NCBI GenBank assembly: GCA_963735595.1
Contig: CAVTLK010000005.1
Location: 320,001-384,000, forward strand
DNA length: 64,000 bases
From: an uncultured delta proteobacterium
GTDB taxonomy: Bacteria; Desulfobacterota; Zymogenia; Zymogenales; Zymogenaceae
Direction: 5' to 3'
Shown here: one piece after another, positions 1-64,000 of the stretch
How the letters are laid out: each line of letters starts with the position of its first letter
Position numbering within the stretch: position 1 is the stretch's first letter
Position numbers and translations under genes: made by a program
The notes under the pieces: model-generated
The model's database searches: none
What the model was told of the DNA's origin: nothing
The model's input: only the letters and a program-made list of their open reading frames with translations

Positions 1-168
1 AACGCCGGCGGCAAGCCCCAGCATGAAGTCGAGGAGCTTCTTGCTGACTTGTTTTGTCGCGAATATGACCGACGCCCCGAGCGCGGTCAGCGCCCAGGTA
101 AAAATGCCGGCCGCGAGCGCCTGCGAAGCCGGATTCATCTGCCGCACGTAATCAAGCATATCCACCAT
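1..168 (-). CDS. ZIP-family (ZupT/GufA-like) metal transporter, 5' part (runs off the window start)
   Basis: Manual translation from ATG at 168: MVDMLDYVRQMNPASQALAAGIFTWALTALGASVIFATKQVSKKLLDFMLGLAAGV, matching the ZIP N-terminal TM1-TM2 pattern (TALGA...LD.MLG.AAGV). Confidence 0.8.
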   Translation of the reverse strand, partial: MVDMLDYVRQMNPASQALAAGIFTWALTALGASVIFATKQVSKKLLDFMLGLAAGV

Positions 169-380
169 TGTCCCGATCTCCCGGCAACGTATTCAACAAA
201 GCGGCTCACGGCACAGCATCCGCGCGTCGCATTGATATACCGATACGAAAAAGAAGACGGAGGTTCGTCCCCGCGCGAGTATTCGGGGGGGGGTAAGTAT
301 CCGATGTATCACTTCTCCTAGTGCGCGGGAAGCGGGCCGTATCGTATGGGTTGCCTCCCGCCGTCACCGAACCGCGCCGA

Positions 381-776
381 TTACTTCCCGGCCTTGAGCA
401 GGTCGCGGATCTCGGCCAGCAGCTTCTCCTGATTCGAGGGCCCGGGGGGCGCTTCCTCTTTCTTCTTCTGCAGCTTATTCATCCCGAGCACAACCAGAAA
501 GATCGCAAACGCGATGATGATAAAGTCGATGACCGTGTTGATAAAGACGCCGTATTTGACCGCAACCGCGGGGACTTCGCCGGACGCGTCCTTGAGGGTG
601 ATCATCAGGTTCGAAAAGTCCACCCCGCCGAGCAACATACCGATGGGTGGCATGAGGACGTCGGTTACAAACGAGCTGACGATCTTGCCGAACGCCGCGC
701 CGATCACGATGCCGACCGCCATATCGACCACGTTTCCGCGCATGGCGAAGTTCTTGAACTCCTTCAACAGGCCCAT
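381..776 (-). CDS. mscL: Large-conductance mechanosensitive channel
   Basis: [30 protein letters not shown] and C-terminal [18 protein letters not shown] upstream. Confidence 0.98.
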
Positions 777-1096
777 CACACACCTCCGTAATTACTGCGT
801 GTTTGCTTTTTAAATGCCCGGGAGCGCTATTTAAAAAACCGGGCGGTAACGACAATACTACCACCCGTCTTCCAGAACGTCAACTATCGCCCGTCGCGTT
901 ACGGCGGCGCGCCGCCCGATAGACAAAATCCGCGTCTTTGCGCGGATTTTTCTAAAGATGTCGGGGCAATGTCGTGTACCGGTTCTCAGCAAACCGCCCT
1001 GAAAAACCGACGCTTGTATTCACTCCCTTTATCGGTATCTCCCGCCCGAACCGCCGGGAGGAGCGTTCCAGCACGCGCGCGGCCGTATCCGGCAGG

Positions 1097-1693
1097 CTAA
1101 GCCATCTTGATCTCGTAGTAGCACGTGTCGTCACCCTTTGCCTTGCATTTCGTCTCGATGACCTGCCCCGCGTTTTTGCCGTACGCCCAGTCGGCGATGT
1201 ATTGAAGCGCACCTGTATATTGAAGACAGACCGGCCTGTTCGTTCCCGAGGCGTGATACGGTGAGCACACCGTGCAGTCAAAGCAGTCGAAATCAACCCT
1301 CCCCGTGCCGGTCATCACCGTCTTCCCCTTGCCGATCACAATCGAGAGGAATTCGCTGCACTTGTTATATTTTTCATCGGGGGTAAGGTCCTTAAAGGCG
1401 TCAAACGCATGGCCGAACTCGTTCCCGTATTGTACGGCCGCGTATCCGACCCGCCTCCATATGCTCAGCGCTCCCTTGAGCCCGACGAGCTCGGCGACCT
1501 CGATATAGAGCCGGGATTGTGATTCCACGGAAATGTTGGGACTCAAATCGTACGGGGGGGGAGCGTCATAGATGTCCTCGAACCCCGCATTTCTGAAAAC
1601 TATTCTCGCGCCGTTGTTCCCCAGGATTTCGGTGAAGCAATCGACAGCCGCACGTATGGACATATTCGTCGCCCTTCTCTCGTCGCTGCTCAT
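1097..1693 (-). CDS. V4R (4-vinyl reductase) domain protein
   Basis: C-terminal CxxC...PVC...G.L...V.ETKCKAKGDDTC.Y pattern typical of V4R; AGGAG RBS favours ATG at 1693. Confidence 0.8.
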   Translation of the reverse strand: MSSDERRATNMSIRAAVDCFTEILGNNGARIVFRNAGFEDIYDAPPPYDLSPNISVESQSRLYIEVAELVGLKGALSIWRRVGYAAVQYGNEFGHAFDAFKDLTPDEKYNKCSEFLSIVIGKGKTVMTGTGRVDFDCFDCTVCSPYHASGTNRPVCLQYTGALQYIADWAYGKNAGQVIETKCKAKGDDTCYYEIKMA

Positions 1694-2232
1694 AATGGAC
1701 AACTCCTAAAATTGATAATGTTAGCATAGCAAAACGGTATTGTACAATCGCTTTCGCGCCCTTTGGGTCTCGCGGATGGCTCCACCACGCACGCACTGCG
1801 CCCGGCAGATCGTACGACCCTCAATCCAGGCGAGCGAGGAATTGAGGCCCAGTAATACTAGAGCAATTACTATACCAAGCTGGAATAGAGGGGCTTTGAA
1901 TTATTTACGATACTCTTAAGAAAAAGACGGAGTTTATAGCACGAATGTCCTAACCGGTCGCAACGCGCCTTCCGAACGAAGTGGCTGGATGAACGCAAAC
2001 TGCCAAATATTTGGCACCGGAGGGAGTTGCACGGTATTACTGGCTTTTAACCTGGCTCAAAGCGCAAATTATTCTTCAGGTCGTTTAATAAACAGGCAAA
2101 GATGTTTCCGAATTTCGTGCAGACCGCTTCAATTATTCGTATTTTTCGTTGGGTACACCTAAAAAGAAGGAAAAAGGGGCACGGTCTCCGTTTGGACTCG
2201 ATTTACCCGGCCCTCCGCAGGCCTTCGGTCCC

Positions 2233-2592
2233 TCACTCCCGCACCGGGAGCTCCCGCCCGCACCTCCGGCACGAGCGCACCACGCCGCGCTTTCGGTCGT
2301 TCCTGAAGACGTGATCCATTACGTCGCAATCCGGGCAGAGGTCGAAGTTTCGGAAGAGAACCTTCCCCTCGGCCGTCCTGATGAACTTGATGTCGACAAA
2401 CCTGAGCCAGAAGCGGTTGGTCGCCTCGGTCATCTTCCCGTCGGCCGACACCTCGTCGAATAAAAACCCCCCCACCCCGATGATGAAGGCCCCCCGGGGC
2501 AGCACGACGGCATTGCGGCCGGGGTCATAGGACCCGCCGTGGGCCAATCCGGGAGTGTTTACGCCCTCGGTAAGTACGATCTCGATACCCAT
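2233..2592 (-). CDS. Hypothetical protein with C-terminal zinc-ribbon-like CxxC...CxxC
   Basis: 119 aa ORF with GGAGAGG RBS; CPDC and CRRC motifs. Confidence 0.6.
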   Translation of the reverse strand: MGIEIVLTEGVNTPGLAHGGSYDPGRNAVVLPRGAFIIGVGGFLFDEVSADGKMTEATNRFWLRFVDIKFIRTAEGKVLFRNFDLCPDCDVMDHVFRNDRKRGVVRSCRRCGRELPVRE

Positions 2593-2844
2593 CGCGCCTC
2601 TCCGCTTGCAGAAAAAAGTGAACCATATCAGCGGGCGGCGTCGTTGTCAAGAACTCTCGGAGGCGGATACGTCGTGTGCGCCGCAGACGCATTTTTAGAT
2701 TGATACGCGCACCGTTCTCGTGTAGTCTATACCCTACGTCCACCGATAATTCTCACCGGCGCTCCACTCTCTCTGACGACGATGGTCTTCCTCGGCGATC
2801 TGGAAAAAGCGGCACAATTACGTAACCATTCGCGGAGTCCACCC

Positions 2845-4473
2845 ATGAAACCGACCGGCCACACCCTCTGCCCGACAAACCTTATCCACGACGCACTTTC
2901 CGAGGCGGCGCGGCCGCTGCCGGACGGTTCCTCCCGCACGGCCTATATCTTTCGCGACAGACGCATCAGCTTTAAAGACGTGGACGAGGCCTCCGACCGG
3001 GTTGCGGCGGGCCTGCTGAAGCTCGGGGTCGTCCGGGGCGACCGCATCGGGATGATCGGCGCCAATCAGCCCGAATGGCTCTACACCTATTTTGCCGCCG
3101 CCAAGATCGGGGCGACGGTCGTGGCCCTCAACGTCCGCTACCGGGACGTGGAGCTCGAATATATGCTCAACCAGAGCCAAACCAGGGCCCTGGTCACCAT
3201 CACCGAGCTTGGGGGTTTTGACTACGTGGGATTCTTCGACTCGTTTCGGGCGCAGATCCCCACGGTGACCGACTTTATTTTCATAGAGTCCGATTCGACC
3301 CCGGCCGACGCGATCGGGAAATTTTCCGGCGGCCACTCGTATCGCCGACTCTTGGAGGCGCCGGTTGACGAGGCCGCGCTGGCCAAGGCCAGGGCGGCGG
3401 TGGTCCCCGGCGACCTGATTATCATCATCTACACCTCCGGGACCACGGGAAAACCCAAGGGGGCGGCCATCTCCCACAAGAGCCAGCTCGCCTCGGCCCG
3501 GGCCCAGGTAGAGCACGCCGGGATGACCCACGAGGACAGTCTGCTGGTGGTGCTGCCGCTCAACCATGTGGGGGGCATCACCTGCGCGATCCTCTCCAGC
3601 ATCCTGGCGAAGGCTGCCGGCGTACTGATCCCCATCCCCGACCCCGGAGACGTGGTCAGGCAGGCGGCCGCCTACGCCCCCACGGTCTACGGCGGCGTGC
3701 CCACCCTCTATACTATACTCTTCATGAACCCGGACTTCCTCAAGCTCGACATGAGCGGGGTGAGGCTTGCGATATGCGGCGGCTCTAACGCGGAGCCGGC
3801 GCTGCTGACCCGAATCCAGGAGGTTTTCCCCAACGCGAAGGTGATGAACCTCTACGGCCTCTCGGAGACCTCCGGCGCGGTCGTGCTTTCGCCATGGGAG
3901 AGCGATTTCGAGACGACGGTGCGCTCCATCGGCAAACCGATCAGCGATTTCAGGGTCAAAGTAGTCGATCCGGCGGGTGCGGAGCTACCGACCGGGGAGG
4001 TCGGCGAGCTTTGCTTTTCGGCCGACGCCGTCTGCCGGGGGTATTTCAGGATGCCCGGGGAGACCGCCGAGACCTTCGATAAGGACGGCTGGCTCCATAC
4101 CGGGGACATGGGGTGCCTTGACGAACAGGGGTACATCACGCTCAAGGGGAGAAAGAAGGAGATGTACCTGCAGGGTGGCTACAACGTCTACCCGGTGGAG
4201 GTGGAAAACCTCCTCGGCAAACACCCGAAGGTCCTCATGGCGGCGGGTATCGGCGTGCCCGACCCGGTGCTGGGGGAGGTAGGCCGCTACTATATCGTGC
4301 CCCGGCCGGGGACCGACCCCACCGAGGAAGAGCTCAAGGCCTACTGCAAACAGCACCTTGCCGACTATAAAGTCCCCCGGCAGATCGTCTTTCGGGAGTC
4401 GCTCCCGCTGACCCCGGTGGGAAAGATCATGAAACTGAGACTCAGGGAAGAGTTCGAAAAGTCGGAACAGTAG
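2845..4473 (+). CDS. Long-chain acyl-CoA synthetase / AMP-binding enzyme
   Basis: YTSGTTGKPKG, YGLSET, GWLHTGD and PLTPVGKI motifs; GGAG RBS before ATG 2845. Confidence 0.95.
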   Translation: MKPTGHTLCPTNLIHDALSEAARPLPDGSSRTAYIFRDRRISFKDVDEASDRVAAGLLKLGVVRGDRIGMIGANQPEWLYTYFAAAKIGATVVALNVRYRDVELEYMLNQSQTRALVTITELGGFDYVGFFDSFRAQIPTVTDFIFIESDSTPADAIGKFSGGHSYRRLLEAPVDEAALAKARAAVVPGDLIIIIYTSGTTGKPKGAAISHKSQLASARAQVEHAGMTHEDSLLVVLPLNHVGGITCAILSSILAKAAGVLIPIPDPGDVVRQAAAYAPTVYGGVPTLYTILFMNPDFLKLDMSGVRLAICGGSNAEPALLTRIQEVFPNAKVMNLYGLSETSGAVVLSPWESDFETTVRSIGKPISDFRVKVVDPAGAELPTGEVGELCFSADAVCRGYFRMPGETAETFDKDGWLHTGDMGCLDEQGYITLKGRKKEMYLQGGYNVYPVEVENLLGKHPKVLMAAGIGVPDPVLGEVGRYYIVPRPGTDPTEEELKAYCKQHLADYKVPRQIVFRESLPLTPVGKIMKLRLREEFEKSEQ

Positions 4474-4583
4474 GCACGGCCCACGAGAGTCCGGTTTTCG
4501 CCGGGATACGCGTTGGCGCCCCGGCCCCGGCGGCGGCCTGCCGCCCGGAACGCCGGTTTTCATCCGGAAGGCGAGGTTAGGCG

Positions 4584-5453
4584 ATGGAATTGAACGCAGC
4601 CCTTCTTGGTTTAATCGTCTTCGGCCACATCACCGACGAGGCGAGCCCGCTCCGGCGGCTCCTCCTGAAGGGCTATGCATCCAAGGAGGTCGAGCTCCTC
4701 AAAATCCTTTTCCGTGTCAGCCGCCTTTCGATCATGAAACGGGCGTGGTTCCGAAAGCCCTTCTATTATCTCTTCGCCCATTTCCTGGGGACCCGCGGGG
4801 TGGTCTGCCAGGCGGCGACGCTTGCCGAAGCCCATGCCTTCATCGACGACCTTCCCGAGGAGTACGCGCTGGCCGTGGGGCCGTGCCGCTGCCGGGTCGG
4901 CAACAAGAACTGCGACCACGAGGTCATGACGGACATCGTCATCCGCCGCACTGCGCCCATCTGGTACAAGGAGCTCTTCCCGAAGGACTACCGCGTGATT
5001 TCCAAAAAGGAGGCCAAGGAGATTTGCCGGACGTCGCGAAAGGCCGGCATGATCCAGTCGATCGACCGGCACCTCTATTACCGAAACAGCGAAAACTACT
5101 TTGTCGTCTGCAACTGCTGCAAGGAATCGTGCGTCCCGATCATCGCCTACCGGCTCTTCAAGGACGAGCCGTACCGGTTCTTCCCCTCGCGTTCCGTTTC
5201 GACGGTGGACGAGGCAAAATGCCGGTCCTGCGGCACGTGCATCGAGGCCTGCCCCTTCGAGGAACGGACGCTCGCGTCCGGGGACGGGCGGGCCGCCCGC
5301 AGCGGCGGAAAAACGGCTGCCCGCTCCAGCAAGATCGTCGCCCGCGTGCTCAACTGCCAGGGATGCGGGCGCTGCGCCGACGTCTGCCAGGCGAAAGCGA
5401 CGTTCATGATACCGCGGGAGGACTCTCCGCTGCGGGACGTGAAACCGTGGTGA
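4584..5453 (+). CDS. 4Fe-4S dicluster-binding protein
   Basis: CRCR, CNCC..SC, CRSCGTCIEACP and CQGCGRCADVC motifs. Confidence 0.85.
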   Translation: MELNAALLGLIVFGHITDEASPLRRLLLKGYASKEVELLKILFRVSRLSIMKRAWFRKPFYYLFAHFLGTRGVVCQAATLAEAHAFIDDLPEEYALAVGPCRCRVGNKNCDHEVMTDIVIRRTAPIWYKELFPKDYRVISKKEAKEICRTSRKAGMIQSIDRHLYYRNSENYFVVCNCCKESCVPIIAYRLFKDEPYRFFPSRSVSTVDEAKCRSCGTCIEACPFEERTLASGDGRAARSGGKTAARSSKIVARVLNCQGCGRCADVCQAKATFMIPREDSPLRDVKPW

Positions 5454-5517
5454 GACACCGGGAGAACAACCGCCGTAACCCCGAAAATCCCGGTGTGGAG
5501 GATGAGAACCGCCGATC

Positions 5518-6420
5518 ATGGGTAAGAGAAAAATCGGGATCGTGTTCATGAGAACGATACGAGGGATCGCCGTCCTAATCCTGCTCGGGCTGTCGACGCT
5601 GGCCGGCGGCGATCCCTTCGGAACGGCGGAGCCGCTCTGGAGCCGCTATTTCGAAAAGAACCCCCGGGTGAGAGAGATACTCGGTACGCGCGATATACCC
5701 CTCACGGATCGGGAGCGGTGCGAGGCGGTCCGGGAGATGTTCCGAGAGGCCGGGCCGGCCGAGCCGGTACTGGAGGCGTCGGATTGTATTGAGACGTGCC
5801 CGGGAAACGTAGTTGGGAAGCTGCCGGGGCCCGCGCCCGGCGCGATCATCATCTCGGCACACCTGGATCGGGCCGGATCGGGGGAGGGGGCGGTCGACGA
5901 TTTCTCCGGGGTGGTCATGGTGGCGATGCTGCTGGGCCATTTCCGGGACCGGATGCACAGACATACGCTGATATTTGTCGCGTTCGACGGGGAGGAAGAG
6001 GGCCTGAACGGCTCGCGTCGGTTTATCGAGACAAGCACACACATGCCGAAGGATGTCCTGGCCGTAATCAACCTCGAGTGCCTCGGCGTCACGTTTCCCC
6101 GCTCGTGGGAGGAGGGGTCGTCGGAGTCGCTCGAGGAGATGTTTATCACAGCCGGGAAACTAAACCGGATCGATTCCGGGCCCGTATCGGTCAGGGGCGT
6201 GAAGGCCGATTCGATCGCGTTCCTGGAGGCGGGCTATCCCGCGATCACCGTCCATGGTATCGACCCGGAGGATATCAGGCGCCTCGGGACCGGTTGGGAC
6301 CGGGCCGGGGTCGTGCGGACCGACATACTCTCGGTAACCTTCGACGCGCTGACCGAATTTATCCGTGAGCTGGACGCGCTCGCGATCGCCCCGGACGCGG
6401 CAAACGAGACATACCCGTGA
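5518..6420 (+). CDS. M28-family Zn metallopeptidase, secreted (start may be 5548)
   Basis: SAHLD, GAVDDFSG, FDGEEEGLNGS, INLE motifs; signal-peptide-like N-terminus. Confidence 0.85.
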   Translation: MGKRKIGIVFMRTIRGIAVLILLGLSTLAGGDPFGTAEPLWSRYFEKNPRVREILGTRDIPLTDRERCEAVREMFREAGPAEPVLEASDCIETCPGNVVGKLPGPAPGAIIISAHLDRAGSGEGAVDDFSGVVMVAMLLGHFRDRMHRHTLIFVAFDGEEEGLNGSRRFIETSTHMPKDVLAVINLECLGVTFPRSWEEGSSESLEEMFITAGKLNRIDSGPVSVRGVKADSIAFLEAGYPAITVHGIDPEDIRRLGTGWDRAGVVRTDILSVTFDALTEFIRELDALAIAPDAANETYP

Positions 6421-6457
6421 AAAATGCGCGCCTTTTTGGTCCGTGCGAAGAAAAATG

Positions 6458-6500
6458 TTGACACGGCGGGGCGTCACGGTAGAATACTGACTGGTCAGTA
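6458..6500 (+). promoter_or_regulatory. Sigma70-type promoter with overlapping palindromic TetR-type operator
   Basis: TTGACA (6458-6463), 16 bp, TAGAAT (6480-6485); palindrome TACTGAC-TG-GTCAGTA at 6485-6500 just upstream of the TetR gene. Confidence 0.75.
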
Positions 6501-6519
6501 AACGAGACAAGGACAACTC

Positions 6520-7113
6520 ATGCCGACGAAGGAAGAGCTCAAGAACCGCCGCGAAACCCAGATCACCCGCGCCGCCTACGAGATTATCGCAAAGAACGGG
6601 TACGAAAATATCACCGTCCAGGACATAGCCGATCACGCCGGCTTTTCCAAGGGAATCGTCTACTACTACTTCAAGAGCAAAGACGATGTCATGGTTTCCC
6701 TGTTCAACTCCATTATCGGGGTCATCGACAACCGCTTTGCTGAGGTCAGGAGGAAGAACCCCGATCCCCGGCAGCAGCTCGAAAGCGTCATCAAGATAAG
6801 CCTGGACATTATCAATGAGCATATAGAGTTCTACCGGGTGATCATGGTCTTCTGGACTCACGTCCACCACAAGCAGTTTATGAGAGAGATAAATGCGAAG
6901 CTCTTTTCGCATTGGCGGCGCGAGATCGAAAAGATCCTCAAGCTCGGTGTGGACCGGGGCGTGTTTGCGCCGGGGCTTGCGGTGAGCCTTACGGCATCGG
7001 CCATAATCGCGCGGGTCCTGGGGATATCGCTGCAGTATATCTTCGACCCGAGCGCGTTTGACCTGGGGGTTATGCGGGAGCGGGTCGTCCAGGAAATACT
7101 TTCGAGCGTATAA
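6520..7113 (+). CDS. TetR/AcrR family transcriptional regulator
   Basis: HTH GYENITVQDIADHAGFSKGIVYYYFKSKDD. Confidence 0.95.
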   Translation: MPTKEELKNRRETQITRAAYEIIAKNGYENITVQDIADHAGFSKGIVYYYFKSKDDVMVSLFNSIIGVIDNRFAEVRRKNPDPRQQLESVIKISLDIINEHIEFYRVIMVFWTHVHHKQFMREINAKLFSHWRREIEKILKLGVDRGVFAPGLAVSLTASAIIARVLGISLQYIFDPSAFDLGVMRERVVQEILSSV

Positions 7114-7213
7114 GGGGGGTGAACGCGGGCAGGGACTCTGTGACGGAGCAGCGGACGGCTCGCAGGCCGCAGTTATAGATCGTTTTGATACAGACACATA
7201 ATGGAGGCCTCCT

Positions 7214-8413
7214 ATGAAGTATCCCGATATTGCATTTGAACCTTTTTTCACGTTCGTCCACCGGCCCCGGATCTTGTATTCCCCGGGTGTGCGGGCCGAG
7301 GTCGCCTATGAGATGGGGCAGCTCGGGGGGACGAAGGCGGTAATCTTCACCGACCAGGGGATCGTCAAGGCGGGGGTCTGCGACATGGTCGCCGACGAGG
7401 TGAAGAAGTCCGACCTCAAGCTCGTGGGGATTTTCGACTCGATCGTCCAGGACGCCCGGATCGACATCATCAACGAGGGGACGAAGTTCTACAAGAAGAA
7501 CGGCGCCGATTGCATGATCGTCATCGGCGGCGGCAGCGTCATGGACACCGCCAAGGCCGTCAACATCATGGTAGGCCAGGGACACGAAGACTTCAAACCG
7601 CTGGCCGAACAGGCGGCACTCTATGACGACGCGAAACGCCTTCCCCCCCATATTGCGTTTCCGACGACGGCCGGGACCGGCAGCGAGGTGACGTTTGCGA
7701 TGGTGGTTCTAGATACGGCTGCCCACGCGAAGCTCTCGGTGGCCCACCCCTACTGCACGTGCGACCTGGCGATGCTCGACCCGGAGCTGATGGTGAAGCT
7801 CCCGCCCAAGATAACGGCGTTTACCGGCATGGACGCGCTCACCCATGCGGTGGAGGGGGTTACCGCCACGTCGGCCGAGCCGATCGCGGATGCGCTCAAC
7901 CTTCACGCGATCCGGATGGTCTTCAAGTTCCTGCCGCTAGCCGTCAAGGAGCCGGACAACGTCGACGCCCGGGGCGGAATGCTGCTTGCCAGCTGCATTG
8001 CCGGCATGGGGTTCGGCAACTCCATGACCGGGGCGGTCCACGCCACGGCCCATGCGCTGGGCGGTGTCTACAGTATCCCCCACGGCCTGGCCAACGCGAT
8101 CATGCTGCCGATCGTGATGGACTATAACGTCGAGGCGACGCCGGAGCGCTTCATGATGGCCGCCGATGCCATGGGGATCAACGTGGAGGGGATGGATCCC
8201 GTCAAGGCCGGCAGGGCAGCGGTCCAGGCCGTCAGGGACCTCAAGAAGGATATCGGGCTTACCGATACGCTGGCGAGCCTCGGCGTGCCGGACGACCGCG
8301 AGAAGCTGCAGCCCCTGGCCGAGACCGCCATGGGAGATTCCCAGATCAGCTACAACCCGAACCCGATCGAGGAATCCGATATCCTGGATCTCTACCTCAA
8401 GGCAATGAAATAA
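7214..8413 (+). CDS. Iron-containing alcohol dehydrogenase
   Basis: GGGSVMDTAK, PTTAGTGSEVT, GMDALTHAVE, HATAH, PHGLAN motifs. Confidence 0.95.
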   Translation: MKYPDIAFEPFFTFVHRPRILYSPGVRAEVAYEMGQLGGTKAVIFTDQGIVKAGVCDMVADEVKKSDLKLVGIFDSIVQDARIDIINEGTKFYKKNGADCMIVIGGGSVMDTAKAVNIMVGQGHEDFKPLAEQAALYDDAKRLPPHIAFPTTAGTGSEVTFAMVVLDTAAHAKLSVAHPYCTCDLAMLDPELMVKLPPKITAFTGMDALTHAVEGVTATSAEPIADALNLHAIRMVFKFLPLAVKEPDNVDARGGMLLASCIAGMGFGNSMTGAVHATAHALGGVYSIPHGLANAIMLPIVMDYNVEATPERFMMAADAMGINVEGMDPVKAGRAAVQAVRDLKKDIGLTDTLASLGVPDDREKLQPLAETAMGDSQISYNPNPIEESDILDLYLKAMK

Positions 8414-8493
8414 TCGCCGCGGCGTTTAAATGATTACGTGATTTGTGCGGGAAAACGATAGATATCATTTAGTAGATTTATGTGGAGGATACC

Positions 8494-8913
8494 ATGGAAT
8501 TCTGGAAAGACGCCAAAGAGCCTATCGACGCGTTTTTAAAAATGTTTGAAAAATGCATGAAAGACCCGGAGTTATCCGCAGGCCTCAAGAAGGTCAACCA
8601 GGTCATCCTGTTTGACTACACCCAGGACGGCCCCGACTGTTCCTTCTGGATCGACACCCGCGGGGGTAAGCTCACCGCCGGCCCCGGCAAGCCTGCGGAC
8701 AAGCCGGACCTCGTGATGAGCCTGTCGGCGGACGACGCGCACCGGTCATGGTCCAACAAGCTCAACCCGGTCATGGCCATCACCCGGGGCAAGATCAAGG
8801 TCAAGGGATCGGCCACGGGGCTGTTGAAGCTGGCCCCGAAGCTCAAGAGGGTCGCCGAACTATATAATGAGGTACTCACGGAGTCGGGCCAGGAGGCAAA
8901 AATCCTCAAGTAG
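8494..8913 (+). CDS. SCP2 sterol/lipid-binding domain protein
   Basis: PDLVMSLSAD...KLNPVMAITRGKIKVKG, typical SCP2 C-terminal motif; GGAGG RBS. Confidence 0.85.
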   Translation: MEFWKDAKEPIDAFLKMFEKCMKDPELSAGLKKVNQVILFDYTQDGPDCSFWIDTRGGKLTAGPGKPADKPDLVMSLSADDAHRSWSNKLNPVMAITRGKIKVKGSATGLLKLAPKLKRVAELYNEVLTESGQEAKILK

Positions 8914-9109
8914 GGGGGGATGCGGCCGCTTTTCTATATTGGTGTCCGAAAACAGGCGGTGCCGGCAGGCATACTTCATCGTTTTTTGAATACGGCCCGT
9001 GAGACGTCACGTCACCGGATGCGTCGAGCCACGGGTCCGCGCCGTTGTTTTGTCTGTATCTGAGCACCCGGCACCGCCTCTTCAATCGTACAACAACAAG
9101 GGGGAACGT

Positions 9110-10978
9110 ATGTTTGGGAATACGGGAAAGATCATCGAGGTGAATCTTACGACGGGCGCCGTGGAGCGAAAGACCCTGCCGGAGGAATACTACAAAAAGT
9201 ACATCGGCGGCAGCGGGCTGGCGGCGAAGCTCTTCTGGGACAGGGCAAACTACACGACGGACCCGCTGGCCCCCGAGGCGATGCTCGTTTTCATGAACGG
9301 GCCGTTTGCCGGTCTCAAGATGTCCGGCGCCAGCCGCAACAGCGTTGCCGGCCGCTCTCCCCTGACCGGCGTGTGGGGCGATTCCTCCTGCGGCGGTTAT
9401 TTTGCCCCGGAGCTCAGGTACGCGGGTCTTGACGGCATCGTCATCACCGGAAAGGCCGCGGCCCCCACGCTCATTATCATCCAGGACGACAAGGTTACGC
9501 TCGAGGCCGCCGCCCCGTACTGGGGAAAAGGGATTGAATCGGTCAACACCGAGCTGAAGGCTCAATATGGGAAAGACGCCCGGACCCTTCTCATCGGCCA
9601 GGCCGGAGAAAAGCTCGTCAAGTTCGCCAATATCATGAACGAGGCCCACCATGCCTTCGGCCGCGCCGGTTTCGGGGCCGTGATGGGCTCAAAAAACCTC
9701 AAGGGCATCGTGGTCAAGGCATCAAAAAAGGAGATGACGCTCGCGGACCCGGCCGCCTACGAGAAGCTCCGCAAGGAGGTCAACCCCGCCCTGAAGGAGG
9801 CGCTGGCCGCCGTCGTGCTCAACGAGAACGGCACCGCCGCCAACCTCGAAGGCGGGATGGTCAACGGAGACGTACCGGTCAAGAACTTCTCCTCGAACTA
9901 CAACGAGGAGATGGGATCAAAGCTAACCGGCTCAGAGTTGACCGACAACTACCTTACCAAGCGCGGTGCGTGCGCGTTCTGCGCGATCGCCTGCAAGCGC
10001 GTGGCCGAGGTCAAGGATGGACCCTGGAAGACCTCCGAAGGACCGGGGCCTGAGTACGAGACGATCGCGGCATTCGGATCGCTGCTGAACTCGGCGGATC
10101 TGGCCGCCACCGTCAAGGTAAACCGCATCTGCAACGATTACGGGGTCGATACGATCACCTGCGGCATGACCATTGCCTGGGCGATGGAGGCCTTCGAGAA
10201 GGGTCACCTGACCACGGCCGATACCGACGGGACAGAAATCCACTGGGCGGACATGGAGACGGTCATTTCCACGATCGTCCCGGCCATCGCGGAGCGCAAG
10301 GGCAATCTCGGCGCGCTCCTGGCCGAGGGGAGCGTTGCCGCCGCGAAGAAGATCGGCAAGGACTCCATCGACTACACCTGCCACAGCAAGGGAATGGAAG
10401 CGCCCATGCACGACCCCCGGGGCGGCGGGCACGGGCTTGCCCTCACGTACGCCACGAGCCCCCGCGGGGCCTGCCACGTCGCCACGCCGATGCTCTTCAT
10501 GGAGATGGGCGCCTGCTACTGGCCGGAGATCGGCTTCGAGTACGAACTGGAGCCGATGACCGACGAGAACAAGCCGGAATCCGCCGTTACATCCTGGGAG
10601 ATGGGCAGCATCGAAAACAGCGCCTGCTGGTGCCAGTTTGCCGATCGCGAGATGAAGATCGACCAGTGGGTGGATCTCTTCAATACCGTGGCCGGCTACG
10701 GATGGGATACCGCCGAGATGCTCAGGGCGGGAAGGCGCGTATTCTATCTGAAGCGGCTCATCAATTCACGCTTCGGGTTGACGTCAAAGGACGACGACCT
10801 GACGCCCCGGATGCTTGAACCTGCCCGCGACGGCCAGCCCGAGGGGATCGAAGTGAACCTGGCCGGGATGAGGGAGCGGTTCTACGAGCTCGTCGGTTTT
10901 GACCCGGACAAGGGAATTCCCACCCGACAGACGCTGTCGGACTACGGCATGGCCGACGAGGCGGCGGCCGTCTGGTAG
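9110..10978 (+). CDS. Aldehyde:ferredoxin oxidoreductase (W/Mo AOR family)
   Basis: KYIGGSGLAAKL, RSPLTG, GRAGFGAVMGSKNLK, CAFCAIAC, EGPGPEYET, HDPR, RGACH motifs. Confidence 0.95.
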   Translation: MFGNTGKIIEVNLTTGAVERKTLPEEYYKKYIGGSGLAAKLFWDRANYTTDPLAPEAMLVFMNGPFAGLKMSGASRNSVAGRSPLTGVWGDSSCGGYFAPELRYAGLDGIVITGKAAAPTLIIIQDDKVTLEAAAPYWGKGIESVNTELKAQYGKDARTLLIGQAGEKLVKFANIMNEAHHAFGRAGFGAVMGSKNLKGIVVKASKKEMTLADPAAYEKLRKEVNPALKEALAAVVLNENGTAANLEGGMVNGDVPVKNFSSNYNEEMGSKLTGSELTDNYLTKRGACAFCAIACKRVAEVKDGPWKTSEGPGPEYETIAAFGSLLNSADLAATVKVNRICNDYGVDTITCGMTIAWAMEAFEKGHLTTADTDGTEIHWADMETVISTIVPAIAERKGNLGALLAEGSVAAAKKIGKDSIDYTCHSKGMEAPMHDPRGGGHGLALTYATSPRGACHVATPMLFMEMGACYWPEIGFEYELEPMTDENKPESAVTSWEMGSIENSACWCQFADREMKIDQWVDLFNTVAGYGWDTAEMLRAGRRVFYLKRLINSRFGLTSKDDDLTPRMLEPARDGQPEGIEVNLAGMRERFYELVGFDPDKGIPTRQTLSDYGMADEAAAVW

Positions 10979-10983
10979 AGAGT

Positions 10984-11205
10984 ATGCGGATAGCGATACA
11001 GCCGATCGGCCTTATCAAGAAATACGTGTCTGCCGGCGATCGGGACGTCCAGGACGGCATCACGTCGCGCGGCCTCATCGAACTATTGGGCATTCCCCGG
11101 GAGCTCAAGATGGTATCGTATGTCAACGGGAAAAAGCGGCCCCTCGACGAGCCGCTGGCCGACGGCGACCAGGTGAAGCTGGTAACGCTGCTCACGGGCG
11201 GATAA
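10984..11205 (+). CDS. MoaD/ThiS-family sulfur carrier
   Basis: 73 aa beta-grasp-like sequence ending in LTGG, directly after the AOR gene. Confidence 0.9.
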   Translation: MRIAIQPIGLIKKYVSAGDRDVQDGITSRGLIELLGIPRELKMVSYVNGKKRPLDEPLADGDQVKLVTLLTGG

Positions 11206-11215
11206 TGACACCCAC

Positions 11216-11534
11216 GTGATCTTTGTTCGCGCGGGGACCCTCATCAACCCGGAGACGTTGCGGGATACCATCGCCAATATCAAGGGAATCACGGAATTCC
11301 GGATCATCTTTACCAAGGAGGACGATAAGGACCCCTGCTCGATGGATAAGCTCCTTATCAAGATCGGGACCCCGGACTATGACGAGAAGGAGGTCGAACG
11401 GGAGGTCATCGAAGCGGCGCGCCAGGCCGTGGAAATGCGGCCCGACGTGATCTTCGTGCCCCCCCTCCGAGATATTCGACCCCAGCGCTGCCCTCACGGC
11501 GACGCGGGTGGTGGATTTGAGGCCGAAGGAGTAG
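11216..11534 (+). pseudogene. Isolated C-terminal domain of a phenylacetate-CoA-ligase-like (PaaK-type) enzyme, frameshifted in a poly-C run near 11460
   Basis: VRAGTLINPETL...EFRIIFTKED...MDKLLIKI...RPDVIFVP continues in a shifted frame as SEIFDPSAALTATRVVDLRPKE*; no N-terminal adenylation domain. Confidence 0.55.
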
Positions 11535-11804
11535 AATCGTTTCGCTCATCCAATTTACCGACACCACGGGGTGACAGGGCATCGGGCCCGTCACCCCGCT
11601 TTTTTTTCTTTCGTTGCGGGGTTGTTCCCTGGCAGATGCACAGGCCCGCGATCTACCCCACCGGCGCCGTTGCCGTAAAAAGGGTGATACGGCGCACGGC
11701 ACGATATTATTTTTTGCGCTACGGTGATAATTCAGGGCCGGCAGTATAAAAGGCCGTTTGGTGGTATAATGATTCATTGCATTTGTCAATGGTATGGAGG
11801 GACC

Positions 11805-12908
11805 ATGAAGAAAAAGCTCTTTATCCCAATTATTCTCCTGCTTTCCTTTCTGTTTGCCGTCTCGGCGTTTGCCGAAGACTGCATCCCGTTTAATCCCGAT
11901 AACTGCAAGGTCGAGCTTATCGGCGGGAACTGGAAGATTACCGACGGGAGCATGTGGCTTTTGGACTTCGCCGGCAACAAGGAAGAAGCCTACAAGGCGC
12001 TGGAGGTCATCAAGCATTACCGTTTAAACGGCCAGTGCTTCGTGGGGAGGCCGAATCCGTCCCTGGAGTACTGGCTTGTTAATGGGGCGGCCCCAACGGG
12101 AAGTATCGCTGGGGAGGACTGCATCTCCTTTAATCCCGGCAACATCCAGGTCTCTTTCGTGGGGGGGAACTGGAAGATCGTCGAGGGTAGCCACTGGATT
12201 CTTGACTTCGGACAGAATAAGGCCGAGGCGTACGAGGCCTACGATATCATCAAGAAATACGGCTTTTCAGAGATATGCTACGTGGGCAGGCCCTATCCCT
12301 CGATGACCTATTTTAAGGCGCCCGCCTTCGGCCCGATTACTCCCATCGGTCCCATAGGCCCAATAGGCCCGATAGGCCCGGTTGGACCCGTCGGCCCGGT
12401 TGGCCCGATTGGTCCAATTGGCCCGATTGGTCCGATAGGCCCGATCGCCCCGCCCGCCGAGGACTGCATCTCCCACAACGTGGATAACCTCACCGTTGAG
12501 TTTATTAATGGCTCGTTCAAGATCGTGGACGGGAGCCACTGGCTTCTGGATTTCGGGCTTAACGTGCTGGACGCCAAGCGGTCGCTTGATATCATCAAGT
12601 ACTACCGGATGGACAGCCACTGCTTCGTGGGCAGGCCCAACGCTCCCTTCGAGTATTGGCTGGTGGGCGGCGCCGCACCGATGGGTGATATTGGCGGGGA
12701 GGACTGTATCTCGTTCAACCCCAATACCATCGAGGTCAAGTATGTCTCGGGCCGCTGGAAGATCGTGGACGGGAGCCACTGGATGTTTGACTTTGACCAG
12801 AATCAGGAGAACGCCAAGAAGGCCTACAATATCATCAAGTACTACGGATTTACCAAAATCTGCTACGTAGGCAGGCCCAACGCAAAATTCATCTACCTTA
12901 AGAAATAG
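11805..12908 (+). CDS. Secreted protein with four ~70-80 aa two-Cys repeats and a central collagen-like (G-P-I/V)n linker
   Basis: Signal peptide ending AFA; four repeats EDCI...[12 protein letters not shown]...C.VGRP; GGAGG RBS. Confidence 0.85.
12330..12446 (+). repeat. In-frame 9-bp tandem repeat encoding GPI-TPI-(GP[IV])11
   Basis: Read directly from sequence; codons vary synonymously. Confidence 0.95.
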
Positions 12909-12914
12909 GTGACA

Positions 12915-12948
12915 GGGGGGGCGGCGCGGGCCGCCCCCCTCTTTTTTA
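12915..12948 (+). terminator. Intrinsic terminator
   Basis: GGGGGGCGGC...GCCGCCCCCC hairpin followed by a T-run. Confidence 0.75.
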
Positions 12949-13059
12949 CAGCGGTCCGGCGTGTGTCCAGAGGGATAGCGAAGGGCGGGCAAGGCCGGCG
13001 TTAAAAGCAAGACACCCCCGCCGAGCCGGCGGGGGTGTCCAGTGAATATCCCTATGTGG

Positions 13060-13656
13060 TTACAGAAACCTGCTCTTGCTTGCCTTGATGACCTCGGTGG
13101 TGATGCCCTTGAGGGCCTCCATGACCTGCTGACCGCTGACGGCGACGGATAAGAACTCGGGATTGTTCCTTGGGTTAAGGGCGCCGGTCATCTCCTCGAC
13201 GGACAAAAGGTCGGTGAGGTCCCGCTTGTTATACTGCATAACAACGGGGAATACCCGGGGATCCTGGTTGTGGGCAGCCAGGATTTCGTCGAGATCGGCC
13301 CGCGAGAAGAGGTTGTCGGGCATCCTGTTCTTCTGCGAATCGGCCACAAAAACAACACCGTCGGCCCCCTTCATGACGGACCGGCGCGTTTCCTCATACC
13401 GCACCTGTCCCGGTACGGTGTAGAGCTCAAAGCGCATCTTGATCCTGCCCCTGCCGAACTGCGCGGTCAGGGAGACGTCAAAAAAATCGAAGAAGAGCGT
13501 CCGATCCTCCATCGTGTTAATGGAGACGAACCGCCCCTTGATTTCCGGCGCCAGATGAGAATGGATATAGCGGAGGTTGGTAGTCTTCCCGCCCTGGCTG
13601 GGACCAAAATAGACGATTTTCATGACCATTTCTTTTTTGGTCCAATTGATTCTCAT
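13060..13656 (-). CDS. mglA: MglA-like small GTPase
   Basis: KIVYFGPSQGGKTTNL, DRTLFFDF, LYTVPGQV.Y, GADGVVFVADSQ, QYNKRDL. Confidence 0.85.
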   Translation of the reverse strand: MRINWTKKEMVMKIVYFGPSQGGKTTNLRYIHSHLAPEIKGRFVSINTMEDRTLFFDFFDVSLTAQFGRGRIKMRFELYTVPGQVRYEETRRSVMKGADGVVFVADSQKNRMPDNLFSRADLDEILAAHNQDPRVFPVVMQYNKRDLTDLLSVEEMTGALNPRNNPEFLSVAVSGQQVMEALKGITTEVIKASKSRFL

Positions 13657-14044
13657 TGGGGCCCGTCAAAATATTAGAATAAAATATACAAAATTATACC
13701 CATATTAGACCGCTTTGTAAAATGATTTAGCGCTAAAACGAGGGGCACGGGCGTCTTTTTCGCGCCTCGTGCCCGATTGATGGTACCTTCTAAGGCTTCT
13801 GTCGATGGGGGCCGAACCGGAGATTCCCCTGCCACGGCCCGAATTGGCGACGCCGGCAATTCGGACGACGATTCAGTCCCTTCTCGTACGGCTGCCGGGA
13901 TTGCGGCGCCGCCCGACTTCTTATCGGTCGTCGCAAGCCGCCTTTTCCCGAACAAACGGGCGGTTTTTATTGACATCGATACGACCGCTCCATTATAATT
14001 CATTAGTTGACTCATCATTGATTGCCTGTTTGGGGGTCCACCCT

Positions 14045-15148
14045 ATGCGTCGAATAAACGCCGTACTGCTCGTCGGCCTTATCGTCCTTCTGGTTATCAC
14101 CGGTTGCGGCTCACCGATAATACCGGGCAGGACTAAACCCTTCGTGAACGTCTATAATGGCTGCAACTCCTATTGCACAAAGGTCGGAGTCGTCGGGCTC
14201 GCCCGGGAGATCAACAAGAAACTGGTCGAGGCGGAGTATATCGTCGGGGAACCGAAAAACCTCTCCAACTATAAAGTTATAACCGAGATCGTCTACAACC
14301 CTGCCGATGAACGGGCGGCGAAGGATATCCAGGAGACCCTGGAGGTTGGTAAGCTCATCCCGCAGCAGGATCTTACCGCCGGCGGCGTACAGGTCATCCT
14401 CGGTATGGACTCGGTCGTCGGGGCCTTTCCCACAATGGAAATCGATAACAAGATTCTGATACTCAACTCCACCAGAAAAAGGGGTCTGGCCAAGGAGATG
14501 TCCACCAACATAAATCGCGGGCTTACCAAGAAATACGATTTTTACACCTCCGACGACGCCGATCGATATTTCTATGAGACGGTGACCTACTATCCACCGT
14601 CACTGGAGGTATCGGCCAAGGAGGTCTTTGCCACTGTGGCGGTGGGCAGGATGGAGCCGGTCGAAAAACTCAAGGACATCGTCGTAGTGCTGGGGCTTGA
14701 GTTTGACCCCAGGACCAAGGAACGCCTCGGGATACCCGAAGCGGCCGAGGTCCCCGCGGTCAAGGTTGTCGTGGATAAGACCGATTTCACGCTCTTCGTC
14801 TACGATCTCTCCGGCAACCTCCTGGCCTCCTTTCCGGTCTCCATCGGCAAGAACCCCGACCTTGGCGACAAGAAACAAGCCGGAGACGATCGAACCCCCG
14901 AGGGCTCGTTTACGGTATCCGGCATCGAGGACAGCTCCGCCTGGACATTCGAAGGAAGGCCGGCCTATGGCCCGTGGTTCATCAGCCTGGCCACCCCCCC
15001 CTTCTCGGGCATCGGTATTCACGGCACCGACGAGCCGGACAAAATCGGAACGGCGGTGTCCGAGGGGTGCATCAGGATGAGAGACGAAGACCTCGAACGA
15101 CTGATGTCGTATGTCAAAGTCGGGACGATTGTGGACATCCGCCACTAA
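14045..15148 (+). CDS. Lipoprotein L,D-transpeptidase (YkuD) with N-terminal LytR_C-like domains
   Basis: Lipobox ITGC; GDDRTPEG and GIGIHGT...SEGCIRM catalytic motif; V.V.NG...GLA...T.I.Y LytR_C-like repeats. Confidence 0.85.
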   Translation: MRRINAVLLVGLIVLLVITGCGSPIIPGRTKPFVNVYNGCNSYCTKVGVVGLAREINKKLVEAEYIVGEPKNLSNYKVITEIVYNPADERAAKDIQETLEVGKLIPQQDLTAGGVQVILGMDSVVGAFPTMEIDNKILILNSTRKRGLAKEMSTNINRGLTKKYDFYTSDDADRYFYETVTYYPPSLEVSAKEVFATVAVGRMEPVEKLKDIVVVLGLEFDPRTKERLGIPEAAEVPAVKVVVDKTDFTLFVYDLSGNLLASFPVSIGKNPDLGDKKQAGDDRTPEGSFTVSGIEDSSAWTFEGRPAYGPWFISLATPPFSGIGIHGTDEPDKIGTAVSEGCIRMRDEDLERLMSYVKVGTIVDIRH

Positions 15149-15200
15149 CGACCGAACCGCAGGCGGGAGCGGTATCGCGTTACTCCCAGGAAAGGGGCCG

Positions 15201-15965
15201 ATGGGCGAAAAAAGGAACAGGGTTGTTGCGGTGATACCGGCCCGGTACGGGTCCACCCGGTTTCCCGGGAAGCTCCTCGCGACGCTTGCGGGCAGGCCCG
15301 TAATCGAATATGTCGTCAGGAGGGCGAAACTTGCCGTGTCTGTCGATCGTGTGCTGGTGGCGACCGATGACGAGCGGATCTTTGCCTGCGTAAAGGGATT
15401 CGGCGGAGAGGTCGTTATGACGTCGGCCGATCATCCCACGGGCACCGACCGGATCGGAGAGGCCGTGAGGGACATCCCGTGCGATATCGTCGTGAACGTC
15501 CAGGGGGACGAGCCGGCGGTGGACCCGGCGGCCATAGACGCTGCGGTCGCGCCGCTCCTGACGGATACGACGCTGGTGATGTCTACGCTTGCCACGCCGA
15601 TTACCGATATAGACGACCTCGTCTCCCCTCACGTGGTCAAGGTCATCACCGATATCAACGGCAATGCGCTCTATTTTTCCCGGAGCGTGCTGCCCGGTTC
15701 CCGGGAGGGGAATTACGACGTATCGTCGGGACAATACCGGTGGCACATCGGGCTGTACGTATTCAAGCGGGATTTCCTGTTGACCTTTATCGGCCTCGGC
15801 CGGACGCCGCTTGAGAAGGCCGAAAACCTCGAGCAGCTTCGCGCCCTCGAACACGGCTACCCAATCAGGGTGATAACCACCCCGTATACCGGAACGGATA
15901 TAAACACACCGCAGGACCTCGTCCGGCTCGAACGGCTTATTGCGGACGGAAAGCTGGTTTTATGA
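15201..15965 (+). CDS. kdsB: CMP-KDO synthetase
   Basis: [39 protein letters not shown]. Confidence 0.97.
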
Positions 15966-17554
15966 GAAAAACGAAGTTTATTTTTGTCACGGGCGGCGTC
16001 CTTTCCTCCCTCGGCAAGGGACTTACCGCGGCCTCGGTGGGCGCGCTTATGGAAAGCCGGGGGCTTACGGTCACCTTCCTGAAGCTCGATCCTTATATCA
16101 ATGTCGACCCCGGCACCATGAACCCCTTTCAGCACGGAGAGGTCTTCGTTACCGACGACGGGGCCGAGACCGATCTCGACCTCGGCCACTACGAGCGGTT
16201 TACCTCGGCGGTGCTGGGCAAGGCCAACAACATCACGACCGGAAAGATCTACGATTCGGTCATCACCAAGGAGCGGCGGGGAGAATACCTGGGCGGCACG
16301 GTGCAGGTTATCCCCCACATCACCGATGAGATCAAGAATCACATCCTTTCGCTGGCCGACGGCGTGGATATAGTGATCGTGGAGGTCGGGGGAACCGTGG
16401 GCGACATCGAGAGCCTCCCCTTTCTCGAGGCGATCCGCCAGCTGCGCTGGGACCTCGGGGAACACAGCGCCCTCTATATGCACGTGACGCTGGTCCCCTA
16501 CATAAAGGCCGCCGGCGAGCTGAAGACCAAGCCGACCCAGCATTCCGTCATGAAGCTTCGGGAGATCGGTATCCAGCCGGACGTCCTGATTTGCCGCGGC
16601 GAGCAAGTGCTGTCGATGGATATCAAGAAAAAGATCGCGCTCTTCTGCAACGTGGACGTGAATGCGGTCGTATCGGCGGCGGACGTGGAGTGGATCTACG
16701 AGGTACCCCTGATGTTCAACCGGGAGGGGCTCGATGACCGGTTGATCGAAAAGCTCAATATGTGGACCAAGGCCCCCAATCTTTCGGTGTGGGAGGGAAT
16801 CGTCCATAAGCTCAAGAACCCCGCCTCCGAAGTAACAATTGCCGTGGTGGGAAAATACGTAAACCTGGTCGAATCGTATAAGAGCCTCAACGAGGCACTG
16901 GTTCACGGCGGGATTCCGAAGGGCATCAGGGTAAAACTGGATTACGTGGACGCGGAGCGGATCGAGGCCGAGGGGCCCGAAGAGCTCCTTGGAGCGGCCG
17001 ACGGAATCCTGGTGCCGGGAGGTTTCGGTTCGCGGGGGATAGAGGGGAAAGTGGCGGCGGCCCGCTACGCCCGGGAACGCAACATACCCTATTTCGGTAT
17101 TTGCCTGGGCATGCAGGTTGCCGTGGCCGAGTTCATGCGCACGCTCTGCGGGTACGAGGGCGCCAACTCCACCGAATTTGACGACAATACGAACTGCCCC
17201 ATCATCGACCTGATGCCGGATCAGAAGAACATAGATAAGCTCGGGGGCACCATGCGCCTCGGGGCATTCGAGTGCCTCCTGAAGGAGGGGACCATAGCCT
17301 ACCGGGCCTACCGGACGACGACCATCCGTGAGCGGCACCGCCACCGGTTCGAGTTCAACAACACCTACCGAACCGAGGTACAAGACAAGGGGATGGTAAT
17401 CTCGGGCGTCAACCCCCAGCGCGACCTGGTCGAGGTTATCGAGCTGCCCGATCATAAGTGGTTTCTCGGGTGCCAGTTCCACCCGGAGTTCAAGTCGCGC
17501 CCCACGGCGCCCCACCCGCTGTTCGTTGCATTTGTCGAGGCGGCGGCATCATGA
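15962..17554 (+). CDS. pyrG: CTP synthase
   Basis: [46 protein letters not shown]. Confidence 0.99.
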
Positions 17555-18441
17555 CTATGACGGTGAAGATCGGGCAAATCGCAATGGGGGGCGGCAGGCC
17601 CTTTGTCTTGATTGCGGGCCCGTGCGTGATCGAGACGGAGTCGATGGCGCTTGCCGTGGCAGAAGAGATCAAGCGAATCACGGACGGGCTTTCGGTGCCT
17701 TTCATCTACAAATCGTCCTACGATAAGGCCAACCGCACCAGCATAGATTCTCCCCGGGGTCCGGGGATTGAGAAGGGGCTGGCCATACTGGATAGGGTCA
17801 AGCGGGAGATCGGGGTACCGGTGCTCTCGGACGTCCATACCGTAGACGAGGTCGCCCGGGCGGCCGAGGTCCTGGACGTGATCCAGATACCGGCCTTCCT
17901 CTGCCGCCAGACGGATCTCCTGGTTGCCGCCGCCAAGACCGGCAGGCCGGTCAACGTTAAAAAAGGGCAGTTTATGGCCCCCGATGACGTATCCGGCATC
18001 GTCCAAAAGGTCAGGGGCGCCGGCAACGATTCGGTCATTATCACCGAGAGGGGGTCGTCCTTCGGGTATCACAACCTCGTGGTCGATTTTCGGTCGCTGG
18101 TCGTCATGCGAACGGAGCTGCCGATCGTAGAAGACGGCGCGCGCACGACGCTCCCGCCGGGGCGGCACCCTGCGGTGGTCTTTGACGCGACCCACAGCGT
18201 GCAGCTGCCGGGCGCCCAGGGGGCGACTACCGGCGGCGACCGGCGGTTTATCCCCTATCTGGCCCTCGGGGCGGCGGCGGTCGGGGTGGACGGTATATTT
18301 ATGGAGGTGCATCCGGACCCGCCCCGCGCGCTCTGTGACGCCACCAATCAGTTCTATCTCAAGGACCTGCCCGCGCTGCTGGGACGTCTGGCTGCCGTCG
18401 ACGTCCTTACCAAGCAGTGGGAGGAAATAGGAGTCAGCTGA
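17551..18441 (+). CDS. kdsA: KDO8P synthase
   Basis: [46 protein letters not shown] overlap with pyrG. Confidence 0.97.
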
Positions 18442-18664
18442 TCGGCGGCCGCCGGGTAATCCGACGCCGGGTGCTCACGGATACGTCATAGAGCGTGAAA
18501 AGGCGTCCACGGGGCTACTATTTAATTAAGAATATCTAATTTCCGGCAATCTTTTGCTTGACAAAGGGTTGCTAATATTATACTATTTTAACTCCATGGG
18601 CTATTTTTTGTAAGTTTTGTTGGGAAAACAATAGGGGAAGTTTTAATTGTTTTCTTGAAAGGAG

Positions 18665-18991
18665 GTGAAAAACCTGATGAGGAAAGTATTAATAGCTATT
18701 ATGGTTGTGGCATTTGCGGCAACGCTGTTCGGCTGCTGTTTCATGAACGCCAAGCGAGGGATCGCGGACGCTCAGAGTGCAGTTGATCAGGCCAAAGCGA
18801 AAGGTACCATTACCTGTGCTCCTTACGAGACGGCCAGCGCCATCGCGTATCTCGGCGGCGCCAAGGAGGCTTGGGGAGATAAGGATTGGTGCATGGCGTT
18901 GGAGTGGGCCAACAAGTCCAAGAAGATGGGCGACGCAGCTCTGGCAGCTCCTCCGTGCGCAGTATCACCGTGCTTATCGATGATGGATTAA
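18665..18991 (+). CDS. DUF4398-like lipoprotein
   Basis: Lipobox FGC; helical A..A...A....AP.E...A..YL..AK pattern; GGAGG RBS; upstream TTGACA promoter at 18558. Confidence 0.7.
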   Translation: MKNLMRKVLIAIMVVAFAATLFGCCFMNAKRGIADAQSAVDQAKAKGTITCAPYETASAIAYLGGAKEAWGDKDWCMALEWANKSKKMGDAALAAPPCAVSPCLSMMD

Positions 18992-19006
18992 TGGAGGTAA
19001 TTATAA

Positions 19007-19630
19007 ATGAAGGGGAAACTCATTGTAGCAGTCCTGGCGTTTGCTGCAATGGCGCTTCTGGTGGGATGTGGAGCGGTTACCTCCGGTCCCAGCTATGATG
19101 CGCTGAATGCAGCAAAGGCCGACTTTGAGAAAGCTACGGCCCTCGGAATGAAAGGGTGTACCCCCGTGGAGTACGCTATTGCCGAGGCCGAGCTTGAGTT
19201 CGCTGAGCATAATCTCAACGAGCTTAAAATCGACACGTTTAGAGAGCACCTGGCGAAAGCCAACGAGAAAATCGGAGAGGGCGTAGACAAGCTCAAACTC
19301 TGCAAAGTCATCCTTTTTGACTTTGATAGATATGCCATCAAGCCCGTGTATTATCCTGTCCTGTATCATATGGCCGACACCATGGCTCGGTATTCCGATG
19401 TCTCCGTCGAGATCCAGGGTCATACCTGCGACATCGGCTCCGAGAAGTACAACTGCTGGCTCGGCCAGAAGCGGGCGGATGCCGTCAAAGAAACCCTCAT
19501 GATCTATGAGGTTCCTGAATCCCGGCTCTCGACCATCAGCTGGGGCGAGTATATGCCCGCCGAGAGCAACGCGACCGAAGCCGGTCGGATCAAAAACAGA
19601 CGGGTTGAGTTCGATATCGTCTACAAGTAA
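19007..19630 (+). CDS. OmpA-family peptidoglycan-binding lipoprotein with N-terminal DUF4398-like region
   Basis: Lipobox VGC; ILFDFDR, IQGHTCDIGSEKYN..LG.KRA.AV, GRIKNRRVE. Confidence 0.9.
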   Translation: MKGKLIVAVLAFAAMALLVGCGAVTSGPSYDALNAAKADFEKATALGMKGCTPVEYAIAEAELEFAEHNLNELKIDTFREHLAKANEKIGEGVDKLKLCKVILFDFDRYAIKPVYYPVLYHMADTMARYSDVSVEIQGHTCDIGSEKYNCWLGQKRADAVKETLMIYEVPESRLSTISWGEYMPAESNATEAGRIKNRRVEFDIVYK

Positions 19631-19650
19631 CCGCACCAACGATACCTGTT

Positions 19651-19690
19651 GGGGGGAAGGGGGCTAAAGCCCTTCCCCCTTTTTTTATTT
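19651..19690 (+). terminator. Intrinsic terminator
   Basis: GGGGAAGGG...CCCTTCCCC hairpin followed by a T-run. Confidence 0.85.
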
Positions 19691-19861
19691 CCGCCGCCAA
19701 TCGGCTATTCTCTCGAACGGTCAGCGGCTCATCGAACGGAACGGACGGAGGGTGGCCTCTCCGCGTCCTCATTACGATATAAATACGAGGCGGTATGCCG
19801 AAGCGGTACGGATTACTGCGACAGATAACGGCGTGACGCCGGAAAGCCCCGAGGCAAGGCG

Positions 19862-20728
19862 ATGAGCGATATACAGGGGAAAGAACTCCTCGCGGCGATA
19901 CGACACGCGGCCGAGAGCGTGATATGCCCGGACGGAACCACGGTTCGGACAATAGGGCTCGCCGCTGAGCGTGAAATCGCCGATCGGCATCGCGTATCCC
20001 GGCGTGACGTCCAGATAGCCGCGCTTTCCGCGGGGATCGCACCGCGGCGCTACCTGCGTAATCTCGGTACTCTCGGCATGGACGGGCAGATCACGCTCCT
20101 CAGGTCGAAGGTCGCCGTCGTCGGGATCGGGGGGTTAGGAGGGACTATCGCCCGTAACCTCGCCCGGGTGGGGGTAGGCGGCCTGGTCCTGATCGACGGT
20201 GACGTGTTTTCTGAAGATAACCTCAACCGCCAGGAGTTCTCGTCGGAAGATGTCATCGATCGGCCAAAGGTCGAGGTTGCCGCGGGCGAGATCGCTAAGA
20301 TCAACGGGGCGGTCGAGGTGATAGCGATAGAAAAGCGTGTTGACGCCGACGATTTGACCGCACTGCTGCCCGGGTGCGCCGCGGCCGTGGACGCCCTGGA
20401 CAGCATCCCGTCCCGGTTTGCGCTCTCGGATGCCGCAACGGCCGCAGGCGTCCCGCTGGTCCACGGCTCGGTGGCGGGGTTTGCGGGGCAGGTCGCCGTG
20501 ATAGGGCCCGCGGCCGGCGGGTTTGCCGCAATCTTCGGGAATCGGGAGGGCCTTCCCGAGAAGGGCGTCGAGGTTTCACTCGGAAACCTGCCGGGGGTCG
20601 TGGGAACGGTGGCAAATATCCAGACCGTGGAGGTAATCAAGATCCTGACGAACAGGGGAGAGCCGATCAGCGGCCGGCTCCTCTTCATGGACCTGGAGAG
20701 CGTTATATTTGACCTCTTTGATATATAG
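19862..20728 (+). CDS. ThiF/MoeB/HesA-family adenylyltransferase
   Basis: RYLRN, VGIGGLGG, IDGDVFSEDNLNRQ, DALD motifs. Confidence 0.9.
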   Translation: MSDIQGKELLAAIRHAAESVICPDGTTVRTIGLAAEREIADRHRVSRRDVQIAALSAGIAPRRYLRNLGTLGMDGQITLLRSKVAVVGIGGLGGTIARNLARVGVGGLVLIDGDVFSEDNLNRQEFSSEDVIDRPKVEVAAGEIAKINGAVEVIAIEKRVDADDLTALLPGCAAAVDALDSIPSRFALSDAATAAGVPLVHGSVAGFAGQVAVIGPAAGGFAAIFGNREGLPEKGVEVSLGNLPGVVGTVANIQTVEVIKILTNRGEPISGRLLFMDLESVIFDLFDI

Positions 20729-20736
20729 GGAGCATA

Positions 20737-21228
20737 ATGAAACGAAAAATTGCGTATGGCCTGTTTATTCTGCTCATTGCCGTGATTGCCGTTTCGTGTG
20801 TCAGGGTAAATCCGCAGGCAGAAGACGCCGACGCCGCCCTCAACTACGGCAAGGCGCTCATGAACGAGGGGAAAACGGCCCTGGCGATCGTCGAGTTCAA
20901 GAAGGCGCTGGCCTTCTTCAACGAGGCCGGTTACACGTATAGCGCTTTTGCCGTCTATCCCTACATCGCGCGGGGGTACTATCTGTCGGGCGACCGGGAC
21001 GAGGCCGTTGAGGTCTACTTTGAGGGACTGGACTTCGCAGCCAACCACTTAAGCGAGGTACGCGGGACCGATATTGCCGACACCATGCGGGAGCTGGCCG
21101 GGCTGTTGGTCGAGGCCGGCCGGCCGGACGAGGCGCGTAATCTCCTGATGGACGCGGCCGAGTTCTACAAACAGGCGGACAATTACGAGAAGTTCAACGA
21201 GGTGATTCAGCAGCTCAACGAGCTGTAG
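20737..21228 (+). CDS. TPR-like lipoprotein
   Basis: Lipobox AVSC followed by TPR-like helical repeats. Confidence 0.7.
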   Translation: MKRKIAYGLFILLIAVIAVSCVRVNPQAEDADAALNYGKALMNEGKTALAIVEFKKALAFFNEAGYTYSAFAVYPYIARGYYLSGDRDEAVEVYFEGLDFAANHLSEVRGTDIADTMRELAGLLVEAGRPDEARNLLMDAAEFYKQADNYEKFNEVIQQLNEL

Positions 21229-21470
21229 TCTTTCGGACGAACCCCGTCAGTGCGGTGAGACAACCTGGGCCCCCCGCCTGCGCTATCTTCGGGATCGCAG
21301 GGTGTGATGCTATCGGTCGGTACTTTTGAGCGGCGGGATAGGCTTACCGCAGAATTTACACTGCACGGTGTCTCGTATCCTGCTTGGGGCAACGATCTGG
21401 TCTCTCTTACAGGCAGGACACTTCCTCTTATATTGCAGCAGTGAGCCAATGATTATCTGATAGAGCGGAT

Positions 21471-23486
21471 TCATCTCTTATCCTTCTTATGGGCCGCGGC
21501 CGATAGGATATGCCGGACCGCCGTAAAGGCTGCAGGATCTCCCAGCGTGACCAGCACATCGCGAACGGAAAGCATCGTATTCCCATCGGGATTTGACATG
21601 GTCCTACCACCCCGCCTGACCGCCAGCACCGTTAGCCCGTACTTCTTGCGGAGATCGAGCTCGGCGAGCGTCTTGCCGGCGATGGAACCCTCCGCACTCA
21701 CCGTAAATATCCTGATGTCAGCGTGTGGGACTAGATCCTTATATGCGTAGAATTGATCGCTGTCAATCGACAGGCTTCTGAACATCCGATATCCGTCGGA
21801 ACGCACGGTATCGACGAGTTCGGCTATCGTCTTTTTAGGAACGTTGAACCGGTCCAGGACCCGCGTAAAAATCTCCACCGACGTCTCAAACTCCTCCGGG
21901 ATCACCTCGTCTGCACCCAATTCAAAGAGCGGGACCGTCTCTAAAATAAACCTGGTGCGGGCGATGATATAGGCCGATCCGTTAAGCCTGCGGGCGGCCG
22001 CGACGATTCCCCTCGTGGCCGCCGCGTCATAGATCACTACGACGACCGCGTTTGCCCTGGCAATTCCGGCGTGTTCAAGTACAGCCTGATTGGTTGCATC
22101 CCCGTAGTAGATCGGCTCCCCCTTCGCCTTTTCGTCACGCACCGTTTCGGGATTCATCTCGATTATTATGTAGGGAATCCCCACCTCCCTTGTGGACCTC
22201 GCAACATTTCTCCCGTTTACCCCAAAACCGATTATGATCAGGTGATCGCGCAGCGCTAAGCGTCCCGCCGTGTCCGTGGCATAGGCTGCCGGTCGGAAGC
22301 CTATCCTAAAAATTTCTGGCAATGGGATCTTCGCCCCTATATCGGCAAGCCCGGGGGAGGCCATGACTAAAAACGGCGCCAGGATCATGGTGACGATGGA
22401 AACGCTCAGGAAGAGATGGTAACTATCCACCGATATCAGGCCGGTCTCGATACCGGTTTTAGACAGCACGAACGCGAATTCCCCTATCTGGCAGAGCGAA
22501 AGGCCAACGAGTGCAGCAACCCGGGCGGGCAGCCCGAGAAGCAGCACGGATACTCCGCCGACCGCGGCCTTGACAAATACTATGATCATGACCAACAGCA
22601 CAACTAGTCCGATATGATCGATGAGGTGTTGGGTATCGAGTAACATCCCGACGGAGACGAAAAAGAAACTGGTGAAAACGTCCCTAAAAGGAAGTATGTT
22701 GCCGAGGGCCTGAAAACTGTAATCCGAATTCGATATGATCAGGCCGGCCAGGAATGCGCCGAGCGCCAGCGTCAGGCCGACGGCGTGCGTGAGCCATGCG
22801 ACCGAGAGGCAGATCAATACAACGCTGAGCATAAAAAGCTCGCGGCTACGCGTCCGGGTGACCTGATAGAGCAGCCTCGGGAGGATCCATTTGGCAAGGA
22901 CGAACGTTAGCACAATAACGACAAACGCCTTGAGCGCAAATGTCAGAAGGCCGCTTGCGACATTTCCACCGATGCCGGCAAGGACCGGTGAAAAGAGCAT
23001 CATGGGGACGACGGCGATATCCTGGAATATCAGAATACCGATAATGGTACGGCCGTGAGGGCTATCCACCTCGGCCCGGTCTTGGAGGAGCTTGAGGACA
23101 ATTGCCGTGCTGCTCAACGAAGCCAGGAAGCCGAAAAAAACGGCGTTTTCCCGCGGCAGCCCTGTGAACCTGAGAAGGAGGCCAACGGCAAGGATAGTCA
23201 GACAAACCTGGAGGAACCCGCCGACGATTACGCTCCCTCCGATGCGTACCAGGTTCTTTATCGAGAACTCGATGCCAAGGGTAAGAAGGAGCAGCACAAC
23301 CCCGATTTCTGCTAAAACGTTAACTTCTTTCAGGCCGGTTATCAGGGAGAGTCCGTACGGGCCGATGATGATCCCGGTCAGCAATAGACCGACGACTGCC
23401 GGAACGTAGAGCCTGTTACAGATAAACAGGACGAGAACCGACATACCCAGGACGATGACAATATCGGTGAGCAGAAAGATCTCCAT
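21471..23486 (-). CDS. CPA2 / Kef-type cation:proton antiporter with TrkA-N and TrkA-C domains
   Basis: Many TM helices, LSSTAIV, FQDI, ALGAFLAG; IIIGFGVNG Rossmann motif; C-terminal RCK_C. Confidence 0.93.
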   Translation of the reverse strand: MEIFLLTDIVIVLGMSVLVLFICNRLYVPAVVGLLLTGIIIGPYGLSLITGLKEVNVLAEIGVVLLLLTLGIEFSIKNLVRIGGSVIVGGFLQVCLTILAVGLLLRFTGLPRENAVFFGFLASLSSTAIVLKLLQDRAEVDSPHGRTIIGILIFQDIAVVPMMLFSPVLAGIGGNVASGLLTFALKAFVVIVLTFVLAKWILPRLLYQVTRTRSRELFMLSVVLICLSVAWLTHAVGLTLALGAFLAGLIISNSDYSFQALGNILPFRDVFTSFFFVSVGMLLDTQHLIDHIGLVVLLVMIIVFVKAAVGGVSVLLLGLPARVAALVGLSLCQIGEFAFVLSKTGIETGLISVDSYHLFLSVSIVTMILAPFLVMASPGLADIGAKIPLPEIFRIGFRPAAYATDTAGRLALRDHLIIIGFGVNGRNVARSTREVGIPYIIIEMNPETVRDEKAKGEPIYYGDATNQAVLEHAGIARANAVVVVIYDAAATRGIVAAARRLNGSAYIIARTRFILETVPLFELGADEVIPEEFETSVEIFTRVLDRFNVPKKTIAELVDTVRSDGYRMFRSLSIDSDQFYAYKDLVPHADIRIFTVSAEGSIAGKTLAELDLRKKYGLTVLAVRRGGRTMSNPDGNTMLSVRDVLVTLGDPAAFTAVRHILSAAAHKKDKR

Positions 23487-23739
23487 GAAACCGCCTCGAA
23501 ATGCCCCGGCGGGACCGGCGCGCCGGTAAGGGTTACCCGCAGGGTGAGGAAGTAAATTGCGAACGCGTCATGTTAATCGGCGGTAACGGCACTATATATA
23601 ATGTCATCCCTCGTCGGCGGGGATAGGCCGGTTACCGGAGGGCTCGTATCGCTGAGAAGGCCGCAATTCGATACGATGGTGAAGAGGGACTGTAAATAAC
23701 CGACAAAGCAGGCCGGTTTCTCCGCAAAAAGCCATTCCG

Positions 23740-25205
23740 CTACGCGTCGTCCTCTATACCGCAGAGCTTCTTGGCCCGCTTCTGCTTTTTCTCGATGTCG
23801 GCAAGGCGGGCGATCATGATTCGCTGCGCCTGGGGCGAGCCGGCGCCGTGCATCGATTCGGTCAGGTATCCGACCGCGGCGGAACCCATGGTGATGTTTT
23901 CGATCAGCCGCAGGATGCGCATCCGGTTCTCCGTCGGAGACGTCGGCGCGTGGCCCGGAAGTATTTTTCGATCCACTTGCCCGCCTCCGGCGAAGCGAAA
24001 GTCCTCCTCCGAGGGCAGGGTGACCATCAGGCCGCCGGCGATATCCTGGGCGAGGCGGGCGATCTCGTAGGGGAACCGGGTGACGTTCTGCTTGTAGACG
24101 TTGGCCAGCAGCGTATCGACGCAGTAGGTGCCGCTGGGCTCCGGCTGCCCTCCGAGGCGCAGGCGATAGCAGCCGCAATAGAGCGTCTCGTTGAGGTGGT
24201 TCATCTCGATGATCTTGTCCTTGACGTGCGAGGCCTTGGCGGCGCCGTTGTATCTCGGCGATCGTCTGGGTCGCGCCGATCAGCACGTCGCCGACGCCCA
24301 CCTTGCAGGCGTAGCTCTGGCGGTGATAGGAGGCGAATTGCTCCACGAGCTGGCCCGGCAAACTCATACTCCCGGTACATGAAGACCCTCTCCCAGGGGA
24401 CGAAGACGTCGTCGAAGACGCACCAGGGCCTCATGACCGCCGTAGATCAGGTTGCCGCGGTCGATGCGTGCCCTCTTCGAGTTTGCGGGTGTCGCAGGAT
24501 TGGCGGCCGATGATATAGGTGATGCCCTCGCGTATCGCTGGGCACGGCAAAGGAGACCGCATAGTCCTCGTCCTCCTCTCGCATGCGTGAGGGTCGGCAT
24601 GACGATGATCTCATGGGAGTTGACCGCGCCGGTCTGGTGGGCCTTGGCGCCGCGCACCACGATGCCGTCTTTTCGTCTCCTCCACCACGTGCAGAACAGG
24701 TCCGGGTCCGTCTGCTTGTGGGGCGCGAGGCACCGGTCGCCCTTGGGGTCGGTCATGGCGCCGTCGCAGACCAGGTCGTTTTCCTGCACGTAAGCCAGGA
24801 ATTTCAGGAAGCGCTCGTTGTACTTGGTGCCGTACTTGGCGTCGATGTCATAGGTGACGATGGAAAGGGCGTTGAGCGCGTCCATTCCGACGCAGCGCTG
24901 AAAGCAGCAGGCCGGTGTGCGACCCGAGGAGCCGGCCCATCTTGCTCTTGTTGACCAGGTCGTCGGTGCTCTGATGAATGTGAGTAGAAGCGGTTGATCT
25001 TTTTGCCGGTGAGATGCGACATGGCGGTCATCATCTCCGCGGTATTCGGGCCGTGCGGCCAGGTCGTAGGTGGCGGCCACGGCGTTCATCGAGGGCCGGA
25101 TGATCGGGTCGTCCACCACGTTTGTCACCGCTTGCCGAACATGTAGACGACGAGCTTGAGCTTTCGCAGGCTCTCCTCGTAAGACTGGGCGTCCATCATA
25201 GCCAC
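23740..25205 (-). pseudogene. abfD: 4-hydroxybutyryl-CoA dehydratase (AbfD) with many frameshifts (probably sequence errors)
   Basis: Pieces in three frames: YEESLRKL..VYMFG, CFQRCVGMDA, GAMTDPKGDR, RGAKAHQTG, YHRQSYACKVGVGDV, KQNVTRFPYEI, TESMHGAGSPQAQR. Confidence 0.9.
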
Positions 25206-25216
25206 GGCCGTTTCCC

Positions 25217-26167
25217 TTATTTCATGTCGTCGTATGAGTAGTCAATCACGCGGTACGCCTTGACGTTCGTGCGGACCTTATACATTTCGAAAAAGACATC
25301 GGGCACTTTCTGCCAGGTGTCGTTCATGCCGGAGACGAGCTTCTTCATGTCCTCGCCGGTTATGATACCTGTCAAGAACCGCTTGAAGATCGTAAAACGC
25401 AGCTCCAAAAATCCCCCCGCGTTGGTCGTCAGGATCAACGTCGACGGGTTTCCCGCCCGCATCTTGAGCAGCTCCTTCATGAAGTGCCCCTTGCTAGTGC
25501 ATGAGAGCGCCACGATAACCTGGTAGCCCGGATAGGGGACGACCTTGTCAAGGTCCTCGGTACTCCCCTTGAGGATGTAGTAGCCGCCCGATTCGCCGAT
25601 GACCTTGCCCACGTAGCCGTGCATCTGGTTTTTCGGTATCTTGACGTTGTCCGCCTGCATCAGGAACGGCTCGTCCAGTCCCTGCTCGTGCAGCGCCCAG
25701 CCGTTGCCGTAACGGGAATGGGAATAGACGAAGATAACCTCCCGCTCGTTGAAGGCTTTTAACAGCTGTTCCTTGTTGGTGACCACCGTCGCATCAATGA
25801 TGATTTTTTTGCCGTAGATGGTCACGGGGATTTTCGCATCCCGGACTTCGACGTCAAGCACACCGCCGCCTCCCTTCTCGTCATAGATCTTGTTGACCAG
25901 GTCCTCCGTGCCGACGCACAGGGCGACGCTGAGGATACCGTCGCCCATGAGGGCGTGCCAGTAGGGCGGCAGGGTCGCCGGCGGCTCCGCCGGGAGTGTC
26001 GGCAGTAGCGGTTCGAGAGCCTGGTCGATAATGTAGTTGATAAAGACGCCGTACAGCGGCGTATAGGGGGGGATCGCCGCTTCCGTGGGGACGGTCGCGC
26101 AGCCGGCGAGGACCAGAAGCGCAGAAAGAAGAATGACGGCACGCAGGTTTTTGTGTCTCTTTTTCAT
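25217..26167 (-). CDS. Hypothetical lipoprotein, possible His/Cys (clan CD-like) peptidase fold
   Basis: Lipobox LAGC; IFVYSHSRYG and VIVALSCTS motifs. Confidence 0.65.
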   Translation of the reverse strand: MKKRHKNLRAVILLSALLVLAGCATVPTEAAIPPYTPLYGVFINYIIDQALEPLLPTLPAEPPATLPPYWHALMGDGILSVALCVGTEDLVNKIYDEKGGGGVLDVEVRDAKIPVTIYGKKIIIDATVVTNKEQLLKAFNEREVIFVYSHSRYGNGWALHEQGLDEPFLMQADNVKIPKNQMHGYVGKVIGESGGYYILKGSTEDLDKVVPYPGYQVIVALSCTSKGHFMKELLKMRAGNPSTLILTTNAGGFLELRFTIFKRFLTGIITGEDMKKLVSGMNDTWQKVPDVFFEMYKVRTNVKAYRVIDYSYDDMK

Positions 26168-26367
26168 AGTGATGCAGTCGCCTTTCTGAATGGTGGAGCG
26201 GTTTACATAATCTTCCTTTCAACCCGTTTTGTCCGGGAGCCGGAGCTGACCGGAAAATAAAAAACCTTTTTTTTGAAAAGGTAATCTGCTACTATTGTAG
26301 GGTGTTTGCCCCGACGTGTCAAGGGCGAGTTTTACACCCCATCCGATATTGATAAGGGAGGATTCAG

Positions 26368-27426
26368 GTGAGGCGTGCCGTCATATATGTCGTCGGTTCG
26401 TTACTGATATGGTGCATGTCTTCCTGCGCCGGCTTTTCCGGGGAAGTGCTGCCGGTGGCCGATGCCGAGGGGTCGCTGGGGATTACTCCACCGGAGATCA
26501 CGCTGGTCGCCGTGGGGGACATCAACCTGGGGCGAAAGGCCGGGCGGATCATCCTTGCCGGGGACGTGGACTACGCCTTTGCCAAGACACGCGACATCAT
26601 CTCGGCGGCCGATATCGCCTTCGGCAATCTCGAGAGCACCATCTCGGAGCAGAACGGGGTCACGCAAAACGGCGTCTGGTGCTTCACCGCCCCGCCGGTT
26701 GCCGCCGAGACACTGGCCAACGCCGGGTTCGACGTGGTGTCGCTTGCCAACAACCACGTCTGGGACTTCGGCAAGCGGGCGCTGCTCGAAACTCCCGGGC
26801 ACCTGGATACGGTCGGTATCAAGAACGCCGGCACGGGTGAAAACCTCGACGCGGCCCTTGCCCCAGCGATCATCGATATCAAGGGGACGCGGATCGCCTT
26901 CTTTTCGGCGACCCGGATCTTCAATTTCGGGGGGGCGGAGCACGAGGCGTTCACCTATACGGCCTGGGCCGACATGGAACATTTACGCCCGGCCATCGAA
27001 AAGGTGCGGGGAGACGTCGACCTTGTCATCGTGGCGGCCCACTGGGGCGCGGAATACCAGGACCGGCCCGCCGACGAGACCGTAGCGTTTGCCCACGAGA
27101 TGGTGGACGCCGGCGCCGACGTCATACTCGGGGGGCATCCGCACGTCCCCCAGGGTATCGAGCGCTACAACAACGGATTTATCATCTACTCGCTGGGCAA
27201 TTTTGCCTATCACCAGACCACCGAGCACTCTGTCTGGAAGACCCGGAGCGTCATCCTGAAGCTGACCCTGACAAAAGACGGGGTGAAATCGTACGAGATG
27301 ATCCCGGTGACCTGCGGTTTTCAACCGGCCGTCGCCGAGGGGGAGTTGGCCTCCGAGATACTGGCCCACATGGCAAAGATATCGGCATATTTTGATAAGC
27401 CCGCGGAAGCCGGAAAAGGGCAATAG
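26368..27426 (+). CDS. CapA/PgsA-family metallophosphoesterase lipoprotein
   Basis: VGDI, GNLE, SLANNH.WDFG, HWG.EY, GGHPHV.Q, YSLGNF. Confidence 0.93.
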   Translation: MRRAVIYVVGSLLIWCMSSCAGFSGEVLPVADAEGSLGITPPEITLVAVGDINLGRKAGRIILAGDVDYAFAKTRDIISAADIAFGNLESTISEQNGVTQNGVWCFTAPPVAAETLANAGFDVVSLANNHVWDFGKRALLETPGHLDTVGIKNAGTGENLDAALAPAIIDIKGTRIAFFSATRIFNFGGAEHEAFTYTAWADMEHLRPAIEKVRGDVDLVIVAAHWGAEYQDRPADETVAFAHEMVDAGADVILGGHPHVPQGIERYNNGFIIYSLGNFAYHQTTEHSVWKTRSVILKLTLTKDGVKSYEMIPVTCGFQPAVAEGELASEILAHMAKISAYFDKPAEAGKGQ

Positions 27427-27552
27427 ACGTGCGCACGATAAAGCCGCAGCTGCGTGAGTGAGGCCGTTCGTATCGGATTGGCCGGCAACGGCGCACCGCG
27501 GTGTAACCGTCGAGCGAGATTCACCGAACAAGCTTCGCGGAGAGGATGATCT

Positions 27553-29985
27553 ATGGCCGAAGAGAAATACTACCTCGGCAGGGTCTTTGACCCCCACAAG
27601 AACGAACTGAGCGACAAGCCCGTCCTTATGGACGGCCGCGACCTGACCACCCACGGCGTGATCGTGGGGATGACCGGCAGCGGCAAGACGGGGCTGGCCG
27701 TTGGATTGATCGAAGAGGCGGTGCTCGCGGGCATCCCGTGCCTCGTGATCGACCCCAAGGCGGAGATGGGAAACCTCCTGCTGTCGTTCCCGAACCTGAG
27801 CCCGTCCGATTTTGTTCCCTGGATCGACCCCGCCGAGGCCGAGCGCAAGGGCAAGACGCCGGAGGCCTTTGCCGCCGACACCGCCGAGGCATGGAAGAAG
27901 GGGCTTGCCGAGTGGGGGATCGACGGGGAGCGGATCAAGCGCTACAAGGATGCGGCCGATTTCGTTGTCTATACCCCCGGCAGCACCGCGTCCGTCCCGA
28001 TCAACGTCCTCAACTCGTTTCAGGTCCCGCGGGGAGAGATAAAGAAGGACGAGGAGGCCGTCCTCGAGCTGATCACCGGGTCGGTCTCGGCGCTGCTTTC
28101 GCTCATCGGCATCGAGGCCGATCCCATCACGAGCCGCGATCATATCCTGCTCTCGAAGATCTGGGAAGACTCCTGGTCGCGGGACCAGGACCTCAACCTG
28201 GAAAAGATCATCACCTTCATTCAGGACCCGCCGCTGCAGCGGGTGGGGGTCTTCGAGCTGGAGGGGTTTTATCCCCGGGCCGAGCGGATGAAGCTCGCGA
28301 TGGCGCTCAACAACGTCGCCGCGTCCCCGTCGTTTGCCGGGTGGCGCAAGGGTGCGCCGCTGGATATCGATTTCTTTCTCAAGCCCCGCGGCGATAAGCC
28401 GGGGGTGTCGGTCTTCTATATCTCCCACCTCTCGGACCAGGAGCGGGAGTTTTTCGTGACGCTCCTTTTATGGCGGCTGATTACCTGGATGCGGGCGCAG
28501 CAGGGGTCGGCGCGGCTGAGGGCGCTGGTCTATATCGATGAGGCCGTGGGACTGCTTCCTCCCTACCCGAAAGACCCGCCCACCAAGCGGCCGATCATGA
28601 CGCTGTTCAAGCAGGCGCGTGCCTACGGCATCGGAATGGTGCTGGCGACGCAGAACCCGGTGGATATCGACTACAAGGTGCTGACCAACGCCGGTACCTG
28701 GTTTATCGGCAGGCTGCAGACCAAGAACGACAAAGAGCGGGTAATGGAGGGCCTCACCGCGGCCTCCAAGGGGGGGGTGCCCGCCGCCACGCTCGACGAT
28801 ATGATCTCGGCGCTCGCCCCGAGGGTCTTTATGCTCCATAACGTCCGGGAAGATTCCGTTACCCATTTCAGGACGCGCTGGGCCATGAACTACCTGCGCG
28901 GGCCGATCGGAAAGGAGCGGCTCAAGGACCTGCCCTCGGCGCCGGTCGCCGCGGGCGCCGGGAAAGAGGACCGGGAGACAACGGTACCCGGCCCGGAGAG
29001 GGTGGCCGTGGGGACGGCCGCCGTCGCGGCCGGCGCGACGGTGCTGTCTATGGCGCCCGACGTGGGCCTTAAGAACTGCTATCTTTCGCCCCGGAGCGCC
29101 GCCTACCCGACCTTCTCCCGGCTGGTTCCCATAGAAAAGACGTCCGACCAGCACGGCTTTCGGTTCGTGCCGGCGCTGGCGGCCAGGGCGCAGGCACGGT
29201 TTGACGACCCGGCGGCCAAGGTGGCCGTGAGCCAGGCGATCACGCGGGTGCTCTTCCCGCTTACTGACGGGCGCATCGGGTGGGAGAAATCGGTGGATCT
29301 GGGTGGGGACTCGGAATTCCTCGAGGATAACCCGGTCTCCCGTGATCAGGTCGCTGGTTTCATGCCGCTGCCGAAATGGCTGACAACCAGGGACGAGGTA
29401 AAGAAGCTCTCGGCCGATTTCGTTAACTATATCAACGCGTCTCTTACGCTTGACCTGTTCAGATGTCCCGCATTATCGCTGTTTTCCACGATTGGGGAGT
29501 CAAAAGAGGCGTTCCTGGCGAGGTGTGCCGCCCTGGCCGACGAGGCGGCGGCGCGCGAGGTCGAGAAGATCACCAAGAACTATCGGAACAAGATCGAGGC
29601 GCTCCGGCTCAAGATACAAAAGGAAGAGCGGGAGCTTTCGATCCGCGAGCTGGATTACGGTGAGCGAAAGCGGGACGAGCTGATCTCTGCCGGCGCGAGC
29701 GTCCTGGGGCTTGTCTTCGGCAGGAAGGGCCTGTCGGGGATCACCCGGGCCTCCGGCAAGCGGATGATGACGGTAAAATCCAAGGCGAGGCTGGAAGATG
29801 CCGAGGCCGAAATCAAGGAGCTCAACGCGCAGCTGACCGAGCTCTCCGACGAGCTCAACGGCACGGTTTCGACCATCAGCGACAGGAAAAAGAAGGAGGT
29901 CTCGGAGGTCGAGAAGGTCAGAATCCCGCTGGAAAAGAGCGACGTCCTGTTTTCCGACCTTACAATTTTGTGGGTGCCGGTGTAG
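27553..29985 (+). CDS. HerA/FtsK-superfamily ATPase (DUF87/DUF853-like) with C-terminal coiled coil
   Basis: THGVIVGMTGSGKT Walker A, VYIDEA Walker B, LFKQARAYGIGMVLATQNP. Confidence 0.88.
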   Translation: MAEEKYYLGRVFDPHKNELSDKPVLMDGRDLTTHGVIVGMTGSGKTGLAVGLIEEAVLAGIPCLVIDPKAEMGNLLLSFPNLSPSDFVPWIDPAEAERKGKTPEAFAADTAEAWKKGLAEWGIDGERIKRYKDAADFVVYTPGSTASVPINVLNSFQVPRGEIKKDEEAVLELITGSVSALLSLIGIEADPITSRDHILLSKIWEDSWSRDQDLNLEKIITFIQDPPLQRVGVFELEGFYPRAERMKLAMALNNVAASPSFAGWRKGAPLDIDFFLKPRGDKPGVSVFYISHLSDQEREFFVTLLLWRLITWMRAQQGSARLRALVYIDEAVGLLPPYPKDPPTKRPIMTLFKQARAYGIGMVLATQNPVDIDYKVLTNAGTWFIGRLQTKNDKERVMEGLTAASKGGVPAATLDDMISALAPRVFMLHNVREDSVTHFRTRWAMNYLRGPIGKERLKDLPSAPVAAGAGKEDRETTVPGPERVAVGTAAVAAGATVLSMAPDVGLKNCYLSPRSAAYPTFSRLVPIEKTSDQHGFRFVPALAARAQARFDDPAAKVAVSQAITRVLFPLTDGRIGWEKSVDLGGDSEFLEDNPVSRDQVAGFMPLPKWLTTRDEVKKLSADFVNYINASLTLDLFRCPALSLFSTIGESKEAFLARCAALADEAAAREVEKITKNYRNKIEALRLKIQKEERELSIRELDYGERKRDELISAGASVLGLVFGRKGLSGITRASGKRMMTVKSKARLEDAEAEIKELNAQLTELSDELNGTVSTISDRKKKEVSEVEKVRIPLEKSDVLFSDLTILWVPV

Positions 29986-30011
29986 AATATACTTGTTTTT
30001 CTTATTGCGTA

Positions 30012-30133
30012 TGGTATACTAAGAATAAGGAAACGAGGAGAGTACAAGCGAAACGCTATTACGCATCACACATAGTTTCCGGTTCTTGGACAGTTTGAAT
30101 GACTGATGGGTGGTTCTGTCACCCATTTTTTTT
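30012..30133 (+). ncRNA. Candidate small RNA or attenuating leader
   Basis: Extended -10 TGGTATACT at 30012-30020; GGAAAC...GTTTCC stem, AGCG-AAA-CGCT hairpin, terminator ATGGGTGG...TCACCCAT plus T-run. Confidence 0.4.
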
Positions 30134-30162
30134 ACGCACAATCCCCGGAGGGGAAAACACAT

Positions 30163-31038
30163 ATGGACGAAGTCGACCGCGTATTGGAAGCGGCCAAGGA
30201 GTTGATGGATCTCAACTTCTATCGGGAAGCCCTTTCACTCCTTAAAGATGCGTCGACAAAATTCCCGGACGAGCCGGATATCTTCTACTTCATGGGGTGC
30301 TGCGCCCTTAACGACCGGGCGGGGGAGGAGGCGTTTTGCTATTTCTCCATCTCCAACGAGCTGTGCCCCGAGGATGCCGACATTCTCTCCGGCCTTTCGG
30401 ACGCGTCGCTGACCATGGAGCGAAACGACCTTGCCGCGAGCTTCATATCGGAAGCGCTCAAGCTCGAGCCGGACAGCATCAACGCCCGGATTTCTTTCGG
30501 CCATTTCCTCGAAAAAGAGGAGCGCTTCACGGAAGCGGTGGCCCACTACCGCAAGATCCTGGTGGAAGACCCGGAAAACACCTACCTCAACGCCCGCCTG
30601 GGGTACTGCCTCATGAGCCTGGGGATGTTCGAGGAGGCCGCCGACGAGATAATGGCCTACCTGAAGGAGTGCCCCACCGATACGGACTGGCACTTCCAAC
30701 TGGGCATCTGCTACGGGCACATGGGGATGATCGACGAGGCGATGACCACTTTCAATCACCTCGTCCAGGTCGACCCGGAAGACCCGATGGCGCGGGCCTA
30801 CCTTGCGCTCGCGATGGCCGACAAGGGGTGGCTCTCCGAGGCCAAGGAGGAGATCACCAAGGCGCTCAGGATGGACCCCGATAACCCGCGCGTGCTCGAG
30901 ATCTACGAAGATATCATGGGGCGGGACGAAGACGGCAACCACTCGGGGCAGTCGGGCGATGCGGGCAAGCTCCTGGCGATGATGCTCCTGATCAAGGCGA
31001 TCGTTGATCGGAAGAAGCGGGAAGGCCAGAGGCCGTAA
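30163..31038 (+). CDS. Tetratricopeptide repeat protein
   Basis: About 7 TPR-like repeats (A...P....; LG..); GGAGGGG RBS. Confidence 0.88.
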   Translation: MDEVDRVLEAAKELMDLNFYREALSLLKDASTKFPDEPDIFYFMGCCALNDRAGEEAFCYFSISNELCPEDADILSGLSDASLTMERNDLAASFISEALKLEPDSINARISFGHFLEKEERFTEAVAHYRKILVEDPENTYLNARLGYCLMSLGMFEEAADEIMAYLKECPTDTDWHFQLGICYGHMGMIDEAMTTFNHLVQVDPEDPMARAYLALAMADKGWLSEAKEEITKALRMDPDNPRVLEIYEDIMGRDEDGNHSGQSGDAGKLLAMMLLIKAIVDRKKREGQRP

Positions 31039-31060
31039 CGAGTCAGTCCGATATGCCATT

Positions 31061-31092
31061 ATAAAAAACCTCCCCGACGGGAGGTTTTTTTG
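31061..31092. terminator. Bidirectional intrinsic terminator
   Basis: AAAAAACCTCCC-CGAC-GGGAGGTTTTTT between convergent genes. Confidence 0.85.
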
Positions 31093-31126
31093 TGGTTGAT
31101 GACGAACCCTATATGAGTGCTCGTCT

Positions 31127-31249
31127 TGTCATTGCGAGGGAGCGTCAGCGACCGTGGCAATCTCGGACATCGTAACTGCCGCTAATCACGTTAGTACGTA
31201 TATCTGTATCCGAGATCGCCACGGGGCCTAACGGCCCCTCGCGATGACA
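31127..31249. repeat. Palindromic intergenic repeat (GTCATTGCGAG...GCAATCTC...GAGAT...CTCGCGATGAC; REP/MITE-like), copy 1
   Basis: Nested inverted repeats; related copy at 53186-53405. Confidence 0.75.
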
Positions 31250-31300
31250 TACCGTTTCGAATCCTGCCCTACCAAAAATCCTGTCCCCGGTTCTTTTGTT

Positions 31301-31495
31301 CTATAGCCTCAACCGCTCCCTTACCTTCCCCAGCACCTCCCTCCCGTACAGCCGCTCGACCAACCAGTAGGCCGCGCCGATCCACCTGAATATCTGCCCC
31401 GAGGTTACGATCCTACTGCCGTCGGCGACGACCGGCGAACGCCCGACCACGCGGACCCGCCGGTATCTCCCGATGGAATCGTCGCTCAGGCGGTC
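31301..31495 (-). pseudogene. Fragment resembling the C-terminus of a DJ-1/PfpI-family protein
   Basis: Manual translation: ...PVVADGSRIVTSGQIFRWIGAAYWLVERLYGREVLGKVRERLRL*; no convincing start. Confidence 0.45.
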
Positions 31496-31497
31496 GG

Positions 31498-32133
31498 TTA
31501 CGGCGTCATATCCGTGAAGAAGTATTCCACCTCTTTTTTCACGACGGATTCGTGCCCCCAGTAGAAGTGGTCGGCCCCGTGGACGGAGACGAAGCGCTTA
31601 GGCTCGGAGAGGCGGTCGTAGATTTGCCTGAGTGAATCTTCCGCCACAAAGTCGTCCATGTCGCCCGTTATGATCATCTTGGGGACGGGACTATCGGTCA
31701 GGTAGGAGAAATCAAACATCCCGGTCGGCGGAGAAATACCCACCCAGGCGCCGATCCGCGCGTCGGAGACGGCACGGAATAACCCGACCCACGCGCCGTA
31801 AGAGTAGCCGACCAGGTAGATCGCCTTTGGCTTGAGGCCCGGTTTTGCGGCGGCGAAATCGACCGCCGCGCCCACGTCACGAGAGTCGGTCAGTTCCCCG
31901 GTCGATATCCCGCCGCTTCTCCCCACGCCCCTGAAGTTGAAGAGCAACGCCGTAAGCCCAACCTTCGTTACCGCGTCCCGCACGGCATACACGACGTTAT
32001 TATCCATGCTGCCGCCGTATGACGGGTGGGGGTGACAGATGACGACGGCCGCGGCCTTCGGGTCGGTGACGGAAAGCCGCCCCTCGAGGGTGACGTCGCC
32101 GGACGGGAAGGTGACGGGGGTTTCGGGGGGCAT
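31498..32133 (-). CDS. Alpha/beta hydrolase
   Basis: CHPHP.YGGSMDN, FNFRGVG.S.G, GYSYG nucleophile elbow, D.FV, GADHF. Confidence 0.92.
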   Translation of the reverse strand: MPPETPVTFPSGDVTLEGRLSVTDPKAAAVVICHPHPSYGGSMDNNVVYAVRDAVTKVGLTALLFNFRGVGRSGGISTGELTDSRDVGAAVDFAAAKPGLKPKAIYLVGYSYGAWVGLFRAVSDARIGAWVGISPPTGMFDFSYLTDSPVPKMIITGDMDDFVAEDSLRQIYDRLSEPKRFVSVHGADHFYWGHESVVKKEVEYFFTDMTP

Positions 32134-32203
32134 GTATACGGTCCTCTCTGTTATTATCGACTTTCCCGGCGGGGTCTCTCGGGAGCGTCAGTCAGTGGGG
32201 GGA

Positions 32204-34870
<2,667 letters not shown>

Positions 34871-35051
34871 GGATTTCTCGACAAGGGTATGGGTAATGGC
34901 GCTACTGTATCAAACGCCGCACGTCCCGTCAATCCTTTAAAACCTTGACAATCGCGGCGTTGATATGAGATGATTAGTAAACTATAATAAGCGGCGCGGC
35001 GGGAAGGGGAATTGCGCGAAGGGCAAGGCCCGGGAGGAGCGCGGAAGGCTC

Positions 35052-35285
35052 ATGGGGGATACGGCCATCAGGGCGATGAACTGCATCGCCAAGCAGAACG
35101 ACGGTGCGCGGGTCATCCCGGCCGGGTCGACGTCCAAGATCAGAAAAGGGCGGTTCTACTACCGCGATACGAGGGCCTTTCCCTCGCACCTTCAGACCGG
35201 CGGCAATTACCACATAGAAAAGAACAAACGCGCGATTACCGCCGATGATCTGAGAGAGGCGTTGGAGATCACGCACGACACATAA
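35052..35285 (+). CDS. Small hypothetical protein
   Basis: 77 aa ORF with purine-rich RBS, between a TTGACA-containing region and the AAA gene; no recognisable family. Confidence 0.35.
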   Translation: MGDTAIRAMNCIAKQNDGARVIPAGSTSKIRKGRFYYRDTRAFPSHLQTGGNYHIEKNKRAITADDLREALEITHDT

Positions 35286-35307
35286 CACTCTATAGAAGCG
35301 GTGAGCC

Positions 35308-36918
35308 ATGGAGGGAACACGTGAACGGGGCGAACGGGGCAAGAGCCTCGAGATTATTAAGAAACTGATCTCGGCAAAACAGTCCCTCATTTACGTTGTG
35401 ACCTGGGAGGAAGACCGGCTGGAACGGCTGGTGGACAAACTGGCCAAGAGCATGTTTTCCGCCCCGATCAAGCTTTTTATCTGGCAGGCCACCATGGGCC
35501 TGACGCTCGGCGGAAGGGTCGTCGAGGGCACCAGGGACCCGCTTGCGGCGCTGGACCGCGTAATGGCCATCGAGGAAAACGCGCTCTTCCTTTTCAAGGA
35601 CCTCCACAAGGAAATGGAGATCAACCCGCTCCTGGTGCGGAAGCTCCGGGACGCGTACGACAGTCTGGGGGCTTCGTACAAAACGATATTCATCACGGCG
35701 CCGGTCCTCACGATACCGTTCGAGCTCAGCAAGGAGATGGCGGTGGTCGATTTCGACCTGCCGGCTCCGGAGGAGCTTTCGGTGCTCTTTGCCCAGGTAC
35801 TGGAGTCTTTCGCCAAGTCCAAGGGGATGAAGGCAAACCTTACCGACGCCCAGAAGGACCTCTTCGTCCAGGCGGTCACCGGCCTGACGATAGACGAGGC
35901 CAAGAACGCCCTCACCAAGGCTATGCTTGGAAGGCCGGTGTTTGACATTACGGCCCTGGATGCGGTGCTCGAGGAAAAGCAGCAGCTGATACGGAAGACC
36001 GGCATCCTCGAATTCATCGCCAAGAAGCCGACCATCGACGAGATCGGCGGGCTGGAAAACCTGAAGGCCTGGCTCGAGGCCAGGACCCGCAGCTTCTCGC
36101 CCGAGGCGCGCAAGTACGGCCTCACCGCGCCCAAGGGTGTGCTGATGACCGGCATCTCCGGCTGCGGCAAGAGCATCACCGTCCAGGCTATCTCATCCTA
36201 CTGGAACCTGCCGCTGGTGCGCCTGGATATGAACCGCGTGTACAGCGGCGTAATGGGCTCGCCCGAGGAGACGCTCTTCATGGCGCTCAAGACCGTTGAG
36301 GCGATGGCCCCCTGCGTGCTCTGGATCGACGAGGTGGAAAAGGGCATTGGGTCTTACGGCGGCGAGAAGCGCGATCTGGTCGTCGGCCGGATATTCGCGA
36401 TGTTTCTCACCTGGATGCAGGAGAAGAAAGGCAATGTCTTCGTGGCCGCCACCGCCAACGAGATAGATATGCTGCCCCCCGAAATCCTGCGCAAGGGGCG
36501 TTTTGACGAGATATTCTTCGTGGACCTGCCGGGGATTACCGAGCGCAAGCAGATATTCGGCGTCCATTTGAAAAAGAGAAACCAGGACCCCGCCGCGTAT
36601 AACCTCGTTGACCTTGCCAAGGCTTCCGAAGGCTACAACGGTGCGGAAATAGAGCAGTGCGTGCTATCGGCCCTTTTTGACGCCTTCAACGCTAAACGCG
36701 CGCTGACCATGGACGACCTGATGCGGGCCATCGGTCGGATGGTCCCCCTCAGCAAGACGATGAAGGAACAGATCAAGCGGATCAAGAGCTGGGCGTACAA
36801 CCGGGCGGTGCTGGCCAGTAAACCCGAGAAATATGAGCCGACCTTCGTTCCCAATGACGAATCCAAGAAACCCCAGGAAGATATCATCGTAACGTCGTTT
36901 ACGAAACCCGACCAATAA
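35308..36918 (+). CDS. Ycf46-like AAA+ ATPase
   Basis: IYVVTWEEDR, LFKDLH, IGGLENLK.WL, GISGCGKS, WIDEVEK, LPPEILRKGRFDEIFFVDLP. Confidence 0.92.
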   Translation: MEGTRERGERGKSLEIIKKLISAKQSLIYVVTWEEDRLERLVDKLAKSMFSAPIKLFIWQATMGLTLGGRVVEGTRDPLAALDRVMAIEENALFLFKDLHKEMEINPLLVRKLRDAYDSLGASYKTIFITAPVLTIPFELSKEMAVVDFDLPAPEELSVLFAQVLESFAKSKGMKANLTDAQKDLFVQAVTGLTIDEAKNALTKAMLGRPVFDITALDAVLEEKQQLIRKTGILEFIAKKPTIDEIGGLENLKAWLEARTRSFSPEARKYGLTAPKGVLMTGISGCGKSITVQAISSYWNLPLVRLDMNRVYSGVMGSPEETLFMALKTVEAMAPCVLWIDEVEKGIGSYGGEKRDLVVGRIFAMFLTWMQEKKGNVFVAATANEIDMLPPEILRKGRFDEIFFVDLPGITERKQIFGVHLKKRNQDPAAYNLVDLAKASEGYNGAEIEQCVLSALFDAFNAKRALTMDDLMRAIGRMVPLSKTMKEQIKRIKSWAYNRAVLASKPEKYEPTFVPNDESKKPQEDIIVTSFTKPDQ

Positions 36919-37131
36919 CACCGGCGGAGATATAGCACTATTCCCGACTATCGAGGGTACGCGATCCGGGCGAAGTCAGGAGCAATGAAATCAGAGGGTC
37001 ATTTCAAAGTGGAGGCCCGACGATCTCATGTCCATCGGGCCCATCTGCCGGAAGCGCCCCGGTTTACCGTCGTGCCGGGGCGTCGCGTGCGTCTACATCG
37101 GGCGCGGTGATCCGCCGGGAAGGTATACGAT

Positions 37132-38367
37132 ATGGTGGATTCCGCGTCGCTCCCGGCGGTAAGGGACCTGCTGACTCCCCTGAAAATCGCGGACTTCCGC
37201 AGGCTCGCCATAGGATACGGGGCATCGCTGGTCGGGAGCATGTTCTATTTTATTGCACTGACCTGGTTGACGCTTACGATCAGCGGCTCGGGATTGGTGC
37301 TGGGCTCGGTTCTCGCGGCCTCTGCCGTGCCCCGGGCGCTCTTCATGGTATTCGGGGGGGCCGTGGCCGACCGGTTTTCTCCGAAGGCGGTGCTGATTTT
37401 CTCAAGCGCCGGCAACGCGGTCATCACGGCGGCGCTGGCGGTCATCGTCTTTACGGGAGCCGCGCAGGTATGGCACCTCTTTGCAGCGGCGATACTCCTG
37501 GGGATTGTTGACCCGGTGGCGTACCCGGCGGCCAACGTACTGATCCCCCGGATCGTAGACGCCCAACGCCTGAATACCGCCAACTCGGTCTTCACCCTCA
37601 TGACCTACGCCACCACGGTCATCGGGCCGGCGCTTTCGGGCGTGGTCGTCGGGTATCTCGGGACTGGAGCCGCGCTGGCGGCAGGAGTGGTTGCCGCCGG
37701 CTTCTCGGCGGCAGTGTTCACCCGAATCGGGGCGGGTTCGCCCCTCGAAAGCGACGCACAGGCGCGCGGCTGCCGGGACTTCCTGACCGATATACGCGAC
37801 GGATTCGCCTATTCGTGGAACAACCGGCCGATTCGGGCCGTAATCGTACTGCTGGCGGCCATCAACCTCACCCTCATCGGCCCGGTCGTGATCGGCGGAA
37901 GCGTACTTGCCGAAACGCACTTCGGGGGGGCGCGGACCTTCGGTTTGATCATATCGTCGTGGGGTTTGGGCGGTTTTATCGGCGCGATCGCGGCGGGGAT
38001 GTCGCCGGTACGACGGGTCGGGACGGCGCTGATCGGGGCAAGCGCGGTCATGGGAGCCGGGATCCTTTCGATCGGGTTTTTGCCCCCTATTGCCGTGGTT
38101 CTGGCGATCAATTTCGTCATGGGCCTTTCCAACGGCTGGATCGAGGTGATCATTACCACCTGGCTTCAGATTCAATCGGGAGAAGGGATGCGGGGGCGCA
38201 TCATGGGGATTACCGCGGTAGCGGCTATCGGGCTTGAGCCGGCTTCATACGCGCTGACGGGCGTCCTCGTCGGCGACGGGCTCGCGGCCGTCTTCCTTTC
38301 GGCCGGGGCCGCGCTTTTGTTGGCGACGCTGTTGACGGCCGGCAGCCGCGCCCTGCGCGCGGCGTGA
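37132..38367 (+). CDS. MFS transporter (DHA3/macrolide-efflux-like)
   Basis: About 12 TM; GGAVADRFSPK, IGPALSG, MRGRIMG. Confidence 0.9.
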   Translation: MVDSASLPAVRDLLTPLKIADFRRLAIGYGASLVGSMFYFIALTWLTLTISGSGLVLGSVLAASAVPRALFMVFGGAVADRFSPKAVLIFSSAGNAVITAALAVIVFTGAAQVWHLFAAAILLGIVDPVAYPAANVLIPRIVDAQRLNTANSVFTLMTYATTVIGPALSGVVVGYLGTGAALAAGVVAAGFSAAVFTRIGAGSPLESDAQARGCRDFLTDIRDGFAYSWNNRPIRAVIVLLAAINLTLIGPVVIGGSVLAETHFGGARTFGLIISSWGLGGFIGAIAAGMSPVRRVGTALIGASAVMGAGILSIGFLPPIAVVLAINFVMGLSNGWIEVIITTWLQIQSGEGMRGRIMGITAVAAIGLEPASYALTGVLVGDGLAAVFLSAGAALLLATLLTAGSRALRAA

Positions 38368-38536
38368 ACAGGTTCCCGATACGATCGGCCATGCCGTCGG
38401 CGATATAGAGTCCCCGGTTACCGGGATAGGGTATGTGTCGGACCGTGGGCTTGGTTAAAGCCGGTCTATATACTAGGGGCTTTCCGGCCGATGCTATATA
38501 ATATATAATATGTGTAGTAGATCCTAACGATAAGGG

Positions 38537-39886
38537 ATGACCATGACCATCGAAACGTTTATCCTCGAGGCAATCCTGATATTTGTCCTGATCCTTGCCA
38601 ACGGCTTTTTCGCGGGCTCGGAGCTTGCCATTATTACCTCCCGCAAGAGCCGGGTCAAGACCCTGGTGGAAGAAAAAAAGCGCGGGGCCGTCGACCTGCT
38701 GGACCTGAAGGAAGACCCCGAGAAGTTCCTCTCCACCATCCAGATCGGGATCACGATTGTCGGCTCGCTGGCATCCGCGGTGGGCGGCGCCGCCGCAGTC
38801 AACGTGCTGCCCGGTTTCGTCCAGCGGGTGCCCGTGGGGTTTATCGCGGAATCGGCCGATGCCGTTTCCATCATTATCGTGGTCGTAATCATATCCTACT
38901 TTTCGCTCGTGCTGGGTGAGCTTGTTCCCAAGTCGCTCGCCATCAGGTACTCGGAAAAGATAGCCCTGTTCGTGGCCGGGCCGATCCGCTTCTTTTCGCA
39001 GGCCACGTACCCGGCCGTACGCTTCCTGACGACATCCAATCACCTCATCCTCAGGCTGGTGGGGCTCTCAAAGAAAATCGACTCGTCGTTTATCACCGAG
39101 GAGGAGATCCTGCAGGTCCTCAAGGAGGGGGAAGAAAAAGGGGTCATAGACGAGACGGAGCATGAGCTGATCCACTCGATCTTTGATTTTTCCGACCGGC
39201 ACGTCAAAGAGGTCATGGTTCCGCACCCGAACGTCCAGGCCGTGAACATCGACTGGAACAAGGGTGAGATTCTTAAGTTTATCGTCGAAAAGGGATACAC
39301 GCGGTACCCGGTCTACGAAAACTCGCTTGATAACGTCGTGGGGGTTCTCAACAGCAAGGAAGTCCTCAACCGTCTCGTGAGCAGGAAACCGTTTAAGATC
39401 AGGGAGATAATGCTCCCTCCGTTCTTTGTCCCCGAATTCAAGGCCATATCAGACCTCCTCAAGGAGATGCAGAAGAAGCGCATGCACTTGGCGCTGGTGG
39501 TGGACGAGTACGGGGCAATCGCCGGGCTCGTGACGATGGAGGACCTCTTCGAAGAGATCGTCGGGGAAATAGAGGACGAGGGCAAGGGCGGCGCGGACGG
39601 TATGGTGAAAAAACTCAAGGGCGGAATCATGCTTATTGACGGCTCAACGTCAATCCGTGATCTGATCAACATCTGGGGACTTGCCCTGAGCGATTCCGAG
39701 GCTTACGAGACTATCGCGGGGATGCTCCTTTCCCGGCTCCAGGCGATGCCCAAGGGCGGTGAGGTTATCCACCAAAGCGGATACAAGTTCATGATCCTGG
39801 AGGTTGATAAGAACCGTATTACCAAGGTGCGGGCGGAGCGGGAGGAAGCCCCGTCCGCCCCAAAAACGAAGAAGCCGACTAAATAG
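38537..39886 (+). CDS. CNNM/hemolysin-family (DUF21-CBS-CorC) protein
   Basis: NGFFAGSELA, FLSTIQIGIT, LGELVPK, VVDEYG, TMEDLFEEIVGEI. Confidence 0.95.
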   Translation: MTMTIETFILEAILIFVLILANGFFAGSELAIITSRKSRVKTLVEEKKRGAVDLLDLKEDPEKFLSTIQIGITIVGSLASAVGGAAAVNVLPGFVQRVPVGFIAESADAVSIIIVVVIISYFSLVLGELVPKSLAIRYSEKIALFVAGPIRFFSQATYPAVRFLTTSNHLILRLVGLSKKIDSSFITEEEILQVLKEGEEKGVIDETEHELIHSIFDFSDRHVKEVMVPHPNVQAVNIDWNKGEILKFIVEKGYTRYPVYENSLDNVVGVLNSKEVLNRLVSRKPFKIREIMLPPFFVPEFKAISDLLKEMQKKRMHLALVVDEYGAIAGLVTMEDLFEEIVGEIEDEGKGGADGMVKKLKGGIMLIDGSTSIRDLINIWGLALSDSEAYETIAGMLLSRLQAMPKGGEVIHQSGYKFMILEVDKNRITKVRAEREEAPSAPKTKKPTK

Positions 39887-40080
39887 CCGTCCGGTCGCCT
39901 GCATACCTACCGCGGGCGGTACGCGGGCGGGCCGGGTGCGCCGTAAATCCGGCCGATCGGCATGGGCCGGCCGATCCCCCGGCGTTCCTCACCAGCGGGC
40001 ATTCGTATCTCTTTGACACGATGATTGCAGTGAATTAGACTGAGAAGAAAATCCTTTTCACCGATAGGTCCTTCGAACAC

Positions 40081-41300
40081 ATGTCCATAGCCCGTCATTA
40101 TAAAATCCTCTGGAAGCTGATCTATATTCGGGAGATCGTCAGGACGAAAGTCCAGCGTATTTTCTATCGGGGGGGTATCGATCGGAGCACCATACGGGCG
40201 ATCCTGGCCGTGCGGCTGTACGGTATCGGTAATATGATCCTGGCGACTCCCGCCTTACAGGCGTTGCGAAACAGCTACCCCAACGCAACAATCACGGTCC
40301 TCGTGTCCGACCGGGGCGCGCGGGAGGTGGTTTCGGGAAGCGGGGTCGTTGACTCGGTGATATGCTTCGACTACGTGCCCGCGATCGATACCGGGCTTTT
40401 AAGAAGCTGCGCTCACTCCATTTTGACCTGCTGGTGGTCTTCTACCCGATGGGAGTGGTGGACCTGCCGCTCGTTACGGCGATGGCCGGCGTCAGGCGCC
40501 GCTTCGGATTCAGAGACGCCGTCAGAGGAAACCTCTACACAGACCCGTTCGATATAGACTACCGGAGGGGGGAGGGGAGGTCAAATCTCGATCTGGCCTG
40601 CCGAGCCGGGGGAAGACCCGGCGGCGGGTCGTTTTTCTTTATCGGGCCGGCCGACCGGGAGCGGGTCGACCGATTCTTTGCCGACAACCGAATCCGGCCC
40701 GGCGAAATCGTTATCTCGATACACCCGGGCTCCCACGAGCTGAAACGATGGCCGAAACATCATTTTGCGGCGATCGGCGACAGGCTCGCGCGCGACTACC
40801 GAGCCCGGGTCGTCCTTTTGGGCGGGCCCGACGAAGAGGGACTGTGCCGGGACATCTCAGAACTGATGCGGGCGCGGCCGATCGTCGCGGCGGGGTCGCT
40901 GACGCTCAAAGAAACGGCCGAGGTCATCAGGCGGTCGGCGCTCTTCATCGGCAACGATTCGGGGCCCATGCACATCGCATCGGCGGTCTCGACACCGTTG
41001 ATCGGGCTCTTCGGACCGACCGATACCGTCAAGAACCGGCCGTGGGGCGGCCGCAAGAGAACCATCATTATAAAGAGTAGGATGAAATGCGCGCCCTGTT
41101 ACCGCGCCGGGCAGATGCCGTGCATCTACGGAACGAACCTCTGTATGGCCGGGATATCCGTCGAGGACGTGTATGCCCGCTCACAGTCGCTCCTTGACGG
41201 GAAGGGGGTGGCGCAGGGGGAAAGGGCCGGTGAAGGTGCGAATGGAGGGCCGTCGGCCGTCCCCGGCCGATCCCGCAGGTCCGGGGCCGTAAAAAAATAG
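40081..41300 (+). CDS. GT9 glycosyltransferase (heptosyltransferase-like), one frameshift near 40370-40390
   Basis: RLYGIGNMILATPAL in frame 1; IHPGS..KRWP, GNDSGPMHIASA, LFGPT in frame 2; TTGACA-17-TAGACT promoter at 40013-40041. Confidence 0.85.
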
Positions 41301-41353
41301 GATCTTTACCGTACGGGAGTCCCCGGTGGGGACGATGCCGTTAAAACTACGAC

Positions 41354-42898
41354 ATGCCAACGCTCGAAAAGCTCATAAAGAACGTATCCTATAACGCCCT
41401 GAATAACGGCATCACGCTGGTTACGGGCTTTATCCTTTCCATCGGCATCGCGCGGCTGCTCGGCCCCGAACAAATGGGGATTTACAGCTACTGCACGTGG
41501 CTCCTCGGATTCACCGCCGTCTTTTGCCTCCTGGGAATCCCGAATACCAATACACGGTATATCTCCGAACTCAACGCCACCGGGCAGGCAGACCACGTGA
41601 GACGCCTTTTCTATGTGTTGCTGCTCTTCGAGGTCGGCGTCTTTCTGGTCGTGTCGGGGGTCGTTGTTATCGCAGCCTATTTCTTCTACGGGCCGGATAT
41701 CCGGGTCTATATTATCCTCGTGGCGGCAAACCTCCTGCCGCTTACCCTGTTCGCGATGTACGCATCGACGTTCAAGGGGCTGCTCAGGTTTGACGCCATC
41801 GCGATCACCAGCCTCATCGTCACGCCGGTCTACGTCCTGGCCGTAATTATCGGCCTCTATCTCGGGATGGGGGTCGGCGGGCTATTGATCCTTCCGCTTA
41901 TCCTTGCCCCCGCGCAGCTCGTTGTGTTTCATCTTTTCCTGCGGCGGGCGATGCCGCAGCCGAAGGCCCCGTCGGGCGGCGGGCTCGATCGAACGCTGAA
42001 GAAGAGGATATTCACTTTCTGGTACAAGCTGCTGGCTATCAGCCTCATCGACGTCTTCGTGTTCGAAAAGTTCGAGGTATTCTTTCTGAACATCTACGCC
42101 GATTTCAGCGCGGTTGCGTTCTATACGATCGCGTTTTCCATTTCGGCCAAGGTTATGAAGCTTATCCCCTATTCGCTGACAAACATCATGCTCCCGATAT
42201 TTACCGAGAAGCACTCGATCGGCGATACCAAGGGCAAGCATACGGTTTATACCTATTCATTGAAGTACCTGTTTATCATCATCGCCCCTATCTTTGCCGG
42301 CGGCGTTTTCATTTCGACGGAGTTAATCACGAACCTTTACGGGATCGAATTTAAACCCGCGGCGGACATCTTCTGGATTACGCTGCTTTCGTCCTCGATG
42401 GCGGCCTTTTTCGGCTCTTCGGCATCCCTTTTAAGCGCCATGGAGGAACTATCCGTCCTCCTGACCATAGGTATTGTAAGCATATGTCTGAATATCGGGA
42501 TGGATCTGCTGCTGATCCCCCGCTACGGTATACACGGCGCGGCGTGGGCTAACCTCATCGGGCAGGCCTTCGGCGGGATAGCGATCTTCATATTTATCAT
42601 CATAACCCTCAAGCCGAAGATCCCCTGGGAGGACCTGTTGAGGATCGCCATCGCGTCGGTCATCTGCGGCCTGGTTGCCAAGGCCGTCATTACGATCAAC
42701 GGCGGCCTCAGCTTCATGGTGCTGGCAATCGCGGCGGCGGCCCTTGTTTACCCGGTTGCCCTCGCGCTGGCCGGGGCGCTGGGTGCCGGCGATCTTGAGA
42801 TACTCGCCGCCGCCGAGAAGCTGCTGCCCGCCCGGCTGCGGGCTCCGTATCGGTTCTGTACCCTGATGCTCACGCGCCTGATCAAGAGGCGGGTATAG
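41354..42898 (+). CDS. Wzx-like polysaccharide flippase
   Basis: ARLLGPEQMGIY, about 14 TM, LLLIPRYGIHGAAWA. Confidence 0.9.
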   Translation: MPTLEKLIKNVSYNALNNGITLVTGFILSIGIARLLGPEQMGIYSYCTWLLGFTAVFCLLGIPNTNTRYISELNATGQADHVRRLFYVLLLFEVGVFLVVSGVVVIAAYFFYGPDIRVYIILVAANLLPLTLFAMYASTFKGLLRFDAIAITSLIVTPVYVLAVIIGLYLGMGVGGLLILPLILAPAQLVVFHLFLRRAMPQPKAPSGGGLDRTLKKRIFTFWYKLLAISLIDVFVFEKFEVFFLNIYADFSAVAFYTIAFSISAKVMKLIPYSLTNIMLPIFTEKHSIGDTKGKHTVYTYSLKYLFIIIAPIFAGGVFISTELITNLYGIEFKPAADIFWITLLSSSMAAFFGSSASLLSAMEELSVLLTIGIVSICLNIGMDLLLIPRYGIHGAAWANLIGQAFGGIAIFIFIIITLKPKIPWEDLLRIAIASVICGLVAKAVITINGGLSFMVLAIAAAALVYPVALALAGALGAGDLEILAAAEKLLPARLRAPYRFCTLMLTRLIKRRV

Positions 42899-42954
42899 GA
42901 TGAATACGGGAAACGCGGGCACGTGTATCAGCGGAACGCACCATATAAAAGGTG

Positions 42955-42983
42955 TTGACAAATATAGTTAAGCTGCTATACTA
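42955..42983 (+). promoter_or_regulatory. Sigma70 promoter of the marR gene with overlapping operator-like palindrome
   Basis: TTGACA 42955-42960, 16 bp, TATACT 42977-42982; palindrome TAGTnnAGC-T-GCTnnACTA 42965-42983. Confidence 0.75.
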
Positions 42984-42988
42984 TCCCC

Positions 42989-43465
42989 ATGTTGGACGAC
43001 CTTGAAAGGTTCGAGATACTCACCGACGAGGTTAACCGCCTCATAGCGCGGGTCCAATCCCTTCATACGCCCAACTTCGATTTCGGCACTGGGATACCGT
43101 TGTATCGCGCCGAGATTCACACTATTGATATTGTCGGTAAAAATCCGGGGATCAACGTAACCCGGCTTTCCGAACGTATCGGGGTCACCAAAGGCGCGGT
43201 TTCCCAGATGCTGACAAGGCTTGCCAAAAAGAAGCTGATAGAAAAAAGGGCGGTATCGGGAAACGAGAAGGAACGCATGATCGAACTGACCGGCCTCGGG
43301 CACCTGGCTTATGAAAATCACCGGACCCTTCACCGCCATATCTTTACGTTCCTCCAAAACCACTACGGCGCGGCGCTGCCGTCGCGGCTCGAACGGTTTC
43401 AGGAAGTGGTCGGTGAGCTTTCGAAAATCCTTTCGACCGTAGAAGGGCATAAGGATACGGTGTAA
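42989..43465 (+). CDS. MarR-family transcriptional regulator
   Basis: EIHTIDIVGKNPGINVTRLSERIGVTKGAVSQMLTRL.KK.LI...IELTGLG winged HTH. Confidence 0.93.
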   Translation: MLDDLERFEILTDEVNRLIARVQSLHTPNFDFGTGIPLYRAEIHTIDIVGKNPGINVTRLSERIGVTKGAVSQMLTRLAKKKLIEKRAVSGNEKERMIELTGLGHLAYENHRTLHRHIFTFLQNHYGAALPSRLERFQEVVGELSKILSTVEGHKDTV

Positions 43466-43479
43466 TTTTTTTCGGTACT

Positions 43480-43498
43480 TAATTTAGCAGCTAAACAA
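43480..43498. promoter_or_regulatory. Second operator-like palindrome (TTTAGCAGCTAAA core)
   Basis: 14/19 identical to the site at 42965-42983; lies between marR and the methyltransferase gene. Confidence 0.6.
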
Positions 43499-43520
43499 TA
43501 AGCAGATAGGGAGGGATACA

Positions 43521-44123
43521 GTGACCGGGAAAAGAGATACGGCCGCGGCGCGTGGTGGAAAATATTCCATCTGTCCGTGGTGGCTGGTGAAGTCTTTCGA
43601 TAATTTCCTTCGGCCGCTCGTTCATGACTCCCGGAAGCTCTTTGGCCCGTACGTCCGGCCAAATATGACGGCCGTCGATGTCGGGTGCGGGCGGGGGTTT
43701 GCCTCCCTCGGGCTCGCCCGGTTGGTCGGCGGCGGCGGAAATGTGATCGCCGCCGATCTCCAGCCCGAGATGCTCGAAATGGTGAGGAATCGGGCGGAAA
43801 AGAACGGACTCTCCGAACGGATACTGACGCACCGGTCCGCTCAGGGCAGGATCGGCGTTACGGGGCCGGTCGATTTCGTCCTCGCATTCTGGATGCTGCA
43901 CGAGGTGCCGGACGCCGCGGCGTTTTGTGCGGAGGTATCGGCGATGCTGGCGCCCGGCGGCCATTTCTTTGTGGCCGAGCCGCTCTTTCATGTGACGCAG
44001 CGCGGTTTCAAGGAAATGACCGAGGTTGCCGGCGCGGCAGGTCTGGCCGTTTTCGAGCACCCGCGCGTTGCCCTCAGCCGGGCGGTGGTATTCACGAAGA
44101 AGAAAAGGAGAAAGGAGGAATAA
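43521..44123 (+). CDS. Class I SAM-dependent methyltransferase
   Basis: VDVGCGRG motif I, ADLQPEML, FWMLHEV, LAPGG; N-terminal CPWW motif; GGGAGG RBS with GTG start. Confidence 0.92.
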   Translation: MTGKRDTAAARGGKYSICPWWLVKSFDNFLRPLVHDSRKLFGPYVRPNMTAVDVGCGRGFASLGLARLVGGGGNVIAADLQPEMLEMVRNRAEKNGLSERILTHRSAQGRIGVTGPVDFVLAFWMLHEVPDAAAFCAEVSAMLAPGGHFFVAEPLFHVTQRGFKEMTEVAGAAGLAVFEHPRVALSRAVVFTKKKRRKEE

Positions 44124-44126
44124 ATT

Positions 44127-44924
44127 ATGAGAAGCGAACAGTCACCTAAGGGCGGCGTCGTCGCCGCGGAAGGAACGCTCTACCTGGGGGTCGGGCGCTA
44201 CATGATTACCATTCCGCCGTGCCTGATGAGGATGGGGGCCGCCGGAAGCGCCCGGCAGGCGGATAAGCTGCTGGCCCGTTTGTCCCCGGAACACCACCTC
44301 GTTCGGGATTTCGTCGTGACCGAGATCCCGAGAAAGGCGGCGTCTCTCTCCGCGGACTACATCGCGCATCAATTGGACCTTCCCATTGGACGGGTTCGGG
44401 ACATCGTTGATGAGCTCGAAAAGGGGAAGGTGTTTCTATTCAGGAATGAGCGTGGTGAGGTTACCTGGGCCTACCCGGTGACCGCAGAACCGACGCCGCA
44501 CCACGTGACGTTCAGCACGGGCGAGCAGATCTATGCGGCCTGAGCCATCGACGCCTTGGCGCTGCCCTTCGTGCAAGGGCAATTGATAAAACGGCCGCTC
44601 TCGTTCGTCATCAGGAGCGAATGCAAGAACAGTGGAGACCCCATCGAGATTGCCATCGACAGCGACCTGCGATACCGGGTCGCCGACGAGCAAGGCGGCG
44701 TGAGGGTGTTCGTCCCGATGGTGGACGTGATAACGCTCGACGAGCCCAGCATCATCGATTCCTTCTGACGACGATCGGTGTTCTTCCGGTCGGAAGAAGA
44801 CGCGAAGAAATACCGTCGTGCCTGCAAGGGGGTTAAGGGCCTCTACCTTACGCTCGACCATGGCGTATATCTCACGAGGGTCATCCAGTCGGCAATCTTC
44901 GCTTTCTCGAAACGTGCCCGGTGA
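44127..44924 (+). CDS. MerB (organomercurial lyase)-like protein with two in-frame UGA codons, probable Sec139 and Sec214 (265 aa)
   Basis: One frame: ...WAYPVTAEPTPHHVTF...IYAA[UGA 44541]AIDAL...SECKNSG...IIDSF[UGA 44766]RRSVFFRSEEDA...; aligns by eye to MerB YAWC96ALD99, C117 and SFC159CHVHFFAS. Confidence 0.85.
44563..44581 (+). promoter_or_regulatory. Candidate bacterial SECIS after UGA 44541-44543
   Basis: Perfect 7-bp stem TGCCCTT-CGTGC-AAGGGCA starting 20 nt after the UGA, G-containing loop. Confidence 0.6.
44781..44798 (+). promoter_or_regulatory. Candidate bacterial SECIS after UGA 44766-44768
   Basis: Perfect 7-bp stem TTCTTCC-GGTC-GGAAGAA starting 13 nt after the UGA, loop begins with G. 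Confidence 0.7.
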
Positions 44925-44978
44925 GGGATCTTTTACCCGGCGAATCCGGGTTGAAGGGAGATACCTCGTTTGAAAACA

Positions 44979-45018
44979 GGGGCGGCTTCCCAGGAGGGGG
45001 GCCGCCCCGATTGTTTTA
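44979..45018 (+). terminator. Probable terminator of the marR-methyltransferase-merB-like unit
   Basis: GGGGCGGC...GCCGCCCC hairpin followed by ATTGTTTT. Confidence 0.6.
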
Positions 45019-45113
45019 TGCCGTAATGGTGAGGTACCTTGCTTCATGCCCGTCGGCCCGAACCCGGACTCGATGGGGGGCAGCCCCCTCTCTTCGGACT
45101 TTCCCTTTTTGCG

Positions 45114-45141
45114 TTGACAAAAAGCCGCCTTCCTTTATAAT
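45114..45141 (+). promoter_or_regulatory. Consensus sigma70 promoter
   Basis: TTGACA 45114-45119, 16 bp, TATAAT 45136-45141. Confidence 0.8.
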
Positions 45142-45238
45142 GAAAAAGAGCCCAATGCGGTACATTATTCCGATTTCGTTGTCATATCATTATGTTCCTT
45201 TGTATGCCGGGGCCCGTGCGACGGGCCGACGGGGCGGC

Positions 45239-45276
45239 GCCGATACTGGCGATACGGGCGATACAGGCGATACGGG
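45239..45276. repeat. Four-copy 9-bp tandem repeat (GCGATACNG)
   Basis: gccgatactggcgatacgggcgatacaggcgatacggg just upstream of ATG 45291. Confidence 0.8.
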
Positions 45277-45290
45277 AAGTCACAGCCGAA

Positions 45291-45737
45291 ATGGACGCTA
45301 CCGATAGAAAGATCCTGAAGGTTATCCAGGAAGCGTTCCCGCTGACCGATACCCCCTTTTCCGACGTGGCCGGTCCGCTGGGGCTTGCCGAGGCCGAGGT
45401 TATTTCCCGGATCGCGGCCCTCAAGCAGGCCGGCGTTATAAGGCGCATCGGGGCGGTGCTTGATGCGCGGTCGCTGGGCGTTGCCACGATACTGTGCGCG
45501 ACTCGGGTGGACCGGGAGCGGATCGAGGAAGCGGCAGCCGCCGTCAGCTCATTTCGTCAGGTCACGCATAACTACGAGCGGGATGGGGATTACAACCTCT
45601 GGTTTACCGTCTGGGCGCGGGACGAGGACGAGCTGGACCGCACCATCCGCGATATCGAGGGAAAAGCCGGGATCTCGGTCATACGCCTTCCGGCGGTCGA
45701 GACCTATAAGATCAGGGCGGTCTTTGACCCGTCCTGA
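45291..45737 (+). CDS. Lrp/AsnC-like siroheme decarboxylase subunit (AhbA/NirD-type)
   Basis: DRKIL..IQ..FPL...PF, GVIRRIGAV.D...LG, VTHNYER...YNLWFT. Confidence 0.88.
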   Translation: MDATDRKILKVIQEAFPLTDTPFSDVAGPLGLAEAEVISRIAALKQAGVIRRIGAVLDARSLGVATILCATRVDRERIEEAAAAVSSFRQVTHNYERDGDYNLWFTVWARDEDELDRTIRDIEGKAGISVIRLPAVETYKIRAVFDPS

Positions 45738-45780
45738 GGAGTTCGCGGTCCGACGCGGTTCTCGTCGTAATGGGCGGGGA

Positions 45781-45978
45781 ATGATCACGTATAAAGTTGC
45801 GGAGCTGACCGTTGTCACCGAGGATACGATCGAGGAGGCACTTAACCGGCACGTTCGGGACGGATGGCGGCTCGATACGATACAATTTGCCATGGGGCCG
45901 GCAAGTAAGCGGCCCGCGATGGCCTTTATCCTTTTTATAAGGGAAGATCACAATGACGACAACGCTCAAGAAGGCTGA
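45781..45978 (+). CDS. DUF4177-like small protein
   Basis: MITYKVAEL...IEEALNRHVRDGWRL...ILFIR pattern. Confidence 0.75.
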   Translation: MITYKVAELTVVTEDTIEEALNRHVRDGWRLDTIQFAMGPASKRPAMAFILFIREDHNDDNAQEG

Positions 45979-46381
45979 TCTCACACACCGGCTGCTGGCG
46001 CGCTTCATTGACTTTCTGATCGGCGCCGCCTTCTGCCTCGTCCTGTTTCCGGTGGGGGTACTCGCGGGGGCGACCTATATCGCGATCGCCGACGGCCTGT
46101 TCGGCGGGCAGAGCCTCGGAAAGCGAATCATCGGGCTCAAGGTCGTCCGCGTGGCCGACGGCGGCCCGATCACCTTCAAGGATTCGCTGATCAGGAACTC
46201 GATGTACGCCGTCATCTATCTCTTCTATCTCATCCCTTACCTCCGGTGGGTCCTGATCCCCACGGTCGGCCTGATCATCGTCGGTTTTGAGGTCTACTAC
46301 CTCATCGTTGACACCAACGGGTTCCGGGTCGGGGACCTGGCGGCCGATACACGGGTCATCGATGAGCCGGCCCGTTTGTGA
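45953..46381 (+). CDS. RDD-family membrane protein
   Basis: RLLARFID, GQSLGKRIIGLKVV, IRN, RVGDLAADTRV. Confidence 0.92.
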   Translation: MTTTLKKADLTHRLLARFIDFLIGAAFCLVLFPVGVLAGATYIAIADGLFGGQSLGKRIIGLKVVRVADGGPITFKDSLIRNSMYAVIYLFYLIPYLRWVLIPTVGLIIVGFEVYYLIVDTNGFRVGDLAADTRVIDEPARL

Positions 46382-46528
46382 TCCGCGCGACGGTGCGGGC
46401 ATTCTTGCCTGCGTAATATCCCGAAGCGGGGCGACGACGACGGGACGGCTCAAACCGGCCGCGGCGTCTCTGATACGCCGGGGTAACGCGGCCTCTGTTC
46501 AGGCAACATACGGCAGGAGGATATATAC

Positions 46529-47695
46529 ATGTCTCAGATTCCCACGCCAATCACGACGCCTCCGGATGCGGCCGAGCTTGCCGACAGGCTCTCGCGGGTT
46601 CGGGCGCTCATGGAGCGCGAAGGCCTTGATTACTACGTCTCCTTTGACCCGGTCAATGTCTACTACCTGACCAATTTTGCCAACAACGTCCACGAGCGGC
46701 CCTTTATCCTGGTCATCGGCAGGAAGGGCGCGCCGGTCATGCTCTGCCCGCTTCTGGAGACGAGCCACGTCAAGGCGCGCGCCCGGTGCGAGCTCGAGTA
46801 CGTCACCTATTACGAGTTTCCGGCGCCGGCCGAGCAGAACTGGTTTGACCTCTACGCCACGCTCATCCCGGCCAAGGCCCGGGTGGGGGTGGAGGAGGCC
46901 ATGCCGGTCGGGATCGCCCATCGGACCGGCGGGGTCGTCGTGGTGACCGATATAATAGACGAGGTCCGCCTGGTCAAGACCGACTACGAGATCGGCCGGT
47001 CGGTGCACGCGTCGGCAGTCGTGAACTTCGGTCACACCAAGCTCCTGGAAGTGACCCGTCCCGGCGTCCTGGAGATCGCCATCTACGGCGAGGTGGTGCG
47101 GGCCATGATGGGAAAGGTGCTCACGGAGATCCCGGAGGCAAACCTGATCGTCTCCCGCTTCGTGGGGGCGGTGTGGCCCCCCTCGATATCACACGACCCG
47201 CACCGCGTTCCCACGCCCTACCTGCCGATGGAGGAAGGCGGGCCGCACGTCTCGATCGTGACGGCCCAGGCCGACGGCTACGGGATGGAGATGGAGCGGA
47301 GCTTCTTCCTCGGCGGCGTCCCCGAGGACGCCCGAGAGCCGTTTGCCGTTATGATGGAGGCCAGGGAACTGGCCTACAAACTGGCGAAACCGGGGGCCGT
47401 ACTCTCGGATATCGACCGACGGGTGCGCAAGGTGATTATCGACGCGGGCTACGAAAAAAATATCCTGCACCGGACGGGTCACGGGCTGGGGATAACCGGC
47501 CACGAGGCGCCCTACCTCGCCCTCGGGGACGACCGGAAGCTGGAGCCGGGGATGCTCATCTCTATCGAGCCGGGCATCTATATCCCGGGCAAGGGGGGCT
47601 TCAGGCATTCGGATTCGGTCCTGATTACCAAGACAGGAAACGTGAGGCTCACCGAGGCGCCGGACGGCCTCGAACAACTGACGATCGCGGTTTAG
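46529..47695 (+). CDS. M24 Xaa-Pro peptidase / creatinase-like protein
   Basis: NVYYLTNF, HRTGHGLGITGHEAP, SIEPGIY.PGKGGFRHSD. Confidence 0.92.
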   Translation: MSQIPTPITTPPDAAELADRLSRVRALMEREGLDYYVSFDPVNVYYLTNFANNVHERPFILVIGRKGAPVMLCPLLETSHVKARARCELEYVTYYEFPAPAEQNWFDLYATLIPAKARVGVEEAMPVGIAHRTGGVVVVTDIIDEVRLVKTDYEIGRSVHASAVVNFGHTKLLEVTRPGVLEIAIYGEVVRAMMGKVLTEIPEANLIVSRFVGAVWPPSISHDPHRVPTPYLPMEEGGPHVSIVTAQADGYGMEMERSFFLGGVPEDAREPFAVMMEARELAYKLAKPGAVLSDIDRRVRKVIIDAGYEKNILHRTGHGLGITGHEAPYLALGDDRKLEPGMLISIEPGIYIPGKGGFRHSDSVLITKTGNVRLTEAPDGLEQLTIAV

Positions 47696-47719
47696 ACCGC
47701 CATCGAAGGGATATCACCT

Positions 47720-49040
47720 ATGAAGAAAGAAGGATACATCGCCGGAGTTTACCGTCGGCGGGCGCCCGGCTGTCTTCACGCTCGTCGTCGTTACGATGCT
47801 CTATGTCGTCAACTACATGGACCGCATGGTGCTGTCGGCGACGTTACCGCTCATCAAGGCCGACCTGATGCTTTCCGACGCCCAGTGCGGCTGGCTGGGG
47901 ACTATATATTTCATCGTCGTGGCGCTGCTGACGATACCGGCGGCGATCCTCTGCGACCGGTGGAGCCGTAAAAAATCGCTCGCGATCATGGCGGTGTTAT
48001 GGAGCGGGGCGACCTTCCTGACCGGGCTGAGCGGGCGTTTCCTGCCGCTGTTTGCCGCCCGCGGAGGGGTGGGTGTGGGGGAGGCGGGGTTTACCCCCGG
48101 CGGGATCGCATATATCTCCGGCTCCTTCAGGGAAGAATCCCGGGCCAGGGTCACGGGTGTCTTCAACCTGGGCCAGCCGCTGGGCTCCATCATCGGGATC
48201 GTAATCGCCGGCGTTGCGGCGCAGGCTAACCTCTGGGGGATGGGGTGGCGGTCGCCCTTTTTCCTCTTTGCGGTTCCGGGCGTCCTGCTGGGAATCCTGG
48301 TGCTATTTACCCGCGATTACCCCACGACCCCGATTACGGCGGCCGATTCCGGCGAGAAGAACATGGGGGTCGGCAGGGGGCTCCTGATCATCCTGAAGAC
48401 GCCGACGCTCCTCTTTACCTCCCTGGGCGTCGGGGCGCTGAGCTTCGTGGGCGGGGCGGTGGGATACTGGCTCCCAACCTATTTTGTGCGGACGCGCGGA
48501 ATCGACGTGGCCAAGGCATCCTACCTCATGGGCGGGATTATCCTGGTGGCCTGCATCGGGCCGATTCTCGGCGGGATACTCGCCGACGGATGGAAGAAGA
48601 AACGCACGAACGCCCGGCCGCTGACCGCGGCCCTGTTCGCCGCCTTTTTAGGCGTATTTCTCTATTTCGGCTTTCTCGTGGATTTGGCCGGGATACTATC
48701 GGCCTCCTACCTGCTCTTCATTATCGCGGGCGTGCTCCTGTTTGCCTACACGGCGCCCGCCTACGCCGTAACCCAGGACCTGGCGCCCCGGTCCATGCGC
48801 AGCATCAGTATGGGGTTGCTGGTCCTGATCACCTATGGGACGCTGGGCGCATATTCGCCGGTCGTGGTGGGGTGGCTCTCCGACATGCTGGGCGCGGAGG
48901 GCGCACCGAACCTGACGGCGGCCTTCATGTTCGTCCCGCCGGTGGCGTTTCTCGGGGCGCTTTTCTTCTTCCTGGCGGCGCGCTTCCACGACCGGGACGT
49001 GGCAAAGGTGTCGGCGGGTATCGGTCGGGGCGGGGTATAA
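47720..49040 (+). CDS. Spinster-like MFS transporter (one extra A near 47728 disconnects the likely start; in-frame ATG at 47796)
   Basis: NYMDR, CDRWSRKK, ARGGVGVGEA, GWRSPF; removing one A gives MKKKDTSPEFTVGGRPAVFTLVVVTMLYVVNY. Confidence 0.88.
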
Positions 49041-49258
49041 CCGGACGGGGATTTCGACAGCCCTGTCACAAGGGGCTTGAAACGGCCGTCCCGCCGGTGT
49101 AGAATGAAACCGGCCTTCCGGAAAGACGGCCGCGCACGTTAAAGGCGCCGCCGTGGGGGGCAGGGGTTTCCTGAAGGGACGACAAAGAGATCGGCTCAAC
49201 CCGTAACGGATAACTACTATATAATATATAGACGTCACACTAACTCGGATACCATACG

Positions 49259-49708
49259 ATGAAGAAATCAACCGCGGCTTCACGAAGCGCCGGTGCGAGT
49301 ACGCCGCCGCGGGGCGGACTTACCCTGGGGCTGCTGCTCAGGCTCCAGGTCTTCTACTGCCTCCTGGGGGTCGGCTACAACCTCGTGAGCCTCGTCCTTT
49401 CGAAGACGGGCGGCTCGACGCTCGCCCCCACCAACCCGGTGACGGGCATGATCGTCATGGCCGTCTACGGCGGGTGCCTGGCGGTCGGCGCGCTTGGCTA
49501 TGCAAGGATCTACCGCATACTGATGGGCCTTTGCGTGCTGGTGCTTGGCTACGGGGGCGTGGTCGTGCACCTGCTCAATTATACCACCGGCCGCACCTTC
49601 CTCTACGATTCGACCCTCGCCTGGGGCCTGGCGGTAGGCATCAACCTCTTCGGGCTTGTCCTCAACTTCATCGGCGCCCTCGGGCTCTTTTCGGACGGGG
49701 GCAAATAG
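49259..49708 (+). CDS. Hypothetical membrane protein (4 TM)
   Basis: Four hydrophobic segments; codon usage like neighbouring genes. Confidence 0.7.
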   Translation: MKKSTAASRSAGASTPPRGGLTLGLLLRLQVFYCLLGVGYNLVSLVLSKTGGSTLAPTNPVTGMIVMAVYGGCLAVGALGYARIYRILMGLCVLVLGYGGVVVHLLNYTTGRTFLYDSTLAWGLAVGINLFGLVLNFIGALGLFSDGGK

Positions 49709-49762
49709 CCCCTAACCCATTATCACGATATGCCTCCATGCCGGCAATCCAGAGAGTAACCC

Positions 49763-50998
49763 ATGCGATACGAGCTTTTCATCGGCCGCCGCTACCTGAA
49801 GTCCAAGCGCAAGCAGGCCTTTATCTCGCTGATAACCCTCATCTCAGTGGGGGGGGTCGCCCTGGGGGTGGCGGCGCTTATCGTCGTCACGTCGGTGATG
49901 ACCGGCTTCACCAAGCAGCTGACCGATAAGATCCTCGGCGTCTATTCCCATCTCGTCGTCCTCAAGGAGGGCGAGCCCTTCAATGATTACCCCGAGATCA
50001 TGGGCCAGCTCGGCAAGATCCCCGGGGTGGTCGCTTCGACCCCCTTCATACAGACCCAGGTGATGCTGACGGGGGTCGACGGCGAGATGACGGGGGCGGT
50101 ACTGAGGGGGGTGGACGTTGCCACGGCGCCCGCGGTTATCTCCGTCAAGCGGGACATGGTCAAGGGGAGCTTCGAAGACCTGGAAAGGGCGCAGGACCAG
50201 TCCCCGGGCGTCATCCTCGGCACGGGCCTCGCCGAGAAACTCGGGGTGGGTGTCGGCGATGAGCTGGTCATGCTCTCGCCCGATGGGGGGGGAGGTCTCG
50301 CCCTTTGGGATGACCCCAAAGATGAAACGGTTTGCCGTCGTCGGGATCTTCGATTCGGGCATGTTCGAATACAACGGCACCTTTGCCTACGTCTCGCTGC
50401 GGTACCGCCCAGGGCTTCCTCGAAGTGCCGGGGGCGGTCACCGGTATCGAGGTCAGGCTTGCCGACGTCTACCGGGCAAAGGACACCGGGAAGCTCATCC
50501 GGGCCACGCTCTCGTTCTCGTACTACGTGCTTGGACTGGATGGACATGAACCGGAACCTGTTCGCGGCGCTGGCCCTGCAGAAGGCGACGCTCTTCGTGA
50601 TCCTCACGCTCATCATCTTTGTGGCGGCCTTTAACATCGCCTCGACCCTCATCATGGTGGTGATGGAGAAGAACAAGGATATCGCGATCCTCACGGCAAT
50701 GGGTGCTACGCCGGGGGGCATCATGCGGATATTCATGTTCGAGGGGTTCGTCGTCGGGGCGTTCGGCACGATGATCGGGCTTGCCCTCGGCCTGGGGGCG
50801 TGCCGCCTGCTGGAGCGCTACCACTTCATCGACCTTGACCCGAAGATATACTATTTCACGACGCTGCCGGTACAGGTCGTGCCCTCGGACGTGGCGATCA
50901 TCATCGGCGCGTCGCTTTTGATCTGCCTGGCCTCGGCCGTCTACCCGGCCTGGCGGGCCTCCCGGATGGACCCGCTTGACGCCATCCGGTACGAGTAA
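49763..50998 (+). CDS. Lipoprotein-releasing ABC permease LolC/E paralogue 1 (three compensating +1 frameshifts at ~50280-50530)
   Basis: YELFIGRRYLKSKRK, VAAFNIASTLIM, YPAWRASRMDP; middle part appears in two other frames (TPKMKRFAVVGIFDSGMFEY; VTGIEVRLADVYRA). Confidence 0.9.
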   Translation: MRYELFIGRRYLKSKRKQAFISLITLISVGGVALGVAALIVVTSVMTGFTKQLTDKILGVYSHLVVLKEGEPFNDYPEIMGQLGKIPGVVASTPFIQTQVMLTGVDGEMTGAVLRGVDVATAPAVISVKRDMVKGSFEDLERAQDQSPGVILGTGLAEKLGVGVGDELVMLSPDGGGGLALWDDPKDETVCRRRDLRFGHVRIQRHLCLRLAAVPPRASSKCRGRSPVSRSGLPTSTGQRTPGSSSGPRSRSRTTCLDWMDMNRNLFAALALQKATLFVILTLIIFVAAFNIASTLIMVVMEKNKDIAILTAMGATPGGIMRIFMFEGFVVGAFGTMIGLALGLGACRLLERYHFIDLDPKIYYFTTLPVQVVPSDVAIIIGASLLICLASAVYPAWRASRMDPLDAIRYE

Positions 50999-51029
50999 CG
51001 GGACATAATTACTACGGAAGGGGATTAGC

Positions 51030-51812
51030 ATGAGACGATCGATCGGCCTCTTTCTCGGATTTGTAATCTTTTTGGCTGCGGCCTTTACGGCGGTAGCCGC
51101 CGACAACGCCACCATCACCGGCGACGGGGTGCGGATGCGCTGGGAGTCGAGAACCGACGCCGAGATCATCACGACCCTCAATAAAGGGACGCGGGTTGAG
51201 GTGGTCAGCCGGTCGCAGGTCTACCAGACGATAGGCGGCGATTCCGCCTTCTGGTACTACGTCACGTACGGTAAAGACTCGGGATTTGTCTTCGGCCGCT
51301 TCATCGCCATAGACCCCGCGGCCGCGCCCTCATTCGAGCCGGTGATGCTGCCGGGCGGTCCGAGCTTCCCGTTCGAGGACTGGGGGGCGTGCCCCATGGA
51401 GTGCTGCGCCTATCGGGAGTGGAGCGTTGAAAAGGAGACGGTCGTCCGGACCGACCGGTACGAAACGGCCCCGGCGGCCTTTACCGTGAAGCCGGGCGAG
51501 TGGGTGACGGGGCTGACCGGCGTAGTGATCGTGACGGCGCCGGGTCGCGGCGAAGTGACGACGTCCATGAAGCTGGGCGAACGCCAGGCCTCGCCGGGGG
51601 ACGTCGTGGAATACCTCACCTACCAGGGGGAGGGATTCTACAAGGTCTGGTTCAAGGGCCAGATGCTCGACGGGGTGGAAGGCTACGGGTCGGTCGTGAT
51701 GAAGGCGGAGCCGGTCTGGATCTGGTGGGCCGAGATCAAGAATAAGAAGGGGCAGGTCGGCTGGACGAACGAGGTGAGGAACTTCGGCAACATCTACTCG
51801 TGCGGGGATTAG
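51030..51812 (+). CDS. Secreted SH3b-domain protein
   Basis: Signal peptide; ITGDGVRMR...IITTLNKGTRVEV...WYYV...GFVFG; C-terminal GACP.ECC domain. Confidence 0.85.
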   Translation: MRRSIGLFLGFVIFLAAAFTAVAADNATITGDGVRMRWESRTDAEIITTLNKGTRVEVVSRSQVYQTIGGDSAFWYYVTYGKDSGFVFGRFIAIDPAAAPSFEPVMLPGGPSFPFEDWGACPMECCAYREWSVEKETVVRTDRYETAPAAFTVKPGEWVTGLTGVVIVTAPGRGEVTTSMKLGERQASPGDVVEYLTYQGEGFYKVWFKGQMLDGVEGYGSVVMKAEPVWIWWAEIKNKKGQVGWTNEVRNFGNIYSCGD

Positions 51813-51874
51813 AGGGGCTGAAAGAATGCGGGGCCCGACGCTCCAAACGAAACGACGGAAACAACAATAAGTAA

Positions 51875-51902
51875 TAAGGGCGGCCTAAAAAGGCCGCCCT
51901 TA
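51875..51902. terminator. Hairpin terminator between convergent genes
   Basis: TAAGGGCGGCCT-AAAA-AGGCCGCCCTTA. Confidence 0.8.
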
Positions 51903-51907
51903 TTGTT

Positions 51908-52726
51908 TCAAACATGCGAAGACCCGGGTATCATACCCCGCCGCGTGATTCGATCCCGTATGAAGTTGTATATCCGCATAGACACATAGAGGACGAACAA
52001 CAACAGCAGCACCATGACCAGGGCCGCCGCGTCATAGTCGGTGGGACGGAAGTTAGTCAACGGAAAGACTATTTCGGCAATGCCTTCGGTCCTTACGTCT
52101 TGGATGATAGCAAGGAGAGCTGCTACCGAGCAGAATCTGAGTATCCGCGAAACTTCGTTTCGCGTTACACGCGCCCAGGAGAACCCCCGGAAGATCGTCC
52201 GAACCGCACCGATCGATGGCGGGCTCGGGAATATCTCGGGGACGTTTGATTCATATTCAGTATATGCCGCCCCGTGTTTTATCGCGAGCCTCTCGTTTTC
52301 GACCTTAAGCGTCGGCCCGTAGGCCCAGAAAAAGAAGAAGGGATACAGGGCGATCAGGTAGATATTCCCGACAATCAGGCAAAAACTCATTTCAACCAAG
52401 AAGTTGGCCAGGTAAAAGGGGTGCCGGACTAAAGCATACGCCCCCTCGGTGCAGAGGACCCTGGTGCGAATGAGCTGCCCCTTGACGAGCAGATGAAGGC
52501 TAATACCGACGAACAGGAGAAAGAGAGCGAAGGAGATTCGAACGGGCTCGATACCGGCGGGCAGCAGCAAAGACAGAACGATGGAGGCGGTAATCAGGGC
52601 GTTTCTGAGATTGCCCCGATTTAAGAAGAAACGTGCTTGGGATTTTTCCACAGTATGTATCCGAAGCTCCGCGGTATCCGCAGCACAGGAAGACGGCGCA
52701 TTTTCCGCTGTCTTTTTCTTACTCAT
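51908..52726 (-). CDS. ICMT/PEMT-family membrane methyltransferase
   Basis: LCTEGAYALVRHPFYLANF, E.E.L...HG..Y.EY...VP. Confidence 0.85.
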   Translation of the reverse strand: MSKKKTAENAPSSCAADTAELRIHTVEKSQARFFLNRGNLRNALITASIVLSLLLPAGIEPVRISFALFLLFVGISLHLLVKGQLIRTRVLCTEGAYALVRHPFYLANFLVEMSFCLIVGNIYLIALYPFFFFWAYGPTLKVENERLAIKHGAAYTEYESNVPEIFPSPPSIGAVRTIFRGFSWARVTRNEVSRILRFCSVAALLAIIQDVRTEGIAEIVFPLTNFRPTDYDAAALVMVLLLLFVLYVSMRIYNFIRDRITRRGMIPGSSHV

Positions 52727-53092
52727 CAGTCGTTCCCCTTACAATAGGATTATCCAAAAGAATGGGTACCGAATCGTGAACATGTTGCGCTCGCGTATTC
52801 TTAACGTAGTATATCGCCAGAATAGCCGAATCATCGAGAGGGGAGACCGGGCTGTATTCCTACGACCCATATACACCTTTGAACGTCACCGGACCGTGGC
52901 GCTCCGTCCTATTCAAAATATTATACTGCGGATAATAGAATATACGGAATCACCTGTCAATACGGTTTGGTATTATAATTTGTTAATAGGATTACGACGG
53001 TCCCAAACGCCGTGAGGCCGACAGGCCTTCGTTATTAAGTATAGCGAATAATGATGAGGTATGGCGGGCCGGGATCGGAAGCAAGACCGGTA

Positions 53093-53152
53093 CAGGTCGG
53101 CTGGACGAACGAGGTACGGAACTTCGGCAACATCTACTCGTGCGGGGATTAG
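53093..53152 (+). repeat. 60-bp direct repeat of the 3' end of the SH3-domain gene (51753-51812)
   Basis: 58/60 identical; both differences synonymous (GTG AGG vs GTA CGG). Confidence 0.95.
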
Positions 53153-53185
53153 GGGAGAACCAGGTTTTCGGGATGTAATCCGGTT

Positions 53186-53405
53186 CCGTCATTGCGAGGG
53201 AGCGACGCGACCGAGTCAATCTCATCATCGCGTCCGGTTCTTGTGTGGTCGTGTCTTCCCTCGCGACTAATGATCCCCGGCGGCTGGGAGATGGCCGAGT
53301 TCGGCCTGATCTCTCCGAAGAGCGGTTCTGAAGAGTGATCGCTTCGCTTGGCTTGCGATCACCGACGAGACAGCCGCGCCGCCTGTCGACGGCCCGCAAT
53401 GACGG
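53186..53405. repeat. Palindromic intergenic repeat (CCGTCATTGCG...CGCAATGACGG), copy 2
   Basis: 11-bp terminal inverted repeat; shares GTCATTGCGAGGGAGCG with 31127-31249. Confidence 0.7.
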
Positions 53406-53589
53406 GGTTGGGATTTGCGCGGTTAGTGCGGGTTACGGTGACAGTATATATTATATATATGACTTCCCGGCTTAAGCAGGCACCCTATCAATAAGGTTCA
53501 TCATCACCGTAATCCGGATTGTCGCCCGCGCATCCGGTTCGCGCCGATATCGAGGTTTCCGGTCTTAATAAATATGCCGCCCGGATATG

Positions 53590-53820
53590 CTATTCGAGAA
53601 TTTCCAGCACCGCGCGCTTGTTGAACTTCATGGACGCCGCCGAGAGGATCGTCCTCATCGCATGCGCCGTTCGCCCTTCTTTACCGATCACCTTTCCCAT
53701 GTCTTCCTTTGCAACCCTGAGCTCGATGACCGACGTCTGTTCTCCCGCGACTTCGTCCACTACAACGCTGTCAGGATTATCAACCAGGGCCTGGGCAATC
53801 ACCTTAATCAGTTCCTTCAT
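53590..53820 (-). CDS. khpA: KH-domain RNA-binding protein
   Basis: [30 protein letters not shown]. Confidence 0.95.
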
Positions 53821-54211
53821 TTTTCAGCCTCCCGTTTTCACCGAATTACCGTTTTCGCCTCTTCCGCACTTCTCGCTTCGTTATCGAAAAACTCTCAGAA
53901 CCCCTCATCATAGACCGTGAGCAGAAAAGCCGCCCGGCGCGGAGCGCTTACGGATACAGGGCATATGCGAGCCTTATCCCTCCGGTTCGGACGGAAACTC
54001 ATTTCAATCGGGATTAGCATTATACAAATGCCGCAAGGAAAGCGTCTATATAGTATCACAATGACCGTAAAAGTCAAGATTGCCGAGCAAAAAATACTTA
54101 CTATTCTTTTTCCGCTCGACAAACGGTGTCGCAGCAGCACCAGTCCATTTAACCTTGACTATCCCCTGTCAATACGATAAACTTACTTATTTACTCGAAA
54201 TGGAGGAAACG

Positions 54212-55715
<1,504 letters not shown>

Positions 55716-55727
55716 AAACACCTGGGC

Positions 55728-55800
55728 TCACCACGAAGACTTGAAAGGCACCGATAGAAAGATGTCCGGGATACTTCGTACCTTTGTGCCTTCGTCGTGA
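55728..55800. repeat. Imperfect palindromic intergenic element (CACCACGAAG...CTTTGTGCCTTCGTCGTG)
   Basis: Inverted arms built from CACGAAG/CTTCGT-like units. Confidence 0.5.
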
Positions 55801-55881
55801 TTCTCTCAAGAGAAGCTCTCCGGGCGGAGTGAGCTCGGCGCGCTCCACTCTCAGGCAGATTTTTAGAGACAGTCTGGTAAT

Positions 55882-57108
55882 ATGTACGAACTCTTCATCA
55901 GCCGACGTTATCTCCGCGCCAAGCGCAAACAATCCTTCATATCGCTGATTACCGTTATCTCGGTCGGCGGGGTCGCGATCGGGGTTGCCGCGCTCATCAT
56001 CGTCATTTCCGTGATGACCGGCTTCAGGGATGACCTCCAGGGCAAGATCCTCGGCGCCCACGCCCACCTCGTCGTCCAGACCGGCAAGCCCTATTTTACG
56101 AACTACCCCTCCGTCATGAAGAAGATCGCCGCAAACGAAGACGTGGTCGCGCTTAGCCCCTATATCGAGAGCCAGATCATGCTCTCCACCGAGGGGGGGA
56201 TATCGGGCGCCATCCTCAGGGGCATCGACCCCGAAACGGCGCCGGGCGTTATCTCCATCAAGAGGGACCTCAAGATCGGGGACCTGAACGAGCTGACGAG
56301 CGGGCGGGACGGGGCGCCCGGGATAATCCTGGGCAGGGAGCTGGCAAAGCTCCTCCGGGTAACCTACGGCGATCCGGTGGTCATGCTCTCGCCGACGGGC
56401 GGTGAGACAACCCCCCTCGGCATGACGCCGAAGATGAAACGGTTCGTGGTGGTGGGGATCTTCGAGGCGGGGATGTTCGAGTACGATTCGTCGTTCGCCT
56501 ACGTCTCGATGCCGGCGGCCCAGGAGTTCCTGGACCTGCCGGACGTGGCCTCCGGCATAGAGATCAAGGTCGCCGATATCTACCGGGCCAAGGCCGTCGG
56601 GGATGAGATCGTCACCATGCTCGGCGACCGCTTTCACGCGCTGGACTGGATGGAGATGAACAAGAACCTCTTCGCGGCGCTTGCCCTCGAAAAGGTGGCC
56701 ATGTTCGTCATCCTGGTGATGATCGTCTTTGTAGCGGCATTCAACATCGCATCGACCCTCATCATGATGGTCATGGAGAAGGCAAAAGATATCGCCATAC
56801 TCAAGGCGATGGGTGCGGCGAACGCCGGCATCATGAAAATATTCATCTTCGAGGGGACGATCATCGGCGCGTTCGGGACGGCAATCGGGGCGGTCTTCGG
56901 GTGGGGCATGTGCATCCTGCTCAAGCACTACCATTTCATCCAACTCGATCCGAACGTCTTTTATATCTCGGCGCTTCCGGTAAAAATCGTGCCGTCCGAT
57001 ATCGGGATCATCATCGTTTCGTCGCTGGCGCTCTGCGTGCTGGCGACCATCTACCCCTCATGGCAGGCCTCCCGGATGGACCCGGCCCAGGCCATGCGTT
57101 ACGAATAG
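55882..57108 (+). CDS. Lipoprotein-releasing ABC permease LolC/E paralogue 2
   Basis: YELFISRRYLRAKRK, SVMTGF, VAAFNIASTL, YPSWQASRMDP. Confidence 0.95.
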   Translation: MYELFISRRYLRAKRKQSFISLITVISVGGVAIGVAALIIVISVMTGFRDDLQGKILGAHAHLVVQTGKPYFTNYPSVMKKIAANEDVVALSPYIESQIMLSTEGGISGAILRGIDPETAPGVISIKRDLKIGDLNELTSGRDGAPGIILGRELAKLLRVTYGDPVVMLSPTGGETTPLGMTPKMKRFVVVGIFEAGMFEYDSSFAYVSMPAAQEFLDLPDVASGIEIKVADIYRAKAVGDEIVTMLGDRFHALDWMEMNKNLFAALALEKVAMFVILVMIVFVAAFNIASTLIMMVMEKAKDIAILKAMGAANAGIMKIFIFEGTIIGAFGTAIGAVFGWGMCILLKHYHFIQLDPNVFYISALPVKIVPSDIGIIIVSSLALCVLATIYPSWQASRMDPAQAMRYE

Positions 57109-57112
57109 ACCA

Positions 57113-58345
57113 ATGGGTGCGCAGGTGAAAGATACCCGGCAGAACATAGCGCGCCTCAAGGAGCAGGGCGCCGCGAATATCGGAAAGGGAAACTGGGACA
57201 AGGCGCTCGGCGATTTCATCGAGGTCCTGAAGGCGGCCCCCAACGACACGCACGCCCTGATGAAGGCGGGGGACTGCTGCAGCAAACTGGGCAGGAACGA
57301 CGAGGCGTGCCGGTATTACGACCGGCTGGTGAATATCTTCAGCGCGGAGGGTTTTGTCGTCAAGGCAATCGCGGTGCACAAGCTCATCCTCAAGATCAAT
57401 CCCCGGTTCCCTGGCGGTGAAAACAGGCTCTCGGTCCTCTACGGCAAGAAGGTCGCCGAGGCGGGCGGCGCCGTACGGGCCACGGGTAAAGCAGCGGGAG
57501 CCGACCCCGGCTACGACAAGCCCCCGCTCTTTTCGGACCTTTCCCCGGACGAGTTTATGGCGCTGATCGAACGGCTGACGCCCAGGACGGTCGACACCGG
57601 AGATGTAGTCATCCGGCAGGGGCAACCCGGGGATTCGATCTTCATTATCGTCTCCGGCCAGGTGTCGATCTTTCGGCGGGACGAGGATAAAAACGAGGTG
57701 TGGATCACCAACCTGGGAGAGGGAAGCTTCTTCGGTGAGTTCGGTTATTTCTCGGGCCAGAAACGCTACGCCTCGGTCAAGGCCGTTGAGGAAACGACGC
57801 TCTTGGAAATAGGCAGGAAGGACCTTGAAGCCATCATCGCAAAACATCCGCGCGTACGGGAAGTGCTGCTCAAATTCTACAAGGAAAGGATTCTCGATAC
57901 GCTCCTGGCAATCTCTCCGCTCTTCTCGGTGCTTTCGCCCCAGGAGCGGGCGGGCCTGATGAAAGGGGTCTCGTTTTCCGCCGCCAGGCGGGGGGCGTGT
58001 ATCGTGCGTGAGGGGGATACGGGCGATCGGATGTTCGTGATCATCTCAGGTGAGGTGGAGGTAACGACGGGGAAAGACGGGTTGCCGGTGCCTCTGGCAC
58101 GGCTCAAATCGGGGGATTTCTTTGGGGAGGTCGCGGTGATCACGAGCCGGCCGCGGACGGCCACCGTGACCGCCGGGACAGACGTCAACCTTGCGGAAAT
58201 AGACAAGGACTCCGTTGCCGAGGCGATCGGTGCGCACCCGGAGATCGAAGAACGGCTTTCGCGGTTTATCCAGATGCGGGTGGAGAACACCATATCGACG
58301 TTTATGCAGTTTAAAAACCGAAAAATGGAAAGCGGGTTGGTGTAG
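57113..58345 (+). CDS. TPR plus tandem cyclic-nucleotide-binding domain protein
   Basis: N-terminal TPR-like helices; two CAP_ED motifs (GSFFGEFG...RYASV; GDFFGEVA...PRTATV). Confidence 0.9.
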   Translation: MGAQVKDTRQNIARLKEQGAANIGKGNWDKALGDFIEVLKAAPNDTHALMKAGDCCSKLGRNDEACRYYDRLVNIFSAEGFVVKAIAVHKLILKINPRFPGGENRLSVLYGKKVAEAGGAVRATGKAAGADPGYDKPPLFSDLSPDEFMALIERLTPRTVDTGDVVIRQGQPGDSIFIIVSGQVSIFRRDEDKNEVWITNLGEGSFFGEFGYFSGQKRYASVKAVEETTLLEIGRKDLEAIIAKHPRVREVLLKFYKERILDTLLAISPLFSVLSPQERAGLMKGVSFSAARRGACIVREGDTGDRMFVIISGEVEVTTGKDGLPVPLARLKSGDFFGEVAVITSRPRTATVTAGTDVNLAEIDKDSVAEAIGAHPEIEERLSRFIQMRVENTISTFMQFKNRKMESGLV

Positions 58346-58348
58346 GTT

Positions 58349-59023
58349 ATGGCGCTCATACGTGTAGAGAATGTGACTAAATCCTTTGTCACGGACGGGA
58401 AACGGGTTGACGTGCTGAGGGGGATCGACCTCACGGTCGAGCGGGGCGAGGTAATCAATATCCTCGGCGCCTCGGGCGCGGGGAAATCCACGCTCCTGTA
58501 TATCCTCGGCGCGCTGGACCGACCCACATCGGGTGTGGTCAACCACGACGGGATTTCCCTGTTTTCCATGGGGGACCGGGATCTGGCGGCTTTCCGCAAC
58601 CGAAAGATCGGTTTCGTGTTCCAGTTTCATCACCTGCTGCCGGAGTTCACTGCAATCGAGAACGTGATGATGCCGGCGCTGATCGCGCGCATCAAGCCCG
58701 CCGAGGCCAGACACCGCGCGGCAGCGATCCTCGATCGCCTGGGGCTTGCCGACCGGGGCGACCACAAGCCCGGCGAGCTTTCCGGCGGGGAGCAGCAGCG
58801 CGTGGCGGTGGCGAGGGCGATCCTGCTTTCCCCCGACGTGATACTGGCCGACGAACCGACCGGCAACCTCGACACCAAGACCGGAGAGGAGGTCCACCAG
58901 GTCTTGATGGATCTCAACCGGGAAATGAACATCACCATGATCATCGTCACTCATAATCTGAAACTTGCCAAAAGGGACGGCAGATCGATGATACTTGAGG
59001 ACGGGAAGACAAAGGACAGGTGA
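58349..59023 (+). CDS. lolD: Lipoprotein-releasing ABC ATPase
   Basis: [40 protein letters not shown]. Confidence 0.95.
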
Positions 59024-59096
59024 TAATTTTTTCCTTTACAAAAGGGGTTGATCTGGTATAATTTCAGCGCTCTATTTGTCTTAATTGGGGGACGTA

Positions 59097-61748
59097 ATGA
59101 AAAAAAGAGTCCTAGTTTTTCTTTTGATTATTGCATGCATCGCGGTGCTCTTTACCTCGTGGGCCGCCGCTGCCGAAAGGAAGATTAAAGTAACCGTTCT
59201 TCCTTTCTCCATTTATTCTGCCGAAGATCTTTCCGCATATGAGCGGGATATCCAGGAGGTCCTCTTGTCGGCGATTGCCTATCACGAGAGGATCGAGCCC
59301 CTTGACCTTGACAAACTCAGCAAGGTCATAGGGGGAAAGCTCCCTTCCGAGATGGATGAGAACTACGCCCGCGAAGTTGGCCGTAAAATGGGGGCCGACT
59401 ACGTGGTTATCGGGAGCATGACCAAGGTCGGCGAAACCGTCAGTCTGGACGCCAGGCTGGTTGATCCCCGGTCGAGAAAGGAAGCGGAGCGCTTCTACGT
59501 GGAGACGTACGGAGCGGCAACGGTTTTGGATCGTGTCGGGGAATTGGCCAAGAAGATCAACGAGAGCATCTTCGCCTCCGACAAGATCGTCAAGGTAACC
59601 ATTGTCGGCCTGAAACGTCTGACCGAGGAAGAGGTCCTGGGCAACATCATCAGCCGTGAGGGGACGCTCCCGTACGAGAAATTCCTGGCTGAAGACGTGA
59701 AGTCGATTACCGGCATGGGCTACTTTGAGGACGTTACCGTTGTAACCAGGAGGGTCGAAGGCGGGAACGAGGTCATCTTCACCGTCAAGGAGAGACCCCT
59801 GGTCCGCGAGGTAAGGGTCGTCGGAAACGACGAGGTTTCCTCGAAGGACCTCTTTGAGGTCATTACGGTAAAACCTCCCAAGGTGCTCTCGATCAAGGAT
59901 GTTAAGGATAGTCTCGAGCGCGTGAAAGATCTCTACTACGAAAAGCAATACCACGCCGCAACGGTAGATTACAAAGTGGAGCCGATCGCCGAGGACGAAG
60001 TCGCCGTGGAGTTTACGATCTCCGAAGGCGAGAAGATGATGATCAAGAAGATCACATTTATCGGAAACGATCAGCTATCCGACAAGACTATCGAGAAGGG
60101 ACTGTCCAACAAACATAAGGGGTGGTTCTGGTGGCTCTCCGAACGGGGAAAGTTCCACAAGGAAGAGCTGGACACCGACGTCGAGCGAATTACCGCAGTC
60201 TATTACGACAACGGGTACCTGGATACGGTTGTTGAGCCCGCCGTCGTTGAGATGAAGGGCGATGACATCTACCTCAGCTACAACATCAAAGAAGGCAAGC
60301 AATATCGGGTCGGCACGGTCGATATCTCCGGTGATCTGATTATTGCCAAGGAAGTCCTTGCCAAGAAGCTGGTAGTGGAATCGGGCGACATCTTTTCGCG
60401 CGCGAACGTCATCACCGACATAGAAAACCTCGTGCTTGATTACAACAACGAGGGATACGCCCTTGTTGACGTTCAGCCGCAGACGAACCTGGACAACGAA
60501 AAGCTGATCGTCGATATTAACTACCTCATAGTGAAAGGCAAGAAGACCTATTTCGAGCGGATCAATATCGGCGGAAACGTCAAGACGCTCGATAAGGTCA
60601 TCCGGCGAGAGCTCAAGTTTGCCGAAGGCGACCTGTTTAACGGCGATGACCTCCAGAGGAGCAGGGAGAAGGTAAACAACCTCGGGTACTTCGAAGAGGT
60701 CAATTTCGCAACGGAGCGGGGAAGCTCCGACGATAAGGTCATCATCAATATCGATGTCAAGGAAAAACCCACCGGACTGATCTCCGCAGGACTCGGATAC
60801 TCAAGCATAGCCGAGCTGACCGGGATGATCAGGGTTCAGGAAACGAACCTCTTCGGGAGGGGTTACAAGATCCAGATATCGGCCGAGTTTTCCAATATCA
60901 GCACCAATTACTCGGGCGTTCTCATAGATCCCTACTTCCTTGACACGAACCTGTCTGTCAGCCTCAAGGTCTATAATTTGACCCGGTCGTATGATACGTA
61001 CGATGCAGAGACCTTTGGCGTTGAGCTTGGATTCGGACACCCCCTCTGGTCGGATACCTCGCTCCACGTCGCGTATATATTTAACGATGTGAATCTGTTC
61101 AATATTACCACGACGGACCCGGATATAAAGGACTACGAGGGACATACGATTACCAGCGGTATCGAGGCGGCTATCGTGCACGATACGCGCGACAGCACAT
61201 TTGATCCCAGCCGCGGCTCGGTGAACACACTGTCGGTATTCTACGCCGGTATCGGCGGCGACGAATACTACGTCAAGACCGTTGCGGAATCGAGCTGGTA
61301 TTTCCCGGTGGTCTGGAAACTGGTATTCCACCCGCGGCTCGAAGTCGGTTACATTGCCAACCTGAACGACAAAAATTTACCGATTTATGCCCGCTTCTTC
61401 GCCGGCGGCCTCAACTCCCTGCGCGGGTTTAAACCCTCCAGCGTTGGGCCGATCGATCCGGTCACGGGTGAATACCTGGGCGGTGATAAGGAAATCCTCC
61501 TCAACCTCGAGCTCATCTTCCCGCTCTTTGAGGACATCAAGATGAAGGGTGTCGTGTTCTTCGACGCCGGTAACGTCTGGGGAGAAGACGAGGACTGGAA
61601 CTTCGGCGATCTCAGGTATTCGATCGGCGCGGGCATCCGGTGGATTTCGCCCCTCGGCCCGATCCGCGTCGAGTGGGGCTACAACCTCGATCCCCGACCC
61701 AGTGAGAACCAGTCGGAGTGGAACTTCTCGGTCGGCACCAGCTTCTAA
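59097..61748 (+). CDS. bamA: Outer membrane protein assembly factor with extra N-terminal domain
   Basis: POTRA repeats, LRGF, SPLGPIR, C-terminal F; upstream TTTACA-16-TATAAT promoter. Confidence 0.97.
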   Translation: MKKRVLVFLLIIACIAVLFTSWAAAAERKIKVTVLPFSIYSAEDLSAYERDIQEVLLSAIAYHERIEPLDLDKLSKVIGGKLPSEMDENYAREVGRKMGADYVVIGSMTKVGETVSLDARLVDPRSRKEAERFYVETYGAATVLDRVGELAKKINESIFASDKIVKVTIVGLKRLTEEEVLGNIISREGTLPYEKFLAEDVKSITGMGYFEDVTVVTRRVEGGNEVIFTVKERPLVREVRVVGNDEVSSKDLFEVITVKPPKVLSIKDVKDSLERVKDLYYEKQYHAATVDYKVEPIAEDEVAVEFTISEGEKMMIKKITFIGNDQLSDKTIEKGLSNKHKGWFWWLSERGKFHKEELDTDVERITAVYYDNGYLDTVVEPAVVEMKGDDIYLSYNIKEGKQYRVGTVDISGDLIIAKEVLAKKLVVESGDIFSRANVITDIENLVLDYNNEGYALVDVQPQTNLDNEKLIVDINYLIVKGKKTYFERINIGGNVKTLDKVIRRELKFAEGDLFNGDDLQRSREKVNNLGYFEEVNFATERGSSDDKVIINIDVKEKPTGLISAGLGYSSIAELTGMIRVQETNLFGRGYKIQISAEFSNISTNYSGVLIDPYFLDTNLSVSLKVYNLTRSYDTYDAETFGVELGFGHPLWSDTSLHVAYIFNDVNLFNITTTDPDIKDYEGHTITSGIEAAIVHDTRDSTFDPSRGSVNTLSVFYAGIGGDEYYVKTVAESSWYFPVVWKLVFHPRLEVGYIANLNDKNLPIYARFFAGGLNSLRGFKPSSVGPIDPVTGEYLGGDKEILLNLELIFPLFEDIKMKGVVFFDAGNVWGEDEDWNFGDLRYSIGAGIRWISPLGPIRVEWGYNLDPRPSENQSEWNFSVGTSF

Positions 61749-61811
61749 CTGTCTGATGATACACGTCGGGGGGAGGAGCGTACGCTCCTCCCCCATTTTT
61801 ATGGAGCACGC

Positions 61812-62342
61812 ATGAAAGGACGATTGGCTGTCATGTGTCTGTCGGTCGGCGCGGCGGCCGTCTTGTTGACGGTATGCTTTACCGGCTATGCCTGGTGCCA
61901 GGAAGAGAAAATCGGCGTCGTGGATATGGCGAAGGTCATCGATCTATCCAAGCAGGGGAAAAAGGCGATGGAAGAGATGGCCGACACGTTTAAAGGGGCC
62001 GGGAAGGACCTCGAAAAGCGGGAGTCGGAGCTTGTCGAGATGAAAGATGAGATCGAGAAAAACGCCATGGTCCTTTCGGCCGAGGTGCTGGCGCAGAAGG
62101 AACGGCGGTATCAGGACAAGCTCATCGAGTACCAGCGCAAGCTTGAAGAATACCAGTATCAGCTGTCGGAAAAAAACCAGGAACTTAACGGGACCATGAT
62201 GGTTCTCGTGGAGGGTGTCGTCAGCACGATCGGTAGCGAGGGATACCTATTGATCCTCGAAAAGACATCTTCCGGAGTCCTCTATAATTCCGATACCGTA
62301 GACCTGACCGATGAAGTCATCGTGAAGCTGAACAAGAAATAG
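61812..62342 (+). CDS. skp: OmpH/Skp chaperone
   Basis: KIGVVDM, coiled coil, DLTDEVI; position after bamA. Confidence 0.9.
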   Translation: MKGRLAVMCLSVGAAAVLLTVCFTGYAWCQEEKIGVVDMAKVIDLSKQGKKAMEEMADTFKGAGKDLEKRESELVEMKDEIEKNAMVLSAEVLAQKERRYQDKLIEYQRKLEEYQYQLSEKNQELNGTMMVLVEGVVSTIGSEGYLLILEKTSSGVLYNSDTVDLTDEVIVKLNKK

Positions 62343-62484
62343 CGCACAGAACCATATCGGCTTAGACCAAGCGTGTACGTTTTGCCGAGTAAGCCGGTGT
62401 ATATCGACGGGCCGGGGCCTTTATCCGGAATATTTGCGCTGTAACGATCCTTTGAGAAACATCGTTTTTCGGTAGTTTGTCAGG

Positions 62485-63519
62485 ATGGAAAAGACTCTTG
62501 GACAATTGGCGGAATTTCTCGGGGGGGCGGCCGCGGGAGATACGGCAACCCTGATTACGGGCGTCAAAGGGATCGAAGATGCCGGCCCCGGCGATATCAC
62601 CTTTTTGGCCAACCCGAAATACATGAAGTTTCTCGAAACGACGGCTGCCTCGGCAGTAATCGTCGCCCCGGACGTAGATCCGGGACAAAAACCACACATC
62701 ACGATCGATAACCCCTATCTGGCCTTTGCCAAGGTCGTTACCCTCTTTTCGGTCGGAACCCGGGATTACTTCGGCGTGTCGCCCGATGCGTTTGTCCATC
62801 CCGACGCCCGCGTCCATACCGAGTGCGCCATCTATCCTTTTGCCTATGTCGGAAAGGGTGCCGAGGTAAAGCGGAAGGCGGTGCTCTATCCCGGTGTTTA
62901 CCTCGGCGATGGGGCATCCGTGGGAGAGGAATCGGTCCTTTACCCGAACGTGACGGTCATGGATCGCTGTATCATAATGGACCGCGTCATCATCCACGGG
63001 GGGACCGTTATCGGCGCCGACGGTTTCGGATTTGCCCATGAGGGGGCAAAACAGGTGAAGTTCCCGCAGATCGGGATCGTCGTTATCGAGGACGACGTGG
63101 AGATCGGCTCAAATTGCTCCATTGACCGGGCCGCCCTCGGCGAAACAAGGATTCACCGGGGCGTCAAGATGGACAACCTCATACAGATCGGGCATAATGT
63201 AGTCGTGGAAGAGGACAGCATACTGGTTGCGCAGGTGGGTATTTCGGGAAGCACCCATATCGGCAAAAAGGTCGTGTTGGCCGGACAGGCGGGGCTCGTG
63301 GGGCATATCACGGTGGGGGACGGCGCCGTCGTGACGGCAAAAGCCGGCGTCACCAAGAACGTCCCTCCGGGTGAGGTGATAACGGGTTTCCCCATGATGC
63401 CCCATAAGAAGTGGCTCAGGGTGATGTCGGTAATGGGAAAACTCCCAGAGCTTAAAAAGGAAATAGAGACCCTGGGAAAACGGATCGAGCAGTTAGAGAA
63501 GAAGACGGTCAAGCCGTGA
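62485..63519 (+). CDS. lpxD: UDP-3-O-acyl-glucosamine N-acyltransferase
   Basis: ITFLANPKY, IGADGFGF, DDVEIG.N..IDR, KMDNLIQIGHN. Confidence 0.98.
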   Translation: MEKTLGQLAEFLGGAAAGDTATLITGVKGIEDAGPGDITFLANPKYMKFLETTAASAVIVAPDVDPGQKPHITIDNPYLAFAKVVTLFSVGTRDYFGVSPDAFVHPDARVHTECAIYPFAYVGKGAEVKRKAVLYPGVYLGDGASVGEESVLYPNVTVMDRCIIMDRVIIHGGTVIGADGFGFAHEGAKQVKFPQIGIVVIEDDVEIGSNCSIDRAALGETRIHRGVKMDNLIQIGHNVVVEEDSILVAQVGISGSTHIGKKVVLAGQAGLVGHITVGDGAVVTAKAGVTKNVPPGEVITGFPMMPHKKWLRVMSVMGKLPELKKEIETLGKRIEQLEKKTVKP

Positions 63520-63941
63520 ACACGACTGTGCATGAAACGGGGATACCGCCGATACACAATAAGCCGTATCGGTTCATCGATAGGGTCATCAGATACGATA
63601 AGGGAGAGGCTATAACCTGCACGGCGGCAATTCGGACCGACGAACCCTATTTTGCCGGCCATTTCCCGGGGCACCCGATTATGCCGGGCGTCTTCGGGAT
63701 AGAGATGCTGTTCCAGGCAGCTGAGCTGTTCCTCATGCTGGAAACGGGGACCGGTCGGGACGGGGGGATGCGTTTGGGTTGTGTTGTGTCGGCCCGGTTC
63801 GTGAGCCCAATAACCCCACCCCGAGACGTGACGGTCGCGGTAGAGTTAAAAGAAGATACGGGATCGGAGAAGATATTCTCGGGGCGGCTCAGTGACGGCC
63901 CGGATACCTTTATTCAGGCACTTTTTAGCGTTACGGTTTAG
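63516..63941 (+). CDS. fabZ: 3-hydroxyacyl-ACP dehydratase (divergent)
   Basis: PYRFIDRV, EPYFAGHFPGHPIMPGV..IE; between lpxD and lpxA. Confidence 0.85.
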   Translation: MNTTVHETGIPPIHNKPYRFIDRVIRYDKGEAITCTAAIRTDEPYFAGHFPGHPIMPGVFGIEMLFQAAELFLMLETGTGRDGGMRLGCVVSARFVSPITPPRDVTVAVELKEDTGSEKIFSGRLSDGPDTFIQALFSVTV

Positions 63942-63949
63942 TGAGAGCT

Positions 63950-64000
63950 ATGAAATCGACAATTCATCCAACCGCCATCGTGTCGCCGGGCGCCCAGCTG
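63950..64000 (+). CDS. lpxA: UDP-GlcNAc acyltransferase, 5' end only
   Basis: MKSTIHPTAIVSPGAQL; synteny after lpxD-fabZ. Confidence 0.85.
   Translation, partial: MKSTIHPTAIVSPGAQL

Follow-up and report, generated by a model that had tools for sequence, protein, structure and literature searches.

A MerB-like gene of an uncultured δ-proteobacterium with in-frame UGA codons at both catalytic cysteine positions, predicted to encode selenocysteine twice

Results

The gene and its reading frame

The window analysed here is a stretch of 64,000 nucleotides from contig CAVTLK010000005.1 (positions 320,001 to 384,000) of an uncultured δ-proteobacterium. It carries a MerB-like gene with two in-frame UGA codons, preceded by genes for a MarR-family regulator and a methyltransferase. 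The features of the locus, in window coordinates, are as follows.

42955..42982, + strand: putative sigma-70-like promoter, TTGACA-16-TATACT with TG before the -10 element, 11/12 consensus matches
42989..43465, + strand: MarR-family regulator gene, first of a putative operon (PF12802, 6.4e-10; PF01047, 1e-8)
43521..44123, + strand: class I SAM-dependent methyltransferase gene (Methyltransf_25, 6.4e-15)
44112..44119, + strand: Shine-Dalgarno-like AAGGAGGA with a 7-base spacing to the ATG, read from the sequence
44127..44924, + strand: gene of the predicted MerB-like selenoprotein, 265 codons and a stop codon, Sec139 and Sec214 predicted
44541..44543, + strand: UGA 1, aligned with MerB Cys96 and predicted to encode Sec139
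44550..44552, + strand: GAC (Asp142), counterpart of the MerB proton donor Asp99, invariant in alignment A4 and in 80/80 loci
44564..44580, + strand: SECIS-like hairpin 1, GCCCUU-CGUGC-AAGGGC, stem beginning 20 nt past UGA 1
44622..44624, + strand: TGC (Cys166), counterpart of MerB Cys117, invariant in alignment A4 and in 80/80 loci
44766..44768, + strand: UGA 2, aligned with MerB Cys159 and predicted to encode Sec214
44781..44798, + strand: SECIS-like hairpin 2, UUCUUCC-GGUC-GGAAGAA, stem beginning 12 nt past UGA 2
44922..44924, + strand: UGA as true stop; relatives end with TAA or TAG within one residue
44979..45018, + strand: intrinsic-terminator-like hairpin of 13 pairs (11 G-C), then a T-rich tail

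An ORF list divides the MerB-like gene into three segments of the same frame (44127-44543, 44556-44768 and 44778-44924). The frame is interrupted solely by TGA at 44541-44543 and at 44766-44768 and ends with TGA at 44922-44924, and the window's copy has no further stops or frameshifts. The sequence thus bears out what a preliminary description of this DNA had proposed, namely one frame with TGA at 44541 and 44766 and a terminal TGA at 44922, and its 265-residue readthrough product, with IYAA-U-AIDAL, IIDSF-U-RRSVFFRS and SECKNSG between them, was reproduced exactly. The last TGA is taken as a real stop because relatives terminate with TAA or TAG at the same place.

MerB family, fold and catalytic columns

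Read through both UGAs, the product matches Pfam PF03243 with 69.8 bits (cut-off 27 bits, E 2.7e-19), its residues 119-251 covering profile positions 2-122 of 126, and a whole-genome search found the gene to be the sole PF03243 match of its genome. An AlphaFold2 model of the product (pLDDT 87.9, pTM 0.86) was compared with the PDB using Foldseek; the best 11 matches are all MerB or MerB2, with probability 1.00, E values of 3.9e-12 to 1.1e-7 and TM scores on the target of 0.60-0.81. The predicted fold is that of MerB (plasmid R831b; PDB 3F0O, 3F0P, 3F2F, 1S6L) and MerB2 (PDB 5C17) over ~205-230 aligned columns. The N-terminal domain of the MerB fold also appears to be kept in the model, and its secondary structure and the alignment ranges give the product ~45 extra N-terminal residues relative to MerB.

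A HMMER alignment to solved MerB (3f2g/1s6l; E 4e-4 to 7e-4) places U139 on Cys96 (YAWCALD), D142 on Asp99, C166 on Cys117 and U214 on Cys159 (SFCC/SFCS). This agrees with the earlier placement of the UGAs on the Cys96 and Cys159 columns with Asp99 and Cys117 kept and, along with the PF03243 and Foldseek matches, upholds the assignment to the MerB family. As aligned, the match of both TGAs to the MerB catalytic columns is far above chance.

Relative to MerB (EC 4.99.1.2), identity is ~20%, and the catalytic geometry suggested by alignment is that of two chalcogen ligands, an Asp and a Cys117 equivalent. The catalytic Asp is kept (D142), whereas both ligand Cys positions are UGA, predicted to place Sec there, so that the chalcogen would be kept in kind. 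The product fails the NCBIfam MerB models NF009710 (53.9 vs 193 bits) and NF033555 (52.1 vs 200 bits), and no model of NCBIfam 20.0 is passed.

Conservation of the UGA codons

A search of 401 genomes of the phylum recovered 25 strong homologues (E <= 2.2e-76; alignment A4), with 39-92% protein identity to the window's product. TGA stands at both columns in all 25, the Asp142 equivalent is invariant, and the second site is always preceded by Phe (an F-U motif in 25/25, with U at the first site in 25/25). Among 185,579 species genomes, TGA/TGA together with the Asp and Cys166 was found in 80/80 loci, these being the best 80 of 252 confirmed; they belong to Desulfobacterota, Chloroflexota and others, and all are MAGs. 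Some relatives hold Cys at one of the sites. Cys is at site 1 in P0155, P0006, P0007, P0012 and P0032, which are truncated at site 2, and at site 2 in P0003 and P0005. The two columns therefore hold TGA or, in some branches, Cys, as anticipated in the preliminary description, and no variable residue occurs within the clade.

Conservation continues past both UGAs, answering a further check put forward there. In the segments 1-138, 140-213 and 215-265, dN/dS is 0.12-0.50 in 12/15 segment-by-relative comparisons with 5 relatives, a range that covers only comparisons with unsaturated dS. Contigs from 4 metagenome runs cover both TGA codons, one of them spanning 44127-44915, and among the 40 differences listed (41 more lie beyond these) none changes either TGA; within that list, these independent contigs provide no TGC or TGT at the two sites. 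The best DNA runs share 0.07-0.16 of the stretch's words and no RNA run was listed, so these data have no bearing on expression.

Selenocysteine machinery

The genome encodes selA, selB, selD and tRNA-Sec(UCA), that is, the complete set the preliminary description had asked for, and SelA is present in 10/10 carriers spot-checked out of the 24 other carriers. TGA terminates 295/805 long ORFs of the genome. The sole UGA-reading tRNA is tRNA-Sec, and the tRNA-Trp has the anticodon CCA. From these sequence comparisons, the MerB-like gene very probably encodes a genuine selenoprotein with two predicted Sec residues.

SECIS-like hairpins

In bacteria, the spacing from the UGA to the loop of the SECIS element is 16-37 nt. 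Both predicted hairpins have a G/U-containing apical loop shortly 3' of the UGA, as expected of bacterial SECIS elements, and in hairpin 2 two more pairs lengthen the stem to 44778-44801. Single-sequence folding of the 70 nt after each UGA gave Z values of 0.35 (UGA 1) and -1.81 (UGA 2) and is uninformative by itself; a comparative analysis was therefore needed.

Across the 25 homologues, synonymous sites are frozen solely at codons 147-151 and 219-224. In hairpin 1, codons 147-151 are CCC (24/25), TTC (25/25), GTG (25/25), CAA (24/25) and GGG (25/25); elsewhere the codon entropy is 0.7-2.4 bits at most conserved residues and 0.3-0.5 at Asp142, Asp178 and Gln254. Hairpin 1 is 92% paired. Its inner five pairs (columns 31-35/41-45) change only in wobble-compatible ways, once each at 2 pairs, and its outer pair 30-46 is unpaired in 3/24. 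Because the sequence there barely varies, hairpin 1 gives little covariation, and 39 to 103 of 500 shuffles equalled the observed measures.

For hairpin 2, none of 500 shuffles reached the observed values. At its closing pair 28-33, 15 sequences have U-A, 10 have C-G and none is unpaired; the swap couples an Arg/Trp change to the synonymous Ser codons UCG/UCA. Of the cells, 96.9% are paired as compared to 46-66% with the partner slid by 1-3 columns. In the Sec-containing selD of this genome, a hairpin also lies 3' of the UGA, and its GGUCA loop includes the GGUC of hairpin 2. An Rfam scan of 44000-45100 (E <= 10) gave chance-level matches only, with no curated bacterial SECIS family among them.

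Gene neighbourhood

The promoter-like site sits just upstream of marR, and the methyltransferase stop lies 3 bases 5' of the MerB-like ATG; an AsnC-like regulator and a peptidase are the other neighbours in the window. The methyltransferase has generic SAM-domain matches only, all far under their cut-offs, and an identity as ArsM was rejected (50 bits vs a 510-bit cut-off). In the phylum set, a MarR gene is found just upstream of the MerB-like gene in 9/25 loci, directly in six (G153, G202, G311, G259, G359 and G279) and with the methyltransferase between in three (the window, G002 and G003). Adjacency of the methyltransferase to the MerB-like gene is confined to the genus of the window (G000, G002, G003).

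Neighbouring proteins were scanned with Pfam in two sets, 140 proteins from 25 loci (24 related family loci and the distant G116 locus L073) and 83 proteins from 41 loci picked from the 80. No conserved enzymatic or transport partner emerged from either scan. Among the 140 neighbours of the 25 loci, no Mer transport or reductase family (merA, merT, merP) was found; thioredoxin-like and DsrE-like neighbours were absent at the window and related loci. MerR-family regulators adjoin 4 of the 25 loci, all under the MerR cut-off, and the adjacent MarR- and MerR-family regulators are generic, falling below every NCBIfam cut-off. When the 80 loci were searched by tblastn with MarR, MerR and methyltransferase queries, 11 gave a MerR-type hit, 3 a MarR hit and 66 none. 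Outside the Desulfobacterota branch the neighbours are heterogeneous. Given this heterogeneity and the lack of mer or SAO genes nearby, gene context is silent on the substrate.

Distribution and annotation

At E <= 1e-3 the family has 880 representative clusters, and the 185,579 species genomes contain 252 to 304 of its loci. Its carriers are uncultured Desulfobacterota, Chloroflexota and other sediment or soil lineages; none of 160 titled loci (80 + 80) is from a cultured organism, all being MAGs. HgcA was compared within the 401 genomes of the phylum: it is over its cut-off in 13/25 carriers and in 105/376 other genomes (Fisher p = 0.02, uncorrected for relatedness). HgcA was over the cut-off in 0/5 carriers of the window's own family, and the window's genome has none above it. 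Any association of the MerB-like family with mercury methylation is a weak hint.

Public entries end at the first TGA in 92 of the 150 best representatives; for example, the G006 copy is represented at NCBI by a 'hypothetical protein' of 162 aa. The expectation that standard pipelines would yield hypothetical proteins was thus correct, the public entries being truncated forms under that name.

Discussion

Taken together, the data lead us to favor, with some reserve, a MerB-fold gene in which two UGAs specify Sec at the Cys96 and Cys159 positions of a di-selenol lyase that would cleave carbon-metal(loid) bonds by protonolysis. SelB and Sec-tRNA(Sec) would decode both UGAs with the hairpins serving as SECIS elements. 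The two selenolates would then bind the metal atom of the organometal(loid), and Asp142 would take the role of MerB Asp99 in protonating the leaving carbon. According to a review, selone mimics of organomercurial lyase cleave Hg-C bonds faster than their sulfur analogues (PMC11639659). The marR and methyltransferase genes and the MerB-like gene, last in order, may form one unit between the promoter-like site and the terminator-like hairpin, which would fit ligand- or stress-induced detoxification.

On the evidence of the conserved residues, activity as a carbon-metal(loid) lyase seems somewhat more probable than its absence. Organomercurials would be the obvious candidate, with other soft organometal(loid)s equally open. 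An activity specifically as organomercurial lyase appears rather doubtful. Under an organomercurial reading, product release without MerA would be chemically difficult, given how firmly a di-selenolate is expected to retain Hg(II).

A possible, if less likely, alternative is that the two-Sec protein is built on a MerB scaffold but is not a lyase, functioning instead in binding or trafficking of soft metals or selenium, for example in Hg(II), Cu(I) or Ag(I) sequestration or as a selenide carrier, or in diselenide/selenol redox chemistry. The modeled fold would bring the two Sec residues together, which might let them form a diselenide or bind a metal very tightly, and the gene has no conserved enzymatic partner, reductase or transporter adjoining it. 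For the SAO system, Haft & Gwadz make the case that a number of the Sec or CU sites may bind rather than catalyze, and MerB itself is described there as binding other metals at the same site (bioRxiv 10.1101/2022.07.06.499078). However, the equivalent of the proton donor, Asp142, is invariant (25/25 and 80/80), and a pure binding site would not need the Asp. The whole MerB fold, N-terminal domain included, also seems from the model to have been kept.

The family is distinct from the known MerB-like selenoprotein, SaoL, and that the window's gene is a plain SaoL member is very unlikely. SaoL is described as a MerB-like organometallic lyase selenoprotein of the nine-gene SAO locus, its single Sec lying in a CU motif and its first site being Cys (Haft & Gwadz, bioRxiv 10.1101/2022.07.06.499078). 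On that account the two share the MerB-family fold, a UGA-encoded Sec (predicted here) at the Cys159 position and the retained Asp, both are found in anaerobes, and the database entries of both are truncated at the UGA. The best NCBIfam match of the window's product is indeed the SaoL model NF040728 (E 2.1e-16). That match, however, covers residues 51-180 only and reaches 60.3 bits as compared to the 140-bit cut-off. Set against SaoL as described there, with its C-U and first-site Cys, the window family has F-U, predicted Sec at both sites and two separate hairpins. The SAO neighbors (ABC transporter, SaoC, SaoT, SaoD, SaoE) are absent at the window locus and 24 related loci. For lack of the score, the CU motif and the SAO locus, SaoL identity was rejected. 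The preliminary description had rightly named SaoL as a Sec-containing MerB homologue, but SaoL as published is a single-Sec protein and the window's product fails its model.

A pseudogene is similarly improbable, as is a set of two or three small genes, with the TGAs as ordinary stops; this reading is already contradicted by the comparative sequence data. Gene callers do split the region, public entries stop at the first TGA, and frameshifts are found in relatives, in a second copy of the gene in G002 and near the N-terminus of the G003 copy. Yet the window's copy is intact apart from the TGAs, which recur at the same two catalytic columns in 25/25 and 80/80 sequences, down to 39% identity and in several phyla. 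The dN/dS values stay low after each TGA, and behind both TGAs lie hairpins whose synonymous sites are frozen. The remaining explanation, that the organism uses genetic code 4 or 25 and inserts Trp or some other standard residue at TGA, can practically be dismissed: Trp does stand at both sites in the public translations P0004, P0152, P0153 and P0154, but these stem from short metagenome contigs (1.0-1.3 kb) for which a gene caller using another code is the likeliest explanation, TGA is a common stop in this genome and its only UCA anticodon is that of tRNA-Sec, and Trp could not stand in for a metal-binding Cys, the residue that relatives hold there.

It is of interest whether the two-Sec form had been catalogued before. 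Supplementary file 4 of Peng et al. 2016 (PMC5029168) includes an 'Organic mercuric lyase MerB2' selenoprotein with 17 proteins in 17 organisms; that table comes without sequences, Sec number or organism names, so this MerB-type selenoprotein can be compared with the window family by name only. Later reviews identify their MerB-like entry as SaoL, and a row of a 2026 catalogue gives this one MerB-like entry a single Sec and the CU motif (PMC13188914); no MerB entry is present in the main text of the GOS paper (PMC2398784). In the portions of the literature on MerB-like selenoproteins that were accessible, SaoL was the only one found, and the two-Sec form did not appear in the catalogues.

MerB occurs on plasmids of aerobes, whereas the present family is carried by uncultured anaerobe-type lineages and, at the window, has no mer operon (merR, merT, merP, merA) around it. 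It is conceivable, though improbable on present evidence, that anoxic habitats have their missing, mer-operon-independent demethylase in this family, which would act on methylmercury or on methylated species of arsenic, antimony or tin in anaerobes of sediment and soil, among them many mercury methylators. If so, selenium would enzymatically control the net methylmercury balance of anoxic habitats.

The predicted two-Sec MerB-like family is systematically mis-annotated and, for that reason, invisible to merB gene surveys. Replacement of both catalytic cysteines of a metal-carbon lyase by Sec, as predicted here, would be an unusual use of selenocysteine. Even if the substrate is a different one, the gene would serve selenoprotein annotation pipelines as a clear example with two predicted SECIS elements within 230 bases. 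Should the enzyme be active on organomercurials or methylated metalloids, it would bear on methylmercury breakdown in settings that lack oxygen and the mer operon.

Reading frame and fold of the MerB-like protein

The MerB-like gene is the last of three, following marR and a SAM methyltransferase gene:

42955-42982, sigma-70-like site with 11/12 consensus matches, 5' of marR
42989-43465, marR, first gene of the unit
43521-44123, SAM methyltransferase gene, second in the unit
44127-44924 (+), MerB-like gene
44979-45008, terminator-like hairpin of 13 pairs, 3' of the MerB-like gene

The methyltransferase stop codon lies 3 bases, and AAGGAGGA 7 bases, 5' of the MerB-like ATG. A six-frame ORF list splits the region into 44127-44543, 44556-44768 and 44778-44924; the pieces share one frame, whose sole interruptions are TGAs at 44541 (codon 139, site 1) and 44766 (codon 214, site 2), before a closing TGA at 44922. 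Homologues terminate with TAA or TAG at the place of this third TGA, which is therefore a genuine stop. With the internal TGAs read as U (predicted selenocysteine, Sec), translation gives 265 residues with the motifs IYAA-U-AIDAL and IIDSF-U-RRSVFFRS, bearing out the single readthrough frame of the preliminary description.

That description also assigned the product to the MerB family, with the UGAs on the Cys96 and Cys159 columns and the equivalents of Asp99 and Cys117 kept, and both points hold. The product scores 69.8 bits against Pfam MerB (PF03243; cut-off 27 bits), and, aligned by HMMER with MerB chains of known structure (E 4e-4), it has U139 on Cys96, D142 on Asp99, C166 on Cys117 and U214 on Cys159. 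An AlphaFold2 model, made from a 27-sequence alignment with U entered as C, has a mean pLDDT of 87.9 and a pTM of 0.86. When Foldseek compares this model with the PDB, MerB and MerB2 structures fill the first 11 places (E 3.9e-12 to 1.1e-7; target TM 0.60-0.81), ahead of weak winged-helix matches. Compared with MerB, the protein has about 45 additional N-terminal residues, modeled as a beta-hairpin and a helix.

Disrupted copies occur in two genomes of the same genus. In G002, a second copy of the gene is frameshifted at about residue 202 (L009/L011, G002:C7:5021-5813). The G003 copy (L005/L010, G003:C7) is frameshifted around residues 21-30 and accompanied by a methyltransferase ORF that is also disrupted; with only 7 contigs in this genome, faulty assembly is no less likely a cause than decay.

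Conservation of both UGA codons

Homologues were found by tblastn in 4 of the 60 nearest genomes (54-90% identity), and all four share both TGA positions. Across 401 genomes of the phylum 31 matched at E <= 1e-5, and all 25 strong matches (E <= 2.2e-76) have TGA at both. Scanning 185,579 species, one genome each, gave 268 candidate stretches, of which 252 were confirmed; the best 80 loci, all from metagenome-assembled genomes (MAGs), without exception combine TGA/TGA with Asp142 and Cys166. By their record titles these are 39 Chloroflexota-type (plus 2 Ca. Aquidulcis), 29 delta/Desulfobacterota-type and 10 others (Bacteroidota 2, Binatia 2, and one each of Gemmatimonadota, Rokubacteria, Spirochaetales, Margulisbacteria, Proteobacteria and unclassified). 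A second species scan seeded with another family member confirmed 304 of 424 stretches.

As the preliminary description anticipated, some relatives have Cys instead. Public proteins P0155, P0006, P0007, P0012, P0022, P0032 and P0035 have Cys at site 1 and are cut off at site 2; P0003 and P0005 have Ser at site 1 and Cys at site 2. Conservation likewise continues past the UGAs, with dN/dS of 0.12-0.50 across segments 1-138, 140-213 and 215-265 in the 12 of 15 comparisons (5 relatives) whose dS is unsaturated. Neither TGA is altered among the 40 differences listed of the 81 between public metagenome contigs and the gene.

Further MerB-like genes show other states. A distant one in L044 (G116:C1:3284229-3287771, about 1492-2046, minus strand; profile E 2.9e-11) has TGA at both catalytic columns and no Asp (YAM-U-AGGA and GF-U-PRVQFF), and may thus be a second, Asp-less two-Sec branch. 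A shorter gene in L046 (G379:C9:69837-73223), directly 3' of an ORF for a MerR-type regulator, combines a site 1 Cys with a site 2 TGA (YAMCALDA ... SL-U-RTMVF) without C-U, so single-Sec forms exist besides the C-U type of SaoL, the described MerB-like selenoprotein. Another shorter gene, in L045 (G380:C57:18079-21471), is Cys/Cys.

Selenocysteine machinery and RNA signals

The window's genome encodes selA, selB, tRNA-Sec(UCA) and selD, the full set that the preliminary description called for, and SelA was present in all 10 carriers spot-checked among 24 others. TGA terminates 295 of 805 long ORFs in this genome, in which no tRNA reading UGA besides tRNA-Sec was found. No public RNA run is listed with the stretch.

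Across the 25 phylum sequences, codon entropy is 0.7-2.4 bits at most conserved residues and lower (0.3-0.5) at Asp142, Asp178 and Gln254. It is about zero at Pro147-Gly151 (CCC 24/25, TTC 25/25, GTG 25/25, CAA 24/25, GGG 25/25) and also low at Phe219-Glu224 (TTC 24/24, TTC 25/25, GAA 25/25, GAA 21/24). These frozen codons form hairpin 1, GCCCUU-CGUGC-AAGGGC, 20 nt after UGA 1, and hairpin 2, UUCUUCY-GGUC-RGAAGAA, 12 nt after UGA 2. The closing pair of hairpin 2 is U-A in 15 sequences, C-G in 10 and unpaired in none, an Arg/Trp221 difference (CGG/UGG) being coupled to a synonymous Ser222 codon (UCG/UCA). In all, 96.9% of its cells are paired, a share that drops to 46-66% when the partners are slid, and none of 500 shuffles reached its pairing or covariation score. 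Hairpin 1 is 92% paired and nearly invariant, with two wobble-compatible changes and a non-significant shuffle control; what supports it is the freezing of its synonymous sites. Rfam gave nothing for the hairpin region.

Several metagenome contigs of other organisms match the gene only at 44538-44590, with TGA just upstream in their loose ends, another view of the same nucleotide-level conservation around hairpin 1. Such contigs explain why contig depth summed over 44532-44585 rises 3- to 8-fold in two of four metagenome runs (X2, X4). Conservation of this putative SECIS-1 region at the DNA level reaches far beyond the species.

The selD of the window's genome (G000:C3:6046-6975, L012) is itself a selenoprotein gene, with one in-frame TGA, in GUAAK, and a hairpin, GCGCA-GGUCA-UGCGC, about 27 nt 3' of it. 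Its 5-nt loop includes GGUC, as in hairpin 2; the fdhF SECIS of E. coli likewise has GGUC as its apical loop.

Because conservation, Cys homologues, selection, RNA signals, and machinery with genetic code all agree, both in-frame UGAs are very probably Sec codons. The proposed recoding of both catalytic cysteines is thus strongly supported by comparative evidence.

Public annotation and described relatives

Standard pipelines mis-call the gene, as had been expected. Searched with a profile, 1.84 billion representatives yielded 880 matches at E <= 1e-3 (283 at <= 1e-10, 37 at <= 1e-30). Among the best 150, 92 stop exactly at site 1, 7 with Cys at site 1 stop at site 2, and 5 more stop at site 2; 3 are W/W or have W at one site, 3 are Ser/Cys, 3 Gly/Cys and 1 Cys/Cys, 26 are fragments gapped at both columns, and another 7 are further states or fragments. 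Every named match in a search of 5.8 billion proteins is a "hypothetical protein". The NCBI entry of the same-family G006 copy ends at the first TGA (162 aa), and three JGI entries translate both TGAs as Trp.

In the portions of the literature available, SaoL, named in the preliminary description, is the only MerB-like selenoprotein described, as it is in the parts seen of the catalogues PMC9312934 and PMC13188914, the latter (2026) giving its Sec number as 1. As described by Haft & Gwadz, SaoL contains a single Sec, which forms a C-U motif at the position of Cys159/160, keeps Cys at that of Cys96, and is encoded in a nine-gene SAO locus, whereas here Sec is predicted at both sites and no SAO genes were seen around the gene. 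The family is recognised by Pfam MerB but by neither the MerB equivalog models nor that of SaoL: the product falls below the SaoL NCBIfam cut-off (60.3 versus 140 bits) and both MerB ones (53.9 versus 193 and 52.1 versus 200 bits), and passes no model of NCBIfam 20.0 (June 2026). The part seen of Peng et al. 2016 (supplement file 4) tallies 17 organisms with a "MerB2" selenoprotein and gives no other particulars. Within the literature covered, we class the family as a new, two-Sec form of MerB-like selenoprotein, which may overlap with this "MerB2".

Gene neighbourhood and possible function

Of the 25 phylum loci, 9 have a MarR gene just 5' of the MerB-like gene (6 directly; 3, of the window's genus, with the methyltransferase between), 4 have an adjoining MerR-family gene, and the methyltransferase neighbour is confined to the window's genus. 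By tblastn, 11 of the 80 wider loci have a MerR-type gene upstream and 3 a MarR gene. Pfam scans of 83 neighbours from 41 of these 80 gave no recurring partner, and no merA, merT, merP or SAO genes were seen in the neighbourhoods examined; gene context therefore does not reveal the substrate.

Individual loci have other neighbours. In a Chloroflexota MAG, a 392-aa protein that joins a CdhD-type corrinoid domain to a C-terminal 4Fe-4S motif (L102:1760-2938, +), directly 5' of the two-Sec gene, is possibly a fused HgcAB-like protein, a single case. In G006 (L051, G006:C35:12096-24878) the two-Sec gene sits between an upstream 386-aa 4Fe-4S protein and a downstream same-strand MttB-family methyltransferase homologue; a similar 388-aa 4Fe-4S protein adjoins it in G286 (L061). 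Genes for SnoaL-like small proteins lie directly 5' in three unrelated MAGs, of Dehalococcoidia, Gemmatimonadota and Desulfobacterales (L085:2408-2818, L106:2478-2978, L142:2655-3008), and farther upstream in G089 (L057:2646-3020).

HgcA scores above cut-off in 13 of 25 carriers and 105 of 376 other genomes (Fisher p = 0.02, which ignores relatedness), with none in the window's genome; this co-occurrence is a hint at most.

Since an invariant Sec-Asp-Sec triad sits on the MerB fold, the two selenolates (Sec139 and Sec214) would coordinate the metal(loid) in an organometal substrate and Asp142 would protonate the leaving carbon. According to a review (PMC11639659), MerB mimics built on selones outpace those built on thiones in cleaving Hg-C, which makes lyase chemistry plausible. 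On balance, sequence and model lean towards the selenoprotein being a carbon-metal(loid) lyase, one for which mercury need not be the natural substrate, given how tightly Hg binds Se and that MerA is lacking.
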